The notes below the pieces were generated by a model, which did no database searches, had not been told where the DNA came from, and was given only the letters and a program-made list of their open reading frames with translations. A stretch of 64,000 nt of DNA, taken from positions 96,569-160,568 of the forward strand of contig JBGVCT010000016.1 of NCBI GenBank assembly GCA_045118975.1, written 5' to 3'. The DNA is from Bacilli bacterium. GTDB taxonomy: Bacteria; Bacillota_I; Bacilli_A; RFN20; DUOF01. How positions within the stretch are numbered: position 1 is the first letter of the stretch; every line of letters starts with the position of its first letter. A program made the position numbers and the translations under genes. Positions 1 through 64,000 of the stretch are shown here, piece by piece.

Positions 1-8
1 ATTTCTAT

Positions 9-37
9 TTGACAATATAAAAATAAGATGTTATAAA
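9..37 (+). promoter_or_regulatory. sigma-A promoter of the aspS T-box leader
   Basis: TTGACA (9-14), 17-bp spacer, TATAAA (32-37) preceded by TG (extended -10). Confidence 0.8.
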
Positions 38-44
38 TTAAGCA

Positions 45-300
45 TCGGCTGAGAATGGGAAGAGTAGTCTTGCAATGTATTGTAGAGAGTTAGCGGTTGG
101 TGAAAGCTAATATAATAGCAGGATAAAAGACACCCAGGAGCTACTTGCTTGAAATTATAGTAGAGTAAGTCGGGAATGAACCGTTACTTCATAGAGTGAT
201 TATATATAATTTTATACTTTAATATATAATAAATTGGGTGGTACCGCGGATTAAGAACAGTTATTCGTCCCTTTGTGGATAATATAACTGTTTTTTATTT
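45..300 (+). promoter_or_regulatory. T-box riboswitch, Asp specifier (GAC)
   Basis: Stem I with AGAGAG/GGTTGGTGAAA elements; specifier GAC at 129-131, followed by A and the closing CCCA; T-box AATTGGGTGGTACCGCG at ~232-248; terminator CAGTTA...TAACTG plus T-run; upstream of an aminoacyl-tRNA synthetase. Confidence 0.92.
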
Positions 301-330
301 TTATTATATATTGAATAGGGGGTATAAAGG

Positions 331-1644
331 ATGAAAGAGATATATTTTAAAAATCTAGAAGAATATATAGGAAAGGAGATTACTCTTGAGGGTTTTGTAG
401 ATACTATACGTAATTTACAATATGTACAATTTGTAGTATTAAGAGATAGTAGCGATAAGGTTCAAATTACTATAGAAAAAAATGATGATAATAAAGAATT
501 AAATGCTATAGTAAATGATTTAACTTGTGAGAGTACAATTAAAGTTAGTGGAGTATTAAATCGAAATGAGAAAGTAAAACTTAATGCTATGGAAATAATT
601 CCAAATAAAATAGTTGTAACTAGTAAAAGTTTAGAAGAATTACCTCTAAATTATAAAGATAGCAAGTCCGCACTATTGGATACTAGATTAAACTATAGAT
701 TTTTAGATTTAAGAAATGAAAAGAATTTACTTATGTTTAAAGTTCAAACTTGTTTTATTAATGCGATGAGAGAATATGTTGTAAGTAATAATTTTATTGA
801 AATTCATTCTCCAAAAATTATTGGTGCAGCTAGTGAATCGGGAGCAGATGTTTTTGAACTAGAGTATTTCGGTAATAAAGCATATTTGGCACAAAGTCCT
901 CAATTTTATAAGCAAATGGCAATGTGTAGTGGATTTGAAAAAGTATTTGAAATAGCTCCAGCATTTAGAGCAGAAAAATCAAATTCATATAGACATGCAA
1001 CAGAATTTACTTCATTTGATATTGAGATGAGTTATATTGAGTCTTTAGAAGAACTTATGAATTTTGAAGAAAATTTATTTATTGCAGGATTAAGTGCAGT
1101 TAAAGAAAAGTATGGGGAAGAGATAAAAAGAATATTTAATGTAGAGGTAATAATACCTTCAAAACCATTCCCTAGAATCAAATTAGAAGAACTATATAAG
1201 ATTCTTGAAAAAGAATATGGATTTGTAATGAATTATGAAGATGTTGGTGATATGAATGCTGAATCTGAAAAATTGGCTAGTAAATATGTAAAAGAAAAAT
1301 ATGGCCATGAATTTGTGTTTATTACTGATTTCAGTGCTAAAAAAAGAGCATTCTATCATAAAAGAGAAAACGGAATTCCTCAAGGGGCTGACCTTTTATG
1401 GAAGGGATGCGAGACTACAACATTAGCTTTAAGAGAGCATAGATATGATATTCTTTGTAACCAAGCTAGGGAAAAAGGATTAGGAAATGACGTTAAATTC
1501 TATTTAGAGTTCTTTAAGTATGGTTGTCCACCTCATGGGGGATTTGCTTTGGGTGTTGATAGAATAACTATGTTATTACTTGAAACAGGATCATTAAAAG
1601 AGACAATGTATTTATTTAGAGGGCCAAATCGTATAGAACCATAA
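331..1644 (+). CDS. aspS: Aspartyl-tRNA synthetase, short archaeal/non-discriminating type
   Basis: 437 aa; OB-fold N-terminus, YLAQSPQFYKQM, FRAE, RHATEFTSFD, motif 3 YGCPPHGGFALGVDR; no bacterial GAD insertion; T-box specifier is Asp. Confidence 0.88.
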   Translation: MKEIYFKNLEEYIGKEITLEGFVDTIRNLQYVQFVVLRDSSDKVQITIEKNDDNKELNAIVNDLTCESTIKVSGVLNRNEKVKLNAMEIIPNKIVVTSKSLEELPLNYKDSKSALLDTRLNYRFLDLRNEKNLLMFKVQTCFINAMREYVVSNNFIEIHSPKIIGAASESGADVFELEYFGNKAYLAQSPQFYKQMAMCSGFEKVFEIAPAFRAEKSNSYRHATEFTSFDIEMSYIESLEELMNFEENLFIAGLSAVKEKYGEEIKRIFNVEVIIPSKPFPRIKLEELYKILEKEYGFVMNYEDVGDMNAESEKLASKYVKEKYGHEFVFITDFSAKKRAFYHKRENGIPQGADLLWKGCETTTLALREHRYDILCNQAREKGLGNDVKFYLEFFKYGCPPHGGFALGVDRITMLLLETGSLKETMYLFRGPNRIEP

Positions 1645-1645
1645 A

Positions 1646-1677
1646 CAAAAAAGAAGCATTTGAGTGCTTCTTTTTTA
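1646..1677. terminator. Bidirectional intrinsic terminator
   Basis: A-run, AAGAAGCA/TGCTTCTT stem, T-run between convergent genes. Confidence 0.8.
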
Positions 1678-2046
1678 TCTTCCTTTATTTTTCGATAACC
1701 TACATCTAAAGTTACCTGCAAAGTTTTCATAGGCATGTTCCCAATCTTCCCCAGTAATTAATAACCTATCAATAAATAAAACAGGATTCTTACTATTTAG
1801 ATTTTCCATTATTTCATCTTTTGATAAAAAACCAGATCTTAGAAATCTAATTGTTTGAGTAAGGTAATCAATGCTATCATCTTTACAACATTTAGGTAAG
1901 TTTTCTAATTCTTTTCCAGTTATATTTAAATAATCTAAATAATACAAACTGGTATATTTTTCTTCTAAATATAATAGTAAACATATATCAGTTGCGTAAG
2001 TATTATTGTGTGTTAGTCTTTCTAAAACATCGCTTATATCATCCAT
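1675..2046 (-). CDS. Hypothetical protein
   Basis: 123-aa ORF with strong RBS AGGAGG upstream; ends at the shared terminator. Confidence 0.75.
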   Translation of the reverse strand: MDDISDVLERLTHNNTYATDICLLLYLEEKYTSLYYLDYLNITGKELENLPKCCKDDSIDYLTQTIRFLRSGFLSKDEIMENLNSKNPVLFIDRLLITGEDWEHAYENFAGNFRCRLSKNKGR

Positions 2047-2177
2047 TATCTTAAGTCCTCCTGTTATGTTAATAGTATTTTAACATGGCTATTTGAAAGT
2101 TTAAAGAATTATTTAATTGAGTAATAGACTAGTTAAGGCTAAAAAAGTTTGATAAAATCACATTAGGAAGTGATAAT

Positions 2178-2630
2178 ATGGAATACATTAAAATAGAAAA
2201 TGAGTTTGATTGTAAGTGTGCAGATAAATTACTTAATGAATTAATTAAGTATGAAAGCAATCTAGATGATGTAATTAATGGAGAGTGTATTATTAATGAT
2301 TTTCATAAAGATATGATAAAGCATTCTCATGTTTTTGCTTATTATGTTAAAGATAATGATGAGTGTATTGGTTATATTTTTGCTTATTTAAAAACTCCAT
2401 TAAATGATATTATCACTACTAATGTTGTCATGTTAGAATCTTTATTTGTAAAAGAAAAGTATAGAAAAAAAGGCCTAGGTAAACAATTAATTGAGATGCT
2501 TGAAGAATGGGCTAAAAGTAAATGGGATAAATATGTGGTTGAAATTGTCTGTTTAAGTGATAATAAAAATGCACTTAATTTTTATAAGAAATTAGGATAT
2601 GTTGAATCTAAAACAATACTAAGAAAATAG
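2178..2630 (+). CDS. GNAT family N-acetyltransferase
   Basis: Acetyl-CoA motif LFVKEKYRKKGLGKQL and NKNALNFYKKLGY. Confidence 0.88.
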   Translation: MEYIKIENEFDCKCADKLLNELIKYESNLDDVINGECIINDFHKDMIKHSHVFAYYVKDNDECIGYIFAYLKTPLNDIITTNVVMLESLFVKEKYRKKGLGKQLIEMLEEWAKSKWDKYVVEIVCLSDNKNALNFYKKLGYVESKTILRK

Positions 2631-2640
2631 GAATTACAAT

Positions 2641-3597
2641 ATGAAAAGAATTACATCAATATCAATATTTATTACATTAGTTATTGCTTCTTTTTTTAGT
2701 GTGATTAGCTTTATTCCTTTAAAAAAGGTTGTAGAGGAAAATATTTGGATAGAGGATTATACCCAAATTGCAGCTCATAGAGGTGGAGCTCATTTGAATC
2801 CAGAAAATACCAAAATGGCTTTTGATTATGTTATTAAAGAGACTACCTATACAGATATCATAGAGTTTGATTTAAGGTTAACAAAAGATAATATTTTAGT
2901 TATAAATCATGATGAGGATATAAATAGAATGGCGCTAGAAGAAAATGAAGAAAGTGTTATTATATCTAAACATAATTATAAAGATTTATTGGAATATAAT
3001 TTAGGTAGGAATTTTATGGATTTAAATGGGAAATATCCATATAAAAATTTAACCATAGATGATGCTAAAAATAGGGGACTTACCCTTATGAAATTAGAAG
3101 ATTTCTTTGAAGAGTATAATATGTTTAGAGACTTCAAATTATTTATAGAAATAAAAGAAGAAGGAGATAGGAGTAGAGAGATAGTAGATCATTTGATGAG
3201 TATGCTAGATGAATTTGAATGGTATAAAAATAGAAGTATGATTATTTCTTTTGATGATTCTTTGATTGATTATATGTGGGATAATTACATGGATCAATAT
3301 ATAGGAGCACTTGGTAATAAAGTGTTTGCACAAATTGCTTTTACAAAGTTAGGGTTAGCCCAACTTTATAATCCTAAGTATCATAGTATACAAGTGCCAT
3401 TTAATGAAAAAGCTAAAAAGGTTCCTATTAATTGGATTGATAAAAGGTTAATAGATTATTGCACAAGGCAAAATCAATTAGTTGTATATTGGGGCAGTGA
3501 TGATGTAAATGAAATGACAATAATGATAGAGGCAGGTGTGCATGTTATTACTACTGATAGGCCAGATGTATTATCTGAATTAATTCACAAAAAATGA
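2641..3597 (+). CDS. Glycerophosphodiester phosphodiesterase, N-terminally anchored
   Basis: AAHRGG, ENT, IEFDLRLTKD, HD, IEIK, ITTDRP motifs; hydrophobic N-terminus. Confidence 0.88.
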   Translation: MKRITSISIFITLVIASFFSVISFIPLKKVVEENIWIEDYTQIAAHRGGAHLNPENTKMAFDYVIKETTYTDIIEFDLRLTKDNILVINHDEDINRMALEENEESVIISKHNYKDLLEYNLGRNFMDLNGKYPYKNLTIDDAKNRGLTLMKLEDFFEEYNMFRDFKLFIEIKEEGDRSREIVDHLMSMLDEFEWYKNRSMIISFDDSLIDYMWDNYMDQYIGALGNKVFAQIAFTKLGLAQLYNPKYHSIQVPFNEKAKKVPINWIDKRLIDYCTRQNQLVVYWGSDDVNEMTIMIEAGVHVITTDRPDVLSELIHKK

Positions 3598-3658
3598 TAT
3601 ATCTTGACATTGTTGTATTGAGATGTAAAAATAAATTTAGTTATTAGAGGTGAAAAAA

Positions 3659-4027
3659 ATGAAATTTTGTACTCATTGTGGTAATCAATTATTAGATGAA
3701 GCAGTAATTTGTCCTAAATGTGGGTGTGCAGTGGATAGTGATAGTAGAGATGCTTTTAATTCTACTCCTAGAAGTGGGGGAGCATCTGAGGGAATGGTAA
3801 AAGCTACTAAGGCGCTTCTAATTGTGGCTTGTATCTTTAGTATATTCTCTTATTTTATTCCACTTATTTGGTGCATTCCTATGACGGTTTCTTATTATAG
3901 GAAGAAAGAAAATGGTGAGCCTATATCTCCAACGTTCAAAATTTGCACATTGCTATTTGTATCTACTCTTGCAGGAATATTAATGCTTTTTGATAATGAG
4001 CAAGGAAATAATAGTAATAATTATTAA
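3659..4027 (+). CDS. Zinc-ribbon domain membrane protein
   Basis: FCTHCG...CPKCG ribbon followed by TM segments; ATG 3659 follows RBS GAGGTG. Confidence 0.8.
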   Translation: MKFCTHCGNQLLDEAVICPKCGCAVDSDSRDAFNSTPRSGGASEGMVKATKALLIVACIFSIFSYFIPLIWCIPMTVSYYRKKENGEPISPTFKICTLLFVSTLAGILMLFDNEQGNNSNNY

Positions 4028-4133
4028 ATAAGAAAAAAGAGTCTAATATTGATTATTAGGCTCTTTTATTTATGTTATATTAATAAGTATTACTAATACG
4101 ATGTAGAGGTAATATAGACAGAGAGGTAATTTG

Positions 4134-5099
4134 ATGAAAAATATAACTGTTATAGGATGTGGTAGATGGGGTAGTTTTATTGCATATTATTTGGACTTAA
4201 TTGGTAAGAATGTTACTTTGTATGGTAGAAGTACATCTAAAGATTTTAATAATTTTAAAGAAACAAGAACTAATGAAAAATTGGTTTTAAAAGAAAGTGT
4301 TAAATTGAATTGTGATTTGCAAACTGTTTTAGAAAATGATGTAATAGTTATCTCTATTAACTCACAAGGATTAAGAAAGTTAATGAGTGAAATAAAATCT
4401 TTAAATTTAAAAAACAAAACATATATTTTATGTATGAAGGGAATAGAAATTGAAACAGGTAAGAGACTTAGTGAAGTGGTGGAAGAATTTATAGATGAAA
4501 CTTCTAGAGTGGCTGTTTGGATTGGTCCAGGTCATGTCGAAGAGTTTGTTAAGGGTGTTCCAAATTGTATGGTTATAGATTCTAAAGATAACGATACAAA
4601 AGAAATGCTAGTAAAAGAGTTTTCTAGTAATCTTATAAGATTTTATTATGGTAGTGATTTGATTGGCAATGAAATAGGTGCTGCAAGTAAAAATGTAATT
4701 GGAATAGCTGCAGGGATGTTAGATGGGTATGGATTGTCTTCGCTTAAAGGTGCACTTATGTCTAGAGGAACAATAGAAATATCTAGATTTATTAAGGCTT
4801 TGGGAGGAAATGAAATATCTGCCTATGGACTATGCCATTTAGGAGATTATGAGGCTACAGTATTTAGCAAATATAGTCATAACAGAATGTTTGGAGAACT
4901 TTATGTAAAAGGGGAAGAATATTCTAGTTTAGCTGAGGGTTATTATACTGTAAAAGCAATGATAAATATTGCTAAAGAAAAAGGTATAGAAATACCTATA
5001 TGTGAGACTGTATATAACATTTTATATAATAAAAAGGACCCAAAAGAGGAACTTGATAAGTTATTTTTAAGAAGTATTAAAAAAGAATTTATATTTTAA
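4134..5099 (+). CDS. gpsA: NAD(P)H-dependent glycerol-3-phosphate dehydrogenase
   Basis: GCGRWG Rossmann motif, MKGIE, GPGH, GAASKNVIGIAAG, GDYEAT, SHNRMFG, EGYYT. Confidence 0.9.
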   Translation: MKNITVIGCGRWGSFIAYYLDLIGKNVTLYGRSTSKDFNNFKETRTNEKLVLKESVKLNCDLQTVLENDVIVISINSQGLRKLMSEIKSLNLKNKTYILCMKGIEIETGKRLSEVVEEFIDETSRVAVWIGPGHVEEFVKGVPNCMVIDSKDNDTKEMLVKEFSSNLIRFYYGSDLIGNEIGAASKNVIGIAAGMLDGYGLSSLKGALMSRGTIEISRFIKALGGNEISAYGLCHLGDYEATVFSKYSHNRMFGELYVKGEEYSSLAEGYYTVKAMINIAKEKGIEIPICETVYNILYNKKDPKEELDKLFLRSIKKEFIF

Positions 5100-5102
5100 A
5101 AT

Positions 5103-5136
5103 AAAAAAAGAGCAGATTTACTGCTCCTTTTTTTTA
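5103..5136. terminator. Bidirectional intrinsic terminator
   Basis: A-run, AGCAG/CTGCT stem, T-run between convergent genes. Confidence 0.75.
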
Positions 5137-5613
5137 TTCAAATACTACTGTGTTTGCCCAACTTATGAATTTATCATGATATTTGTTAGATAAGTTTTCA
5201 AAACAATAGAATTGGATTAGCCAGAATGCATTATCACTTGCATGAAGTGTAACCATGTAATAGAACTCAGTTCCATCTACATCAGCTGTATAAGTGTAAT
5301 AAGCGTATTTTCCATTTTCGCTTTCTTGGATGTCATAATCAGTACCTTCCATTAGTTGAACAAGTTCTAGATATTCAACTTTAGTTACAGTATCAGAATC
5401 AAAGCCTTCTTCAAAGTCTTCATGAGACACGATCATTGCAGAACGATTATTTTGAATGCAATAATCAAAACCTGCATATGAGAATTCTCTATAACCCATA
5501 GGCATTTCTATATGCATTTCTCCATATGAATAAGTTTTAGCAAAACAACCTGAAATTGTAACAGTTAATGCTAGTAAAATAGTAAGTAAAATTCCTTTTA
5601 ATCCTTTTTTCAT
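5134..5613 (-). CDS. Putative lipoprotein
   Basis: ATG 5613 after RBS AGGAG; MKK + hydrophobic stretch + ISGC lipobox. Confidence 0.72.
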   Translation of the reverse strand: MKKGLKGILLTILLALTVTISGCFAKTYSYGEMHIEMPMGYREFSYAGFDYCIQNNRSAMIVSHEDFEEGFDSDTVTKVEYLELVQLMEGTDYDIQESENGKYAYYTYTADVDGTEFYYMVTLHASDNAFWLIQFYCFENLSNKYHDKFISWANTVVFE

Positions 5614-5711
5614 AAATACACCACTCCTTGAGGCTAGTATAGTTAATATAATTAATTTAGTCAATATTTATTTTTTTTCTTTGTTTGTGTATCATTTTAT
5701 TGGTGATGTAA

Positions 5712-6185
5712 ATGGAATTTTTATTTTTAATTATAGGTGCAATTATTATGACCTGCTTTACAATGAGAGAGGATATTATGTATAGTACAAGATTGGCTCC
5801 ATTGGTAAGATGGACATTACTTTCAATTTCTTTAATAATGTTAATATCGCTTCCAATATGTGCAATATCATTTGCCTATACTTGCTTTAGCGAATCTATA
5901 AATGATGCTGGTTATGTTGTTGGGGCGTTATGTATAGTTGTTGCAATATCTGATATTATATATTTCATTAGATTTGTTATAAAAATGATTGGGGCAAGGA
6001 AGGTAAGAGAACACTTAATCGATGAAGAAAATAATCCTAACTCGTTATATAATGCTTTTAGAAGTAAACAAGAGACTCAAGAAAATCAAAATGATCGTGG
6101 GAGAATAGTTGTTAGGGTTGTGGGAATATTTGTTCTTATATGTATATTGGCTGCTTATGTTTTAATGTCTATCTATATTTGGTAA
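5712..6185 (+). CDS. Hypothetical membrane protein
   Basis: 157 aa with about four hydrophobic segments. Confidence 0.7.
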   Translation: MEFLFLIIGAIIMTCFTMREDIMYSTRLAPLVRWTLLSISLIMLISLPICAISFAYTCFSESINDAGYVVGALCIVVAISDIIYFIRFVIKMIGARKVREHLIDEENNPNSLYNAFRSKQETQENQNDRGRIVVRVVGIFVLICILAAYVLMSIYIW

Positions 6186-6205
6186 GTTAAAACAAAAGAT
6201 AAAAT

Positions 6206-6236
6206 AAAAAAGGTTAGATTTTTCTAACCTTTTTTT
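6206..6236. terminator. Bidirectional intrinsic terminator
   Basis: AAAAAGGTTAGA/TCTAACCTTTTT palindrome between convergent genes. Confidence 0.8.
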
Positions 6237-6880
6237 ACTGATGTATTTTTCTTTTCTTTTCCCTCGACAAGTAAATCTCTAGGATCCTCTAGTGGGTAAT
6301 CTAATTTTGACTTTACTGCTTTGATTACTTTCATGGCTTCATCATATGAATGCTCTTCTTCATTTATTAAACCTTTACGAACTGGTGCCTTATATACTTG
6401 TATATCTTTTTTAGATATTTTCTTCCCCTTAGTTATTTTTAATTTTGACTCAATAACTTTGTCTACAAGAGCATATTGTAATGGTGCATCTTCATCTAAT
6501 GAGTTTTGAACTGGTTGAAGAATAGTATCTCTATCATATAAAGTTAACTCTACTGATTTTCTATCCGCGGATAACTTATAAGTGACAACTATTTCACCAC
6601 TTTGAGTACCTCTTACTGATTCATGGAATACTCTAGCAAATGTATTGTAATTTAATTGCACAGGGTTTGTAACAGGTGGGCGTAGTGCATCATATGTTTC
6701 ATGCCCTGATTCATAATCTGGGAATATGTGATATAAGATGTCATATTTTAAGCATTTAATAATAGCTTCTTTATAATTCTCTAAGTTATTTGAATCTTCT
6801 CTTAAAAAGAAATATCTAAATGGTGTTTCTCCTTCAAAGCCATAAGATTCATAGAATGGTAATTCTCTAGTTTTTTGCAT
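6224..6880 (-). CDS. Hypothetical protein
   Basis: 218-aa ORF with RBS AGGAG; no recognised motif. Confidence 0.72.
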   Translation of the reverse strand: MQKTRELPFYESYGFEGETPFRYFFLREDSNNLENYKEAIIKCLKYDILYHIFPDYESGHETYDALRPPVTNPVQLNYNTFARVFHESVRGTQSGEIVVTYKLSADRKSVELTLYDRDTILQPVQNSLDEDAPLQYALVDKVIESKLKITKGKKISKKDIQVYKAPVRKGLINEEEHSYDEAMKVIKAVKSKLDYPLEDPRDLLVEGKEKKNTSVKKG

Positions 6881-7122
6881 AATAAATCAACTCCTATTTA
6901 ATTTAATAATACAATAAGAAATAGTAATTTGCAAATTTAGATATTAAAAAGTTATGATGTGTAGAAATAGGGATGGAATAGATGATTATAAAAAAAGATT
7001 ATCCATACTTATTTCAATAGATTAAATAAGGTTGTTTATTCCTTTTTTTGTTGTTATTAACTCTTAATAATTATATGAAGTGAAGTGTTGTTGTGTTATA
7101 ATGAAGTTGTGGAGTGATATAT

Positions 7123-7740
7123 ATGAAGTTAGTAAACATTAGACAATTAACAAATCAAAAATATTTGAATATGTTTGAAGTTGAGTATGAGCATGAAGGA
7201 CATAGTGTGAAGTGGACTTTTTCATCAAGAAACTCTATTGATGAACTTATTTGTAAAACTGGAGGAAAGAAAGCAGATACAGTATGTATAATTCCTAAAG
7301 TTATAGTGGATGGTAAAGAGTATATTGTTATGACAAAAGAATTTAGACAACCTATTAATGATTATATTTATTCTTTCCCTGCTGGTCTTGTAGAGGAGGG
7401 AGAAGATCCAATTGAGTGCTGTGCTAGAGAGTTAAAAGAGGAAATAGGAGCAGATGAAATTGGGGAAGTTAATGCTTTAACTGAGGTTTGTTATAATAGT
7501 GAAGGTATGACTGATGAAAGTGTTATTATATATGAGGTTGTTGTTACAAAGATTGGAAAACAAGATTTACAAGACCATGAAGATATAAAAACATTCTTTG
7601 TTCCAGTTGAAGATTTAGAAGACTTTATAAGAGGAAAAAGAGTTAGTACAAAAGCTGGTATATATTGTCCGATGATTGTTAGACAACACAAACTAGAACA
7701 AGAATTAAAGAATAAAAACAAAAACAATAATCGTAGATAA
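7123..7740 (+). CDS. NUDIX hydrolase (ADP-ribose pyrophosphatase-like)
   Basis: Nudix box PAGLVEEGEDPIECCARELKEEIG; upstream EFRQP. Confidence 0.88.
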   Translation: MKLVNIRQLTNQKYLNMFEVEYEHEGHSVKWTFSSRNSIDELICKTGGKKADTVCIIPKVIVDGKEYIVMTKEFRQPINDYIYSFPAGLVEEGEDPIECCARELKEEIGADEIGEVNALTEVCYNSEGMTDESVIIYEVVVTKIGKQDLQDHEDIKTFFVPVEDLEDFIRGKRVSTKAGIYCPMIVRQHKLEQELKNKNKNNNRR

Positions 7741-7744
7741 AAAT

Positions 7745-7771
7745 AAAAAAATGGGTTTTGCCCATTTTTTA
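7745..7771. terminator. Bidirectional intrinsic terminator
   Basis: AAAAAATGGG/CCCATTTTTT palindrome. Confidence 0.75.
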
Positions 7772-8155
7772 TTTTATGTTTTCAATAGCACTAAGTATTT
7801 TTTCTTCCTCATATTTATCTTTGAAAGTTTTATCATCTATTTCTATGATTGCTTTATCTACTTCGATGAATCTTTCAAGTAATTTACCCATTAGTTGTAA
7901 AGGTATATAACAACCACCAATTATTCCTGTATTTTTATTTATTTGATTACCTTTTTCATCTATAAAATATGGAATTAAGTGATTTTTATTACCTGAAGGA
8001 GGTCCATAATAAGGAACTAATATTTCATCGAATAGCCTAAATATTGATTCATGGCTATCTTTACTTGGATATGTGAATTCAATATAAATTCGTTCTCCCA
8101 TGTTAATAAAGGGACCTCTTTTCATTTTTATTATAATTCTATTTTCATTGTTCAT
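7769..8155 (-). CDS. Hypothetical protein
   Basis: 128-aa ORF with RBS GGGAG. Confidence 0.7.
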   Translation of the reverse strand: MNNENRIIIKMKRGPFINMGERIYIEFTYPSKDSHESIFRLFDEILVPYYGPPSGNKNHLIPYFIDEKGNQINKNTGIIGGCYIPLQLMGKLLERFIEVDKAIIEIDDKTFKDKYEEEKILSAIENIK

Positions 8156-8254
8156 AATTTCAACTCCCTAATTAATGCTATCATAAAAGATTAAAACTAA
8201 AATAAATATGGGGACTTTTTTAGACTATTATTTTAAAACTGGTATAATCAAAGT

Positions 8255-8875
8255 ATGAAAAGTTATGTTAGGGTATTTAAAAATAGAGAAGATATTACTT
8301 TTAATAAAAAGGAAGGTAATATATTTTTTGTTACAGGTTTATCTGGTAGTGGTAAAAGTTATTATTCAAAAATGTTAGCTAAAGAGTTGGATGCTAAAAT
8401 ATTCCAAGTTGAATGGTTGATTCATTATAAACATTGTGATGAAGAGTTTAAAAAATTTCTTGATGATTTTATAGAAAAATATGATATAAATGAGTATGTT
8501 TTAAATAAATGGAATAATGTAAAAAAAGAGGATGATAATGAACTTTTAAAAAAGTATATGAACTTACTTTTAAAGGAGTTTATTGATATTTATAAAGATG
8601 GAGTATACATTATTGAAGGATTACAATTGTTTACACTTATTGATGTTGATTTGATAAAAAATTATTTTATTCTTATAAAGGGGACTGGTAGCATTACTAG
8701 TTTAAAAAACAGAGTGAAAAGAGATTATCAAAAAAGAAAAGATTATAAGTTTATAGATAAAGTAAAATGGTTTATAAAAGTGATAAAGCAAAGCAGTCTT
8801 TATCAATTTAAACATCGAAGGAAATTAAATGATTTTATTGGAGAATTAATAAAAATCAAGGATGCCAAAAGTTGA
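8255..8875 (+). CDS. P-loop NTPase, nucleoside/nucleotide-kinase-like
   Basis: Walker A VTGLSGSGKS near the N-terminus; YIIEG Walker-B-like strand. Confidence 0.7.
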   Translation: MKSYVRVFKNREDITFNKKEGNIFFVTGLSGSGKSYYSKMLAKELDAKIFQVEWLIHYKHCDEEFKKFLDDFIEKYDINEYVLNKWNNVKKEDDNELLKKYMNLLLKEFIDIYKDGVYIIEGLQLFTLIDVDLIKNYFILIKGTGSITSLKNRVKRDYQKRKDYKFIDKVKWFIKVIKQSSLYQFKHRRKLNDFIGELIKIKDAKS

Positions 8876-9024
8876 AAAAATTAACATAAAAATTATTATT
8901 TGTAATAAAAAAATAGATAAATAATGTAAAAAATACATAAAAAAATGCAATTTATATAAAAAAATGTATTATTGAATATATTATTTGTTATAATTAGTCA
9001 TAGTTATAAAGGAGTGTGTATGAT

Positions 9025-9507
9025 ATGAAATTTTGTCAACATTGTGGAGCTCAACTAAGTGAAGGAACTAGATTCTGTGAATCATGTGGAGCAAGAGTAG
9101 AGGAAGAAACTTCAATTGAGGTAAATAGTTCTACTGGTGGAAATTATAATGGGCCTATGAACACTACTGGTATTAGTAAAAGAAATATTGTTGTAGCAAT
9201 TATCTTATCTATTATTACTTGTGGAATTTATAATATCTATTGGATGATTAAACTAAATAATGAATTACTTCAAATGTCTGGTAAAGAAGGTCCTAGTGGT
9301 GGAATGGTATTCTTCTTAAGTCTTATTACATGTGGTATTTATACTTATGTATGGTATTGGAAAATGGGAGATTGCGTAGATACAATCAACGATAAAAAAT
9401 CAGATTTATCTACAAGTGTTATTTTCATATTATTAGCTGTATTTGGCTTTGGATTTGTAAACTATATCCTAGCACAAAATGCAATTAATGAACATGTTAG
9501 CGAATAA
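9025..9507 (+). CDS. Zinc-ribbon + DUF4234-like membrane protein
   Basis: FCQHCG...FCESCG; duplicated LSIITCGIY.YW.K / LSLITCGIY.YW.K repeats. Confidence 0.8.
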   Translation: MKFCQHCGAQLSEGTRFCESCGARVEEETSIEVNSSTGGNYNGPMNTTGISKRNIVVAIILSIITCGIYNIYWMIKLNNELLQMSGKEGPSGGMVFFLSLITCGIYTYVWYWKMGDCVDTINDKKSDLSTSVIFILLAVFGFGFVNYILAQNAINEHVSE

Positions 9508-9898
9508 TAAAAAGCTAGATATAGAACAACAAAAAAGGCTTAAAAAGCTTTTTTTTGTTTATCTAATAGTGGCGGCAATCATGCTGGCATACTTATTTAT
9601 ATTTCTATTTGTTCCATTTTTAAGAATTCCATGTTTGTTTAATTTCTTTACAGGATTAAATTGTCCTGGATGTGGAATTAGTAGAATGCTTGCTTCATTT
9701 GCTCAATTTGAATTGAGTAAGGGTATATCATATAATTACTTCTTGGGATTTACTTTTCCATATGTACTTTTTATTTTGGGATATTGTTCCTACAGTTATG
9801 TAATGAAAAAGAAAGTTAAGGGTATTGAAATATCATTAATCGTGTATATGATTTTACTTCTTATATGGGGTGTAATTAGAAATTTTATAGGTCTTTAA
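9479..9898 (+). CDS. DUF2752-like membrane protein
   Basis: IPCLFNFFTGLNCPGCGISRM motif with TM helices; start codon uncertain. Confidence 0.8.
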   Translation: MQLMNMLANNKKLDIEQQKRLKKLFFVYLIVAAIMLAYLFIFLFVPFLRIPCLFNFFTGLNCPGCGISRMLASFAQFELSKGISYNYFLGFTFPYVLFILGYCSYSYVMKKKVKGIEISLIVYMILLLIWGVIRNFIGL

Positions 9899-9995
9899 AC
9901 AAGAGAAATGATTCTCTTGTTTTTATATTTTATATAAAAACATTTCTAAATATATATAATAATGATATTATAACAATGTTAGAAAGTGAGTAATT

Positions 9996-10703
9996 ATGAG
10001 AGTTATAGGAATTTCAAATAAAGGATTAAAAAAGGAAATAAATGAAGATTGTTATTTAATAGATGATAGTGTCTTATATGATTCTAGTTTTGATAGTGAT
10101 AAGGTAACAGCTGCTTTTGTTTGTGATGGGGTTAGTAATTCTAATTCTAGTTTGCAAGCAAGTAAGTTTGTGTGTGAAGAGATTAGTGATACATATTTAA
10201 ATGTAAAAAGCGAAAGAGAATATATTAATAGCATTAATAATAAGTTAATTAAAAATTATAAAGATAGTCATACTACAATAGCGGGGGTTTTTATAAAAGA
10301 AGATAAGATTACCTCTGTTAATGTTGGAGATACAAAGGTTTATATATTAAAAAATGATGTTTTGACTCAGATTAGTATAGATGATACCTATTATGAATAT
10401 CTAAAAAGTATTAATGACCCTAGTTATGTTAATTATAAAAATAGTCATATTATTACAGCGTGTTTAGGATCTAAAGTATTTAATAAAAATAGTGTTCATG
10501 TTGTTGATATTGATAATGATTTAAAAAAAGGGGATTGTATTGTTATTTGCAGCGATGGGGTAAGTGATATGGTTGAAAAAGATAAACTAGAATACTACTT
10601 ATCGTTAAAAGAAGCACTGGAAGTAAGGGTTGATAAAATCGAAAAAAGAATTGAATTCAAGGGTGCTAAGGATAATTATACTATGTTAGTAATTGAGTTT
10701 TAG
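9996..10703 (+). CDS. PP2C/PPM family Ser/Thr phosphatase
   Basis: INED, VCDGV, NVGDTKVY, ICSDGVSD, KDNYT motifs. Confidence 0.88.
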   Translation: MRVIGISNKGLKKEINEDCYLIDDSVLYDSSFDSDKVTAAFVCDGVSNSNSSLQASKFVCEEISDTYLNVKSEREYINSINNKLIKNYKDSHTTIAGVFIKEDKITSVNVGDTKVYILKNDVLTQISIDDTYYEYLKSINDPSYVNYKNSHIITACLGSKVFNKNSVHVVDIDNDLKKGDCIVICSDGVSDMVEKDKLEYYLSLKEALEVRVDKIEKRIEFKGAKDNYTMLVIEF

Positions 10704-10713
10704 GAGGATGTAT

Positions 10714-11346
10714 ATGAGGGCTGAAAGTGTTGTTAAGTATTATGTTTTTAATAATAAATTAAAACATCTTATTAGAAAAGGCTGGTTACAATGGAATGTT
10801 AATAGGGAAAGAGTAGAGAGTGTAGCTGAGCATATATATGGAGTAGAAACTTTAGCTATAGCAATGGCTAGTGAATATGAATATGATATTGATTTATACA
10901 AGGTTATTATGATGATAGCTGTCCATGAACTAGAGGAAATATTTATCGGTGATTTAACTGCTTGGGAAATATCAAAGGAAGAGAAGATAAGATTGGGTCA
11001 TGAAGCAGTAAAAAAGGTGCTTGGAGAGTTATTGATAAAAGACAAGTTAGAAGAATTAGTTTTAGAGTTTGATGAAAGAAAGACTAAAGAAGCTATATTT
11101 GCCTATCATTGTGATAAGTTAGAGTGTGATATACAGTGTAAACTTTATGATGAAGAGGGATGTGTGGATTTAAATAATCTTTTAGAAAATAATCTTTCTT
11201 TAAAGGATCCTAGAGTTCAAGAGTTATTAGATAGTGGTTATAGTTGGAGTAAAATGTGGATTAACTATGATAAAAATAAATATATGGATGATGAAAATTT
11301 TCTTGAAGTTTTGGAATATGTAGAAAATAATGATATATCTATATAG
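10714..11346 (+). CDS. HD domain phosphohydrolase (HDDC2/YfbR-like)
   Basis: RKGW...ESVAEH, VHELEE.FIGD, CDKLE; ATG 10714 after AGGAGG. Confidence 0.85.
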   Translation: MRAESVVKYYVFNNKLKHLIRKGWLQWNVNRERVESVAEHIYGVETLAIAMASEYEYDIDLYKVIMMIAVHELEEIFIGDLTAWEISKEEKIRLGHEAVKKVLGELLIKDKLEELVLEFDERKTKEAIFAYHCDKLECDIQCKLYDEEGCVDLNNLLENNLSLKDPRVQELLDSGYSWSKMWINYDKNKYMDDENFLEVLEYVENNDISI

Positions 11347-11358
11347 GGGAGGGATATT

Positions 11359-12240
11359 ATGGAGTATTTACTTGAAGCAGATCATTTAGTTAAAACTTAT
11401 GGTAATGTATCTGCGGTAGATAATGTTAGTTTTGTGATTGAACCTGGTAAAGTATATGGCTTGTTAGGACCTAATGGTGCTGGTAAGACTACACTTATGA
11501 AATTAATGACTAATGTAATAAAGAAAACTGGGGGAGAAATTAAAAGTAAAGAAAATTTAAAGATTGCTTATCTAGTTGATGTGCCTACATTTTATGAGTA
11601 TATGAAGGTTGAAGAATTCTTGAGAATGTTAATTGAAATTAATAAAATTGAGGATATAGAGGGAAGACTTTCTTATTTGCTTGATTTAGTAAATCTTAAT
11701 GAACATAGATCAAAATTTATAAAACAATTATCTAGAGGTTTAAGACAAAAACTTGGAATTGCTTCAATACTTGTTAGTAATGTTGATTTGCTTATTTTAG
11801 ATGAACCAGTAAGTGCACTAGATCCGATTGGTAGAAAAGAAATATTTGACATTATAGAGTCACTAAAAGGAAAAGTAACAATTATTTTTTCTAGTCATAT
11901 TTTAAGTGATATTGAAAATATTTGTGATCATGTAATTTTGATGAATAAAGGAAAAGTAGTTTTAGATGATGAATGTGCTAATTTGATGTATGCTGGAAAT
12001 TATTTATTAGTTAAAACAGAGTCAAGAGAAGATATTATAAAACTTAAAGAGGAGTATCCAGAAGCAAAGTTTTCTTCTAGAATAGAAAATACAATCGAAC
12101 TTGCTTTTGAAAATTTAACAGATACTGAACTTGATGTTTTAAAAAAGGCAAAGAAACTTGGTGTGGAAATATCTTTGCTTACTATAAAGAAAGAGACTTT
12201 AGAAGATATTTTTGTAAAGAAGGTGATGTCTCGTGGCTAA
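11359..12240 (+). CDS. ABC-2 type transporter ATP-binding protein
   Basis: GPNGAGKTT, LSRGLRQKLG, ILDEP, SSH. Confidence 0.92.
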   Translation: MEYLLEADHLVKTYGNVSAVDNVSFVIEPGKVYGLLGPNGAGKTTLMKLMTNVIKKTGGEIKSKENLKIAYLVDVPTFYEYMKVEEFLRMLIEINKIEDIEGRLSYLLDLVNLNEHRSKFIKQLSRGLRQKLGIASILVSNVDLLILDEPVSALDPIGRKEIFDIIESLKGKVTIIFSSHILSDIENICDHVILMNKGKVVLDDECANLMYAGNYLLVKTESREDIIKLKEEYPEAKFSSRIENTIELAFENLTDTELDVLKKAKKLGVEISLLTIKKETLEDIFVKKVMSRG

Positions 12241-13003
12241 TTTTAAAATATTATTAAAAAAGAATTTTTTGGAATTAAAACGAACTAAGAAATGGTTTAT
12301 ATTTATTGGCGTATTTGCTTTCTTATCTATTGTGAGTGCTTTGTTTGCTAAATATTTGCTTGCACTTATAACACCAGTATTTGAAATGATGGGAATTGTT
12401 ATTGAATTTGAACCTACAATTGCTGATTCATATGCTCAATTTACAGCCAACATGGGAGAAACAGCATACTTGTTGATTGTAATCATGTTTTCGGCACTTC
12501 TTATAAAAGAAAAAACTGCGGGGACTTATTATATTTTGAAGAACAATGGTGTAAAAGAAAGCGAGATTGTATTAGCAGAATATCTAACTAAGCTTATATT
12601 AATAACAGTTTCATATTTAGCTAGTATATTAGTTTTTGTTATTTGCAATCTTATTTTATTTAATTCTTATACAGGCTATAGAGGAGTAATATCTTTGATA
12701 TTTATCTATTTATTGTTAGTGTTTGCGTTGACTTTTGCTTTCTTTGTTTCAAGTGTTGTTAAAAAGAAATCGATTGGATATGTATTGGGAATAGTATCTT
12801 ATTTTGTGCTGCCTATTCTTTCTACGATTCCTAAGATAAATGTTGCTACTCCTTTCTATACACTTACTTTAGCAAATAATGTAATGGTAGATCTTGAACA
12901 TGTATGGGCTGATTATTTGATTAATGGATTTGCTACAATAGCATTAATTGTAACTATGGTTTTTGCAAGCATATATTTCTTTAAAGAAAGAGTAGATAAT
13001 TAA
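12233..13003 (+). CDS. ABC-2 type transporter permease
   Basis: About six TM helices; overlaps the ATPase gene. Confidence 0.82.
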   Translation: MANFKILLKKNFLELKRTKKWFIFIGVFAFLSIVSALFAKYLLALITPVFEMMGIVIEFEPTIADSYAQFTANMGETAYLLIVIMFSALLIKEKTAGTYYILKNNGVKESEIVLAEYLTKLILITVSYLASILVFVICNLILFNSYTGYRGVISLIFIYLLLVFALTFAFFVSSVVKKKSIGYVLGIVSYFVLPILSTIPKINVATPFYTLTLANNVMVDLEHVWADYLINGFATIALIVTMVFASIYFFKERVDN

Positions 13004-13260
13004 TGGATAAAGAAATATATGGTATAAATGAGGCAGTTTTCTTATTAAAAGAGGGAAACAAGTTAAAAGATATTCATTCTAGTGTATTTATTTTAAAAAA
13101 GGGTAGAGTTTATATTTACTCTTTACAATCTTCCTATAGTTTGAAAATGGATGAGTTTGTAAACTTATACAAAGAAAGTAAATTTGTTATCTTTGTAGAT
13201 GATGAAGAGGGAATAGATGCAAAAAAGGATGAAGAATATTATAGCTATAAACATAAATAG
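13003..13260 (+). CDS. Hypothetical protein
   Basis: 85 aa; translationally coupled (TAATG overlap); followed by a terminator hairpin. Confidence 0.7.
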   Translation: MDKEIYGINEAVFLLKEGNKLKDIHSSVFILKKGRVYIYSLQSSYSLKMDEFVNLYKESKFVIFVDDEEGIDAKKDEEYYSYKHK

Positions 13261-13326
13261 GGTCGAATATTGACCCTTTTTTGTTTAATAATATAGAATA
13301 TAATTAGGTATTATGGGGTGATTCAT

Positions 13327-14652
13327 ATGAATATATTTTTATCTATACTAGTAACTTTGTTACTATTTGCACTTGGATTTGGGGTTTATATTTTAATTCC
13401 TTTCAAAAAGAAAAAGGGACAAATAATTGTGACCTCTATTTGTGTTGCACTAGCAGTAATAATGATATTTGTTCCTGCGACTTTTATTTGTTCGATTACG
13501 ATTCCTTTCATTAATCTTAGTGCAGATGATATGATTCATGCATTTTTAGAATCTAGTGAACAATATGGTTATATTACTACAGTTACAAGTGATTTTGGAC
13601 CAAAGATGATTTCAATGGTACAAAATATTATAAAGTCATCTGTGGTATTTGTAATGGAGGGAATCATTTTATTATTTGCCTCTTTAATTACCACAATTAT
13701 TTATTTAGCCAAAAAGCAACAAGGCAAAAAGAAAGTTGGACGTGCAATCTTTGCAAATTTAGGATGCTTTTTGATGAGTATTGTTTTCATGCTTGTTCCT
13801 GTATATACAGTTTCAAATATCTATGTGAATATGAATAAAGCTTTGGGTACAGGAGAAGATGCTTTATATTCTAAATATCCTGAATTTGAAAAATATGCTC
13901 CTATACTTAATTTGCTTGATAAGATTTCTGTAATTAGCGATACTGATTTTGCAATTGGTGAAGTTCCTTTGCTTGCTGCAGATGCCTTCAGTAATGGTGC
14001 TGCTTCTGCTATGTCTGAGGAGTTAGTTAGTGTTGATGAAATTATGTATCATTTTGAAAAGTCTGGTATGGCAAAAATATATGCTGAGTCATTTAAGTTT
14101 TCTGATACTAATGAAGAAACTTTTGATTTCGATGCAATGGGAACTGTAATTGGAATTACTTTAGAGTCTAGATTATATGGTGACATATCTTTAGCATTTT
14201 TAAATGATATAGCTACTTGTTTTGAAAGACAACTTAAGATAGATACAGGTAATCAAAATGTTGATTTGCATTTTACAAAAGAAGAGTTTAAAGCTCAATA
14301 TTTAGAAATAATGGATATGTTAAAATTTGTTGTGGAATTAGATTTAATAAATAGATTAAATGGATTCTTTGATCCAAATAAGACATATGGAGAGTTATTC
14401 TCTGAAGTTACTTCAGTAGCTCAAGATTTATTACTAGATGCTAATAATAGACATCAATTATTAAATAAAATTTTGAATTACCAATTTATTAAGGATGTTA
14501 GTGCATACTTAGATGTAGAAATTAGTTTGGTAAGTGCAATTTATGCTTGTATGAGACTATATACTGTAATGGATTATTGGAAGAGTGAATATACAGGAAG
14601 CGATTTATACAATGTATCAAAGAAATTCTTAGAAGCAAGGGAGATGTTGTAA
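13327..14652 (+). CDS. Hypothetical multi-TM protein with large helical domain
   Basis: Four N-terminal hydrophobic segments, then a long predicted helical region. Confidence 0.72.
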   Translation: MNIFLSILVTLLLFALGFGVYILIPFKKKKGQIIVTSICVALAVIMIFVPATFICSITIPFINLSADDMIHAFLESSEQYGYITTVTSDFGPKMISMVQNIIKSSVVFVMEGIILLFASLITTIIYLAKKQQGKKKVGRAIFANLGCFLMSIVFMLVPVYTVSNIYVNMNKALGTGEDALYSKYPEFEKYAPILNLLDKISVISDTDFAIGEVPLLAADAFSNGAASAMSEELVSVDEIMYHFEKSGMAKIYAESFKFSDTNEETFDFDAMGTVIGITLESRLYGDISLAFLNDIATCFERQLKIDTGNQNVDLHFTKEEFKAQYLEIMDMLKFVVELDLINRLNGFFDPNKTYGELFSEVTSVAQDLLLDANNRHQLLNKILNYQFIKDVSAYLDVEISLVSAIYACMRLYTVMDYWKSEYTGSDLYNVSKKFLEAREML

Positions 14653-15408
14653 TTGACAAAGAAAATAGGATTAGTACTAGCTGGTGGTGGAGCTAGAGGC
14701 GGGTATGAAATCGGTGCATTAAAAGCACTTGAAGAATTAGGATTTAAATATGATGTTATAACTGGAACATCTGTTGGAGCATTAAATGCCCTAATGCTTT
14801 TGTCTAACAAAAAAGAAATTTTGTATAACATGTGGGAGACTTTAGACTATGATACTGTTATAGATCATAAGTATAAGTGGAAAAACAAATCTTTAGAAAC
14901 TATGATTAAAGCACCTTTGTGTAATGGTTTTTCTATTGCACCACTTGAGAAAATCATTCTAGAAAATATCGATGAAGAAGCAATTAGAAATAACCCAATT
15001 AAATGTGGTGTTGTCTTTACAGAGAGAATATTTAAATATAGAAGTGCTAAGGTTGAAGAGATGGAAGAGGGATGCATTGCTAACTATCTTCTTACAAGTT
15101 GTTCTGCCCATCCATTCTTAAAAAGAAGAGTAGTAAATGGAAAAAAATGTAGAGATGGTTGGTTTAGTGATAATGTTCCAGTAAATTTAGCACTTGAGTT
15201 AGGTGCTGAAAAAATATTGGCAATGGATATCATGTGGGGTATTAATAAAAAAGTTAGTAAAGACACTGACATTTATTATTTAAGGCCAAGCAAAAAAATG
15301 AAATTCTTTTTAAACTTTTCAAATGATGTTGTAAAAGAAGCAATAGAAATGGGATATAACGATGTTATGAATAAAAAAGAGGAAATTTTAAATTTCCTCA
15401 ATAATTAG
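14653..15408 (+). CDS. Patatin-like phospholipase
   Basis: GGGARG, GTSVG nucleophile elbow, DGWFSDNVP (DGG variant). Confidence 0.88.
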
Positions 15409-16368
15409 ATTGTGATCAAACAAATCATTTAAAATTGATTTTTGTTTATCTTTTAAAGGAGCTATAAATGTTTTATTTGATAAATAAGACAAGGCTCCTT
15501 TTATATTTGAAAAAGTTATAGAGTAAGAGTGTAAAAATTGATACTTATAATTAAATGATTTTTGGAAATCTTTGTTAGATGCAAAGTTGCCATACTTGTC
15601 ATCATTTACAAGTGGGTAGTTAATATGAGCCATATGCACTCTTATTTGATGGGTTCTTCCTGTATATATTGCAACTTTTAATAGAGAATATTTATCATTA
15701 CTAGCAAGGGGATAATATTTGGTTAAAGCAGGTAGTCCTGAAGAGGATACTTTAACAAATTTATCCTTTTCATTTTTTAATAATGGTGCATCAATAGTCC
15801 CATTACAATTAACTTTTCCATTAACTAGGGCAATATATTCTTTTAGTAAATTATCTTTATTTTTAAATAACTCTAGTAGTTCTTTACTGGCGTTTAAGTT
15901 TTTTGCTGCAATAATTGCTCCTGATGTATTTCTATCAAGGCGATGAACGCATGAGGGAGTAAATAAGTCTGTTTCACTATATTCTCCTTTATTTTTTAAA
16001 TAATTTAAGATGTCATTGTTTAGTGTGTTGGTTTTTGTGTTTTCTTCGCCCTCATGTACCAAAATTCCTGGATCTTTATTGATAATTAAAATATTTTCAT
16101 CTTCATAAATTATATCGAGCTTATTTGTGCTTGAGGCAAGAATATTTTTAGAATTAAATTCATTCAAAGTCTCTTCGTTAGCATAGATAGTAATTTCATC
16201 ATTTGCACAAATAATATAACTAATATCTACTCGTTTATTGTTAACTTTTATGTCTTTTTTTCTAAAAAGTTTATAGATGTAGCTAAGAGGGGCATTATTA
16301 AGATATTTACGGATGTATTTATCTATTCTTTGGCCTTCTTCATTTGATTTTACAACAATTTTTCTCAT
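15388..16368 (-). CDS. RluA family pseudouridine synthase (RluC-like, with S4 domain)
   Basis: GQRIDKY S4 domain, [20 protein letters not shown]. Confidence 0.9.
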
Positions 16369-16471
16369 TATTTTCACCGATTAACATTATACATCAAAGA
16401 TGTATCTATAAAAATTATATTGGCACTTTTTTATCTCTATGATAAAATATGGGTGGTTAGGAGTAGGGAAG

Positions 16472-18301
16472 ATGAACGTAGTTTATAGAAGTATATCTTT
16501 CATAACAAGCCTTCTAATCCTTTTTTTGACTTTATTAATCGTATATAAAAGAGGTAAAAAAAGAGGTATTAAAAAGGCACTTTACAGGACTACATACATT
16601 TCTTTGTGTGTTGTTCTATCTTTTGTCATTGCTCCATATTTAACGGATTTTATTTTGAATTTGAATTTGTATCCACTAGGTTTGGGCCTTCATTATAATG
16701 GATTGAATTTTTATCGTATTATTGATTTTATTGAAGAGGTTATAGTGCATAATGATATTTTAAATGATATCTATAATGTTTTCCCTAACTTGAAAAGTCT
16801 ATTAATCGACTTCCCTCATGTTATATTTATTCCTTTTGTCTATGTATTTGCATTTTTCTCTATAACAATCATTTTATTGCCTTTGTATAAGTATCTTAGT
16901 TACAGGCGCAATAGAAGAACTCTATATGAGGTAGAAAAAAGAAACAAAGGTGGAGTTTGGGCGGGAATTATTTCAGTTGTTCAAATGATTTTTATTGTTT
17001 CTATTGTTCTAACACCGATTAATGGTTTAGTTAGAGTATATGCACAAAGTAAAAAAAACAATTTATCTGCAGATGAAAATGTTTGTGCTCAAAATGAACT
17101 TTTAGCAAAGTATGAAGCTGCGTGTTTAGCAATTGAGGGATATGATAGTAGTTTGTTTTCTATTATGAGTAAGAATCCATTGAATTCTTTTGTTTATGAT
17201 TCACTTACTAGAGTTGAATATGGAGAGATGCAAACTACTTTTTCTAGTGAATTAACTAATATCGCTAGAGTTGGTATTGTTTTAAATAAGACAGGAATAC
17301 TTGATGCTATGAATACGGAAATAAAAGATTTTTCTGATATTGCAAAACTTAACCTTAAGGGAATTAGTATTCAAGATATTGATATGATTATTGCAGCCTT
17401 TGAAGAATCTACATACAGTAGAGAGGTATTAGAGGATGTTTATGAGTTTGCAAGAGATTATCTTAATGTTTTATTACGGGATGAATTGCGTGTAGATGTT
17501 TATGTTGATTTATCTTATTCAGAGTTAATAGAAGAATTGAGAATTATTCTCCTTACAATCAATTTAATATTAGAAAATGAAGGATATATAGACAATATCT
17601 ATCGTATCTATAAAATTATAGAAGATTATGAAAATAGTAGTCAAAGTGATGAAGAGGGCATTAGAATGTTCTTTACAATTGCTCATACAGTTGATTTAGA
17701 GGCTTTAACTGCAATTTATGATCTTCTTAGTAAGTCTAGAATTTATAGAACTGTAATTCCTAGTTTACTCCAATATGCTTTATCTACGATTGATGTTTAC
17801 GTGACAATGACTGCAGATCCAGATGAATTAGATACTACAATTAGGTTGTTATTTGGATTAGTTGAGATTATTAAAAAACATCACACATATAACATTTTTA
17901 AACTGCTTGCTTATTTAAATTATGAAGAAGTTCAATATTTAGCTAAGGTTGTAAGCTATATGTGTAATAGTAAAACAATGAGAACATTCTTCTTTGATCT
18001 TGCTAATTATGGAATTAATAGTGCAGGGTTAAAGTTAGATATTCCAACTGAATTAATATTTGAAGTTAAAGATTGGACTAGGGAGTTATTGCTGGGTCAG
18101 ATTGTTATAAGAATTTTATATGAAGAGATGATGTATGGATATATAGACTACGATCTTGCATGGTATGGACTTACTCATTATAGTAATACAGTTGTCTTTG
18201 ATTATGCATGGAGAATGGGAATAAGTATGCTACCGGATGTATTTAAAATGTGGATAGCAGGAAAGGATTATAAATATTTGGTGGGTGAATATGTTGTATA
18301 A
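16472..18301 (+). CDS. Hypothetical multi-TM protein with large helical domain
   Basis: Four N-terminal TM segments plus ~430 aa helical region; ATG 16472 follows a purine-rich RBS. Confidence 0.75.
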   Translation: MNVVYRSISFITSLLILFLTLLIVYKRGKKRGIKKALYRTTYISLCVVLSFVIAPYLTDFILNLNLYPLGLGLHYNGLNFYRIIDFIEEVIVHNDILNDIYNVFPNLKSLLIDFPHVIFIPFVYVFAFFSITIILLPLYKYLSYRRNRRTLYEVEKRNKGGVWAGIISVVQMIFIVSIVLTPINGLVRVYAQSKKNNLSADENVCAQNELLAKYEAACLAIEGYDSSLFSIMSKNPLNSFVYDSLTRVEYGEMQTTFSSELTNIARVGIVLNKTGILDAMNTEIKDFSDIAKLNLKGISIQDIDMIIAAFEESTYSREVLEDVYEFARDYLNVLLRDELRVDVYVDLSYSELIEELRIILLTINLILENEGYIDNIYRIYKIIEDYENSSQSDEEGIRMFFTIAHTVDLEALTAIYDLLSKSRIYRTVIPSLLQYALSTIDVYVTMTADPDELDTTIRLLFGLVEIIKKHHTYNIFKLLAYLNYEEVQYLAKVVSYMCNSKTMRTFFFDLANYGINSAGLKLDIPTELIFEVKDWTRELLLGQIVIRILYEEMMYGYIDYDLAWYGLTHYSNTVVFDYAWRMGISMLPDVFKMWIAGKDYKYLVGEYVV

Positions 18302-19550
18302 GAAACTATTTAAAATATTTAGTATGTGTTTTATCCTTTTTGTCATATCTATTTTTGTTAATTCTTCAAGAGTTGAGGCATATGTTGGGTGTAATTATAA
18401 AATAGAAAATACTGAATTTTATGATTGTGGTAACTATGTTTATACATATCCTGCAGATTATAGTAAAAGTAGTATGATATATGCTATGCCAGGTAATAAT
18501 GTTGTATATGCAGGGGAAAGAGAGGGATATCATCTTTTCTATGTTAATGATTTTAGATATTACAATAGAACTTATGATGATAGATCTTTAAAAAATAATA
18601 ATATATGGACTAGTGTTTCTTCGATTTATGGAGTGGTTTTTTCAGGAGAGTTTAAAGATTCTATCTTATTGGATGAAACTCATGAGGGTGTATATAATGG
18701 AGGATATGCTATCGGTGGAGGTAAATATGAGGTTATTCAGTATCATCAAAATGGTGAAGAGTACTCTAAATTACTTATCTATAACATTAGTGATAGTATT
18801 TCTAATATTTATAACACCAATGTCAAATCATTTGATTATGATGGAACTATAATTGAACCAAATGTTAATACTGATGTTGTTGAACTTAATGATAAATTAA
18901 TTGTTAATTTAAATACTAGTTTTGGTATTAAAGACTTTTATTTGAAAGTTGATGGAGTTGAGGTTGAAAGTTATAGAATAATAAATAATTCTGCGATTTT
19001 TGATGCAGGGTTTAATAAATATTTGAATAAGGGAAATGTTAATACAATAGAGGTGTATGCTAAAAATTATTTAGGAACTGTTGTTAATGAAACATATTTT
19101 ATTAATGCTCTTAGCACAAATGTTTCTATTAATTTTTCAAGTATATCTAGTGATGTAATTAGTTCTAGTAGAAGAATAGTAATTAGTGCTAATGCGGGTA
19201 TTGGAGGAGAACTAGATAGAGACTATTGTTGGTATTATTGGTCTACTAATCCAAATGATTCTCTTGAGTATGAAGATTTTTTAGTTAACTATGCAAAAAG
19301 TGAATATAAGGGTAGTTATAGTGAAGACAAGGGTGTAATTCTTAGAAATACTTCAGGAACTTATTATTTATATGCATTAGCTAAAGATGAGGATTCTTAC
19401 ATAGTTTCTAGAAGTGAGGGTTATACTTTGGATGATAATGGATTTAGCTTTGAACTAACTATTAATGATTGGATTTTTATTGTTTCTTTATTGATTTTAG
19501 TAGTAGTTCCTATCTTAATATATTTATCTACAAGAAGAAGACTATATTAA
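18285..19550 (+). CDS. Exported protein with C-terminal membrane anchor
   Basis: Signal peptide ending VEA; beta-rich body; C-terminal TM followed by RRRLY. Confidence 0.75.
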   Translation: MNMLYKKLFKIFSMCFILFVISIFVNSSRVEAYVGCNYKIENTEFYDCGNYVYTYPADYSKSSMIYAMPGNNVVYAGEREGYHLFYVNDFRYYNRTYDDRSLKNNNIWTSVSSIYGVVFSGEFKDSILLDETHEGVYNGGYAIGGGKYEVIQYHQNGEEYSKLLIYNISDSISNIYNTNVKSFDYDGTIIEPNVNTDVVELNDKLIVNLNTSFGIKDFYLKVDGVEVESYRIINNSAIFDAGFNKYLNKGNVNTIEVYAKNYLGTVVNETYFINALSTNVSINFSSISSDVISSSRRIVISANAGIGGELDRDYCWYYWSTNPNDSLEYEDFLVNYAKSEYKGSYSEDKGVILRNTSGTYYLYALAKDEDSYIVSRSEGYTLDDNGFSFELTINDWIFIVSLLILVVVPILIYLSTRRRLY

Positions 19551-19576
19551 GCTGTTTTATGTTAAAATAAAAGGGT

Positions 19577-19653
19577 GCTCCTATAGCTCAACTGGATAGA
19601 GTACTTGGCTTCGAACCAGGGGGTTGTGAGTTCGATTCTTACTGGGAGCGCCA
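19577..19653 (+). tRNA. tRNA-Arg (anticodon UCG)
   Basis: Acceptor GCTCCTA/TGGGAGC, D-arm GCTC/GAGT, anticodon arm CTTGG-CTTCGAA-CCAGG, TTCGA T-loop, encoded CCA. Confidence 0.95.
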
Positions 19654-19783
19654 AATAAAATAAAAAGCTCATTTAGGGCTTTTTTTACTTTTTGCGTTTT
19701 ATTATCATAAGAAGGTTATCAAAATTAGAACTATTAAAAGATAAAAAATTTATTTTTTATTGGTGAAAATGTTATTAAAAATT

Positions 19784-19812
19784 TGACTATCAAAATAGAT
19801 AAATTTATAATC
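19784..19812 (+). promoter_or_regulatory. sigma-A promoter
   Basis: TTGACT-17 bp-TATAAT; places the true start at ATG 19834. Confidence 0.75.
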
Positions 19813-19833
19813 AAATTAAGGATGGTGAGTTTT

Positions 19834-20460
19834 ATGAAAGACATGAGTAGACTTTATGAAAAAGAATTGCAAGAGAAGCAAAAGGAAGTTATTGCTTTAA
19901 TTAAGGGTCTTGCAAAAAAAGATGAGATGATGTTAAAGAATTTAGTTGCCCCAATTTATATGGTGGAAGGAAGTGCGTTTGTCGATCAAACTCAACAAGC
20001 CTCATGGAATGCACTGGTTAAAAAATATACTAAGGTTAACAAAAATTATGGTGGTTTAATTGATGAATCTTTACGTGTTATGAGAACTATTGAATTAAAG
20101 GGAATAGATCATGCGATTAGAGAGTTAGTTGATTTAGAGAGTGACGTTAGTAAGGTTGTAGCAGTAGTTAATAAGTATTCTAAGCATGGAAGTGAGTTTA
20201 CTTCTACACTAGTTAGAAATAACCCTAAGATTGTAGAAATATATCCTCCAATTGCTAGGGTTGCAAAAAAAGAACCAGTTAAGGTATCAAGTGATAGAGA
20301 TGAATATAATGATAAGGGATTAACTGAGTCAATTGAGTATATGTCAAATCTAATTGAAAACTTAAATGTTGATGAGAGAATTAAGGAAGCTATAGCACTT
20401 GAAAGAGATGAACTAAAAGGCATTCAAGAAAAAAGACTTGGTAAGTCTAAAACTAAATAA
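19834..20460 (+). CDS. Hypothetical protein, paralog of 51870..52520
   Basis: 38/132 ungapped identities to the 51870 ORF in a manual alignment. Confidence 0.8.
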   Translation: MKDMSRLYEKELQEKQKEVIALIKGLAKKDEMMLKNLVAPIYMVEGSAFVDQTQQASWNALVKKYTKVNKNYGGLIDESLRVMRTIELKGIDHAIRELVDLESDVSKVVAVVNKYSKHGSEFTSTLVRNNPKIVEIYPPIARVAKKEPVKVSSDRDEYNDKGLTESIEYMSNLIENLNVDERIKEAIALERDELKGIQEKRLGKSKTK

Positions 20461-20472
20461 GGAGAAATAAGA

Positions 20473-20700
20473 ATGAACTGTTTTGAAGAATTTAAGAAAA
20501 TTATTGCAAGCAAAGTAAAAGATGCTAGTGCAATTACAATGGAGTCTAATTTAAAAGATTTAGGATTAGATTCACTTGACTTACTTGAAATTGTAAGTGA
20601 GGGAGAAGAATTGCTAAATGTAGAATTCCAAGATGAAGAATTATTGTCTTTTAAGACAATTGGTGATGTAGTTAGTTGCGCTGAAGGGAAATTAAAGTAA
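20473..20700 (+). CDS. acpP: Acyl carrier protein
   Basis: 75 aa, acidic, DLGLDSLDLLEI phosphopantetheine site. Confidence 0.92.
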   Translation: MNCFEEFKKIIASKVKDASAITMESNLKDLGLDSLDLLEIVSEGEELLNVEFQDEELLSFKTIGDVVSCAEGKLK

Positions 20701-20701
20701 T

Positions 20702-21127
20702 ATGTTATACGATGAGATTAAAAAATTAAATCTTATCGCTATGAAAGAAAAGAATACAATTGCTAGAGCAATATATTCTGTTATTATTTCACGTGTTGAT
20801 TTGATTAAAGTTAACAAAAGAGAAAAGAATGAAGAATTAAATGAGGCAGATTGTGTTGGTGTTATTCAAAAGGTTATTAAAGAATTAGAAGATGAAAAAG
20901 AAAATTATTCTAAGGTTAATAATCTTGAAAGAGTGGAATCTACTCTAAAACAAATGGAGTACGCTAAAGCTTTACTTCCTAAAGGATTAAGTGAAGAAGA
21001 GATTGTAGAAATTGTAAATTCTTTAGAAGATAAATCAATGCCTAATATTATGAAATATTTCAAAACTAACTATGCAGGCAAATGTGATATGTCTATAGTT
21101 AGTAAAATTGCAAAATCTTATAATTAA
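20702..21127 (+). CDS. GatB/YqeY domain protein
   Basis: AMKEKN..ARAI, LLPKGLSEEEI, MPNIMK...YAGKCDM..VS pattern. Confidence 0.82.
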   Translation: MLYDEIKKLNLIAMKEKNTIARAIYSVIISRVDLIKVNKREKNEELNEADCVGVIQKVIKELEDEKENYSKVNNLERVESTLKQMEYAKALLPKGLSEEEIVEIVNSLEDKSMPNIMKYFKTNYAGKCDMSIVSKIAKSYN

Positions 21128-21132
21128 AATTA

Positions 21133-21161
21133 ATAGACATTTGAAAACAAGCATGTTATAA
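21133..21161 (+). promoter_or_regulatory. sigma-A promoter of tRNA-Trp
   Basis: TAGACA-17 bp-TATAAT with extended TG. Confidence 0.7.
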
Positions 21162-21175
21162 TACTGCTTGTCTCT

Positions 21176-21249
21176 AGGGGTATAGTTCAAAGGTAGAATA
21201 ACGGTCTCCAAAACCGCTGATGTGGGTTCGATTCCTACTACCCCTGCCA
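21176..21249 (+). tRNA. tRNA-Trp (anticodon CCA)
   Basis: Acceptor AGGGGTA/TACCCCT, anticodon loop CTCCAAA, TTCGA T-loop, encoded CCA, downstream terminator. Confidence 0.95.
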
Positions 21250-21385
21250 TTTATGAGAAAATAAGCCCATCAGGGCTTTTTTTATTTATTAATACTTAAA
21301 ACATTATTAAATAGTGTAGTTGGTGATATACTGGAGTTAGTGATTTATATTTTATAAATCAAATATTTTGTTTATAGCATAAGAT

Positions 21386-21493
21386 ATGATAATGAGGATA
21401 AAGGGTGATGTATTATCAAGTGATATGATTATAGATAATGATTGGAAAAATACAAAGTATTGGAAGCCTGGATGGAAATATATAATTGAATAG
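21386..21493 (+). CDS. Possible 35-aa small ORF or gene remnant
   Basis: MIMRIKGDVLSSDMIIDNDWKNTKYWKPGWKYIIE; stop abuts the RBS of the SDR gene; no clear RBS of its own. Confidence 0.3.
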   Translation: MIMRIKGDVLSSDMIIDNDWKNTKYWKPGWKYIIE

Positions 21494-21506
21494 GGAGGAA
21501 ATATGG

Positions 21507-22316
21507 ATGAAAACAGTAGTAATTACAGGTAGTGCAAGAGGGCTTGGATATGAGCTTGCTAAAAGATTTAGAGAGAATAATTATAATGTGGTGTTAAGTG
21601 ACATTAATAAGGAAAATCTAGAGAAGTCAGAAAAAGAATTGATAGAAACTATTAATAGTGATGCTAGGGTTATTAGTGTTTATGCAGATGTTACTAGCGA
21701 AGCTGACTTAGAATACTTAATGGCTAAAGCACTAGAAACATTTGAATCTGTAGATGTTTGGATTAATAATGCAGGAGTTAATCAACCTAATTTACCTATT
21801 TGGGAGGTAGATAGCAAAGTTATCAATAGACTTGTAGATATTGACTTAAAGAGTGCTATTATTGGTAGTAAAATTGCTATGAAACAAATGATAAAACAAG
21901 GTTATGGACAAATATATGGTGTTGAGGGTTATGGTAGTAATGATGCGATGATGCTTGGCTTAAGTGTCTATGGCACTAGTAAAAGAGGTTTAACTTATTT
22001 CTTTAGGGCTTTAGCAAAAGAGGTAGAAGAAAAAGAATTAAACATTAAAGTAGGTTTACTATCTCCAGGTATTATGATTACTGACTTTATTACTCATTCA
22101 ATGGGTGATGATAAGTTTGAACTTCCTGAAAAAACTAAGAAAGTATACAATATATTAGGTGATTATCCAGATGTTATTTCAAAATTTTTGGTAGATAAGA
22201 TAGTTAAAAATGAAAAAAATGGTGTAAGATTTAATTGGTTAACCAATGCTAAAGCAAGTTATAGATTTATGACTTGTGCATTTAACAAAAGAGATTTCTT
22301 TAAAAAGGAGGACTAA
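21507..22316 (+). CDS. Short-chain dehydrogenase/reductase
   Basis: ITGSARGLG, NNAG, YGTSK catalytic YxxxK. Confidence 0.9.
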   Translation: MKTVVITGSARGLGYELAKRFRENNYNVVLSDINKENLEKSEKELIETINSDARVISVYADVTSEADLEYLMAKALETFESVDVWINNAGVNQPNLPIWEVDSKVINRLVDIDLKSAIIGSKIAMKQMIKQGYGQIYGVEGYGSNDAMMLGLSVYGTSKRGLTYFFRALAKEVEEKELNIKVGLLSPGIMITDFITHSMGDDKFELPEKTKKVYNILGDYPDVISKFLVDKIVKNEKNGVRFNWLTNAKASYRFMTCAFNKRDFFKKED

Positions 22317-22320
22317 GAGA

Positions 22321-22692
22321 ATGAAAATTGTAAGATGTGCACATTGTGGTAATATAGCATTTTTATTAAAGGATAGTGGGGTTCCTATGATTTGTTGTGG
22401 TGAAATCATGAAAGAACTTAATCCATTAACTAGAGATGGTGCAGTTGAAAAGCACGTTCCTGTATATGAAGTAAAGGATAATGTTGTTAATGTTGTGGTA
22501 GGAAGTGTTGTTCATCCAATGGAAGAAAAACATTTCATTGAATGGATTATTGTAGAAACTAATTTACATACTCATATTAAAAAATTAAATCCAGGAGAAG
22601 AACCAAAAGCTAGTTTTGCACTTGCAAATGAAGAGACAGTTGTAAGCGTATATGAATATTGTAATTTACATGGATTTTGGAAAAGTGAATAG
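22321..22692 (+). CDS. dfx: Desulfoferrodoxin / 2Fe superoxide reductase
   Basis: CAHCG...MICCG centre I; EKHVP, HPM, HFIEW, CNLHG centre II. Confidence 0.92.
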   Translation: MKIVRCAHCGNIAFLLKDSGVPMICCGEIMKELNPLTRDGAVEKHVPVYEVKDNVVNVVVGSVVHPMEEKHFIEWIIVETNLHTHIKKLNPGEEPKASFALANEETVVSVYEYCNLHGFWKSE

Positions 22693-22767
22693 AGGCTAGT
22701 CCTCTATTTTTTTATTGAAACACCCATTTAGTTAAATTATAATTTAAGTGTAAGTGGGTGAAGCAAT

Positions 22768-23001
22768 ATGGAAGATGAGATTATTAAGTATCAAAAGAAA
22801 CTAAAAAAATGGATCATGAAAGATAATTGGGATGATATTGCAGAGAGATTGTCTGATTCGTTTATGAGTATCATTACGATTGTTATGAATGCCAAAAGTG
22901 AGAAAGATGTTTCTCCATTAGTATATAGAAATATTGAATATACCTTAGAAAAAATAGAGTCAATTAATAAGTCTTTAAAAAAAGGAACTAGAAGGAGATA
23001 A
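22768..23001 (+). CDS. Hypothetical protein
   Basis: 77-aa ORF with upstream TATAAT. Confidence 0.6.
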   Translation: MEDEIIKYQKKLKKWIMKDNWDDIAERLSDSFMSIITIVMNAKSEKDVSPLVYRNIEYTLEKIESINKSLKKGTRRR

Positions 23002-23003
23002 TA

Positions 23004-23522
23004 ATGTTTAATATAGAGGAAATGATTAAGCATGAATTTGCTTTGCTTAAAGAAAATAGTGAGAAAGATAATGATAAATCATTAAATTATAAAGCAAGGG
23101 TTAAAGTGTATAAGTATTTAAGATTTTGTGTGGAACATAAAACAAGAGAAATGTCTTATAAAGAATATAGTGATTATATGAGACTTGAATCTAGTATCTT
23201 GTTTACGGATTTAACTTACAGAGCGAGAAGATCACTAAGGAATGGTTATGATCATTTATATAATGAGTTTCAACCTTTATTTAAAACTTTAACTAATGAA
23301 GAGATTAAAGATATATGTAATAAGTGTTTGGCTTTTTCAAAAGATATAACAAAGTTTGAAGATTTAGAATGCTATTTAAAATATGAACCAGTTAAAACAT
23401 ATGCCAGATTTATTGCTAATAGATACAAGCCAATACTTGATCAATATAAAAAAGAAGATTTAGCTTCTTATTGTGATGAAATTTTAGATAAGTCTAGAAA
23501 AACTATTAAAGGTAGGGTATAA
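23004..23522 (+). CDS. Hypothetical protein
   Basis: 172 aa; RBS AGGAG; followed by a terminator hairpin. Confidence 0.7.
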   Translation: MFNIEEMIKHEFALLKENSEKDNDKSLNYKARVKVYKYLRFCVEHKTREMSYKEYSDYMRLESSILFTDLTYRARRSLRNGYDHLYNEFQPLFKTLTNEEIKDICNKCLAFSKDITKFEDLECYLKYEPVKTYARFIANRYKPILDQYKKEDLASYCDEILDKSRKTIKGRV

Positions 23523-23604
23523 ACCCTACTTTTTTTATTAATAATTAGGGCTTATTCTTTTAAGAGGGTAATTTTATCATTAAAATTAAAATGTGGTGAT
23601 TTAT

Positions 23605-26229
23605 ATGAAGGATTTTAGTAAAACTAAATTTAAATGGACATTTAGAACATATCAACAAAGGGTGTTGGATAATAGTAAGAAATATTTAGATAATAAGAAA
23701 ATACATGTAGTGGCTGCTCCAGGTAGTGGTAAAACCATTTTGGGACTTGAATTAATTTCTAGACTTAATTCGCCATGTATTATTTTATCACCTACTGTTA
23801 CTATAAGAGATCAATGGCAAGATAGATTCCAAGAGGCTTTTTTAAATGAAGGAGAAGATATAAAGGATTATTTTTCTAATGATCTAAATAATATTCAACT
23901 TATGAATACTATTACTTATCAAGCTCTCCATAGTGCTATTAATAATGTTAGTATTGCTGATGAGGATGAAGAGTTAGATTATAGTCATTTAGATTTATTT
24001 AAAATTGTAAAAGAGAAGAAGATTACAACCATTTGCTTAGATGAAGCGCACCATCTTCAAAATGAATGGCAAAAAGCTTTAGAAAAGTTTATTAAGGGAT
24101 TAGAGGGTAAGGTTAATATTGTGGCTCTTACTGCTACTCCTCCATATGATGCAAGTGAGGAAGAATGGAATAGATATATTGGTATTTGTGGTGAGATTGA
24201 TGAAGAAATATTTGTTCCAGAACTTGTTAAACAAAATACATTGTGCCCTCATCAAGACTATGTTTATTTTAACTATCCTAGTAAAGAAGAAATTGATGAT
24301 TTTAAAGAATATAGAAGTAAAGCTTATATGGCTTTAGATGAACTTGTCTCTACTACAACTTTTGCTAAACTATATAGACAAGTTAATAGTAGAAACAATT
24401 TTAATTATGGAAAAATTTATAAAGATACAAAGGGTTATACAGCCTTACTATCTTTATTTGAATATGCAAAACTAAGTGTAGATAAAAAGATAGTCAAAAA
24501 TATGTGTGGGGATAAGGAACTTGAAGAACTTAGTTTAGCAAATGCAGAGGGTGCAATTAGATTTATATTAAATACTGATGAGTTAGATGAATTAGAAAAG
24601 GAAGAAATATTAAATATCTTTAAAAAATATTCTCTTGTTAATAGAGGAAAGGTAAGTTTGGATTTAAATGAAAAGTTAAGAAAGAAACTTGTTTCCTCAG
24701 TTGGTAAGTTAGAGAGTATTGAAAAAATTGTTGTTAGTGAATTTGAGGCATTGGGCAATAAACTTAGAATGCTTATACTTACCGATTTTATAAAAAAGGA
24801 ATCTATTGGTGATATAGGTACAGATTGTAAGTTTGCAAATATTAGTATTGTTACTATATTTGAAAAGATTAGAAGAGCTAATACAGGTGTTAAACTAGCA
24901 GCATTATCTGGTGGACTAGTTATTCTTCCTGTGAATATGCAACCAATATTAGAAAAGGATTTTGGATTAACTAAAAAGGATATTAGTTTTAAGCAAATTA
25001 ATGACACAGAATATGCTCAATGTGATATCAAGGGTACTAATAGAGACAAAGTTACTTTGATTACAGAATTATTCAAAAGAGGGGATATTGAAGTATTAGT
25101 TGGTACTAAGTCTTTACTTGGTGAAGGTTGGGATTCTCCTTGTATTAACTCGCTTATTTTAGCTAGTTTTGTTGGTAGTTTTATGTTATCAAATCAAATG
25201 AGAGGTAGAGCTATAAGAATATTTAAAGATGATCCAAATAAAGTAAGTAATATTTGGCATTTAGTTACCCTTGAACCTAGTTATATTTTAGATAATGATA
25301 AAAACATTAATAATGAAAATAGTATTGTTTCTTATGATTATAATACTCTTTCTAGAAGGTTTAATTGTTTTGTTGGGCCAAACTATGAAAAAGGTGTAAT
25401 TGAGAGTGGTATGCCTAGAATGACTTGTATCAAAGGCCCATATAACAAAGAGGGCGTTGATGCAATAAATGCTGAAATGATTAGGATGTCATTAAATAGG
25501 AAAGAGTTAAAGAATATTTGGACTAGAGCATTGGGTGGAGATGGTAAATTGTGTCTTATCAATGTTGTTTCAAAACAAAAAAGATTACCAATTGTTATGC
25601 CACTTGTTTCTCTTGCTAAGGCTTTGGGATATAACTTAGCATATATAATTCCTTTGTTAATTTTATATTTGGCTACAAATAATCTTATTTTAACTCTAAT
25701 TATAGGAGTTATTTGTTTTTGCTCGTTATTTAAAAAGACAATGGGACATTTATTTTTATTCTTTAATCATATAACAAGCAAACGCTCAATTAAGGGAATG
25801 TCCTTTATTATACTTAACTCACTAAAGAGCATTCAAAAGGTTGATTATAAGGGTAAATTAAAAATTGTCGAAAGTGATGATAAGAAGGCATTTGAAATTG
25901 GTCTTGATCATGCTTCTTTTGAAGATGAAAGAACTTTCAATGAGGCTTTAAGAGAATTTTTCTCACTAGTTGAAGATCCTAGATATATCATCATCAGAAA
26001 AAATATTTTTAAGAAAAGAGACTTTAGGGTTAGCTTTGCTCTTCCAAATATTTTAGGGGACAAAAGAGAACATGTAATGATGGTTAATTATTTTTTGAAG
26101 AAAAATATGGGAGTAATGGATATTGTATATACTAGAAGTGTATATGGTAAGATTAATATTTTGCATTATATTACTAATTCTTATGTTGTAAGAAGTGATA
26201 AGGTGGAAAGTAAACATAAAGTTATTTAA
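23605..26229 (+). CDS. SF2 (DEAD/DEAH, ResIII-like) helicase/ATPase with C-terminal TM hairpin
   Basis: AAPGSGKT, ILSPT, LDEAHH, LTATPP, LLGEGWD, QMRGRAIR; hydrophobic hairpin near residues 680-715. Confidence 0.85.
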   Translation: MKDFSKTKFKWTFRTYQQRVLDNSKKYLDNKKIHVVAAPGSGKTILGLELISRLNSPCIILSPTVTIRDQWQDRFQEAFLNEGEDIKDYFSNDLNNIQLMNTITYQALHSAINNVSIADEDEELDYSHLDLFKIVKEKKITTICLDEAHHLQNEWQKALEKFIKGLEGKVNIVALTATPPYDASEEEWNRYIGICGEIDEEIFVPELVKQNTLCPHQDYVYFNYPSKEEIDDFKEYRSKAYMALDELVSTTTFAKLYRQVNSRNNFNYGKIYKDTKGYTALLSLFEYAKLSVDKKIVKNMCGDKELEELSLANAEGAIRFILNTDELDELEKEEILNIFKKYSLVNRGKVSLDLNEKLRKKLVSSVGKLESIEKIVVSEFEALGNKLRMLILTDFIKKESIGDIGTDCKFANISIVTIFEKIRRANTGVKLAALSGGLVILPVNMQPILEKDFGLTKKDISFKQINDTEYAQCDIKGTNRDKVTLITELFKRGDIEVLVGTKSLLGEGWDSPCINSLILASFVGSFMLSNQMRGRAIRIFKDDPNKVSNIWHLVTLEPSYILDNDKNINNENSIVSYDYNTLSRRFNCFVGPNYEKGVIESGMPRMTCIKGPYNKEGVDAINAEMIRMSLNRKELKNIWTRALGGDGKLCLINVVSKQKRLPIVMPLVSLAKALGYNLAYIIPLLILYLATNNLILTLIIGVICFCSLFKKTMGHLFLFFNHITSKRSIKGMSFIILNSLKSIQKVDYKGKLKIVESDDKKAFEIGLDHASFEDERTFNEALREFFSLVEDPRYIIIRKNIFKKRDFRVSFALPNILGDKREHVMMVNYFLKKNMGVMDIVYTRSVYGKINILHYITNSYVVRSDKVESKHKVI

Positions 26230-26251
26230 AAAGTGCTTTTTGGCACTTTTT

Positions 26252-26311
26252 TAAATGTCTACTGATATTCGACATTTACTAAATTGAAAATAAATTTATA
26301 GATGGTATAAT
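26252..26311 (+). promoter_or_regulatory. Inverted repeat (candidate operator) plus sigma-A promoter
   Basis: TAAATGTC-N11-GACATTTA (26252-26278); TTGAAA-16 bp-TATAAT with extended TG (26284-26311). Confidence 0.55.
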
Positions 26312-26337
26312 TCTAGGTGTGGGGAGGTAATTGATAA

Positions 26338-27639
26338 ATGAATGATTATGGTTTTGGAGAGAGAATATATAAACTTAGAAATAAGTTTAAGATTTCTCAA
26401 AGTGAGTTAGGTAGTATGGTTGGAGTGTCAAATAAGGCGGTAAGTAAATGGGAAACTGGTGCTAGTAAACCCAGTATTAATGTGATTAATAAACTAGCTA
26501 CTATATTTCGAGTAAGTGTAGATGAATTACTAAATGATGAAGTTGAACATCAAATTACTAAAATAGTTATTACAGGAGGTCCATGCGCTGGTAAAACTAC
26601 TGCACAAAGTTGGATACAAAGCGAGTTTACTAAGAAAGGATATCAAGTAATATTTATAAGAGAGGGTGCTACAGATATTATTAATTCTGGATTAAATCAT
26701 GATGCACTTACTAATAATAAGGATTTCCAAAAAGCGATTTTAAAATATCAACTAGAAAGAGAAAATATCATATATGAAGCTTGTAAGAAGCTAAAAAACA
26801 ATAAAGTATTAATAGTTTGTGATAGAGGAGCTTTGGATGGTAAATGTTATATGTCTAATATCGAATTTAGACAAATGTTAAAAGAGTGTAATACAGATGA
26901 AATTGAATTAAGGGATGGATATGATGCAGTATTTCATCTTGTTAGTGCTGCTAAGGGTGCAAAAGAGTGTTACACTTTAGAAAATAATACTGCTAGAAGT
27001 GAAAGTGTGGAACAAGCCGCCATTGCAGATGATAAAATTATAGCGGCCTATACAGGACATCCACATTTTAGAATTATTGATAACTCAACAGATTTTAAAA
27101 CTAAAATGCTAAGATTAGTAAGTGAAATTTCAGCATTTTTAGGAGAACCAGAACCATTTGAAATTGAAAGAAAGTATTTAATCGATTACCCAGATACTAA
27201 ATACCTAGAGAGTTTAGAAAATTGCGATAAGGTTGAGATTATTCAAACTTATTTGTTAAGTGATGATAAAAACAAAGAGATAAGAATTAGACAAAGAGGA
27301 AAAGATGGTAGTTATATATACACTCAAACTGTTAAAGAAACAGTAAATGATGTAAAAAGAATAGAAAGAGAAAAGAGATTAACTAAAGAAGAGTATTTAG
27401 AGTTACTTATGAGTGCTGATCCTGATTTGAGACAAATCAGAAAGACTAGATATTGCTTGTCTGAAAATGGATATTATTATGAAATAGATATTTTCCCATT
27501 CTTCAAGGATAAGGCAATTATGGAAATAGAGCTTAAGGATGAGCAAGAAAAATTTACATTCCCTAAATTTATTAAGGTTATAAAAGAAGTGACAGATGAT
27601 ATTAACTATAAAAATCATTCTTTAGCTATGATTAAATAA
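26338..27639 (+). CDS. XRE HTH + NadR/TTD14-like P-loop + CYTH domain fusion
   Basis: SQSELG...VSKWETG HTH; ITGGPCAGKTT, CDRGALD; CYTH EIERKYL, RIR, RKTR, YEID, MEIE. Confidence 0.82.
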   Translation: MNDYGFGERIYKLRNKFKISQSELGSMVGVSNKAVSKWETGASKPSINVINKLATIFRVSVDELLNDEVEHQITKIVITGGPCAGKTTAQSWIQSEFTKKGYQVIFIREGATDIINSGLNHDALTNNKDFQKAILKYQLERENIIYEACKKLKNNKVLIVCDRGALDGKCYMSNIEFRQMLKECNTDEIELRDGYDAVFHLVSAAKGAKECYTLENNTARSESVEQAAIADDKIIAAYTGHPHFRIIDNSTDFKTKMLRLVSEISAFLGEPEPFEIERKYLIDYPDTKYLESLENCDKVEIIQTYLLSDDKNKEIRIRQRGKDGSYIYTQTVKETVNDVKRIEREKRLTKEEYLELLMSADPDLRQIRKTRYCLSENGYYYEIDIFPFFKDKAIMEIELKDEQEKFTFPKFIKVIKEVTDDINYKNHSLAMIK

Positions 27640-27649
27640 GAGGAAATAT

Positions 27650-27910
27650 ATGAATTATAATTATGAAGTTTTTTATGCTTATAAAACTAAACCACTTACT
27701 GGTTATGGTAAGGTAAGCGTGATATATATTGATGTTAATGATAAAAGTTATATCTTCAAAGAAGATATAGATGAAAGAAATCTTATTAGCTATGATAGCG
27801 AGGGGAATGAATATTATCCAATAGAGGTGAGTATAGAAATATTTAACATGCTTGTTGAGGGTGTTATAAAGATGGGATACTTAAAAACTATTGAAGAAAA
27901 TGAAATATAA
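27650..27910 (+). CDS. Hypothetical protein
   Basis: 86 aa; RBS GAGG; follows the CYTH fusion gene after 10 bp. Confidence 0.65.
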   Translation: MNYNYEVFYAYKTKPLTGYGKVSVIYIDVNDKSYIFKEDIDERNLISYDSEGNEYYPIEVSIEIFNMLVEGVIKMGYLKTIEENEI

Positions 27911-27914
27911 ATGT

Positions 27915-27943
27915 TTGACAGTATTTTGAATATGTGTTAACAT
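27915..27943 (+). promoter_or_regulatory. sigma-A promoter of the rplU operon
   Basis: TTGACA-17 bp-TAACAT with extended TG. Confidence 0.7.
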
Positions 27944-27947
27944 ATTG

Positions 27948-28040
27948 GCGTTGTGTCTCCATGTGGAGCTACAACCGCACAAAAAAGGTCTAAAAAGTAT
28001 ATATACTTTACCTTAATGGCGAGTCTTAGTGCCGTTTTAA
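27948..28040 (+). ncRNA. L21 leader (ribosomal protein autoregulatory leader)
   Basis: GC-rich hairpin GTTGT...ACAAC plus ACCGCAC and GGCGAGTC elements directly 5' of rplU; family match recalled, not computed. Confidence 0.65.
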
Positions 28041-28064
28041 AAAATAATATAGGAGGTGCATGTA

Positions 28065-28373
28065 ATGTACGCAGTAATTGAAACTGGTGGAAAGCAAGTT
28101 AAAGTTGCTAAAGGCGATTCAATCTTTGTTGAAAAATTAGATGTTAAAGAAGGAGAAAAAATTACATTTGATAAGGTTTTACTTATCGGTGGTGAATCAA
28201 GTAAAGTTGGTACTCCATATGTTGCTAATGCTACAGTAACAGCTAAAGTTGAAAAACAAGGTAAAGCAAAGAAAATTATTGTATTCAAATACAAGAATAA
28301 AACTACTTACCGTAGAACTCAAGGACATCGTCAACCATATACAAGAGTAACAATTGAGTCAATCAATGCTTAA
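28065..28373 (+). CDS. rplU: 50S ribosomal protein L21
   Basis: [14 protein letters not shown]...GHRQPYT. Confidence 0.97.
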
Positions 28374-28383
28374 TTAAATAATT

Positions 28384-28692
28384 ATGATCAAAGTAATAAT
28401 CGAGAAAAATGAATCTATAATTAATTCATTAGAAGTTAGTGGGCACTCTAACTATGATGAAAAAGGAAAAGATATAGTTTGTGCAGGAGTCAGCGCGATA
28501 GTTGTTGGTGGTATCAATGCGCTTATTAATGAAAATAAGAAAGCAATTGATTATGAATGCAAAGAGGGCTATGCAAAAGTTATAGTGAAAAAGATCGATA
28601 GTAATATCAACATGATATTAGATGTAATAACTACTCAATTGTATACAGTTGAAGAAAGTTATCCAAAATTTATAAAAATAATAGAGAAATAG
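28384..28692 (+). CDS. prp: Ribosomal-processing cysteine protease Prp
   Basis: SGHS...DIVCAGVS catalytic His/Cys; located between rplU and rpmA. Confidence 0.92.
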
Positions 28693-28703
28693 GAGGTAGA
28701 GTT

Positions 28704-28988
28704 ATGATTTTAAAGTTAGATTTACAATTATTTGCTTCTAAAAAGGGAGCAGGTTCTACTAAAAACGGAAGAGATTCTGAATCTAAACGTTTAGGTGCTA
28801 AGAAATCAGATGGAGAAGCAATTAATGCTGGTTCAATTATATATCGTCAAAGAGGAACTAAGATCCATGCAGGTAATAATGTTGGACGTGGTGGAGACGA
28901 TACATTATTCGCTTTAATTAGTGGATATGTTAAATATGAGCGTCTTGGTAAAGATAGAAAGCAAGTTTCAGTTTATCCAACTAAATAA
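28704..28988 (+). CDS. rpmA: 50S ribosomal protein L27 with Prp-cleaved N-terminal extension
   Basis: [25 protein letters not shown]. Confidence 0.97.
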
Positions 28989-29041
28989 TAATAGCCCTTT
29001 TTAAGGGCTTTTTTTAAATAATAAGGGAGGTTGTAAGTAGT

Positions 29042-30316
29042 ATGTTTGTAGACAAGGCTAAGTTACATATAAAAGCAGGTAAAGGTGGTAATGGTGCCAT
29101 CGCTTTTCATCGTGAAAAATTCATTGATAGAGGAGGACCTAGTGGTGGAGATGGTGGAAGAGGAGGTAGTATCTTCTTTACTTCTGTTTCTGGGCTTACA
29201 ACTTTAATCGATTTTAAATACATCCATAAGATTATTGGTAATGATGGAGAAAATGGTCAAATCGAAAATAGATATGGTAAGAGTGGAGAAGATATCTATG
29301 TTAATGTTCCTGTTGGTACTGTTGTAAGTGATGCTAAAACAGGAAGAATATTAGCTGATTTTAATATGGCTAATCTTACTATCGAAATTGCTAAAGGTGG
29401 TAAAGGTGGTAAGGGTAATGCTAAGTTTGCTAATAGTAGAAATCAAACTCCTAAGGTTGCTGAAAATGGTGATCCTGGAGAGGAATATGATATTAATTTA
29501 GAATTAAAATTATTGGCTGACGTTGGTTTGGTTGGCTTCCCTTCAGTTGGTAAATCAAGTTTACTTAGTGTATTAACTAATGCTAAACCAGAAATCGCAG
29601 ATTATCATTTTACAACTTTAAAACCTAATTTAGGTGTTGTATCAATTTTGAATGGCTATAACTTTGTTATAGCAGATCTTCCTGGTCTTATTAATGGGGC
29701 TAGTGAAGGTAAGGGATTAGGACTAGACTTTTTAAGACATATTGAAAGATGTAGGGTTATTCTTCATGTTATAGATATGTCTGCTCATGATGGTAGAGAT
29801 CCTTATCAAGACTATTTAGATATTAATAAGGAACTTACTAATTATGGTATGCGTTTAATGGAAAGACCTATGATTATCGCTGCTAATATGATGGATGTAG
29901 ATGGTAGTGAATTATATTTAGAAGATTTTAAAGCTAAACTTGGTAATCCATATGCAGAAATTTATCCAGTTAGTGCTTTATCAAGGATTGGGCTTGAACC
30001 ACTTGTAAAAAGATTGTATGAATTAGTTCAAACAACTCCTGAATTCCCTCTATATGAAGAGGAAATTAAAGAAGTTAACTATGTATACGAAGATGAAAAT
30101 GAGATCTTAATCAATAAGAAGGGTAATGTATATCTAGTTGAGGGTAAGAAAGTTGAAGAATTAATTAACAAGATTAATACAACAACATTTGAAGGAGTTA
30201 ATAAGGTATTATCAATTCTTAATAAACTTGGTATGGAAGATAAATTAAAAGAAAAAGGTATCAATAATGGAGATACTGTAAGAATTGGTGATGTAGAATT
30301 TGAATATTTTGAATAG
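29042..30316 (+). CDS. obgE: GTPase ObgE
   Basis: Gly-rich Obg domain, GFPSVGKSS, FTT, DLPG, C-terminal OCT domain. Confidence 0.97.
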   Translation: MFVDKAKLHIKAGKGGNGAIAFHREKFIDRGGPSGGDGGRGGSIFFTSVSGLTTLIDFKYIHKIIGNDGENGQIENRYGKSGEDIYVNVPVGTVVSDAKTGRILADFNMANLTIEIAKGGKGGKGNAKFANSRNQTPKVAENGDPGEEYDINLELKLLADVGLVGFPSVGKSSLLSVLTNAKPEIADYHFTTLKPNLGVVSILNGYNFVIADLPGLINGASEGKGLGLDFLRHIERCRVILHVIDMSAHDGRDPYQDYLDINKELTNYGMRLMERPMIIAANMMDVDGSELYLEDFKAKLGNPYAEIYPVSALSRIGLEPLVKRLYELVQTTPEFPLYEEEIKEVNYVYEDENEILINKKGNVYLVEGKKVEELINKINTTTFEGVNKVLSILNKLGMEDKLKEKGINNGDTVRIGDVEFEYFE

Positions 30317-30330
30317 TTAATGCATATCCT
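30302..30330 (+). promoter_or_regulatory. Possible sigma-E-type (sporulation) promoter
   Basis: GAATATT-14 bp-CATATCCT versus the B. subtilis sigma-E consensus (T/G)(A/C)ATA(A/T)(A/T)-N14-CATACA(A/C)T; the -35 lies within obgE codons. Confidence 0.35.
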
Positions 30331-30349
30331 TTTTTAGGAGGATATAAAG

Positions 30350-30628
30350 GTGAGATTTCATATTGTTAAACAAGGTGAAAATAAAGAAACTATTGCAAAA
30401 TTATATAATCTTGAATTAGATGACATTCATAAATTAAATCCAACTATTAATAATAGAGAGCTAGTGGTTGGAGAAAAAATTAGAGTGGGAGATAAAAGGG
30501 AAACTTTAATTGAAAATATTAATAAGATTTATTTAGATAAATCTAATAAAGAGGATTTTGATGAGGAAATGTATATTTGCCCTCATTGCAAAAATATAAT
30601 AATTATTCCAAGAAAACAAGAGCCTTAG
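30350..30628 (+). CDS. LysM domain protein (SafA-like N-terminus) with C-terminal CxxC
   Basis: HIVKQGEN.ETIAKLY.L..DDI.KLNP...LVVGEKIRV LysM; YICPHC; RBS AGGAGG. Confidence 0.8.
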   Translation: MRFHIVKQGENKETIAKLYNLELDDIHKLNPTINNRELVVGEKIRVGDKRETLIENINKIYLDKSNKEDFDEEMYICPHCKNIIIIPRKQEP

Positions 30629-30734
30629 GGCTCTTTTTGCATTGTATAATGTTGCATTTGAAGGTATAAAATGATAAAGTTAAAAGTAGGAAATGCTTAC
30701 ATGAGACATTTATGATACATAAGGGGGAGTTTTA

Positions 30735-31895
30735 ATGTATAAGATTTATGTAGATAAGGTGTTATTTAATAAGGAAAAAACTTGGAAAAACATTGCTAAT
30801 GATGAAAAATATGAAGTTATTAGTTATAGTGGATTCTCTGATTTAATTGTTAAGTTAAATATCGAGGATAACAACATCATTTATTTATTTGATTACTCTA
30901 CAAGTAATGATTGTTATGAAAAGATTAGAGTATTAAAAGGTAAGTTCTCTTCTGCAGCATTAAATGTTGTGATGAATGGTATTAAACTTGAAGCTAAACA
31001 TTTAAATAGACTTGGAGTTAATGCTTCATTAAAGGCAAATGATGCAACTACAATTAAAGAGACTGTAAATAATTCTGCTGTATTAGTAGATGCTTTCAAT
31101 AATGAAAATTATGTTCATGTTGAAGAACATGAATATAAAGATATTAGTGTAGTTAGTGTAATTGGAGCAAGTGGAGGAGTTGGAAAGACTACTATCGCTA
31201 CTAATCTTGCTGCTAGTTTTGCTGAGTTTGGACTAAAGACTTGTTTAGTAGACTTTAGTTTACAATTTGGTGATGTAGCTATGTTTACTAATGTAAAACC
31301 TAATTTCACTGTATACGATATGTTATTAAATCAACTTGATTTAACTCCTAATCTTAATCTGTTTATTGAGCATGTAAATCCAAACTTATTTGTATTACCT
31401 GCTCCAGTATTACCTGAGCAAGCAGATTATATAAATAGATCAATGGTAGCAAAGCTAATTCAAAACCTATCTACTTCATTTGATGTACTAGTATTTGATA
31501 CTCCAAGTATTGTTAATGACTTGTGCTTAGAATTATATAAATTGTCTAAGCAAATTGTAATGGTAACTACTAAAGATTTGGCTGCATTAAAGAACACAAA
31601 ATTACAACTTGATATTTTAGATAAATTATCACTTACTGATAAAATTAAACTTGTATTAAATAAGCATGATTCTCCAAAGTTCATTGTAAATAATGAAGAT
31701 GTTAAGAAAATGTTAAATGTTGATGTATTAACTACAATACCTCACACTAACACAGTTACTGTTAACTCAATTAACATGGGAGTACCATTTATTTACTCTT
31801 ATCCAAAAGAGCCAATTAGTGATAATATTAGAGAGTTGATGTCTAAAGTTAGATATAATTGCATCGTAGGAGGATATGATGTTGAAAAGAAATAA
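30735..31895 (+). CDS. CpaE/TadZ-like MinD/ParA-family ATPase with degenerate receiver-like N-terminus
   Basis: GASGGVGKTT, LVDFSLQFGDVA, VFDTP, VLNK, NSINMGVPF. Confidence 0.8.
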   Translation: MYKIYVDKVLFNKEKTWKNIANDEKYEVISYSGFSDLIVKLNIEDNNIIYLFDYSTSNDCYEKIRVLKGKFSSAALNVVMNGIKLEAKHLNRLGVNASLKANDATTIKETVNNSAVLVDAFNNENYVHVEEHEYKDISVVSVIGASGGVGKTTIATNLAASFAEFGLKTCLVDFSLQFGDVAMFTNVKPNFTVYDMLLNQLDLTPNLNLFIEHVNPNLFVLPAPVLPEQADYINRSMVAKLIQNLSTSFDVLVFDTPSIVNDLCLELYKLSKQIVMVTTKDLAALKNTKLQLDILDKLSLTDKIKLVLNKHDSPKFIVNNEDVKKMLNVDVLTTIPHTNTVTVNSINMGVPFIYSYPKEPISDNIRELMSKVRYNCIVGGYDVEKK

Positions 31896-31971
31896 TTTGC
31901 CAATTATTTCTTTAGTACTTGTTACAATTGCTTTAATGGCAAGCTTACTATACTATTTGATAGTGTTATAA
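31876..31971 (+). CDS. 31-aa single-TM small protein (not in ORF track)
   Basis: MMLKRNNLPIISLVLVTIALMASLLYYLIVL; AGGAGG at 31868-31873; overlaps the ATPase stop region; terminator immediately after. Confidence 0.6.
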   Translation: MMLKRNNLPIISLVLVTIALMASLLYYLIVL

Positions 31972-31997
31972 GGATGGACATAGTCCATCTTTTTTTT
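31972..31997 (+). terminator. Intrinsic terminator
   Basis: GATGGAC/GTCCATC stem plus T-run. Confidence 0.8.
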
Positions 31998-32143
31998 ATT
32001 TTAAGGTGGAAAGATATTAAATTTTGACAAATTTCACTATAATAAACTATGGTTTATCCACAAAGTGTGAAAAAACGTTAGAAATAACTTTTTTGAATAT
32101 AGTATTATGAGAGTATGTTTTAAAGAAATGGAGGTGCTTTGGT

Positions 32144-35100
32144 ATGAAAACGATTTCAAATCTATTTTCTATAGAAAATAAAAAGAGCACTGCCATCTTC
32201 TTGAAGATATTATTGTTGGGATTATTTGCCATAATGTTTATGGCTATTAGACCTGAAACAGCTAGTGCTCGTGTTCAAGATTTAGTATATACAGGATGGA
32301 GTAACAAAGGTACCTCTGAATGGGGACATAGTAGGGCAACAATAACTCTATATGACGGGGTTGTTCAAACAGGAAGATATTCTAATGGTACTTCTTCAGA
32401 TAGTGGTCTTAACGAGATTCCTTATAGTAGATTTTACAAGACAAATGGAACGTATAATCCATTTGCCAATACTGACAGCCAATTTACATGGACTGTAGAT
32501 AGTTTTGTGGTTAATTATAATGAAACTAGTAATTGTGGAGCTAAAAAATATATAAAGGTTTTTGGATATGCAGCACAATGGTATTTAGTAACTACTCTTG
32601 ATAGTGATGGGGCTAGATTCGATAGTAATTCATACTCAGGATATGCAGCCTTCTATTTAGAGTGGACTAAGAGTGATGTATGTTTGATCGTTAACACTAA
32701 TCTAGTACATGAAGTTGGAGCATACATTGTTATTGATAAAACTACACCAACTGCCCCAACAAGTGTTTCTCATGGTGCTAGTAGTTGGACAAATAAAGCA
32801 GTAACATATTTTACTGCGAGTGGAGCTACAGATGATTCTGGATCAAGTTCAGCAGCCAAGTCTTCACATGGTATTAAAGGTTGTCAATATAGTACTAATG
32901 GTGGATCAACATGGAATGATTCTTATTTGATGGATGCGAGTGGAAATTGTATTTTTACTCCAAATATTACATCCAAGTCAACAGTTTATGTTAGATCGTA
33001 TGACTGGGCAGGAAATGTTTCATCATCAATAAGCACTATAATGTATGTTGATCAAACTGCTCCAGTAATTAATACTATGAGTTTATCAGGAGGACTTACA
33101 GGTAGTGCATCTAGTTCATATAAATTCTTTGATACAAATTCTATAACTTTCTCTACAAGTTATAGAGAAGAGAACTATTCTAGTTACACTGTCACAGCGG
33201 CTGGTAATTCAACTATATGTAGCTTATCAAGCGGTAGCTTGGGTAATACTACTACAAATAGATCAATATCATTTACTTGCGATATGACTTCTATATCAAA
33301 GAGTTTCACCTCTCTTAAAACCATTACCTTGACCATGTATGATTTAGCAGGTAATTCAACTAGTAAGAGTGTGTCATTTTATTTGATTGATCAATCTAGA
33401 AAAATTGTAATTAATTCATTTAGTATTAAAGGATATGGATCTTTTGCAAATAACTATATCAGTTCTATATTTAATTCTGAAGGAAAGATGGCACCTATCT
33501 ATTCTGTTAGCAACAGTACATATCTTGATATGAATAAAGGGGCATTGACTATTGGAGATCCAACATATCCTGGTGATAACTTCTTGAATTCATGTATGGT
33601 TGCTTCAGGAACATATGTTACAACAGAACATTCATGTGCTTTCTCACCAGCTGAATATAGATGGTGGTATGAAAACCATAGTAATGGTGAACAAGGAACA
33701 GCCCAATTAATTTTGTATAATACATATGGTCAAAAAACATACGCAACAGCAACTGTATATTTTGACTATACAGCACCTAGTGTAACTTCATTCACTTTAA
33801 GTGGATCTGGAGCTAAGGTTAGTGGTTGGGCTAAGAGTGCAACGTTAATCCCATCAATAACAACTAATGCTACAGACGTTTATAAGTATGTGATTCAGGA
33901 TTTATATAATTCTAAAACATATTTGAATTCAACATCACAATCAACGTTTACTGGAGATACAAGTGTTACTTCTTATTACTTGACAGTTTATGACAAAGCA
34001 GGTAATGATAGTATTGAAACAAGTGCATCTGTAACATTTGATACTACTCTACCTACGCTTAATAGACTTTATGTTTATGGTGATACTGGTGATGATGGAT
34101 ATATATATTTTGCTGATACAAACATATCGCTAAGTTTAAATTGGTATGAAGCTAATTATCATTCATTTACAGGAAATGTTTCTGGTACTACAGTTACATG
34201 TACTGGTTCATTGTCAGCTTCTACAACCTCAAAGAGTACATCAATTAGTTGCAATATGAGCAATATTTCTGTTAGTTACTCTACATTAAGGTCTATGAAT
34301 ATTGTTGTTTATGATAAGGCAGGTAATTCTAGAACAATATCAGGAAGTTTTTATAGAATTGACTATAGTAGACAACTTGAGTTCGATAGAGCCAACATAT
34401 CTGCCAAAGGGTCAAACAGTTATGATTATATTGGACCTAAATCTATTACTGGTGGTTCTATAGCTGGTTTATATGAGTTATATGATGACACATATTTAAG
34501 CACAAGAAACGGATTACTAGAAATTGGTAGTTTAGGACAATCAGATAACTTTGTTAATAGATTCTTTACTTCTGGAGAATATTTCACTGTCGAAGATCCA
34601 TCAAGTGCATCTGGCGCTACTATTGATGAATGGTATGCTGATCATGCGGATGGAAGTAGAGAAATCGCTAATATAGCATTATGGAATATTTATGGTCAAC
34701 CTACATATTATCAATTCCCAATAGTATTTGATTATACTGCTCCAAAGATTAGTTCATCTTCTATTTCTTTCCAAGATCATAGTATTGGTGATAATGGTAG
34801 TGTATATGTTGCTGGAAATTCAGCTGTACTTACAGTTAAGTGGTATGAGGCAAATTACTTTGGATATAATTTTTATCTTCCAAGTAATGCAACTAAATCT
34901 ATTACAAGTGGCTCTATGAAGTCATCTACAACAGCTATAACAACACAATTTACTGTAAATTTAACAAATGTAGTTGCTAATTTTGATAACAGTGTATCTA
35001 TTAGTATTAAGATATATGATAGTGCTGGAAATTCAGCTACTGCTATGTCTACTTTCTATAGAATTGATAAAAGTAGAGATATAGGAATTAATAATTTTGC

Positions 35101-37366
35101 TGTACTTGGATATCATGCTAATGCAGATAATGTGATTGGTCCTATGAGTCTTACTAGTGGTAATATTGCTCCAAAATTCTCATTAACTAACACAACATAT
35201 CTAAACAAAAACTATTTGTCTCTTGAAATAGGAAATGAGGAAGGAGATCGTTTCCAACCTAACACATGGATTGATTGTTATAGTTGTACAAATATAACTT
35301 CAATTATTACTTCTGGTGGATGGCTAACTGCTGATAATGATTATGCTTATGATGAAAGAACTACAGTTGAGGATTGGTATTCACAATTTGAAGATGGCGA
35401 TGAAAGAGTAGCTACTATTCAATTCAAGAATATATATGGAAGATATTCATCTGCCACAGCATACTTTGAATTTGATTTCCAAAATCCTGTTGTTGATGAA
35501 TTATACTTACATCATACATATATGGATGAAAGTTTAACAATTGGTAGCAATGGTGAATATTATGTTACAGGTGGTTCAACTATTGCTCAAATTAAATATA
35601 CAGAAAGAAATCCTAATGATGTTATGACATCATTAAATAGAAAAAAAGTTTCCCATTCAACATCTAACAAACGTCAAGTTTCAACAGGTGTTTGGTCAGA
35701 AACATTAACGAATGATATTAGTGTATATTCAGTTGATTTTGAAACATCAATTACTCTTCTTGTTACATTGCACGACTTAGCTGGTAACTCAGGAAGTAAG
35801 AGCATAAAATTTTATAAGATTGATGATTCAAGAGATATTAATATAACTAGTTTCAATATTACTGCTAATGGGGCAAGTTTGGCTAATATTATTGGCCCTA
35901 GAAGTGTATCAGGTGGTAAAATGTTAGCTACATATACTTTAGCTTCTGATACATATTTTGATAAGAATAGATCTGATTTAGTAATTGGTAGTGATAGACA
36001 AGAAGATGCATTTATATGTAATGGTACTATTTTAGGAGTGCCTCTAACTATCCAAAATAGTATGTCTTGTGCTGGCACAACCGTAGATGAGTGGTATGCT
36101 GCTCATCCACATGGATCTGAGGCAATCGCGCAAATGATGGCAGTTAATATTTATGGTAGAAAATCATATAGAACAGTTAATATTAAATTTGATTATGTGT
36201 CTCCTAAAATGAGTTTATATCTCAATACTGTGACTAAAACTGCTTACCCTGCTATATCTGATGAATTTACTTCAGTTAATAGACAATATTTAGGATCACA
36301 CTATAAATACTACATGTCAACTAATCCTAATTTATTGACAGAAAAAACAGTTTCAAGTATTCCATGGCTTACTCTTGATGCTGCGAATTATGGAACAAAG
36401 CAATCAATGAATCTATCTGGCGGTAGTTATTATGTATATGTATATGCTATTGATACATCTGATTCAGCAAGCGCTGATTTATATACAAAAGATGCTGCTG
36501 GTAATTTGCTTTCAAATGCTTCTAATGCGTCACTTAAAGTCAGTGATGATCAAGTAATTTATAGATTTACTGTTAATGTTCCTGTGGATAAGCAAGATGA
36601 TAATAGTACATCTTTAGAAGAAGATGATATCAACACAGGTATCACTTCAAATCCTTCAATTGTTGGTCTTAAAGTATTTGCGATAGATAGAATGTTAATA
36701 GTAACATTTGATTCTGCACAAACAGCAAATTCTTATTCACTAGCACAAATTAATAATGCAATTAGTCATACAGGTTATAGAATAGTATCAGTGCAAGACT
36801 CTACAACATATGTGTTTGATAAATCATATGTATTTGAAAAGGTATTGGTTGGTCTTGCAGGAACTAACTCTAGTAAGAATGAATTAATGGATTTAATTAT
36901 TGTTATCAATAGCCCTCAAGTTGTTGGTGATACAGCAACTGGAGCAACAACATTTACTCAAGGTGATGAAATTGGTAACTTAGGAGTGTCATTTACTTCA
37001 ACTGAAGCATTCGATGTACAAACACAAATTACTTTAGATGGTGTGTTAGTAAAAGAAGTTAATACAAATAGAACTGGTACATATGAAATTAAGACAATAG
37101 CTAAAGATGCTAGTGGTAGAGTAACTAGAGTAAGTAAGACAGTTGTAGTAGAGCCAAAGGCTGAAGAGACTAAGACTACTACAAGTGTTCAAGAAGTTAA
37201 AACTCAAGAATTAGCTGATAGTATTACTTCTCAAACTAGTGAAGTTAAGGTTGAAAATACTCAATCTACTAATAGAGTTGAAAATAACTCTTATAAGGTA
37301 GTTGCTATAGTTGAAACTAAAACAACTAGTAAAAAGAAGGAAGAGGAAGAAGAAATCGAAGATTAA
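32144..37366 (+). CDS. Large secreted Ser/Thr-rich multi-Ig-like repeat protein
   Basis: 1740 aa; signal peptide ending ASA; repeated D.AGN and FDY..P motifs; Thr/Glu/Lys-rich C-terminus. Confidence 0.85.
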   Translation: MKTISNLFSIENKKSTAIFLKILLLGLFAIMFMAIRPETASARVQDLVYTGWSNKGTSEWGHSRATITLYDGVVQTGRYSNGTSSDSGLNEIPYSRFYKTNGTYNPFANTDSQFTWTVDSFVVNYNETSNCGAKKYIKVFGYAAQWYLVTTLDSDGARFDSNSYSGYAAFYLEWTKSDVCLIVNTNLVHEVGAYIVIDKTTPTAPTSVSHGASSWTNKAVTYFTASGATDDSGSSSAAKSSHGIKGCQYSTNGGSTWNDSYLMDASGNCIFTPNITSKSTVYVRSYDWAGNVSSSISTIMYVDQTAPVINTMSLSGGLTGSASSSYKFFDTNSITFSTSYREENYSSYTVTAAGNSTICSLSSGSLGNTTTNRSISFTCDMTSISKSFTSLKTITLTMYDLAGNSTSKSVSFYLIDQSRKIVINSFSIKGYGSFANNYISSIFNSEGKMAPIYSVSNSTYLDMNKGALTIGDPTYPGDNFLNSCMVASGTYVTTEHSCAFSPAEYRWWYENHSNGEQGTAQLILYNTYGQKTYATATVYFDYTAPSVTSFTLSGSGAKVSGWAKSATLIPSITTNATDVYKYVIQDLYNSKTYLNSTSQSTFTGDTSVTSYYLTVYDKAGNDSIETSASVTFDTTLPTLNRLYVYGDTGDDGYIYFADTNISLSLNWYEANYHSFTGNVSGTTVTCTGSLSASTTSKSTSISCNMSNISVSYSTLRSMNIVVYDKAGNSRTISGSFYRIDYSRQLEFDRANISAKGSNSYDYIGPKSITGGSIAGLYELYDDTYLSTRNGLLEIGSLGQSDNFVNRFFTSGEYFTVEDPSSASGATIDEWYADHADGSREIANIALWNIYGQPTYYQFPIVFDYTAPKISSSSISFQDHSIGDNGSVYVAGNSAVLTVKWYEANYFGYNFYLPSNATKSITSGSMKSSTTAITTQFTVNLTNVVANFDNSVSISIKIYDSAGNSATAMSTFYRIDKSRDIGINNFAVLGYHANADNVIGPMSLTSGNIAPKFSLTNTTYLNKNYLSLEIGNEEGDRFQPNTWIDCYSCTNITSIITSGGWLTADNDYAYDERTTVEDWYSQFEDGDERVATIQFKNIYGRYSSATAYFEFDFQNPVVDELYLHHTYMDESLTIGSNGEYYVTGGSTIAQIKYTERNPNDVMTSLNRKKVSHSTSNKRQVSTGVWSETLTNDISVYSVDFETSITLLVTLHDLAGNSGSKSIKFYKIDDSRDINITSFNITANGASLANIIGPRSVSGGKMLATYTLASDTYFDKNRSDLVIGSDRQEDAFICNGTILGVPLTIQNSMSCAGTTVDEWYAAHPHGSEAIAQMMAVNIYGRKSYRTVNIKFDYVSPKMSLYLNTVTKTAYPAISDEFTSVNRQYLGSHYKYYMSTNPNLLTEKTVSSIPWLTLDAANYGTKQSMNLSGGSYYVYVYAIDTSDSASADLYTKDAAGNLLSNASNASLKVSDDQVIYRFTVNVPVDKQDDNSTSLEEDDINTGITSNPSIVGLKVFAIDRMLIVTFDSAQTANSYSLAQINNAISHTGYRIVSVQDSTTYVFDKSYVFEKVLVGLAGTNSSKNELMDLIIVINSPQVVGDTATGATTFTQGDEIGNLGVSFTSTEAFDVQTQITLDGVLVKEVNTNRTGTYEIKTIAKDASGRVTRVSKTVVVEPKAEETKTTTSVQEVKTQELADSITSQTSEVKVENTQSTNRVENNSYKVVAIVETKTTSKKKEEEEEIED
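33050..36205 (+). repeat. Four divergent ~230-250-aa two-domain protein repeats, with one short Ig unit between units 1 and 2
   Basis: Units at ~33050-33778, 34055-34744, 34745-35488 and 35489-36205, each with D.AGNS...FY.ID.SR...TY...L.IG...D.F...WY..(H/F)..G...A...N.YG...FD(Y/F)..P. Confidence 0.85.
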
Positions 37367-37384
37367 TCTTTAGATTAAATAAAT

Positions 37385-37416
37385 AAAAAAGAGATAATGC
37401 AAATTATCTCTTTTTA
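37385..37416. terminator. Bidirectional intrinsic terminator
   Basis: AAAAAGAGATAAT/ATTATCTCTTTTT palindrome between convergent genes. Confidence 0.8.
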
Positions 37417-37434
37417 TTTTTGTTTCATTGTATT

Positions 37435-38025
37435 TTATTTTGTGGTTACTGCTTTTTTCTTTTTTAGATTATTAATGCCAAGTACAAGTAATAATCCACC
37501 AAAAGCGGCAAGTACAATTACAAAGATCCAAAGTATTACTATATTCTTGATTATTGGTCTAGCAAAGAAAGCTGCACCTAGAGTAACTAATAATATAGAA
37601 ATTGCTAAATACCATACTGGATATACTTCTTTTGTATCAGATCTATAATAGTATGCTCTAAATAATTCAACTGTACCTCTAGTCCATAGTGCAAGAGCAA
37701 ATATTTGGCTTGCTTCTTGAACATTTATTATATTAACTTGTTCAAAGATACATCCTAGTGCAATTAATGAAAGTAATGCAAATTCTACAATAGTTAATAC
37801 TTTAATTACTTGCTTACTTGCTCTTTTTATTTTTTTGAATAAGTATAATGCAAGATAGGCAACTATTAGCGAAGCAATTAATATTCCAATTATTTTGTCT
37901 CCCCAATCACCCCAAGGACAGTTTTCCCAAATGTTTTTCCAAAATGGTGCAAATAGGATGGCTAGTAAAATAGATAGCGAACCTAATATAATACATAGTA
38001 TATTGTGTTGTAATAATTTTTTCAT
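37435..38025 (-). CDS. Integral membrane protein (DUF308/HdeD-like pattern)
   Basis: About six TM helices, basic C-terminal tail. Confidence 0.7.
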   Translation of the reverse strand: MKKLLQHNILCIILGSLSILLAILFAPFWKNIWENCPWGDWGDKIIGILIASLIVAYLALYLFKKIKRASKQVIKVLTIVEFALLSLIALGCIFEQVNIINVQEASQIFALALWTRGTVELFRAYYYRSDTKEVYPVWYLAISILLVTLGAAFFARPIIKNIVILWIFVIVLAAFGGLLLVLGINNLKKKKAVTTK

Positions 38026-38214
38026 TTATATCGTCTCCCTAAAAGAAATTGTATACTTTAATTAACTAGAATGCAAATAATATAAAAATAAATGTTAGTT
38101 TATCTATTTATATAATATATACATATTAAATGAACAAATTTCATTAAATAATTAAATGGGAGGTAAATTTATATTGTTTTAATTTTTCAAATGTGCAATA
38201 ATAGCATGGAAATC

Positions 38215-38445
38215 GTTGATAGAGACAAGAGAATTGTAATGATGATATTAGAGAGGTACTAATATTGGTGAAATAGTACTTATATAGTTATTATTCTTAT
38301 CACTCTGGAGATATTTATTGAAATAGTAGTAAATAAATACGTTAGCTGCGTTAAAGCAATTAAGTGCATAGATATACATTTATCTATGAATTAGGATGGT
38401 ACCGCGTAATTTCACGTTCCTATTTTTAGGAACGTTTTTTTATTT
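38215..38445 (+). promoter_or_regulatory. T-box riboswitch, Ile specifier (AUC)
   Basis: AGAGAG/GGTGAAA stem I elements; ATC at 38299-38301, then A and CTCT; T-box TTAGGATGGTACCGCG at 38391-38406; terminator CGTTCCTA/TAGGAACG plus T-run. Confidence 0.92.
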
Positions 38446-38464
38446 TAAGAAGGGGGAAATTAAA

Positions 38465-41218
38465 ATGGAAGTTAAGCAAACATTATTAATGCCTAAGACT
38501 AGTTTTGAAATGAGAGGTAATTTACCAAATAAGGAACCAGGACTTAGACAAAAATGGGAAAACGAAAAATTATATCACAAGATGAATGAAAGAAATATGG
38601 GAAAAACACCATTCATTTTACATGATGGGCCACCATATGCTAATGGGGATATGCATATTGGTCATGCTTTAAATAAGGTATTAAAGGATTTTGTAATTAG
38701 ATATAAATCTATGTCAGGTTACTATACTCCTTTTACTCCTGGTTGGGACACTCATGGTTTACCAATCGAGAATGCAGTAATTAAAAATGGAGTTAACAGA
38801 AAGACTACTCCTGTAGTAGAATTCAGAAATAAATGTGAAGAGTATGCTCATAAGCAAGTATTAAGACAAATGGAACAACAAAAGACACTTGGATTAATGG
38901 CAGATTACGATGCACCATATTTAACTTTAGAACATGCTTTTGAGGCAAATGAAGTTGATATGTTTGCTACTTTAGCATTAAATGGATTAATTTATAGAGG
39001 ATTAAAACCTGTTTATTGGTCTCCATCTAGTGAAAGTGCTTTAGCTGAAGCCGAAGTTGAATACTATGATAAGGAAGATACATCTATTTATGTTAAGTTT
39101 GCTGTATGCGATGGAAATGGTGTTCTAGATACAGATACTTATTTTGTAATTTGGACTACTACTCCTTGGACAATTCCAGCAAACCTTGCTATTTGTTTAA
39201 ATGAGACTCTAGAATATGGTTTATTTGATACTAACAAGGGTAAATTGGTATTTTTAACTTGTTTAGAAGAAGAGTTAACAAAGGCATTCGAACTTGAAAA
39301 TGTAAAATTAGTTAAGACATTCAAGGGAAGAGAACTTGAAGGAGTTAAAACTAAGCACCCTCTATTTGATAGAGAAAGTGTAGTTATTTTAGGAGATCAT
39401 GTAACTAGCGATGCTGGTACAGGATGTGTACATACTGCTCCAGGTCTAGGTGCTGATGACTATTTTGTTGGTCAAAAATATGGATTAGGAGTTCTTTCAC
39501 CAGTTGATGATAGAGGTTGTATGACTGCTGAAGCAGGTAGCGATTTAGAAGGATTATTCTATAGTGATGCTAATGAAAAAGTAATTTCTATGTTAGATGA
39601 ACTTGGAGTATTATTAAAAGCTACTAAATTTACTCACTCATATCCACATGACTGGAGAACAAAGAAACCAATTATCTTTAGATCTACTCCTCAATGGTTT
39701 GCTTCAATTGATAAGATTAGACCAGAATTATTAAGAGAAATCAAAAATGTTAAATGGCATAATCCTTGGGGCGAACTTAGAATGACTAATATGATAAAAG
39801 ATAGAGGAGATTGGTGTATTTCTAGACAAAGATTATGGGGTCTTCCAATTCCTGTTATCTATAATGAAGATGGTTCACCAATACTAGAAAAAGAAGTATT
39901 TGATCATATTTCAAAATTATTTAGAGAAAAAGGTTCTACTTGTTGGTATGAATTAGATGTTAAAGATTTATTGCCTGCTGGATATAAAAACCCAGCAAGC
40001 CCAAATGGTGCTTTTGTAAAAGAAAAAGATACTCTAGATGTATGGTTTGATTCAGGTTCATCTCATACAGGTGTATTAGTTGAAAGAGAACAAGGTTATC
40101 CTTCTGATTTATATTTAGAGGGTAGTGACCAATATAGAGGTTGGTTTAACTCTTCATTAATCTTAGGTGTTGCTAAACATGGTGTGTCTCCATATAAGAA
40201 TTTAGTGTCTCATGGATTTATCGTAGATAGTAAGGGAATGAAGATGTCTAAATCTTTAGGTAATGGAGTAGACCCTAATAAGATTGTTAATGTTCAAGGT
40301 GCTGATATTTTAAGATTATGGGTAGCTAGTATTGACTATCAAGCTGATTGTAAAATTGGTGATGAAATCTTAAAACAAGTTAGTGAAACATATAGAAAGA
40401 TTAGAAATACTTGTAGATTCTTAGTTGGTAACTTATCAAATGGAGAATTCTCTAAGTTTGATGTAAATAAGGATACAGTTGATAGTTATGAATTTGTAGA
40501 TCTTTGTATCTTAGAGAAGTTACAAGATGTTACTAACAAATATTTAGATTGCTTTGATGCATATGATTTTGCTGGAGCAGTTAGTGAAATGCTTAACTTT
40601 ATGACTATTGATTTAAGTAGTTTCTATTTAGATTTAAGTAAAGATATTTTATATTGTGAAACATATGAATCTCTAAGAAGAAAACAAGTTCAAAATGTAT
40701 TATATAGAGTTCTTGATACAGTAGTTAGATTGTTGACTCCAATCATCCCTCATACAATGGATGAGTTATATGAGGCAATGGGTGGAGATGCTTTCTCAAG
40801 TGTATTATTAGATATGCCAACTAGAAGAGAAGTTGATACTGAATTATTAGCTGAATACAAAAACTTATTAACTTTAAGAAGTGACGTATTGAAGGCAATT
40901 GAAGTACAAAGAGGTGCTGGGGTAATTAAGTCTAGCCAAGAAGTTGCTCTTACTTTAGAAGTAGTAGATGAAAATGTTAAAAAGACGTTTGATAAATTAT
41001 CTAATTTAGAACAAACTAGATTATTTATTGTAAGTAGCGTTAAAGAAGCTAACTTAGAGGATGATAAGTTGGAAGTAAGTAAAGTTAAAGTAGAAACTCA
41101 TACAGGTTGTAGATGTGAGAGATGTTGGAATAAATTTGATGAAGCTGAAATGAAAGATAATTTATGTCCTAGATGTGCTGCTGCTTGGGATTTCTATAAG
41201 GATAAAGTAAATGAATAA
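38465..41218 (+). CDS. ileS: Isoleucyl-tRNA synthetase (type 1)
   Basis: LHDGPPYANG, HIGH, KMSKS, C-terminal CERCW/CPRC zinc finger; true start is ATG 38465 (the track start lies inside the T-box). Confidence 0.97.
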   Translation: MEVKQTLLMPKTSFEMRGNLPNKEPGLRQKWENEKLYHKMNERNMGKTPFILHDGPPYANGDMHIGHALNKVLKDFVIRYKSMSGYYTPFTPGWDTHGLPIENAVIKNGVNRKTTPVVEFRNKCEEYAHKQVLRQMEQQKTLGLMADYDAPYLTLEHAFEANEVDMFATLALNGLIYRGLKPVYWSPSSESALAEAEVEYYDKEDTSIYVKFAVCDGNGVLDTDTYFVIWTTTPWTIPANLAICLNETLEYGLFDTNKGKLVFLTCLEEELTKAFELENVKLVKTFKGRELEGVKTKHPLFDRESVVILGDHVTSDAGTGCVHTAPGLGADDYFVGQKYGLGVLSPVDDRGCMTAEAGSDLEGLFYSDANEKVISMLDELGVLLKATKFTHSYPHDWRTKKPIIFRSTPQWFASIDKIRPELLREIKNVKWHNPWGELRMTNMIKDRGDWCISRQRLWGLPIPVIYNEDGSPILEKEVFDHISKLFREKGSTCWYELDVKDLLPAGYKNPASPNGAFVKEKDTLDVWFDSGSSHTGVLVEREQGYPSDLYLEGSDQYRGWFNSSLILGVAKHGVSPYKNLVSHGFIVDSKGMKMSKSLGNGVDPNKIVNVQGADILRLWVASIDYQADCKIGDEILKQVSETYRKIRNTCRFLVGNLSNGEFSKFDVNKDTVDSYEFVDLCILEKLQDVTNKYLDCFDAYDFAGAVSEMLNFMTIDLSSFYLDLSKDILYCETYESLRRKQVQNVLYRVLDTVVRLLTPIIPHTMDELYEAMGGDAFSSVLLDMPTRREVDTELLAEYKNLLTLRSDVLKAIEVQRGAGVIKSSQEVALTLEVVDENVKKTFDKLSNLEQTRLFIVSSVKEANLEDDKLEVSKVKVETHTGCRCERCWNKFDEAEMKDNLCPRCAAAWDFYKDKVNE

Positions 41219-41744
41219 GAAGAAATATATAATAAAATACAGCATTATTGCTAGTATTGTAGTTATCTGTGTTTTATTAGACCAATTAACTAAGTTTATT
41301 GCTGAAACTAATTTAGAAAAGTATGAAAGTGTAGAAGTTATTAAAAATTTCTTTTACTTCACTTTATGTTATAACACTGGTGGGGCATGGAGTATTTTAA
41401 GTGATTCTACTTGGTTACTTGTAGCAATTAGTTTTGTGGCTTTAGGGTTTATGATTTACACTCTTATTAAGTCAAAAGATTTATTTTATATTATTAGTGC
41501 CTCTGTATTTAGCGGGGGATTAATTGGTAACTTAATAGATAGACTTGTAAATGTTGGTGTGGTTGATTTCTTTGATTTCAAAATATTTGGGTATGATTTC
41601 CCAGTGTTTAATGTAGCAGATATTTGTATTGTTGTTAGTGCTATACTTCTAGGGGTGTGTTTGATTCTAGAAGACAATAAAGAGAAAAAATTAAAAGTAA
41701 AGGATGAAGAAAATGGAGAAAATATTAGTAGAGAAGGAGAGTAA
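41211..41744 (+). CDS. lspA: Lipoprotein signal peptidase II
   Basis: DQLTK, NTGGAWS, GNLIDR, VVDF, FNVAD. Confidence 0.95.
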   Translation: MNKKKYIIKYSIIASIVVICVLLDQLTKFIAETNLEKYESVEVIKNFFYFTLCYNTGGAWSILSDSTWLLVAISFVALGFMIYTLIKSKDLFYIISASVFSGGLIGNLIDRLVNVGVVDFFDFKIFGYDFPVFNVADICIVVSAILLGVCLILEDNKEKKLKVKDEENGENISREGE

Positions 41745-42621
41745 AGGTATTAGGTTAGATAAATATTTATCTAATCGCTTTCCTGATTTATCAAGAGTAT
41801 TCATCCAAACTCTTATTGAAGAAGAAAAAGTTTTAGTGAATGGTAAAAAAGAGAGAGCTTCATATAAGGTTAATGAAAATGATGAAATAGATATGTTAGA
41901 GACTGAGGCAAAAGAGTTAGATATTTTGCCTCAAAATCTACCTATTAATGTTGTATATGAAGATGAGGATGTAATTGTTATTAACAAGGAACAAGGAATG
42001 GTTGTTCATCCTGCAAGTGGAGTATATGAAAATACTTTAGTTAACGCTCTTTTATATCATTGTAAAGACTTATCTACGATTAATGGGGTTAAACGTCCTG
42101 GTATTGTACATCGTATTGATAAGGATACATCAGGACTACTTGTTGTCGCTAAAAATGATTTAGCACATGTAGAGTTATCTAATCAATTAAAAGATAAGAC
42201 TATGAATAGAGAATATATTGCTATTGTTCATGGTGTTATTTTAGAAAATAAAGGGAATATAAATGCTCCTATAGGGAGAGATTTAAATAACAGAGTGAAG
42301 ATGGCGGTTATTAAAGATGGTAAAAGCGCTGTTACTCATTTTGAGGTTCTAGAAAGATATAGGAATTACTCATTAGTGTATTGTAAACTAGAGACTGGTA
42401 GAACTCATCAAATAAGAGTGCATATGAATTATATTAAGCATCCAATAGCGTGTGATCCTTTGTATGGACCTAAGCAAACATTGAATGGTAATGGACAATA
42501 TTTGCATGCTAAAAAATTAACTTTTGTTCATCCTAGAACTAAAGAAACAATGACATTTGAATCAGAATTACCTAATTATTTTACTAATATGATAGAAAAT
42601 TTAAGAATGGGTAAAGAATAA
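41713..42621 (+). CDS. rluD: 23S rRNA pseudouridine synthase RluD-like
   Basis: S4 domain, [25 protein letters not shown]; follows lspA. Confidence 0.9.
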   Translation: MEKILVEKESKGIRLDKYLSNRFPDLSRVFIQTLIEEEKVLVNGKKERASYKVNENDEIDMLETEAKELDILPQNLPINVVYEDEDVIVINKEQGMVVHPASGVYENTLVNALLYHCKDLSTINGVKRPGIVHRIDKDTSGLLVVAKNDLAHVELSNQLKDKTMNREYIAIVHGVILENKGNINAPIGRDLNNRVKMAVIKDGKSAVTHFEVLERYRNYSLVYCKLETGRTHQIRVHMNYIKHPIACDPLYGPKQTLNGNGQYLHAKKLTFVHPRTKETMTFESELPNYFTNMIENLRMGKE

Positions 42622-42708
42622 AATTAAAATAAGCAGCCTAATATTATGGGATGCTTATTTTTTGTTATAAAATAATAATAGTTATTTAATTAAAAGGGAG
42701 GAAGAAAA

Positions 42709-43932
42709 ATGAAAAAATCAATACTAAAAAAATATGCAGAGTTAGTTGTTAAAACAGGTGTTAATGTTCAAAAGGGGCAAGAAGTAATTTTGACTATTGC
42801 TTTGGAGCATAAAGATTTTGCTTATTACATAACTCAAGAGTGCTATAAGGCAGGTGCTAAAAGAGTTCAAATAGAATGGTATGATGATGATATTGATAGG
42901 TTACAAAATAAAAAGCAATCTTTAGAGACTATGAAAGATTTACAAAGTTGGAAGATTGAAAAGTATAAAGATATGGCTAAAAGATTACCTTGTAGAATTT
43001 TTGTAGAGAGTAGTGACCCAGATGTTTTAAAGGGATTAGATCAAGGTAAAATAACTAGCGCAAGAGTAGCTAATTTCCCTAAGTATAAAAAGTATATTGA
43101 TGAGATGGATAATAAATATCAATGGACTATTGTTGGAGCACCAGGAAAAGTGTGGGCTAAAAAAGTATTTCCTGAATTGAGTGCTAATGAAGCATATAAT
43201 AAATTATGGGATACTATTTTATATGTTACAAGAGTAACAGATGATCCTATTAAGGAATGGGAAAAGCATAATAAGTATTTAAAAGAAAAATGTAGTAAAT
43301 TAAATGATTATGATTTTAAATCATTACATTTTACAAGTAAGAATGGTACTGATTTGGTTGTAGAACTTCAAGAAAATCAACAATTTGCTGCAGGTAGTGA
43401 AACTAGTTTACAAAATATTACTTATAATCCTAATATGCCAAGTGAGGAATGTTTTGGTATGCCTAGTAAATATGGAGTAAATGGTATTGTTTATTCTACT
43501 AAGCCATTATCTTATAATGGAGAGTTAATAACTGATTTCAATATTAGATTTGAAAATGGTAAGGCTGTAGAAGTTCATGCAAAAGAGGGCGAAGAATTAT
43601 TAAAGAAGATGATTAGTATGGATGAGGGAAGTGCATATTTAGGTGAAGTTGCACTAGTTCCATACAATTCTCCAATATCTAATAGCAATGTACTATTCTA
43701 TAACACTTTATATGATGAGAATGCTTCTTGCCATTTGGCATTAGGTAAGGCATATACTTGTAATATTAAAGGATTTGAGAATATGACTCTTGCTGATTTT
43801 AAAAAGTTAGGTATTAATGATTCTTTAAATCATGTTGACTTTATGATTGGTGATAAGGATACAAATATTATTGGTACTTGTAAGGATGGAAAGAAAATTC
43901 AAGTATTTAAGGATGGAAATTGGGCTATTTAA
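42709..43932 (+). CDS. pepS: Aminopeptidase, M29 (PepS/AmpS) family
   Basis: NMPSEECF, LGEVALV, YDENASCHLALG, SLNHVDFMIG. Confidence 0.9.
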   Translation: MKKSILKKYAELVVKTGVNVQKGQEVILTIALEHKDFAYYITQECYKAGAKRVQIEWYDDDIDRLQNKKQSLETMKDLQSWKIEKYKDMAKRLPCRIFVESSDPDVLKGLDQGKITSARVANFPKYKKYIDEMDNKYQWTIVGAPGKVWAKKVFPELSANEAYNKLWDTILYVTRVTDDPIKEWEKHNKYLKEKCSKLNDYDFKSLHFTSKNGTDLVVELQENQQFAAGSETSLQNITYNPNMPSEECFGMPSKYGVNGIVYSTKPLSYNGELITDFNIRFENGKAVEVHAKEGEELLKKMISMDEGSAYLGEVALVPYNSPISNSNVLFYNTLYDENASCHLALGKAYTCNIKGFENMTLADFKKLGINDSLNHVDFMIGDKDTNIIGTCKDGKKIQVFKDGNWAI

Positions 43933-44015
43933 TAGCCCTTTTTTTGTGTGGAGAAAGGTTGAAAGCCAATAAAGGCTATAATATAATAATATTATAAGGG
44001 ATTGGAGAATGGGTT

Positions 44016-46940
44016 ATGAAAAGTTATTATGATGTTGTTGACCAAGTTAATAAACTTTTAGAAACCGAGGGTGAAGATGCAGCGCTTGACTATCTTCATG
44101 ATGTTTTAGATGACCCTGAAACTTATAAGATACTTGATAGTTATGACATAATGGATCTATTTAAATATTTAGATCTTGGAGATAATGATAGTGAATATAA
44201 GATAGATTTATTAAATGAGACTAATGTTTCAGAATATTTAGAAATGTATGCTGAAAAAGATATTTTTATATCAATATTAAATAACGCTGCGAAACGTACA
44301 TATTTGTATAATGAAAATTTTAATGATTTATTATATAGGCATAGCACAATGGAAGAAATGGTGGATAATAACTATGCTTTAGCAATTTTAAGGAATCATC
44401 AATATTTAGCACCATATGCTATATATTATGTTTTGTCTTCGGAAAATGTAGGGAAGCTTGATAATAATATTCTTTCTGATTTATTAAATGCATATGAATT
44501 AGATGAAACTACAATGTATAGAGAGGTTTTATCTTTACTTAGAATTCCATCATTTGTTAATGCGCTTTCATTTAAACAAATTGAAGAATTAGTTAATCGA
44601 GTTAGTACAAATTTAGAAACTAAAGAGTCAAAAAAATTCGTAACAGAAGTAATGAAGATTCCTCTTATTAAGCAAAGGTATTCTCAAAGGGGAAGAATGT
44701 TTAATTTTAAATACATGGATAAGAAAAAGGTGTCTCATGTATTTCCGCTTTTAGCAAAAAAAGGCTACTATGATAGTCAATTAGCTGTTACAGATAAAGA
44801 AAAAGCTATTAATATGATTGGATATTTTGTTGATCAAGATCCAACTTTCTTTGAATATTTTAATTTTAGAGTACTTAATGATACTGTCATGGAATTAGAT
44901 GAAGATTTGCTTTTTGGTCTAATCAAGAGTGATAAGAGAAATAAATTAGCTTCTATTGGAGTTAGTAGACATGGAAAAGCATTTGTTAAATGTGCTAATT
45001 ATTTAAATGAAAGATATCCAAATGCTAATGTGTCTTCACTACTTTCTATATTTGAGGGAAGACATTTGCCTGAGTTTGTATATGATCTTCCAGAAAATGT
45101 GGATGTTGCAATGCTTACGCATTTTTTATTAAATAATTATTCAATGCAACTAACAAGTTTGGAGCAATATGAATATAAGATTATGGAAGATTTAGATGCA
45201 GAGGTGAAAAATCCATATGGTAGTATGGAAGATTTCAAAGATGCTTTGTGTATGAATAGATATGGATTTAAACTTCAAAAAATTACTGACTTATATAGAC
45301 AATTTGGTACATATATTGAGTCATGTGATAATGAGGAGTTAAAGAGAGAATTTAAAGAGTTTGAAGATATTATATTTGGTAAAAATAAGGAAGAGCTATA
45401 TAGAAAATATATGACTAATAGATTTTCTTTTGATAAGTCAAATAAGTATGTAGAAGAACTTAAAAGAATGTTCTCTTCAGAATTAGATGATAAAGTATTC
45501 TCTCAAAAAGATTTAGTAGTTAATGATGATATGTATCATGAGGGTGAAATTGTTCCTGTAGTTAGAGTTACTGGAGAATTTTTAGGACTTATTTCTGTTT
45601 TGGGGTTTGTTACTTCATTTAATGTTATTGATGATGATTATAAGAAATCAATATTGAGTGATAAGAACTATGAAATTCATGCTTTGAGTACTAGTTTATA
45701 TTCTAGATCTAATCCTGCTAGAGTAACTGGACATGTTGTACTTGGGTATAGTGATTTTGGCCCTGATGCTATTCAAGAGGCTGCTGGAGTAGATATCTAT
45801 TCTGATTCTTCTAGATATGGGGTTCATGCAGATTATACTTCTGCATTTGTTCCTCCAAGTGAGTTACCTAATTATACAAAAGATAGTTATAATGAATTAA
45901 TTCTTGAAAGAAGGATAAGAGATAAAAATAGTCCTAATCATTTAGCTAATATATATCCTTCATATGTCTTTTTAGATAATGATGAGCCAACAAATGTTGC
46001 AAGAGCTGTTAAGGCTAGTAAAGATTTAGGTATACCAATAGTGTTCTATGATAGAAAAGAAGAATGGAAAAAGTATAAAGAAGAATATATGCAAAAAGTT
46101 AAATCGTTTACAGGAAAGAGTGCAGATGAATTTATAGATGTTGCAACTAGATTGTTTGCTATTGCTCATTTTAGCGGTACGGGGAATATTGATGATTTAA
46201 AAACACTTGTTTCAAAGACTCTTAAAAATTTAAATGATCCTAGTGAATTAGAAAAAGTTGAAGCATTTTTAATGAGAGAAATTAATAAAGATAGAAGTTC
46301 AAATAATTCACTTGTTTATGAATCTATTGTGGCAATAAGAAAGAAATATGCTCCTTCGATTAATTTACCAATCGTTGAGGGCAATGAAAAGTTTTCTAAA
46401 CTTATTGTTAGAGATATTCAAGATTCCTTAAAAAGAGGTCTTTTGACACAAAGGTATGAAGGAAGAGCAATAAAAGATGCATATGCTCTAACACATATGT
46501 GTGCATACTTATATGATAGAATTCCTGAGGTAAATGAAAACTATAGTCTAAAAGATATTGTTAGTTGTGCTCTTATTTTAAGTGCTGGAACAGCTGATTT
46601 TATGTATGATTATAGAATTCCAACAGAGAAAAGGGATAATGAGGCTGATTCAATTGCTTTCTCTGAACATGCAAGACTAATTACTCACTATTATCCAACT
46701 TTAGAAAAATATTCTAGAACTTTATCTAGTTTCCAATTTAATATTAGTAGATATTGTCTTAGTGATTCTAATGACATAAGGAAGTTCTTTAATATAGCTT
46801 TATCTGTTGTTAATGGAGAAGGATTAAATAATATTGCTAGAGAATTAGATATTGAACCTGAAGAATTATTAAAAGCAAGAGAAGAAATTATATCTATTTA
46901 TAGTAATGATGCAAAAAAAGTTGCAAGTAAGAAAAAATAA
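44016..46940 (+). CDS. Large hypothetical protein, possible ART-like central domain
   Basis: 974 aa; own promoter TTGAAA-17 bp-TATAAT (43959-43987); LSTSL and YNEL motifs. Confidence 0.75.
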   Translation: MKSYYDVVDQVNKLLETEGEDAALDYLHDVLDDPETYKILDSYDIMDLFKYLDLGDNDSEYKIDLLNETNVSEYLEMYAEKDIFISILNNAAKRTYLYNENFNDLLYRHSTMEEMVDNNYALAILRNHQYLAPYAIYYVLSSENVGKLDNNILSDLLNAYELDETTMYREVLSLLRIPSFVNALSFKQIEELVNRVSTNLETKESKKFVTEVMKIPLIKQRYSQRGRMFNFKYMDKKKVSHVFPLLAKKGYYDSQLAVTDKEKAINMIGYFVDQDPTFFEYFNFRVLNDTVMELDEDLLFGLIKSDKRNKLASIGVSRHGKAFVKCANYLNERYPNANVSSLLSIFEGRHLPEFVYDLPENVDVAMLTHFLLNNYSMQLTSLEQYEYKIMEDLDAEVKNPYGSMEDFKDALCMNRYGFKLQKITDLYRQFGTYIESCDNEELKREFKEFEDIIFGKNKEELYRKYMTNRFSFDKSNKYVEELKRMFSSELDDKVFSQKDLVVNDDMYHEGEIVPVVRVTGEFLGLISVLGFVTSFNVIDDDYKKSILSDKNYEIHALSTSLYSRSNPARVTGHVVLGYSDFGPDAIQEAAGVDIYSDSSRYGVHADYTSAFVPPSELPNYTKDSYNELILERRIRDKNSPNHLANIYPSYVFLDNDEPTNVARAVKASKDLGIPIVFYDRKEEWKKYKEEYMQKVKSFTGKSADEFIDVATRLFAIAHFSGTGNIDDLKTLVSKTLKNLNDPSELEKVEAFLMREINKDRSSNNSLVYESIVAIRKKYAPSINLPIVEGNEKFSKLIVRDIQDSLKRGLLTQRYEGRAIKDAYALTHMCAYLYDRIPEVNENYSLKDIVSCALILSAGTADFMYDYRIPTEKRDNEADSIAFSEHARLITHYYPTLEKYSRTLSSFQFNISRYCLSDSNDIRKFFNIALSVVNGEGLNNIARELDIEPEELLKAREEIISIYSNDAKKVASKKK

Positions 46941-46987
46941 TGTTATTATATAGGCGTTAAGAGAGGGGATCCCTCTCTTTCTTCTTT
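46921..46987 (+). promoter_or_regulatory. rimP-nusA operon promoter and leader attenuator hairpin
   Basis: TTGCAA-17 bp-TATTAT with extended TG; AAGAGAGGG/CCCTCTCTT stem with an interrupted U-tract before rimP. Confidence 0.72.
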
Positions 46988-47002
46988 AAATGGGGTGAAT
47001 TA

Positions 47003-47464
47003 ATGGATATAGAGAAGATTAAGAGTGCAATTGAACCGATTGCTAAAGAGTTAAATGTAAACATTTATAAAGTTGTTTACGAAAAAGAAAACGGGAAAAA
47101 TTATTTGAGGATTTTTCTTGAAAAAGAAGACTATAGCTTAGATCTAGATACATGTGTTAAAGCAAGTGAAGCTATATCTCCACTTCTAGATGAACTAGAT
47201 CCTATTCAAGATGAATATTTTCTTGAAGTAGCTAGTGCAGGAGAGAGAGAACTTGTTACTAAAGAAGATTTTGCTAAGGCTATCAATATGTATATATTGG
47301 TTGATGTTAGTGAACGTGTATTAGACTATGATGAGTTAGTGGGCGATTTAGTTAAGGTTAATGAAGATTCTATCGAACTAAAGATTAATTTAAAGGGTAG
47401 AATGAAGATCGTAACTATACCATTTAATATTATTGAGAAGGCAAATTTGACATTTAAGTTTTAA
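47003..47464 (+). CDS. rimP: Ribosome maturation factor RimP
   Basis: LRIFLEK, LDTC..ASE.IS..LD, YFLEVAS.GER; first gene of the nusA operon. Confidence 0.93.
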   Translation: MDIEKIKSAIEPIAKELNVNIYKVVYEKENGKNYLRIFLEKEDYSLDLDTCVKASEAISPLLDELDPIQDEYFLEVASAGERELVTKEDFAKAINMYILVDVSERVLDYDELVGDLVKVNEDSIELKINLKGRMKIVTIPFNIIEKANLTFKF

Positions 47465-47484
47465 TTAGGGGGAAACAAAAGAAA

Positions 47485-49020
47485 ATGAATGCTAGAGAAT
47501 TATTGAATGCATTAGATGCATTCGAGCAAGAAAAGGGAATTAGTAAAGAGGTTGTTATTGAGGCTTTAAAAGAAGCAATGACAAAAGCATATTTAAAAAT
47601 TACTGATCCAGATGCTAAATGTAGAGTAGAAATCAATCCAGTTAAGGGTACTATTGAAATGTATGAAGTTAAGGAAGTAGTAGAGGAAGTAACTGATGAT
47701 TTGTTTGAAATCGAACTTGAAGATGCTAGAGAAATAGATCCAAATTATAATATTGGTGATGAAGTATTAACTCCAGTTGATCCAGATACTTTGACTAGAC
47801 TAGCAGCATTACAAGCTAAACAAGTATTAACTCAAAAGATTAGAGAATATGAAAAGCAAACAGTTTATGATGCATATATTGATAAAAAAGGAGATATTAT
47901 TGCTGGTGTAATTGAAAGAATTGAGCCTACATTCATCCTTGTTAATATTGGTAAGACAAACGCTATTATGAAAGCTAATAATGTTCTTCCTGGAGAAAAA
48001 GAAAACTTTAAGGTTGGACAAACAGTTAGAGTATATGTTGTAGATGTTGACAAGAGTGCTACAGGTGCAGCTGTTGTTGTAAGTAGAACTGATCCTGGTT
48101 TCTTAAAGAGATTATTTGAAAGTGAAATCAGTGAAATATATGATGGTACTGTAGAAATTAAAGACATTGCTAGAGAAGCTGGAGATAGAGCTAAAGTTAG
48201 TGTGTTCTCAAGAAATAGTAATGTAGATGCTACTGGTTCTTGTATTGGTAAAAGTGGTGCTAGAATTCAACAAATTTCTAACCAATTACTAGGAGAAAAG
48301 ATTGATGTAATTAATTATTATAAAGATCCAATCCTTTATATTTCTGAGGCTTTAAAGCCTGCTAATGTAATTGGTGTTAATTTAATTGATGCTAAAAGCG
48401 CAATAGCAGTTGTTGAGGATGATGATTTCTCTCTTGCTATTGGTAAAAAGGGTATTAATGCTAGACTTGCTGTTAAACTTACAGGTATTAAAATTGATAT
48501 TAAGTCATTAACAGATGCAGTAAGTGAAGGTATTGAATATACAACTGTTCAAGCAGCTAAGGCAAGCTATGAATATGAATTGAAACAAGCTAATGTAGTT
48601 GATACTCCAGTTGTTGAAGAAGAAGTTGCTCCAGTTGTTGAAGAAACAATAGTAGAAGAAGTTGCTCCTGTTATTGAAGCTACTCCAGTAGTAGAAGAAG
48701 TTAAGGTTGAAGCTAAACCTGCTGTTAAGGTTACTAAGAGTGAACCTAGAAAGGTTGAAGTTAGTGCAACTTCTAAACCTAAAAAAGAAGAAAAGAAACC
48801 ATTCTCTAAACCTAAAAAAGAAGATAAAGATGTTAAGAGAACTACAATTAATTCACAAGAGTTACAAGATATTAAAAAGCAAAATGAACAAGCTAGAAAC
48901 TATATGCCTGTTTATACTGATGAAGAACTTGAGAGTCTAGATGATGATTACGAAGAAGTAGATGATTACTATGACAACGTAGATTACGATGACTTCGATA
49001 AGTACTATGATGAGGACTAA
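47485..49020 (+). CDS. nusA: Transcription factor NusA with long low-complexity C-terminal extension
   Basis: S1 and KH domains (AREAGDRAKV, CIGKSGARI, AIGKKGINARLA) plus ~165 extra aa. Confidence 0.96.
   Translation: MNARELLNALDAFEQEKGISKEVVIEALKEAMTKAYLKITDPDAKCRVEINPVKGTIEMYEVKEVVEEVTDDLFEIELEDAREIDPNYNIGDEVLTPVDPDTLTRLAALQAKQVLTQKIREYEKQTVYDAYIDKKGDIIAGVIERIEPTFILVNIGKTNAIMKANNVLPGEKENFKVGQTVRVYVVDVDKSATGAAVVVSRTDPGFLKRLFESEISEIYDGTVEIKDIAREAGDRAKVSVFSRNSNVDATGSCIGKSGARIQQISNQLLGEKIDVINYYKDPILYISEALKPANVIGVNLIDAKSAIAVVEDDDFSLAIGKKGINARLAVKLTGIKIDIKSLTDAVSEGIEYTTVQAAKASYEYELKQANVVDTPVVEEEVAPVVEETIVEEVAPVIEATPVVEEVKVEAKPAVKVTKSEPRKVEVSATSKPKKEEKKPFSKPKKEDKDVKRTTINSQELQDIKKQNEQARNYMPVYTDEELESLDDDYEEVDDYYDNVDYDDFDKYYDED
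48605..48700 (+). repeat. Short direct repeats encoding PVVEE/EEVAP units in the NusA tail
   Basis: CTCCAGTTGTTGAAGAA at 48605 and 48629 (24-bp period), plus degenerate copies. Confidence 0.7.
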
Positions 49021-49026
49021 TTTTCG

Positions 49027-49284
49027 ATGAGAAAAGAACCACTTAGAAAGTGTCTTGCTACTAATGAAAGATTAGCTAAGAAAGATTTGTTAAGAGTTGT
49101 TAAAAACAATGAAGGAAAGATTTTTGTTGATTTGACAGGGAAAGCAAATGGTAGAGGCGCATACATAAAGAAGTCAAACGAAGCACTAGAAATTGCAAAA
49201 AAGAAAAAGTGCTTTGAGAGAGTATTTGAATGTAGTATTGATGAAAGTATTTATGAGGAGTTAAATAAATACATCAATGAATAA
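49027..49284 (+). CDS. ylxR: YlxR/RnpM family RNA-binding protein
   Basis: PLRKCLAT, LLRVV, GKANGRGAY. Confidence 0.92.
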   Translation: MRKEPLRKCLATNERLAKKDLLRVVKNNEGKIFVDLTGKANGRGAYIKKSNEALEIAKKKKCFERVFECSIDESIYEELNKYINE

Positions 49285-49603
49285 AGGTCTAAATACTATA
49301 GGTATGTGCAAATGTGCTAATAAGATTAGTTATGGAGAGACATTGATAAAAGATATCCAAAAGCGTGTTGTTAGTTTAGTTGTTATATGTAGCGACACTA
49401 GCGATAACTCAAAAAAGAAAATTATAGATAAATGTAACTTTTATAAATGTGAATATATAATTGCTTATACTCAACTTGAAATATGCAAGGTAATTGCAAG
49501 AGTTGATCCTGTTAGTGCAATTGGTATTAAAGATAGTAATTTAGCGAAAAAATTAAAAGAAAATATAGAAAGAGAGGGCGATGTAGATGGCAAAGAACAA
49601 TAA
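49277..49603 (+). CDS. ylxQ: L7Ae-family YlxQ protein
   Basis: L7Ae pattern (IGMCKCA.K..YGE, KKKI.DKC.FY); operon position. Confidence 0.82.
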
Positions 49604-51425
49604 AGGAAATAATAATTTTACAAAAAGAACTTCTAATATTGTTAAACAAACAAATAAACCCGTGGTAGATAAAGAGAATCACGTGATTATTTTTAGGGGA
49701 AGTAAGAGTATTTCTGATCTTGCTAAGGAATTATCAGTTAGCCCAACTGAAGTTATAAAGTTTTTATTTTTAGAAGGTAAGATGGTTAATATAAACTCTG
49801 TTTTAGATGCACCTATGGCAGAGCTTGTGTGTATGAACTTTGGATATGATATGAAAATTGAAAAAGTTGTTAGTGAAGAAAACTTTGAAGAGTTAGAAAT
49901 AGTAGATGAAGAAAAAGATTTAGTTTCTAGACCTCCAATAGTTACTATTATGGGACACGTTGACCATGGTAAGACTACACTTCTTGATGCTATTAGAAAA
50001 AGTAGAGTAGTAGAGGGAGAAGTTGGTGGTATTACTCAAAGTATTGGTGCTTATCAAGTTGAAGTACAAGGAAAGAAAATTACTTTCCTAGATACTCCAG
50101 GACATGAAGCTTTTGCTGCTATGAGAGCTAGAGGAGCACAAGTTACTGATATTGTTATATTAGTTGTTGCTGCAGATGATGGTGTTATGCCTCAAACTAG
50201 AGAAGCTATTGACCATGCTAAAGCTGCAGGAGTTCCAATTGTGGTTGCAGTCAATAAAATGGATAAGCCTGATATTAATCTTGATAGATTATATGCTGAA
50301 TTAAGTGATTGTGAAATTATTAGTGAAGAATGGGGAGGAGAAAATATCTTCTGTAAAGTTAGTGCTAAGATTGGACAAGGTATTGATGAACTTCTTGAAT
50401 CACTATTAATTATTGCAGAACTTGAAGATTATAAGGCTAATCCTAATAGATATGCTCTAGGTACTATTATCGAGTCTAAACTTGAAAAGGGTAGAGGAGT
50501 AGTTGCTACTTTACTTGTAGAAAATGGTACTTTAAGACATGGGGATTGCGTTGTTGCTGGTACTATGTATGGTAAGATTAGACAGATGAGAAGCGATATG
50601 GGTAAGGTTGTAAAAGAGGCTACACCTAGTACACCAGTTGAAATTATTGGTTTAAGTGATGTACCTAGTGCTGGAGACAAGTTTATGGCTTTTGAAGATG
50701 AGAAAAAGGCAAGAGATATAGCAAATAAGAGATTAACTGAAAAGACATTAAATGATAGAAGAGGAAATACTAGTGTATCTTTAGATGATTTATATAATCA
50801 AATAAAGATGGGTGATGTACAAACTCTTAATATCATTATTAAAGCAGATAGTGATGGTAGTGCAGAGGCAGTTAAGGCTTCACTTATGAAGTTAAATAAT
50901 GATGAAGTTAAAATTAATGTTATAAGAGCACAAGCTGGTGCTATTACTGAAAGTGATGTATTACTTGCTAGTGCATCTAAAGCTATTGTGTATGGTTTTA
51001 ATGTTAGACCTGATGCAACAGTTAGACAAAAGGCTGAAGAAGAAAAAGTAGAACTTAGATTACATAGAATTATCTATGCTTTAGTTGAAGAAATTGAAGC
51101 TGCGATGAAGGGTATGTTAAAACCTGTATATAAAGAAGTTGTTATTGGAAATGCTGAAGTTAGACAAACTTATAAAGCTAGTAAAGTTGGAACTATTGCT
51201 GGTTGTTATGTAACTAATGGTTCTATTAAAAGAGATTGTGGTATTAGATTACTTAGAAATAGTGTTATCGTATATGAAGGTAAACTAGGATCATTAAAGA
51301 GATTCCAAAATGATGCAAAAGAAGTATCTACTGGATATGAATGTGGTATCACTATTGAAAACTTCAATGATATCAAAGAAGGAGATACAATTGAAGGATT
51401 TGTAATGGAAGAGGTAAAAAGATAA
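49587..51425 (+). CDS. infB: Translation initiation factor IF-2 (short form)
   Basis: [33 protein letters not shown]. Confidence 0.97.
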
Positions 51426-51778
51426 TGGCTAAGATTAAACAAGAAAAATTAGCAGTTGATATTCAAAGATATATAAGCGAGATAATTCAATTTGAATTAG
51501 GACATATCAATGTTGGTATGGTTACTGTTACTAAAGTTAAGGTTAGTGATGATAATTCATGGGCTAAAGTATATGTTAGTTTCTTAGATAAAAATAGAGA
51601 AAAGAAGCTAGAAGACTTAAAAAATGCTAAATGGCTTATAAGAAGTGAATTAGCTAAAAGATTAACTATTAGAAAAACTCCTGATTTAAACTTTGTTTTA
51701 GATGATAGTTATCAAAAAGGCGAACATATCGAAGAAATCATAAGAGAAATTAAAAAGAAAGAAAGTTCAAAGGAATAA
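51425..51778 (+). CDS. rbfA: Ribosome-binding factor A
   Basis: AKVYVS, LTIRKTPDL.F..D.S. Confidence 0.93.
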   Translation: MAKIKQEKLAVDIQRYISEIIQFELGHINVGMVTVTKVKVSDDNSWAKVYVSFLDKNREKKLEDLKNAKWLIRSELAKRLTIRKTPDLNFVLDDSYQKGEHIEEIIREIKKKESSKE

Positions 51779-51817
51779 CTTTGAACTTTTTTTTATGTTA
51801 ATAACCTAATACAAAAT

Positions 51818-51846
51818 TTGACTTAGAGTAATTTAAATTATAAAAT
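51818..51846 (+). promoter_or_regulatory. sigma-A promoter
   Basis: TTGACT-17 bp-TAAAAT. Confidence 0.65.
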
Positions 51847-51869
51847 TTAGACATAGGGAGTTGGTTATT

Positions 51870-52520
51870 ATGTCATGGATGTATAGTGATGAAGAGTACT
51901 ATAAGCAATTAAAATATCAAGAAAGAGAAATTAAAAAGAGTATTAAGTATTGGGAAAAGGTTGAAAGAAATTTATTGAAAAAACTTTGGTCTCCTGTTTG
52001 GGAAAAACAAGGGCAAGCATTTATTGAGCCAAAAAAACACACTGCATGGAGAAGAGCTATAAAATGGGATTCTCTTACTAGAAATCTTTATGGTACTTAT
52101 ATTCAAGATACTTTAAATGTTATGAGAGCAATTGAACTTGGCGGTAATGAAGCAGGAATTAAAGCTATGTCTAATGTTGATTTTGGAAGCAATAGAGTAT
52201 TAGAATTAGTAGAAAAATTTCATCGTCAAGGGAAGAGCTTTGCTAATGCATATGTAGATAGTAGACCAGACTTAGTAGATAAGTATCCTGAGCTTAAAAA
52301 GTATGTTGGTGGTATAGATAATCCACTTACTGTAGAAGAAATTAATAGAGGTAATGAGGCTTTAAAAGAAGCTATAGCATATACAATAGAAGCAACAGAG
52401 CATATACATTTACATGAGGCTGATAGAAGTATAGCAAATACTGCAATTAAAGAGATGCAAGCAATTGCTCAAGCAAGAGGTTTAGAATTCGCGACTTCAA
52501 AAAGACCACAAATGAAGTGA
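51870..52520 (+). CDS. Hypothetical protein, paralog of 19834..20460
   Basis: Shared G.AF(I/V)...W, YG..I...L.VMR.IEL.G and P..V..YP motifs. Confidence 0.8.
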   Translation: MSWMYSDEEYYKQLKYQEREIKKSIKYWEKVERNLLKKLWSPVWEKQGQAFIEPKKHTAWRRAIKWDSLTRNLYGTYIQDTLNVMRAIELGGNEAGIKAMSNVDFGSNRVLELVEKFHRQGKSFANAYVDSRPDLVDKYPELKKYVGGIDNPLTVEEINRGNEALKEAIAYTIEATEHIHLHEADRSIANTAIKEMQAIAQARGLEFATSKRPQMK

Positions 52521-52620
52521 TTAATTTTTAATCACTTTTTTATTTTGTTTCTATACCAAATAATCATTGAAAAGAAGTTATTGCTAGTTTATAATTTAAA
52601 TAGGTATAGGGGTGGTAAAG

Positions 52621-53544
52621 ATGAGGGATATATTGAACCAAATAGCTTTGTCACCATTTAGTGAAAAACAAATAGAAGAACTTCAATTAACAGGGACAAT
52701 TTATACTAAATTAAATAATATGGGAAATAAAAAGAGGAATAAATCCATCATTGGAGATGTTTTTGATTTGATTATAGAACATTTTTATATTGGAGATCTA
52801 AAGCTTAAATTTGGAGAAAATTTAGGATTTAATGATGATGCTGTTTACATTGAAAATTTAAATGGCAGTTATGAAGAAACTTTTATAGATATATTAAAGA
52901 AGGTTATTATTGCCTATTTTAAAAGAATTGATGATGTGTATATGTCAATCGAAGAGAGTGTATATAAACTTATTAAACTTAGTATTTTAAATAATGATGA
53001 AGAAATGCTAGATAAATTAGTTAATAACGTAGCATATGAGTTAATTGATGATATGGGATTAAATATAGAAGTTAATCATTCTAGAATTCTGAAGAAAGAC
53101 ATAGCTAATCTTATAGTTATTAATAATCAAAGAAATAAGAAATTAATTGAAACATGTTGTTATTATTTAGATGAGGATTTAACTTCATATCAAATAAGAA
53201 ATGTATTTTCTTGTTTCTCTAGTGATGTATTTAATAAGGCTAATGTTAAGCAAAAGGCTTATTTGATGAATTTGGTTTATAATTATTTTAATTTTTCTAG
53301 TGAAAATAGAGTGAATAAATACAAGAAGGTTATTACAAATGAATTTGATAATGTCGATGCATTAGAGTATATTGTGAATGATCTATCATTAAAGGATAAT
53401 ACTAATAATATAAATGCTATTAGAAATCTAAAATTACTTGAAGATTTCAAGAGTGGGTTTAAATATATTATTAAAAATGAGACTAATAAAGCAGCAGTAT
53501 CTAGGCTTGATGAAGTTTCAATAAAAAATATTAATAAGAAATAA
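52621..53544 (+). CDS. Hypothetical protein
   Basis: ~307 aa; own promoter TTGAAA-17 bp-TATAAT (52567-52595) and terminator. Confidence 0.72.
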   Translation: MRDILNQIALSPFSEKQIEELQLTGTIYTKLNNMGNKKRNKSIIGDVFDLIIEHFYIGDLKLKFGENLGFNDDAVYIENLNGSYEETFIDILKKVIIAYFKRIDDVYMSIEESVYKLIKLSILNNDEEMLDKLVNNVAYELIDDMGLNIEVNHSRILKKDIANLIVINNQRNKKLIETCCYYLDEDLTSYQIRNVFSCFSSDVFNKANVKQKAYLMNLVYNYFNFSSENRVNKYKKVITNEFDNVDALEYIVNDLSLKDNTNNINAIRNLKLLEDFKSGFKYIIKNETNKAAVSRLDEVSIKNINKK

Positions 53545-53588
53545 GGGAAGCCTTATTTTTTATTTTATAATATAGGCAGGTGATTTTG

Positions 53589-54857
53589 ATGAATAAAGAA
53601 GAAATAAGTTTAGTTATAGATTCATATAAAAAAGAAATGTTGGATAGTCTTTCTGAGTTTGTTAGTATTAACTCTATATATGATGAGTCTAGTAAAAGTG
53701 CTAAAGATCCTTTTGGAAAGGGAGTTTCTAAGGCCTTAGATTATTTTTATAATTTAGCTAAAAAGGATGGTTTTGAAGTTATAAATTATGATAATTATTG
53801 TGTTGAAGTTAGCTATGGAAAAGGAGAAATATTAGATATACTTGCACATTGTGATGTTGTGGATGTATCTTCGCGTTGGGAGTTTGATCCTTTTTCAAAT
53901 TATTATGATGATAGATATGTCTATGGGAGAGGGACTCAAGATGATAAGGGTCCATTACTTGCTGCTTATTATGCTTTGAAGGCTATAAAAGATAATAATA
54001 TTGAATGTAATAAAAAGATTAGATTCATTGTGGGTGGTAATGAAGAAAGTGGAAGCGAATGTTTGGAATATTACTATAGACATTTAAATAAGGAGTATCC
54101 ATCTTTAGGGTTTACTCCAGATGCATCATTCCCTCTTATTAATGGTGAAAAGGGTATTACAAGAGTTAAAGTTACATCTAGTATAAATAGTGATTTTTCT
54201 TACATTAGTGGTGGGAAAGCACTAAATATTGTAATGGATGAACTTAAAGTTGTAGTAAACAAGGAAGAAAAAATATACTTAGGGAAAGGTGCTCATGCTA
54301 GTACTCCTAATAAAGGAGAGAGTGCTTTTATTAAGTTTTTAGAGGAATATAAAGATAAATATGAAGATATAGCTAGATTATATAATGATTTTTCTTCCTA
54401 TTTAGGTGAGGGATTAGGAATAAATTCATATGATGAAAAGCTTAAAGAACTTACAATGAATATTGGAAAAGTTGAGTTAGTTAATGGTAATTTAGAGATT
54501 ACGCTAGATATTAGATACCCAGTTAGTACTAATTCAAAAATAATTAAGGAACAAATTGAAAAAAGAGGATATGATTGTGAAGTTTTAATGGATGAGGATC
54601 CTATTTATATGAGTGAGGATTCTATATTAGTTAAATCATTATTAGAGAGTTATGATTATTTTATGGATACTAAAAGCAAAGCCTTTACAATTGGGGGAGG
54701 AACATATGCTAAAAGTAGTAAAAATGTAGTGGCATTTGGTATGTTATTTGAAGATGATTTGGATTTAATGCATCAAGATAATGAAAAGATTAGAATTGAT
54801 CATTATTTACTTGGAAGTAAGATATATTTGAAAGCACTATTAGAGTTAATAAAATAA
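53589..54857 (+). CDS. pepV: M20 family dipeptidase (PepV/Sapep-like)
   Basis: LAHCDVV, GRGTQDDKGP, GGNEESG, GFTPDA, GKGAHAS, GGGTYA, MHQDNE. Confidence 0.88.
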   Translation: MNKEEISLVIDSYKKEMLDSLSEFVSINSIYDESSKSAKDPFGKGVSKALDYFYNLAKKDGFEVINYDNYCVEVSYGKGEILDILAHCDVVDVSSRWEFDPFSNYYDDRYVYGRGTQDDKGPLLAAYYALKAIKDNNIECNKKIRFIVGGNEESGSECLEYYYRHLNKEYPSLGFTPDASFPLINGEKGITRVKVTSSINSDFSYISGGKALNIVMDELKVVVNKEEKIYLGKGAHASTPNKGESAFIKFLEEYKDKYEDIARLYNDFSSYLGEGLGINSYDEKLKELTMNIGKVELVNGNLEITLDIRYPVSTNSKIIKEQIEKRGYDCEVLMDEDPIYMSEDSILVKSLLESYDYFMDTKSKAFTIGGGTYAKSSKNVVAFGMLFEDDLDLMHQDNEKIRIDHYLLGSKIYLKALLELIK

Positions 54858-54895
54858 TTTTAACTCTTTTTTCATATAATGACTTGGGTGATTAT

Positions 54896-55912
54896 ATGGA
54901 TAAATATTTATCAATAAGTAAAAGCAATTTGGAGTATAATATTGATTATTATATTCAAAACACTGGTAAGGATATTATTGCGGTTGTTAAAAATAATGCT
55001 TATGGACATGGGGTTAAGGAAATAGCCAAGATAATAAATAATAAGGTTAAGATGTATGCAGTAAGTAATATAAAGGAAGCTAAAAAGTTAAGGAAATATA
55101 CCGATAAAGATATCTTGATACTTGATAGAGTAAATGATTATAAAAGAGTAGATAACTCAATGATAATCACTATTATCTCTATGAAGCATTTAAAAGAATT
55201 AATAAAGGAAAATATTGAATTAAGAGTGCATCTTAAAATTAATATTTCAATGAAAAGAAAAGGAATATTAGTAAATGAGGTTAAAGAAGCAATATCACTA
55301 ATTAATAATAGTAATTTAAAATTAGAGGGAATATATACTCATTACTCAAGTTATAAGGTAGGGGTAGTAAAAAGGGAGTTTAAAAAATTTAGGGAAGCCT
55401 TGAAGGGGATAGATGTTTCTACATTAATGTTACATGCTTCAAGTAGTATTTCTTCGCTTAATTTTAAGGAGAATTTTACTAATTCTATTAGGGTGGGAAT
55501 AGGTATGTATGGACTAAAGAAGTTAGATGAGTGTATGAATGAATTGAAAGTTACTACAAGTTTATATTGCTATAGTAAAAGTATTTATAAAATTAAATGT
55601 TTTGATAGATTCTCATATCATAATTTATACATTGGTAAAAAAGGGTATGTAGTTATGTCTGATATTGGTTATGGTGATGGTTTGTTTTCTAATAAGTTTA
55701 TAGGTTATCATAATCATTCTTTTATAAAAGAAATAGGGAATAGAAATATGGATAATATGTATTTTTATTCAAAAGACTATATTTTTGATAATACAAAAAT
55801 AGAAATATTTGGAAATAATATCTCTCTTGATAAATATTGTAAAAGACATAATATTCCTGTATGTAAGGCATTAGCCTTATTAAATAGTGAAATTAGTAAA
55901 AAAATAGAGTAA
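54896..55912 (+). CDS. alr: Alanine racemase
   Basis: AVVKNNAYGHG (PLP lysine), GIYTHY, RVGIGMYG, IGYGDG. Confidence 0.88.
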   Translation: MDKYLSISKSNLEYNIDYYIQNTGKDIIAVVKNNAYGHGVKEIAKIINNKVKMYAVSNIKEAKKLRKYTDKDILILDRVNDYKRVDNSMIITIISMKHLKELIKENIELRVHLKINISMKRKGILVNEVKEAISLINNSNLKLEGIYTHYSSYKVGVVKREFKKFREALKGIDVSTLMLHASSSISSLNFKENFTNSIRVGIGMYGLKKLDECMNELKVTTSLYCYSKSIYKIKCFDRFSYHNLYIGKKGYVVMSDIGYGDGLFSNKFIGYHNHSFIKEIGNRNMDNMYFYSKDYIFDNTKIEIFGNNISLDKYCKRHNIPVCKALALLNSEISKKIE

Positions 55913-55977
55913 TAAGTGATAAAAAATATTTTGTTAGATAGGTAAGTTTGCTATTATAATATTAATGAGGTGATATT

Positions 55978-56367
55978 ATGCCAATAGAGGCTATTTTAAT
56001 TGGTGGAATAGTTCTTGTTGCAGTAATTATTCTAGTTATAATTATTGTTGGAGGAATTAAGTCTGCTAGAAAAGGAAATAAAGAGTTAAATGATAACTAT
56101 GGTGTAGCTAAAGAAGAAACTCAAGTAGCAGAGGCTAAAGAAGAAGTTAAGCCTATGAAAGTTGTTTTAGCTCCAGGTGATAGCATTACAGTAGGTAGTG
56201 AAGGTAGAATCGCTTGTGGTGAGTATACTTTAGAGAGTGCTGATGGTAGCGAAACTTTCAATGTTAGAATTGGTAGATATGTAAAAGAATATACTAATGG
56301 ATCTACAGTTATTTTAACTGAAAAACAAAAAGTTACTTCAGTTAGTCATACTATAATAATTAAATAA
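55978..56367 (+). CDS. Single-TM hypothetical protein
   Basis: N-terminal TM plus beta-rich domain; directly precedes the SPFH gene. Confidence 0.72.
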   Translation: MPIEAILIGGIVLVAVIILVIIIVGGIKSARKGNKELNDNYGVAKEETQVAEAKEEVKPMKVVLAPGDSITVGSEGRIACGEYTLESADGSETFNVRIGRYVKEYTNGSTVILTEKQKVTSVSHTIIIK

Positions 56368-56381
56368 TTTAGGAGGATATT

Positions 56382-57470
56382 ATGGGATTTATTAAAACAA
56401 ACTTATTAAAAACAATTGAATGGTTAGATAATACTTCAAATACTATCGTTTATAGATTTCCTATGGATGGTAGACAAATTATGTATGGTTCTAAATTAAC
56501 AGTTAGAGAATCACAAATCGCTATTTTTGTAAATAAAGGTCAAATTGCTGATATATTTGAGCCAGGTATGTATAAGCTAGAAACTTCTAACTTACCTATT
56601 TTAACTCAATTATTCTCTTGGCCTTATGGATTCAAATCTCCATTTATGGCTGAAGTTTATTTCATTAATACTAAGCAATTTACAAATTTAAAATGGGGAA
56701 CTAGCAATCCAATTGCTATGAGAGATAAAGAATTTGGTACTATCCGTATTAGAGGATTTGGTACTTATGCATTTAAAGTAGATAATCCAAAAGTATTCTT
56801 AAATGAATTATTTGGAACTAACTCAACATTTAGAACTGAAGATGTAGCGCAATATTTAAAGAGTATGTTAGTACAAAGCTTCTCTGATTCAATTGCAGAA
56901 AGTAAAGTTGGTGCTTTAGATATGGCATGTAACTTAGTTGAATTTAGTGAAACAACTAAAGAAATTATTGAAGAGAAATTTACTGGTCTAGGATTAAAGC
57001 TTACTAACTTTGTAATTGAAAATATTTCATTCCCAGAGCAAGTTGAAAAAGCTATTGACACAAGATCATCTATGGGTGTTTTAGGAGATACAATGGATAC
57101 TTATGTTAAGTATACTACTGCTACTGCAATTGCAGATGCTGCTAAAAATCAAGGTGAAACTGGTGGAATGGCTGGTGCTGGAGTTGGATTAGGTGCTGGA
57201 GTAGCTATGGCTAGTGTTATGAAAGATGCTTTATCTTCAGATAATAAGTCTGCTGGAGCAGCTCCTGTAGTAGCTCCTGTTGCAGCTGAGACTCCTAAAA
57301 AGAAAGTTAAATATTGTGGTGAATGTGGAGCAGAAATCGCTGCTTCTGCTAAGTTCTGTGATTCTTGTGGAGCTAAGCAAAAAGCTGCTGAAAAAGTATG
57401 TCCTACATGTGGGGCAAAACTAAAGGCAACTGCTAAGTTCTGTCCAGAATGTGGAAGCCAAGTTCAATAA
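56382..57470 (+). CDS. SPFH domain protein (YdjI-like) with double zinc ribbon
   Basis: LTVRESQ.A.F, PGMY.L.T.N.P, KWGT.NP, R.FG.Y; C-terminal CGECG/CDSCG/CPTCG/CPECG. Confidence 0.85.
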   Translation: MGFIKTNLLKTIEWLDNTSNTIVYRFPMDGRQIMYGSKLTVRESQIAIFVNKGQIADIFEPGMYKLETSNLPILTQLFSWPYGFKSPFMAEVYFINTKQFTNLKWGTSNPIAMRDKEFGTIRIRGFGTYAFKVDNPKVFLNELFGTNSTFRTEDVAQYLKSMLVQSFSDSIAESKVGALDMACNLVEFSETTKEIIEEKFTGLGLKLTNFVIENISFPEQVEKAIDTRSSMGVLGDTMDTYVKYTTATAIADAAKNQGETGGMAGAGVGLGAGVAMASVMKDALSSDNKSAGAAPVVAPVAAETPKKKVKYCGECGAEIAASAKFCDSCGAKQKAAEKVCPTCGAKLKATAKFCPECGSQVQ

Positions 57471-57480
57471 TTAATAAAAA

Positions 57481-57511
57481 CAAAAGAGAGTTTGATAACT
57501 CTCTTTTTTTA
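57481..57511. terminator. Bidirectional intrinsic terminator
   Basis: AAAAGAGAGTT/AACTCTCTTTT palindrome between convergent genes. Confidence 0.8.
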
Positions 57512-58306
57512 TTTTCTAATTAAATTAAATTCATATATTTTGTATATTGATTCAGATATTTTACCACAATATAATCTATTAAATATAAACTTAGTTAATC
57601 CCTTCAATTCATTATCTTTTTTTCTTATAGGATAAGTATGAACGTGTGATAAATTCTCATTTAATAGAGCGAATTCAGTTTCATTATTTATGCCATATTG
57701 AATTTTAGCTCCAACTTGATTTACAGGATTTTTAATTTTAGAGGCTTTAACGCCTTTTTTTGTATATGCATCAAATAATAAATGACAATTATTAAACTTG
57801 TTGTTTAACTCATTTAATAAGTTTTGAATTTCATCTTTTGATAAATACATTGTTAGTCCTTCCATAATTATTAAGATATTTTCACTAACTTCAATGTTAT
57901 TAATCCAATTCAAATCGCTTATTGAACTTCCTATCATCAGATAGTTATTTGATTCTTTATAAAAGTTTTTTCTTATATCAATTACATTTTCAAAATCAAT
58001 ATCATACCACTTAAAATATGTCTCTTTAACTCTTAAGCATCTAGAATCTAAACCACATCCCAAATGAATTACAGTAGTATTATCGTTACATGAGAGATAT
58101 TTGTTTGTTAATTCATCAATTAAAGATGCTCTTAAACTTAAAAACATCGATAGCCATTTAGATTGCTTCAATGATTTAAAATCAAAATCCACTTTAGATA
58201 TTACTTCTTCAGCTTTTTTGTCATTTAAAAGTATACCTTGTTTACTCATTTCAGCCTTTGCTAATAATGGTATAAATAGTGTTTTACTTTCATTTGTAAG
58301 ATTCAT
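57509..58306 (-). CDS. Class I SAM-dependent methyltransferase (LCM/polyketide O-MT type)
   Basis: TLFIPL.AKA, VIHLGCGLDSR, WYDIDF, MEGLTMYL. Confidence 0.88.
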   Translation of the reverse strand: MNLTNESKTLFIPLLAKAEMSKQGILLNDKKAEEVISKVDFDFKSLKQSKWLSMFLSLRASLIDELTNKYLSCNDNTTVIHLGCGLDSRCLRVKETYFKWYDIDFENVIDIRKNFYKESNNYLMIGSSISDLNWINNIEVSENILIIMEGLTMYLSKDEIQNLLNELNNKFNNCHLLFDAYTKKGVKASKIKNPVNQVGAKIQYGINNETEFALLNENLSHVHTYPIRKKDNELKGLTKFIFNRLYCGKISESIYKIYEFNLIRK

Positions 58307-58399
58307 CTTTTTTCACTTCCATTTAAAGTGATTTTATCACTAGGATACAATAAAAACAATGATAAGAAGTAAATAAAAAAGTTGAACTTAATGTTCAAC

Positions 58400-58735
58400 T
58401 TATTCTCTTATAATAATAGATTCAAAATATTGCTCTTGGAATTCTGTTAGGGCTCTAATTTGTTCGTCTGTATAATTTCTTCCATCTTTCATTACAACTA
58501 ATTTGTCATCATTGTCACTAGTTCTATGAATAATTGCAATAACTTTTCCTGTGAATTCATCTAGTGGTTTGTGTTCACCTAAAACATAGGCATCAAGTTC
58601 TTCTCCATCTCCAGAAACAGTTCCTGGTATATATCCATAGTTAACAGGATATATAAATCCATGATTTGGATGTTTGCATCCTAATGGCCTGTCCATTTTG
58701 ACAGTTACAATTTTATTTAAGTATTCCTTGCTCAT
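58400..58735 (-). CDS. Family I-like inorganic pyrophosphatase (short form)
   Basis: YPVNYGYIPGT.SGDGEELDAY and DDKLV motifs. Confidence 0.8.
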   Translation of the reverse strand: MSKEYLNKIVTVKMDRPLGCKHPNHGFIYPVNYGYIPGTVSGDGEELDAYVLGEHKPLDEFTGKVIAIIHRTSDNDDKLVVMKDGRNYTDEQIRALTEFQEQYFESIIIRE

Positions 58736-58825
58736 TTTATCACCCATTCCTTTTATACAACATCTATATTTCAAATTCAATATATTTATCTTTTATTAAA
58801 AGAAGTTGAATATGAATTCAACTTC

Positions 58826-59161
58826 TTATTTTGTCCTGATAAATACTGCTTCAAATGTTATATCGCCAGTATTTCTTTGTTCATGATATTCACCAAGTGG
58901 AAATACAAAGAAATCACCTTCATGAAATTCATATTCACCATCTTCATCTCTTACAATACCATTTCCTTTTAAAACATACATAAATTCATTACAATCATCA
59001 TGTTTATGCCATTCAAAAACACCACCAGCTTTAAGCCAACCATGAGTTATTCCTTGAATATTTTTTACTTCATCATTAGCAATGAATAGTTTTCTGCTTC
59101 CTGCTCCATCGTGAGCTGGTTCTAATTTAACATCATTCCATGCTTTCTTTATTACTCTCAT
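58826..59161 (-). CDS. Cupin domain protein
   Basis: WHKHDDCNE.MYVLKGNG; GEYHEQRN. Confidence 0.85.
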   Translation of the reverse strand: MRVIKKAWNDVKLEPAHDGAGSRKLFIANDEVKNIQGITHGWLKAGGVFEWHKHDDCNEFMYVLKGNGIVRDEDGEYEFHEGDFFVFPLGEYHEQRNTGDITFEAVFIRTK

Positions 59162-59318
59162 CTTAATCACCGTAAATAGTATATCATATAGTTATACAAG
59201 ATTAATAGCGTATTAAAAAAAGATTATTAATAATTTTATAAATATTTTGAACGTTATGGTAACAATAAAAAATATTTGTGCTAAAATGTGGTTTCAAGTA
59301 TATGGAGGGTTGCTTTAT

Positions 59319-60200
59319 ATGATAGATTTACATATGCATACTATATATTCTGATGGGACAGATGAAGTTAAAGAAATATTAAAAAAAGCTAATGATTTAA
59401 ATATAGAAGTAATTAGTATTACAGATCACAATAGTGTAAAGGCATATTTAGAAATGGAAAATAACCCGAAACTAAGAAGTTTATTTAAAGGAAATATTAT
59501 AAATGGATGCGAATTTACTACTAGTTATAAATCACAATTAATAGAAGTTTTAGGATATGGCATTGATTATAAAATAATTGATAAGTATCTTGAAAAATAT
59601 TACTCAGTTGATGGGATAAATTATTATTCTAATACTATGTATAACAGAATAGTAGATAAACTATTGTCTCTTGGATACACATTTAATTTGCCAAAAGTTA
59701 AAGATAGAAAATTCAATACAGAGTTTTTTAATGGCGAGATATTTAATGAATTAATGAAATATGAGGAAAATATCATCTCTTTAAAAAAGGAACATTTAAC
59801 TACTTTTTCTGCCTTTTTCAGAAAGGGCATAACTAATCCTAAAAGTAAGTTTTTCGTGGATTCAAGCGATTTAAAACCATCATTAAAGGAAATTATTGAT
59901 ATTATACATAAAGCTGGAGGTAAGTCATTTTTAGCACATCCATATCAATATGCTGTAGAGGATATGCATTCGTTTTTAAGTGAATTAACTTCTAATTATA
60001 ATATAGATGGTATTGAATGTTATCACACAACATTTTCTAAAAAGGAATCTGATACTCTAGTTGAGTATGCAAAAAATAATAATTTGTGTATATCTGGAGG
60101 TAGTGATTATCATGGTAGAAATAAAATAAATCATGATTTAGCAAGAGGTAATGGTAATTTAAATATTAGTAAAGATATTTTAAAAGATTGGAAAATATAA
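59319..60200 (+). CDS. PHP domain phosphoesterase (YciV/TrpH-like)
   Basis: DLHMHT.YSDG, ITDHN, GCEF, LAHP, GGSDYHG. Confidence 0.88.
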   Translation: MIDLHMHTIYSDGTDEVKEILKKANDLNIEVISITDHNSVKAYLEMENNPKLRSLFKGNIINGCEFTTSYKSQLIEVLGYGIDYKIIDKYLEKYYSVDGINYYSNTMYNRIVDKLLSLGYTFNLPKVKDRKFNTEFFNGEIFNELMKYEENIISLKKEHLTTFSAFFRKGITNPKSKFFVDSSDLKPSLKEIIDIIHKAGGKSFLAHPYQYAVEDMHSFLSELTSNYNIDGIECYHTTFSKKESDTLVEYAKNNNLCISGGSDYHGRNKINHDLARGNGNLNISKDILKDWKI

Positions 60201-60231
60201 AAACTCTAACACAATGTATTAGAGTTTTTTT
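60199..60231. terminator. Bidirectional intrinsic terminator
   Basis: AAAACTCTAA/TTAGAGTTTT palindrome. Confidence 0.78.
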
Positions 60232-60813
60232 CTATTTTATTAATTCGTTTATTAAATCTACTAATTCAGGAATTTGTTTTATATTATGATATCCATCAAA
60301 GTGATTATAATTCTCAAGATATATTCCTTTTGCTCCAGTATCATTTATGAATCTAGAAAACTTTTCTAAATTATTATCATCTTCATCTGAGTAAAAACAG
60401 TATTTATTAGTAATATTGTTTTTTACATATTCAAATACATCACTAGTTACATATGATTGTTTTTTAACCTCTACAATATAGTCATTTCTATTAGAGGGAT
60501 ATTCATAAACAGCACCCGGAGCAACTGCTATATATGCTTTAGGAATAAAATTTGTTTCTTTAGCGAATCTAGTAAAATAGGCGTTGCCAATTGAATGCGC
60601 TACAACAAGGGTATTGTTATTTAAACTATTATTTTCTAAATATGGTAATAGTATTTCTTTAAATTTTACATATCTAGATTCTGCTCTTATTGGAAAATTA
60701 GGCATTGTAACAGAAATTCCCTTAGCCTCAAATTTTTCTTTGATATCTTTACCCCATATTTCTAGGGTATCTCCATTAAGTGAATGAAGTATAAATATAT
60801 TTGTTTTATTCAT
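60232..60813 (-). CDS. Alpha/beta hydrolase, RBBP9/YdeN family
   Basis: ILHSL.G...W, VVAHSIG nucleophile, SDED, NHF. Confidence 0.82.
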   Translation of the reverse strand: MNKTNIFILHSLNGDTLEIWGKDIKEKFEAKGISVTMPNFPIRAESRYVKFKEILLPYLENNSLNNNTLVVAHSIGNAYFTRFAKETNFIPKAYIAVAPGAVYEYPSNRNDYIVEVKKQSYVTSDVFEYVKNNITNKYCFYSDEDDNNLEKFSRFINDTGAKGIYLENYNHFDGYHNIKQIPELVDLINELIK

Positions 60814-60828
60814 GACTATTATTCTCCC

Positions 60829-62112
60829 TTATAAAATCTTATAGATTTCTTTGTAGTCAGTATTCATCTTAGTAGAGGTGTGAATAGAATTTTTAAATTC
60901 ATTTATAGTGGTATCATTCAAACTTCCATCGCTATATATTGTAAACAATAAATCGCCCTCATTGATGTAATCATTGATCTTTTTGTGAATTGAAAAGCCA
61001 ACATCATAGTTGATTTGTTGCTCTTTATATTTTCTTCCTCCACCTAATTCTACTAGCATATTACCTAAATCAAGAGTATCTATTTTTGTAATATATCCAG
61101 TTTTATTTGAACGTATTTCAGTTATGGTTAAGTTATTATCAATGGTGATTGGTAAAGAACCATGTTGAGCGTTTACCATATCTAGTAATTTTTGATATGC
61201 TTCACCAGACTCTATTTTTCCTTTTATTAATTTATCTAAGTCAGTATCAACTGGATATAAATTAGTTTCTTTTATAAATATTTTACATATTTCAATACAT
61301 ATGTTTTCTAAATCTTTAGGGCCTTTGCCAAGAAGAGTATCAATAGATTCTTGGACTTCTAATTTGTTACCAATATTGTAACCTAGTGGTTCATCCATGC
61401 TAGTGATGATAGCTCTAACTTTAACTCCACAAGATTCACCAATTTTAATCATTAATTTAGAGGCTTTTAGTGCTTCTTTTTTTGTTTTAAAGAATGCTCC
61501 ATTACCAACTTTTACATCAAGGCATATTACATCGCTACCAAGAGCAATCTTTTTAGACATGATAGATGATGCTATTAAAGGAAGTGAATCAACAGTTCCT
61601 GTAACATCTCTTAGAGCGTATAATTTTTTATCTGCTAGAGCGATTTCACTACTTTGAGAGATAATTGCACATCCAACTTCATTTACTTGCTTAACAAAAT
61701 CTTTTTCTTCTACTTCAGTTTGAAATCCTGTAATAGAATCTAGTTTATCAATTGTACCACCAGTGTGTCCTAACCCCTTACCAGACATTTTTGCTACTTT
61801 AAATCCAAGAGAGGCAAGTAATGGCACTAAAACAAGAGAAGTTTTATCTCCAACTCCTCCAGTTGAGTGTTTATCTACTTTAATTCCTTCAATTTGACTT
61901 AAATCAAACATTTTACCACTATTTATGATGGCTTTAGTTAAATTAAATGTTTCTTTTTCACTCATCCCATTTAGTCTTATAGCCATAAGAAGTGAACTAG
62001 CTTGATAGTCTTTTATTGATCCATCGCAATAACCTTTAACAAAGAAATCTATTTCTTTTTTTGTTAACTCTTTTTTTGTTTTCTTTTTATTTATAATTTC
62101 AACGATTGTCAT
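60829..62112 (-). CDS. pdp: Pyrimidine-nucleoside/thymidine phosphorylase
   Basis: DKHSTGGVGDKTS, KMSGKGLGHTGGTIDKL, YALRDVTGTV, SIMSKK. Confidence 0.95.
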   Translation of the reverse strand: MTIVEIINKKKTKKELTKKEIDFFVKGYCDGSIKDYQASSLLMAIRLNGMSEKETFNLTKAIINSGKMFDLSQIEGIKVDKHSTGGVGDKTSLVLVPLLASLGFKVAKMSGKGLGHTGGTIDKLDSITGFQTEVEEKDFVKQVNEVGCAIISQSSEIALADKKLYALRDVTGTVDSLPLIASSIMSKKIALGSDVICLDVKVGNGAFFKTKKEALKASKLMIKIGESCGVKVRAIITSMDEPLGYNIGNKLEVQESIDTLLGKGPKDLENICIEICKIFIKETNLYPVDTDLDKLIKGKIESGEAYQKLLDMVNAQHGSLPITIDNNLTITEIRSNKTGYITKIDTLDLGNMLVELGGGRKYKEQQINYDVGFSIHKKINDYINEGDLLFTIYSDGSLNDTTINEFKNSIHTSTKMNTDYKEIYKIL

Positions 62113-62217
62113 AAACAACACCTCAATTTTATTATAATATAAAATTCAATTATTGATATCTTTAGTTAGTCTTTAATTTATTAAATAAATTGATTATAAT
62201 AGTTCAAGGTGATGTAA

Positions 62218-63534
62218 ATGGAATATTTAGACTATCTAAAAACCATTTTAAATGATGAAGAACTAAATCAACTTGAAGAAGCCTATAACAAGGAAGGTTT
62301 AAATGGTTTAAGGGTTAATTTGCTAAAAGCTAGTGAAGATAAAATTAGCGAATATTTTTCATTTACAAAGAAACATCCTTTTGTAAAAGAGGCATTTATT
62401 TATGATAATAATATAAGACCTGGTAAGGATCCTTTATTTAGTGCAGGAGCTTATTATATTCAAGAGCCAAGTGCTATGATGCCAGCATTTTTACTAGAGA
62501 TAAATGAAAATGATAGAGTTTTAGATTTATGTGCTGCTCCTGGTGGTAAAAGTAGTCAAATACTATCTAAACTTAATAATACAGGTATATTAGTTAGTAA
62601 TGACATTAGTAATAAAAGAGCGATGATATTAAGTGAAAATATTGAAAGAATGGGAGCTAAAAACGCTTATGTTTTGAATGAGGAAATTGACAATATAGAA
62701 AGTAAATTTTATGGCTTTTTTGATAAGGTAGTTTTAGATGCTCCATGTAGTGGTATGGGAATGTTTAGAAAGAACAAGGAAGTAAAAGATGATTGGACAT
62801 TAAATAAGGCTCTTTCTTTATCAGAAACCAATAAGAAATTAATATTGCAAGCTTATAATTGTTTAAAAGAAGGTGGAGTAATGGTTTATTCTACTTGTAC
62901 TTTTACAAAAGAGGAAGATGAGGATGTCATCAGTTATTTGTTGGATAATACTAATGCTAGTATTGTGAAAATATTTAATGATGATAGTTTCTATCCTTCA
63001 AGTGTAGAGGGAGCAATTAGATTATATCCATTTAAGTTTGAAGGAGAAGGGCATTTTATTTGTCTTATAAAGTGTAATGATATTCATGACTCTAGAATAA
63101 AAAAAGGCAATAAGTATGCTACTAATAGAGAAATTAATTTATATAGAGAATTCGAAAAAGAAAATTTAAATATTAAATTAGAGGGATATTTTATCAAAAT
63201 GGGTGATGATTTACATTACTTGAAAGAAGACTATTTTTCTTTGGATAGACTTAGGGTTATAAGAAATGGGGTCCATTTAGGTACTATAAAGAAAGATAGA
63301 TTTGAACCTAATCATGCGTTTGCCATGTCACTAAAAAAAGAAGAGGTAAAAAGATATGTTAGTTATGATCATTTAAGCAATGAAGCAGACGATTATTTAA
63401 AAGGAATGACTCTAGAAACAAAAAATAATAAAGGATATGTACTTGTTTGTATAAATGATATTAGTGTTGGCTGGGGTAAGGATGATGGTAGAATTATTAA
63501 GAATTTATATCCTAAAGGATTAAGAGTGAATTAA
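62218..63534 (+). CDS. rsmF: RsmF-type m5C rRNA methyltransferase
   Basis: YYIQEPSAM, DLCAAPGGKS, DAPCSGMGMFRK, YSTCTF..EE.E, C-terminal PUA-like domains. Confidence 0.9.
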   Translation: MEYLDYLKTILNDEELNQLEEAYNKEGLNGLRVNLLKASEDKISEYFSFTKKHPFVKEAFIYDNNIRPGKDPLFSAGAYYIQEPSAMMPAFLLEINENDRVLDLCAAPGGKSSQILSKLNNTGILVSNDISNKRAMILSENIERMGAKNAYVLNEEIDNIESKFYGFFDKVVLDAPCSGMGMFRKNKEVKDDWTLNKALSLSETNKKLILQAYNCLKEGGVMVYSTCTFTKEEDEDVISYLLDNTNASIVKIFNDDSFYPSSVEGAIRLYPFKFEGEGHFICLIKCNDIHDSRIKKGNKYATNREINLYREFEKENLNIKLEGYFIKMGDDLHYLKEDYFSLDRLRVIRNGVHLGTIKKDRFEPNHAFAMSLKKEEVKRYVSYDHLSNEADDYLKGMTLETKNNKGYVLVCINDISVGWGKDDGRIIKNLYPKGLRVN

Positions 63535-63544
63535 GGAGGTAATT

Positions 63545-64000
63545 ATGAAGGCTGTTGGTATAGTAGTTGAATATAATCCATTTACTAATGGACATAAATA
63601 TCACTTAGAAAAAACTAAGGAATTAACTAAGGATGATGTAGTAGTGGGGGTTATGTCTTCGTTTTTTGTGCAAAGAGGAGAACCTAGTATAGTTTCTAAA
63701 GAAGAAAGAGTAAAAATGGCTTTAGATATGGGCGTGGATTTGCTTGTGGAATTACCTACAATATATTGTGTTGAATCTAGTGATTTCTTTTGTAAGTATT
63801 CTTTGAGTATTTTAAATAAATTAAAGGTGAATTCAATTTGCTTTGGTAGTGAAACAGGTGATACAAAAGACTTTTTAGATAAGTATAGTGAGACTCAAAT
63901 AGTTCAACCACATTTAGATTTTTTAGTATCTGATTTAATGGATGAGGGAATGAGTTATCCTTGTGCGATGTCTAAAGCGTTAGAAATAATGGACTCTTTT
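63545..64000 (+). CDS. tmcAL: tRNA(Met) cytidine acetate ligase TmcAL/YlbM (truncated by window end)
   Basis: GIVVEYNPFTNGH..HL, MSSFFVQRGEP, VELP, FGSETGD. Confidence 0.88.
   Translation, partial: MKAVGIVVEYNPFTNGHKYHLEKTKELTKDDVVVGVMSSFFVQRGEPSIVSKEERVKMALDMGVDLLVELPTIYCVESSDFFCKYSLSILNKLKVNSICFGSETGDTKDFLDKYSETQIVQPHLDFLVSDLMDEGMSYPCAMSKALEIMDSF

Follow-up and report, generated by a model that had tools for sequence, protein, structure and literature searches.

In the window, by which we mean the whole 64,000-nucleotide stretch of DNA from a Bacilli bacterium that was analysed, two open reading frames on the plus strand code for proteins of similar size and resembling sequence. Copy A (P0001, 208 amino acids) extends over positions 19834-20460 and is all-alpha in its AF2 model; its paralog, copy B (P0002, 216 amino acids), extends over positions 51870-52520. 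Both frames, which the initial annotation had delimited in the same way, are confirmed. The ribosome-binding site of A (AAGGATGGTGA) lies 6-16 nt 5' of its ATG, and AGGGAG is found upstream of the ATG of B. Longer frames initiated at TTG are rejected, because the TTG of A sits in its own -35 box, at its first base, and because both ATG codons are preceded by good ribosome-binding sites.

The two proteins can be aligned over their whole length with 48 identities out of 208 and zero gaps, while the best ungapped stretch of 132 residues, which begins at residue 7 of A, contains exactly the 38 identities that had been reported for it. One could surmise that this likeness comes from composition, two unrelated ORFs rich in AT and coding for much lysine and glutamate having come to look alike by chance: the genome contains little G+C, both proteins are helical and charged, and no more than 24% of their residues are identical. 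We give this view practically no credit. The Smith-Waterman score of the pair is 214, against 34.5 +/- 5.6 (maximum 63) for 2000 composition-matched shuffles (z=32), a comparison that had been named beforehand as able to undo the alignment; shuffles that preserve local composition still leave z=25, and composition-adjusted BLASTP returns an E value of 1e-23 for 24% identity over 194 amino acids without gaps. Moreover, orthologs of both copies are present in other assemblies (68-73% identity for A, 44-87% for B), none of them with a name or a Pfam domain. A and B are true paralogs, with a similarity far above chance, and the 1.07-Mb genome contains exactly two copies.

Each gene comes with a promoter close to consensus. 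That of A (19783-19811, plus strand) reads TTGACT-17-TATAAT with AAAAT upstream, 11 of 12 positions agreeing with the consensus; that of B (51818-51846, plus strand) reads TTGACT-17-TAAAAT, again with AAAAT upstream, and is kept in L018, L019 and L021, the divergent B2 allele of L013 also retaining TTGACT-17-TAAAAT. The TTGACT-17-TA(T/A)AAT promoters and the AAAAT before them are therefore there at both copies as the initial annotation had it, but the possible co-regulation that it had drawn from them is not borne out. The pattern TTGACT-N17-TAWAAT occurs only at these two sites of the 64-kb window, where 0.09 would be expected, and at three sites in the 1.07-Mb genome; it was taken from the pair itself, so both counts are post hoc. 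The third genomic site is at G000:C3:45695-45723 on the minus strand, outside the window. What the two promoters have in common is limited to near-consensus sigma-70 hexamers, a spacing of 17 nt and an A-rich upstream stretch. Their spacers differ, the sixth base of the -35 box is A in most orthologous loci (at locus A, TTGACA-17-TATAAT is found in L006, L008 and L017), and no operator-like element shared between them was seen. To judge from these sequences, A and B would each be driven by a strong and independent promoter, and a shared regulator is no part of the data.

Upstream of A is the tRNA gene that had been noticed there, tRNA-Arg(TCG) (19577-19653, plus strand, found with ARAGORN), followed by a hairpin resembling an intrinsic terminator (19662-19684, plus strand), which would cut A off from upstream transcription. 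In the relatives L006 and L008 an HD-domain gene stands where the window has tRNA-Arg. Downstream, the acyl carrier protein gene acpP (PP-binding; 20473-20700, plus strand) begins 12 nt 3' of A, yqeY, which codes for a GatB/YqeY-domain protein (20702-21127, plus strand), is the third gene of the unit, and tRNA-Trp(CCA) together with a closing terminator hairpin occupies positions 21176-21278 on the same strand. With such a short gap before acpP and a first terminator at 21263-21278 only, A probably shares a transcript with acpP, yqeY and tRNA-Trp in the window. In L008, the stop codon of A overlaps the start of acpP. The order A-ACP-YqeY is kept in L006-L010 and L014-L016, and the longer series 620aa-421aa-[A]-acpP-yqeY is strictly conserved. 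The first two genes of this series also deserve mention. The 620-aa gene (16439-18301, plus strand) overlaps the 421-aa gene (18285-19550, plus strand), whose product has a signal-like segment at its N-terminus and a membrane anchor at its C-terminus; neither protein has a match in Pfam or NCBIfam. All relatives have this pair on the 5' side of the A slot, and it evolves fast, with 55-62% identity and omega values of 0.28-0.42.

B lies after rbfA (51425-51778), again in agreement with what had been noted. A hairpin followed by a T-run overlaps the end of rbfA (51762-51789, plus strand) and is 100% conserved in L018, L019 and L021; the scan gave it on the minus strand, and it is in its plus-strand reading, made from the sequence, that it is likely to be the terminator of the infB-rbfA transcript. 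Here, the order nusA-ylxR-L7Ae-infB-rbfA-[B]-310aa-M20 is strictly conserved. The 310-aa gene downstream of B (52612-53544, plus strand) has a promoter of its own (TTGAAA-17-TATAAT, 52567-52595) and no match in Pfam or NCBIfam. This gene too evolves fast, with 59-62% identity for 98-99% in infB; the third species of the genus, G002, possesses it but has no B.

Full-length A and B were found in the genome of the window and in that of a congener, G001 (a 'Bacilli bacterium' MAG from sheep rectum), and in none of the others examined, whether among 61 relatives or among 401 genomes of the order, which represent 70 genera. With full-length members in 2/401 genomes and 1/70 genera, the family is indeed a dispersed, lineage-specific and paralogous one, as had been proposed. 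Its full-length architecture is limited to a few species of a single genus of small-genome uncultured ruminant-gut Bacilli. G002 has neither A nor B, and both loci are clean empty sites: 43 nt separate the 421-aa surface-protein gene from acpP-yqeY, and 85 nt separate rbfA from a homolog of the 310-aa gene. In the sister genera, the A slot is occupied by a CofD/YvcK gene (PF01933, E 1e-72, at L027:1767-2684 and L030:516-1454) or is empty, and the genes that come after rbfA are unrelated. The slot before acpP is a hotspot of gene turnover. Because G002 lacks both genes while the genes that flank them elsewhere abut, A and B are dispensable; and because their slots are empty or otherwise filled in a congener and in sister genera, the conserved gene orders must be read as positional, not obligatory. 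In the three species sampled, gain or loss affected A and B together, and the two may act jointly, their joint presence or absence being that of three genomes only.

These observations weigh against an idea that comes readily to mind, namely that A and B are housekeeping accessories, A serving ACP and YqeY in lipid metabolism and B serving the nusA-infB-rbfA set in translation or ribosome maturation. Strict A-ACP-YqeY and infB-rbfA-B orders, in every contig with enough flank, would invite such a view, as would the 12-nt gap before acpP and the stop/start overlap of L008, which suggest co-transcription. It is nevertheless improbable, since G002 keeps acpP-yqeY and infB-rbfA without A or B, the sister genera place something else or nothing in the same slots, and B has its own promoter, located after the rbfA terminator. 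Partners conserved at 91-99% are, furthermore, not expected to tolerate a binder that is 31-52% identical. Functional coupling to ACP/YqeY or to IF2/RbfA is rejected: these genes are maintained in congeners and in sister genera that lack A/B.

The rate at which A and B change is their most conspicuous feature. Compared with the window, G001 (contig L018) has amino acid identities of 98.9% for infB and 96.6% for rbfA, and of 51.9% for B; the corresponding figures in L019 are 98.4%, 96.6% and 43.5%. In L013, the C-terminal 76 amino acids of rbfA are 88% identical (dS 0.63) and B is 31.8% identical (dN 0.69). As for A, its amino acid identity is 31.1% in L014, where ACP has 90.7%, and 37.9% in L011, where the C-terminus of the surface protein (S421) has 68%. 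The dN of B is 0.39-0.49 versus 0.01 for infB, and the two copies change about 40 times faster than the housekeeping genes next to them. In a sliding window, B makes a sharp minimum of nucleotide identity (53-65%) within surroundings at 90-95%, identity being 93% over the 100 nt that precede its start codon. A maximum-likelihood tree has the A clade monophyletic (100/99) with two subclades, two B groups, and the distant-type outgroup near B. A and B are by far the fastest-evolving genes of otherwise conserved housekeeping neighbourhoods, and deeply divergent allele classes (A1/A2, B1/B2) share fixed slots in closely related organisms. This divergence may stem from diversifying selection, from recombinational replacement of alleles or from episodic relaxation.

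Could it be, then, that we are dealing with young lineage-specific genes under weak constraint, with little or no function, drifting in a nearly neutral way toward loss? In divergent pairs the dN of A/B (0.65-0.74) is about as large as the dS of the flanks (0.63-1.07), both genes are absent from G002, and some assemblies contain A or B in truncated or frameshifted form (the metagenome proteins P0029, P0037 and P0052). We hold this to be unlikely. The two ORFs are intact in >20 sequence clusters, and in all full-length clusters (~205-225 aa) the frames remain open and the shared motif set is retained despite divergence down to 25-30% identity, together with a confidently predicted fold. Within allele class A1, omega is 0.14-0.15, a rough value with dS near saturation, which corresponds to purifying selection. 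Promoters and ribosome-binding sites are far better conserved than the coding sequence, that of B in particular, and the domain that we now describe persists in distant Bacillota and in mobile elements.

The AF2 model of full-length A (pLDDT 86.6, pTM 0.79) is all-alpha: an N-terminal helix of 45 residues leads into a compact core of six helices, and a helical hairpin forms the C-terminus. B shares this architecture. The core spans residues 38-128 of A (19945-20217, plus strand) and residues ~40-130 of B (51987-52259, plus strand). Modelled alone from a deeper alignment, it is a six-helix bundle of ~90 aa with a pLDDT of 92.7 and a pTM of 0.85. Neither a signal peptide nor a membrane segment was found in A or B. 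The initial annotation had taken the pair for an ORFan family and had proposed that an HMM be built from it. Run exhaustively against 1.84 billion representative proteins, an HMM search retrieves 40 matches at E<=1e-3, 16 of them at E<=1e-10, and reveals a wider domain superfamily. The search yields eight further full-length (~205-225 aa) clusters, while the weaker matches all fall on profile positions ~40-130: strict ORFan status has to be given up, since a domain of other Bacillota that bears no annotation is homologous to the central ~90 residues. When a profile made of the window family only is compared by hhalign with a core-only profile of the other proteins, the result is a probability of 99.3% with E 4.9e-20 over 90 columns; conversely, a core profile free of any window-family rows recovers B (51993-52253, E 1.3e-14) and A (E 2.7e-13) in the genome. 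Looking for further homologs by word seeding with the core alignment brought hardly anything more. One candidate relative, P0039, was set aside: it has 670 aa with ten exact 60-residue repeats, matches only profile positions 115-149, and is probably an assembly artefact. G033 offers a weak match (E 0.002) of 62 residues inside a 417-aa ORF.

By sequence comparison, the core of A/B belongs to an undescribed domain superfamily of the WIxxG...FSKRGPEF type. Its pattern can be written as P-x-W-I-x-x-G-x-x-x-I-x-P-x5-W ... Y-G ... A-L-x-I-M-x-x-L-E-x-G ... F-S-K-R-G-P-E-F (or F-S-K-x-G-x-E-F), and the motifs shared are a G after helix 1, a W in helix 2, the ALxIM helix and F-S-x-x-G-x-x-F. Conservation across the superfamily is restricted to Gly, Pro, Trp and hydrophobic core positions, and to the F-S-K/R-x-G-x-E-F turn; a candidate catalytic set was not found in its alignment. 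The domain is rare, being present in 3/399 genomes sampled across the phylum. Some of its carriers live on large plasmids, in Lysinibacillus sphaericus, Clostridium perfringens, Paenibacillus polymyxa and C. botulinum. The copy of the L. sphaericus plasmid pBsph, WP_012291698.1 (98.2% against the core profile with hhalign), has small hypothetical genes around it and a cell-wall hydrolase upstream. Others are found in gut phage records, MT835469 and MT835742. A 366-aa adenylosuccinate-synthetase-like gene (L052:1300-2400, in MT835469.1) lies ~1.5 kb upstream of the domain homolog, among small unknown ORFs; phage copies of adenylosuccinate synthetase (PurZ) mark genomes containing 2-aminoadenine. 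Yet another home resembles an integrative and conjugative element (ICE): P0058 is directly preceded by a Tad4 gene (PF25186, 112 bits, L022:6997-7833), and the element also codes for a sortase, a SpaA-type surface protein, a sigma-70 region 4 protein, HTH_16 regulators and two serine recombinases. This element may correspond to an anti-defence islet. Further relatives are at solitary, ordinary chromosomal sites.

The distant relatives (WP_012291698.1, the phage ORFs, P0036, P0058 and P0054) have in common with A/B the ~90-aa six-helix core and the long helix that precedes it. They differ in several respects. Most are acidic (pI ~4.7-5.3), whereas the A/B family is basic (pI 7.8-9.2); they possess an HSGxS loop that the A/B family lacks; they lack the C-terminal helical hairpin, which belongs to the A/B family only; and the core, as a rule, alternates in them with a small domain of ~65 aa, often in tandem repeats of up to 5 units. 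Their domain carries no annotation anywhere, scans against Pfam, NCBIfam, PHROGs and PADLOC having assigned it to no family. The ~65-aa domain, present in P0058, P0036, P0049, P0054 and others (for example at L022:8001-9476), is itself unannotated, with sub-threshold matches only in Pfam (InlK_D2, PAS_3). Its consensus reads G-E-S-V-x-x-E-F-N-G-H-x-L-Y-S-x-D-V-T-M-D-x-A-Y-x-E-V-x-G-x-T-K-x-E-F or, in a shorter form, F-x-F-N-G-H-x-L-Y-S-x-D-V-T-M-D-x-A-Y.

A counterpart of A/B was looked for among known families and folds. Their best Pfam-A scores are 17.5 and 17.0 bits for a cut-off of 27, their best NCBIfam score is 15.4 bits for a cut-off of 500, and a Pfam scan of the isolated core domains gives no family membership either. 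PHROGs and PADLOC have no match to P0001 or P0002 at E<=0.01, and tblastn finds no match to P0001 in 50,697 phage records. Profile searches of the PDB with the window-family and core alignments return best E values of 0.31 and 0.097, none significant. The Foldseek comparison that had also been proposed gives, for the full-length model, a best E of 0.18 in the PDB (entries to April 2026) and of 0.26 in BFVD, for a threshold of E<=1e-3, and for the core model (pLDDT 92.7) a best E of 5.3 in the PDB; neither structural database provides a neighbour. With Pfam, NCBIfam, PHROGs, PADLOC, PDB and BFVD all consulted, no characterised domain was found to which the two copies would map, and on this point the initial annotation is upheld. 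By the evidence at hand, A/B is an undescribed protein family and domain.

A particular family had to be considered in this respect. Tad3 (PF25185) is a phage inhibitor of type I Thoeris, small, helical, non-enzymatic and borne by mobile elements; the protein binds ThsB (PMC13728456). A and B might be chromosome-resident Tad3-like inhibitors of Thoeris (TIR/ThsB) immunity, or belong to some other described anti-defence family. Several hints go in this direction: distant relatives have weak PF25185 scores (68.7 bits for P0036, summed over 5 repeats, and 31 bits for P0058), 4/33 isolated core domains match at E<1, and P0058 adjoins a bona fide Tad4 gene. The likeness is limited, though, to a short stretch containing the HSGxS loop, which is shared with the distant relatives and absent from the window family. 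P0001 and P0002 have no PF25185 match even at E<=1 (cut-off 27 bits), a six-frame search of their own genome gives none at E<=10, and PADLOC, PHROG and PDB sequence searches, like the fold search of PDB entries to April 2026, have no match to offer. Against the genuine Tad3 of G680 (79 bits), hhalign gives a probability of 3.5% for the core profile and of 0.2% for the window family. Homology to Tad3 is rejected on this ground, and the broader proposal is very improbable.

What might A and B do? Our preferred reading, to which we give a probability of about 0.45, that is somewhat below an even chance, is that they are soluble non-enzymatic binding proteins, probably oligomeric, whose partner is fast-changing or varies between strains and is likely to take part in conflict between host and mobile elements. 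We infer this from their rate of change, their distribution and their relatives. The six-helix core with its terminal helices would constitute a binding module and no enzyme, because conservation is limited to hydrophobic, Gly and Pro positions and includes no catalytic constellation; the long terminal helices would probably be the means of oligomerisation. The partner would change rapidly or differ from strain to strain, and it would most plausibly be a component of the conflict between host and mobile elements, a setting suggested by the plasmids, phages and ICE-like element in which distant relatives reside. The links with acpP and rbfA would be positional, not functional. Immunity, antitoxin and anti-defence proteins, such as those of polymorphic toxins and of anti-restriction, are small, non-enzymatic and often helical; they display presence/absence polymorphism, divergent alleles at fixed loci, and plasmid or phage relatives. 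The resemblance of A/B to these proteins would be one of behaviour only, as no relation in sequence or fold to such families was found with Pfam, NCBIfam, PHROGs, PADLOC or the PDB. Several observations run against the reading of A and B as binding proteins engaged in conflict. Neither copy has a cognate toxin, a defence gene or a mobile-element gene beside it in the window, several of the distant relatives occupy ordinary chromosomal contexts, and A/B are basic where these relatives are acidic, so that function may have diverged. Weak constraint could also result in fast evolution.

Going one step further, one might imagine that the core is a new fold family serving the plasmids, phages and ICEs of Bacillota as a host-targeting binding module (anti-defence or takeover), that the genus captured and duplicated it, each copy coming to lie at a housekeeping locus behind a strong constitutive promoter, and that A and B there form a hypervariable, strain-specific pair of decoy, immunity or specificity proteins directed against mobile elements. 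This scenario is speculative and, as it stands, rather unlikely; if true, it would represent a two-locus allelic system of an undescribed kind.

What these genes bring at this stage is a well-delimited target that lends itself to testing, and not a mechanism already solved. They warn us that conserved gene order may mislead about function: adjacency to acpP and to rbfA is strictly syntenic, and can demonstrably be dispensed with. Deep allele classes set between genes conserved at 91-99%, strong promoters and clean absence in a congener are marks of specificity or conflict loci. If our analysis is correct, we have here a domain with a confident predicted fold and no counterpart in Pfam, NCBIfam, PHROGs, PADLOC, PDB or BFVD, which, because it recurs on plasmids, in phages and beside a known anti-defence gene, is a candidate for a new module of mobile-element biology. 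For the uncultured, genome-reduced Bacilli of the gut, the unusual allelic pattern of the two copies would provide a handle on the interplay between phages and their hosts.

Follow-up and report, generated by a model that had tools for sequence, protein, structure and literature searches.

The window, a 64,000-nucleotide stretch of contig JBGVCT010000016.1 from a Bacilli bacterium (GCA_045118975.1), contains a gene whose 433-residue product joins three domains in one chain: an XRE helix-turn-helix (HTH), an AAA_28 P-loop domain, and a CYTH domain, in that order (Table 1). The first-pass annotation had proposed this fusion, and it was borne out by Pfam for the HTH (HTH_3) and AAA_28 parts and by alignment to NeuTTM together with Foldseek for the CYTH part. 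The HTH_3 match covers residues 10–64 (E 9e-14), and a sequence search related the domain to the P22 C2 repressor (E 8.5e-9), on which the modelled HTH superimposes with an rmsd of 0.7 Å over 61 residues at 44% identity. Its recognition helix is nearly invariant among 23 orthologs, with N32, K33, S36, W38, and E39 identical in all of them. The AAA_28 assignment (E 8.6e-22) is accompanied by a Walker A motif, GGPCAGKT at residues 80–87, and a Walker B motif, LIVCDRG at residues 158–164. Thymidylate and adenylate kinases were nearest to this part in a fold search, and its similarity to dTMP kinases was weak in both profile and sequence searches.

The best match to residues 275–431 was NeuTTM (NE1496; PDB 2fbl, 3typ), an inorganic triphosphatase, in sequence (E 6e-7) as well as in the predicted fold (Foldseek E 2e-10). 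The ExExK motif (E275, E277, K279), R316, R318, K369, R371, E396, and E398 align with the ExExK, RxR, K/R, and ExE elements of NeuTTM. These catalytic residues are invariant across the ortholog alignment, except for E277, which is conserved in at least 90% of the sequences; catalytic residues are conserved in both enzyme domains. However, NeuTTM is a single-domain protein and the two share 27% identity, a level at which its substrate specificity is not transferable. The Pfam CYTH model (PF01928) falls below its gathering threshold here and is recorded for many orthologs at 60–68% identity.

Table 1. Features of the regulator locus, in positions of the window.
Feature	Position	Strand	Details
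Terminator-like hairpin with T-run	26220..26260	+	closes the upstream helicase gene
Perfect inverted repeat TAAATGTC-N11-GACATTTA	26252..26278	.	arms 26252-26259 and 26271-26278, 11 nt between; dyad at 26265
17-bp box TCTACTGATATTCGACA	26258..26274	+	family consensus TCTACYnnnnTTCGAYA; putative operator for the HTH of this regulator
Sigma-A-type promoter	26284..26311	+	-35 TTGAAA 26284-26289, 16-nt spacer, extended -10 TGgTATAAT 26303-26311
RBS GGAGG	26323..26327	+	10 nt 5' of the ATG; read from sequence
ORF of the regulator	26338-27639	+	433 aa
XRE/Cro-C1 HTH domain	26338..26535	+	residues 1-66
AAA_28 (NadR-RNK/TTD14-type) P-loop kinase-like domain	26560..27102	+	residues 75-255
CYTH / triphosphate-tunnel domain	27160..27630	+	residues 275-431
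86-aa ORF	27650..27910	+	10 nt past the regulator stop codon

The architecture recalls NadR, which in Enterobacteria and Haemophilus unites an HTH, an NMN adenylyltransferase, and a ribosylnicotinamide kinase and is linked to PnuC uptake. In both, a Cro/C1-type HTH stands at the N-terminus of a nucleotide-handling enzyme that contains an AAA_28 P-loop. In contrast to NadR, the AAA_28 domain here directly follows the HTH (from residue 75), a CYTH domain is appended, and the carriers are gut Bacillota. Because the NMN adenylyltransferase domain is absent, the conserved box upstream of the gene (TCTAC-N5-TTCGA) differs from the NadR operator, and an NCBIfam scan gave no NadR model match (the nearest name was a sub-threshold NadS match on the HTH), the protein is not a member of the NadR family.

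The pairing of P-loop and CYTH domains has a parallel in Drosophila TTD14, as had been suggested. TTD14 carries Walker A at 73–80 with a conserved Pro at the third position, Walker B (hhhhDxG) at 152–158, and CYTH at 279–437 (PMC4624897), and by these published coordinates the two proteins are collinear. TTD14 differs in lacking the HTH, binding GTP and phospholipids, and acting in channel trafficking. The majority form among bacterial AAA_28-CYTH homologs, of about 360 aa, likewise differs by the missing HTH. Arabidopsis TTM1 and TTM2 offer another tandem of kinase and tunnel module (PDB 7z67; Foldseek over 411 columns, E 8e-8), although the global TM-score is low (0.23), the plant kinase is UCK-like rather than AAA_28, and AtTTM1 is membrane-anchored and has no HTH. 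The tunnel domain of AtTTM1 docks into the substrate site of its kinase, for which it has been proposed as a regulator (PMC9582702); this provides a useful model for the coupling of the two enzyme domains. The AtTTM1 tunnel is catalytically inactive, whereas the conserved acidic and basic catalytic residues suggest an intact tunnel here.

The gene is preceded by a sigma-A-type promoter that matches 11 of 12 consensus positions and carries the additional TG, and the ribosome-binding site recurs in orthologs as a G-rich block at the same offset. The perfect inverted repeat with 8-bp arms, proposed in the first-pass annotation as a candidate operator, is present and ends at 26278, 5 bp ahead of the TTGAAA that begins at 26284. 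The repeat on its own is not significant, since perfect 8-bp-arm repeats with spacers of 0–20 occur 1.8 times per kb in this 30% G+C genome, and about 0.2 are expected in an intergenic region of this size (108 bp). Its left outer arm overlaps the 3' base of the hairpin that closes the upstream helicase gene. The hairpin folds at −13.3 kcal/mol (z −4.5), with no shuffled sequence folding as well, and is also present in an ortholog of 92% identity with a different loop (GTGC-TTTTTG-GCAC vs GTGC-TTTCGG-GCAC); a scan for consensus terminators did not list it. The outer arms, TAAATG/CATTTA, are kept only in this same-genus ortholog. The exact repeat occurs in the genome at its own promoter only, the sole one-mismatch variant lies within a 587-aa ORF, and two-mismatch sites are devoid of the TCTAC/TCGA core; a wider regulon defined by the outer arms was therefore rejected.

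The significance of the repeat comes from its inner part, which is conserved across orthologs. A 17-bp box that shares the dyad of the repeat and mostly fills its N11 spacer occupies a constant position in 66 of 80 ortholog genome loci, so that the element first proposed as operator stands as a cis-element at the gene's own promoter, but its determinant is this box rather than the 8-bp arms. A position weight matrix scan of 609,693 bp from the 80 loci gave 66 matches in the regulator's own promoter and 9 elsewhere; the matrix was made from the same 66 sites that it recovered, and the independent evidence consists of the 9 extra sites, a scan of the organism's own genome, and a metagenome set. 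Eight of the extra sites lie at the promoter of a unit that contains the regulator: one belongs to a second paralog, one reflects a mis-set start, one is a tandem site, and the other five stand before a gene that itself precedes the regulator and that is an ECF S-component in at least four of the five loci. The ninth (15.2 bits) is inside an ORF. In the 1.07-Mb genome, the own-promoter site (23.5 bits) is the only strong one, and the next best (17.8 bits) falls within a coding sequence. An intergenic site of 12.7 bits upstream of a PHP-domain gene (C13:23943-23965) was dismissed as a further target, as its spacing to the −10 differs and it is probably a chance match. In the metagenome loci, which were outside matrix building, the box scored at least 14 bits at 18 of 32 HTH-bearing genes and at 0 of 40 HTH-less AAA_28-CYTH homologs (Fisher p ~1e-8).

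These data bear on whether the box is a site for this HTH at all. The chance expectation of the repeat and its overlap with the hairpin would fit a chance repeat, a part of the terminator, or the site of another regulator. Yet the inner 17 bp keep their offset from the ~30% G+C genome to visibly G+C-rich promoters with unrelated genes upstream, the box shifts to the operon promoter where another gene precedes the regulator, and it is present only together with the HTH, which makes such an explanation extremely improbable.

The form of the box fits an XRE dimer, as its half-sites, TCTAC and TTCGA, lie 10 bp apart from centre to centre. A pseudo-palindromic site at the gene's own promoter with half-sites at about this distance would be a typical trait of XRE/Cro-C1 repressors, and perfect palindromes (TCTAC-N5-GTAGA) occur in some lineages (loci L040, L074, L090, L142, L146, L156, and L164). 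The left half-site is invariant and the right one is variable, a pattern that a symmetric dimer would not by itself lead one to expect. P22 C2, lambda-type repressors, and restriction-modification (R-M) controller proteins are comparable in HTH fold and sequence and in a predicted dimer on a pseudo-palindrome of ~17 bp at their own promoter. They differ in operator sequence and in having an array of sites where there is one here, and the C-terminal partner here is an enzyme pair rather than a dimerisation or cleavage domain.

The cis-element at the gene's own promoter argues for autoregulation, in agreement with the original proposal, with binding by the HTH as the presumed step. We consider it fairly probable that the protein is an autoregulated one-component enzyme-regulator, in which the HTH on the box controls its own operon and the enzyme domains sense, with a negative sign favoured. 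A dimer of the P22-C2-like HTH would bind the pseudo-palindromic TCTAC-N5-TTCGA a helical turn before the −35 element in its own sigma-A promoter and thereby control a short operon, here the regulator and the 86-aa ORF.

As to the sign of this control, we lean slightly towards negative over positive autoregulation. The same promoter layout occurs in 68 distinct ortholog promoters, where the box ends 8–9 bp before the −35 in 63, never overlaps the core promoter, and is followed by sequence that is not conserved up to the −35. A repressor acting by simple steric hindrance would not usually sit on a box at about −61 to −45, beyond the core promoter, and given the fixed spacing an activator fits this position equally well. 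Bound at about −53, the same protein might recruit RNA polymerase, e.g., via the alpha C-terminal domain, in a way that resembles what R-M controller (C) proteins, likewise XRE dimers, do in their distal-operator step. The rigid phasing suggests contact between protein and polymerase, the −35 hexamers are just moderate (mean 4.0 of 6), and C-protein structures are among the weak HTH matches. However, the −10 elements come close to consensus (5.3 of 6 on average; TATAAT in 34 of 68), 55 of the 68 core promoters match at least 9 of 12 consensus positions, and many of these promoters, including this one, should fire unaided, which is the reason for our lean towards repression. Nor was a second, promoter-proximal operator for a switch of the C-protein type seen, except for a tandem upstream site at locus L027. 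Positive autoregulation thus seems possible but the less probable of the two.

The 86-aa ORF is probably co-transcribed with the regulator and occupies the same place in a same-genus genome (58% identity). It had no match in Pfam, NCBIfam, or PADLOC and, by BLAST, is unrelated to the genes that hold the slot after the regulator elsewhere, namely an ECF S-component or families A and B of no known function. The S-component is the commonest partner. It is full-length (Pfam E 3.5e-16) and is the regulator's same-strand neighbour in 14 of 72 ortholog genome loci and in 8 metagenome loci; in the metagenome set, S-component, A, or B partners stand beside 14 HTH-bearing loci and beside none of the HTH-less ones. 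It scores under the NCBIfam cut-offs for FolT and RibU, no PDB relative was found for it, and no riboswitch was found nearby. Families A and B gave no Pfam match and no significant sequence match in the PDB, and the confidently predicted, all-helical structure of family A gave no PDB fold match. In the genome of this organism (85% complete), no S-component homolog was found, so the uptake link is proposed from other species. Where S-component homologs stand alone, they are flanked by dapA and murC, which give no clue to the substrate. A nucleoside operon was considered in the Bacilli genus g3 and rejected, as a single PNP/UDP-family phosphorylase was found there with MgtE, RDD, NERD, and Ddl as the other neighbours.

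A conflict or mobile-element module is another conceivable function, with an XRE repressor, an NTPase, a cyclase-like CYTH domain, and a variable downstream effector acting outside metabolism. The distribution is patchy: of 61 relatives, 8 carry the full-length fusion, as do 3 of the 301 Clostridia sampled. What lies downstream also differs from case to case (an S-component, family A or B, or, here, the 86-aa ORF). Furthermore, the gene lies in an accessory stretch of the window, beside a ResIII/DEAD helicase that matches PbeA weakly in PADLOC (E 1e-9, N-terminal helicase region, residues 15–243). However, the helicase is cut off by the terminator-like hairpin and does not accompany the gene in other lineages. 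PADLOC sees the regulator through its generic HTH alone (RmrA, capH, and control protein matches) and gave no match for the small neighbours, and a known anti-phage defence system was rejected on these grounds. The commonest partner is a part for nutrient uptake, and the AAA_28-CYTH core (residues 70–433) is housekeeping-like, with 1,268 clusters at E ≤1e-30, mostly of about 360 aa without the HTH. We consider a conflict module very improbable.

Within the favoured enzyme-regulator, the kinase-like AAA_28 domain and the CYTH domain, catalytically intact as judged by its residues, would form the enzymatic and sensing part, and binding or turnover of a phosphorylated small molecule would set the affinity for DNA. 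The sensed molecule is probably nucleoside-, nucleotide-, or vitamin-like, and in other species it may be imported via the dedicated ECF S-component of the same operon. NadR responds to NAD/ATP and BirA to biotinyl-AMP in DNA affinity, and BirA controls bioY, an ECF S-component gene, in Firmicutes. By analogy with NadR, the enzyme part is proposed to double as the sensor, and both systems are tied to vitamin-type uptake, PnuC in NadR and the ECF S-component in the orthologs of this protein. BirA and RbkR-type enzyme-repressors, in which a cofactor-salvage enzyme with a DNA-binding domain represses its own pathway or uptake genes, may be functionally similar, but their enzyme folds are unrelated and their HTH is of another class, so that the comparison is one of analogy only. 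Our best reading is that the fusion belongs to a widespread family that probably works like NadR or BirA and for which we found no published study.

The AAA_28-CYTH enzyme core, a combination of P-loop kinase and triphosphate tunnel, is conserved from bacteria to insects (TTD14). Tentatively, the core may be an unrecognised two-step enzyme whose substrate is a new metabolite of nucleoside, nucleotide, or vitamin type, served by its own S-component and by families A and B. If so, the HTH-fused form would provide a handle for screening ligands via DNA binding, and such a screen could expose what the entire family, invertebrate TTD14 proteins included, does biochemically. The ligand could also uncover a salvage route relevant to auxotrophic gut bacteria with small genomes, such as the organism of the window. 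Regulators fused to enzymes, NadR and BirA among them, have helped to unlock the salvage pathways of vitamins and cofactors, and the present protein would be a third architecture of this kind, with a sharply defined predicted operator, a tiny regulon, and as recurrent partners an uncharacterised ECF S-component and two families without known relatives.

The first-pass annotation had named membership of a common, already characterised family as grounds against its proposal. The family is indeed common, as the fusion was counted in no fewer than 591 Bacillota species from gut and rumen, but it is not characterised so far as our literature search goes, which retrieved no study of the family and nothing joining CYTH with XRE or with AAA_28. 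Among the carriers, Anaerostipes butyraticus JCM 17466 is cultured, which eases bench tests.

The regulator is a real three-domain fusion, as the first-pass annotation had observed, and the interpretation given to it is partly supported. Pfam assigns residues 10–64 to an XRE-type HTH (HTH_3, E 9e-14) and residues 75–255 to the P-loop domain AAA_28 (E 8.6e-22). The C-terminal 160 residues fall below the threshold of the Pfam CYTH model and match the bacterial CYTH inorganic triphosphatase NeuTTM in sequence (PDB 2fbl and 3typ, E 6e-7 and 1e-7) and in fold (Foldseek E 2e-10; AlphaFold model, mean pLDDT 81). The catalytic CYTH residues aligned to NeuTTM (ExExK 275–279, R316, R318, K369, R371, E396 and E398) are invariant in 23 orthologs, except for E277 (≥90%), and so are Walker A (GGPCAGKT) and Walker B (LIVCDRG). 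At the sequence level, the architecture is established and its catalytic motifs are intact. The modeled HTH resembles the P22 C2 repressor (44% identity, rmsd 0.7 Å). The protein belongs to the AAA_28-CYTH (TTD14-like) family, and its motifs follow the same order as those published for Drosophila TTD14, at coordinates that differ by only a few residues (PMC4624897). The proposed likeness to NadR stands as an analogy between enzyme-fused regulators, but membership is ruled out by the absent NMN adenylyltransferase domain, the lack of any NadR model match, and the different operator. Nor is the regulator a recognizable defense system (PADLOC).

The perfect inverted repeat reported just before the -35 hexamer was confirmed in every detail. 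Taken alone, it is not beyond chance, because perfect 8-bp-arm repeats with spacers of 0–20 occur at 1.8 per kb in the host genome (30% G+C), so that 0.2 would be expected in the 108-bp intergenic region. The exact copy is unique in the 1.07-Mb assembly, the sole one-mismatch variant lies within coding sequence, and the outer arms (TAAATG/CATTTA) are shared by just one ortholog, that of the same genus (92% identity). The helicase gene upstream has a terminator-like hairpin, the base of which overlaps the left outer arm. What is conserved instead is a 17-bp box, TCTACYnnnnTTCGAYA, conspicuous in an alignment of 140 nt upstream of 80 orthologs (54–92% identity). The first-pass candidate operator was a cis-element correctly placed at the gene's own promoter but with determinants that had to be corrected, and the repeat is a lineage-specific extension of the box. 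Perfect palindromes (TCTAC-N5-GTAGA) in several lineages (homolog loci L040, L074, L090, L142, L146, L156, and L164) argue that the box is a pseudo-palindrome whose two half-sites lie 10 bp from each other, the spacing anticipated for an XRE dimer.

Coordinates of the regulator, its promoter elements, and associated features (window positions unless a homolog locus is named)
Feature	Position	Strand	Remarks
Perfect repeat	26252-26278		TAAATGTC-N11-GACATTTA
Box (predicted operator)	26258-26274		TCTACTGATATTCGACA; mainly the first-pass "spacer" plus innermost bases of both repeat arms; shares the repeat dyad, 26265
Regulator promoter	26284-26311		TTGAAA-16-TGgTATAAT
Regulator ribosome-binding site	26323-26327		GGAGG
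Regulator ORF	26338-27639	+	433 aa
86-aa ORF	27650-27910		Partner slot; 58% identity in sister species; without family
L21 leader	27963-28036		Rfam RF00559, 50.5 bits
Partner families A and B, examples	L067:2566-3159, L088:5334-5954, L089:5333-6964		And relatives

A matrix of 23 columns from 65 distinct sites was scanned on both strands of 80 loci (609,693 bp), where 66 sites fell at the gene's own promoter and nine elsewhere. Among these nine, one marks a second tandem paralog, one a mis-set start, and one an additional upstream copy in L027; a fourth is a 15.2-bit match within an ORF (L077). The other five lie 650–730 bp upstream of the regulator, before a preceding co-oriented gene that encodes an ECF S-component in at least four cases, which argues that the box tracks the transcription-unit promoter rather than the regulator start codon. 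The -35 starts 8–9 bp past the box in 63 of 68 distinct promoters, and the bases between are not conserved. In the host genome, the regulator's own promoter carries the only strong box (23.5 bits), the next match (17.8 bits) being within coding sequence. A weak box-like sequence between genes, TTCTACCAATAAGAGAC (12.7 bits), occurs at contig C13:23943-23965, outside the window and upstream of a gene for a PHP-domain phosphoesterase; because it is spaced differently from the -10 than the box at the regulator's promoter, it is probably a chance match. Two full boxes stand in tandem at L027:3863-3940, 52 bp (about five helical turns) from start to start, an arrangement suggestive of cooperativity or looping in some species.

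Recognition of the box by the HTH is best argued from homologs without one. A search with the enzyme core (residues 70–433) returned 1,268 clusters at E ≤1e-30, most of about 360 aa and lacking the HTH. An independent set of 80 metagenome loci, fetched via an alignment of HTH-less homologs and used nowhere in the matrix, was sorted by the presence of an in-frame HTH before the core. A box of ≥14 bits within 170 nt of the start was found at 18 of 32 genes with the HTH and at none of the 40 without it (Fisher p ~1e-8). The remaining HTH-bearing genes include six with weaker variant boxes (e.g., TTCACC, GGAGAC, or a weaker GTAGA right half), two with the box further upstream, and five in which no box was seen. 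This contrast is the strongest computational evidence for HTH recognition of the box, from which we infer binding. The box at the unit promoter is conserved, phase-locked, and HTH-dependent as judged from sequence comparison, and its placement there argues for the predicted autoregulation.

Replacement of N32, the first recognition-helix residue (26431-26433), by D, G, S, A, or P is more often accompanied by a divergent right half-site (box positions 12–15). Residue 32 is other than N at all six genome loci with TTCACC and also at two metagenome loci whose right half is TTCACC, and TCGA is kept with about 41 of 50 N32 proteins (a hand count that ignores kinship). Two related human-gut metagenome contigs (L097:1171-1560 and L100:1171-1560) share an in-frame stop within the last HTH helix, at an identical codon (..KLMALF*VSVDD..); the HTH may be decaying, the gene may be split, or the stop may be recoded. 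The upstream box is intact in L097 and reads TCCAC in L100.

A regulator dimer would bind the box and thereby autoregulate the operon. A phosphorylated small molecule, bound or converted by its kinase-like and tunnel domains, may set DNA affinity, by analogy with the enzyme-regulator mode of NadR or BirA. The P-loop domain has weak thymidylate kinase similarity (Pfam 1.3e-5; TIGR00041 1.1e-7; also Foldseek), which suggests an acceptor resembling a nucleoside or nucleotide. In the structure of Arabidopsis AtTTM1, the tunnel domain plugs the kinase substrate site (PMC9582702), and this arrangement offers a possible model for kinase-tunnel cross-talk in the regulator. Located at about -61 to -45 and rigidly phased, the box is as compatible with activation as with repression. 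The core promoters are strong (mean -35 4.0/6, mean -10 5.3/6; ≥9/12 in 55 of 68), which favors repression, in which the protein might cover the UP-element or alpha-CTD region; we lean modestly toward repression.

Gene neighborhoods indicate a recurrent operon link between the regulator and an uptake component. At 35 of 71 genome loci, the next downstream gene is co-directional and ≤60 bp away. One recurrent partner, at 14 loci, is an ECF transporter S-component (Pfam ECF-ribofla_trS, E 3.5e-16) that reaches neither the FolT nor the RibU cut-off of NCBIfam; its subfamily is rare (3 of the 399 Clostridia sampled). Two further recurrent partners, family A (nine genome loci; invariant DEAEWH..SHE motif) and family B (six genome loci), sit immediately downstream of the regulator, are fused into one protein in L089, and have no Pfam or PDB relatives. 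The family A model is confident and all-helical (pLDDT 83, pTM 0.78) and matches no PDB fold (best E 1.5). In the metagenome set, the S-component, A, or B adjoins 14 HTH-bearing loci and no HTH-less locus. Stand-alone S-component homologs (L179:928-1500 and L180; 55–56% identity) lie between dapA and murC in genomes G153 and G183, both of which also encode an HTH-less AAA_28-CYTH core elsewhere; the ~570-nt intergenic region before them has no Rfam match and no box.

The host genome contains no S-component homolog. Right after the 86-aa ORF in the partner slot, the rplU-ysxB-rpmA operon begins (27915-28036; promoter TTGACA-17-TAACAT), and the regulator operon ends where the rplU promoter and L21 leader begin, with no terminator evident between that ORF and the promoter. 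Upstream (22768-26229) are a 77-aa and a 172-aa ORF, both without family, and an 878-aa ResIII/DEAD-Helicase_C protein, which matches PADLOC PbeA weakly (E 1e-9) and has a long C-terminal extension with a hydrophobic stretch. This three-gene set is syntenic in a same-genus genome (L015) and not elsewhere, and a terminator-like hairpin separates it from the regulator.

The family comprises more than 6,500 sequence clusters by word-index search, and relatives were confirmed in at least 591 genome-collection stretches, one genome per species. Most carriers are Clostridia of the gut and rumen or Bacilli with small genomes; the cultured Anaerostipes butyraticus JCM 17466 is also among them. The fusion is thus common, but full-text searches found no paper joining CYTH with XRE or AAA_28, and NCBI names one relative just "AAA family ATPase". 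It represents a widespread but unstudied family and a further variant of the enzyme-fused regulator theme. A second same-genus species (L012; genome G002 contig C15:52990-53238) retains no more of the gene than an 82-aa C-terminal CYTH fragment (56% identity, internal stop), located outside the syntenic site, and its lineage is apparently losing the gene. Three tandem paralogs with 51–66% identity to the query occur at L016 (= L008, L014, L013; genome G010 contig C49:16282-20316), each with its own promoter and box variant (TCTCTT-AAA-AAGAGA, TCTACTTATATTAGATA, and TCTACTAATAAGAGATA), and the middle one has a divergent recognition helix (NSSNISKWE).
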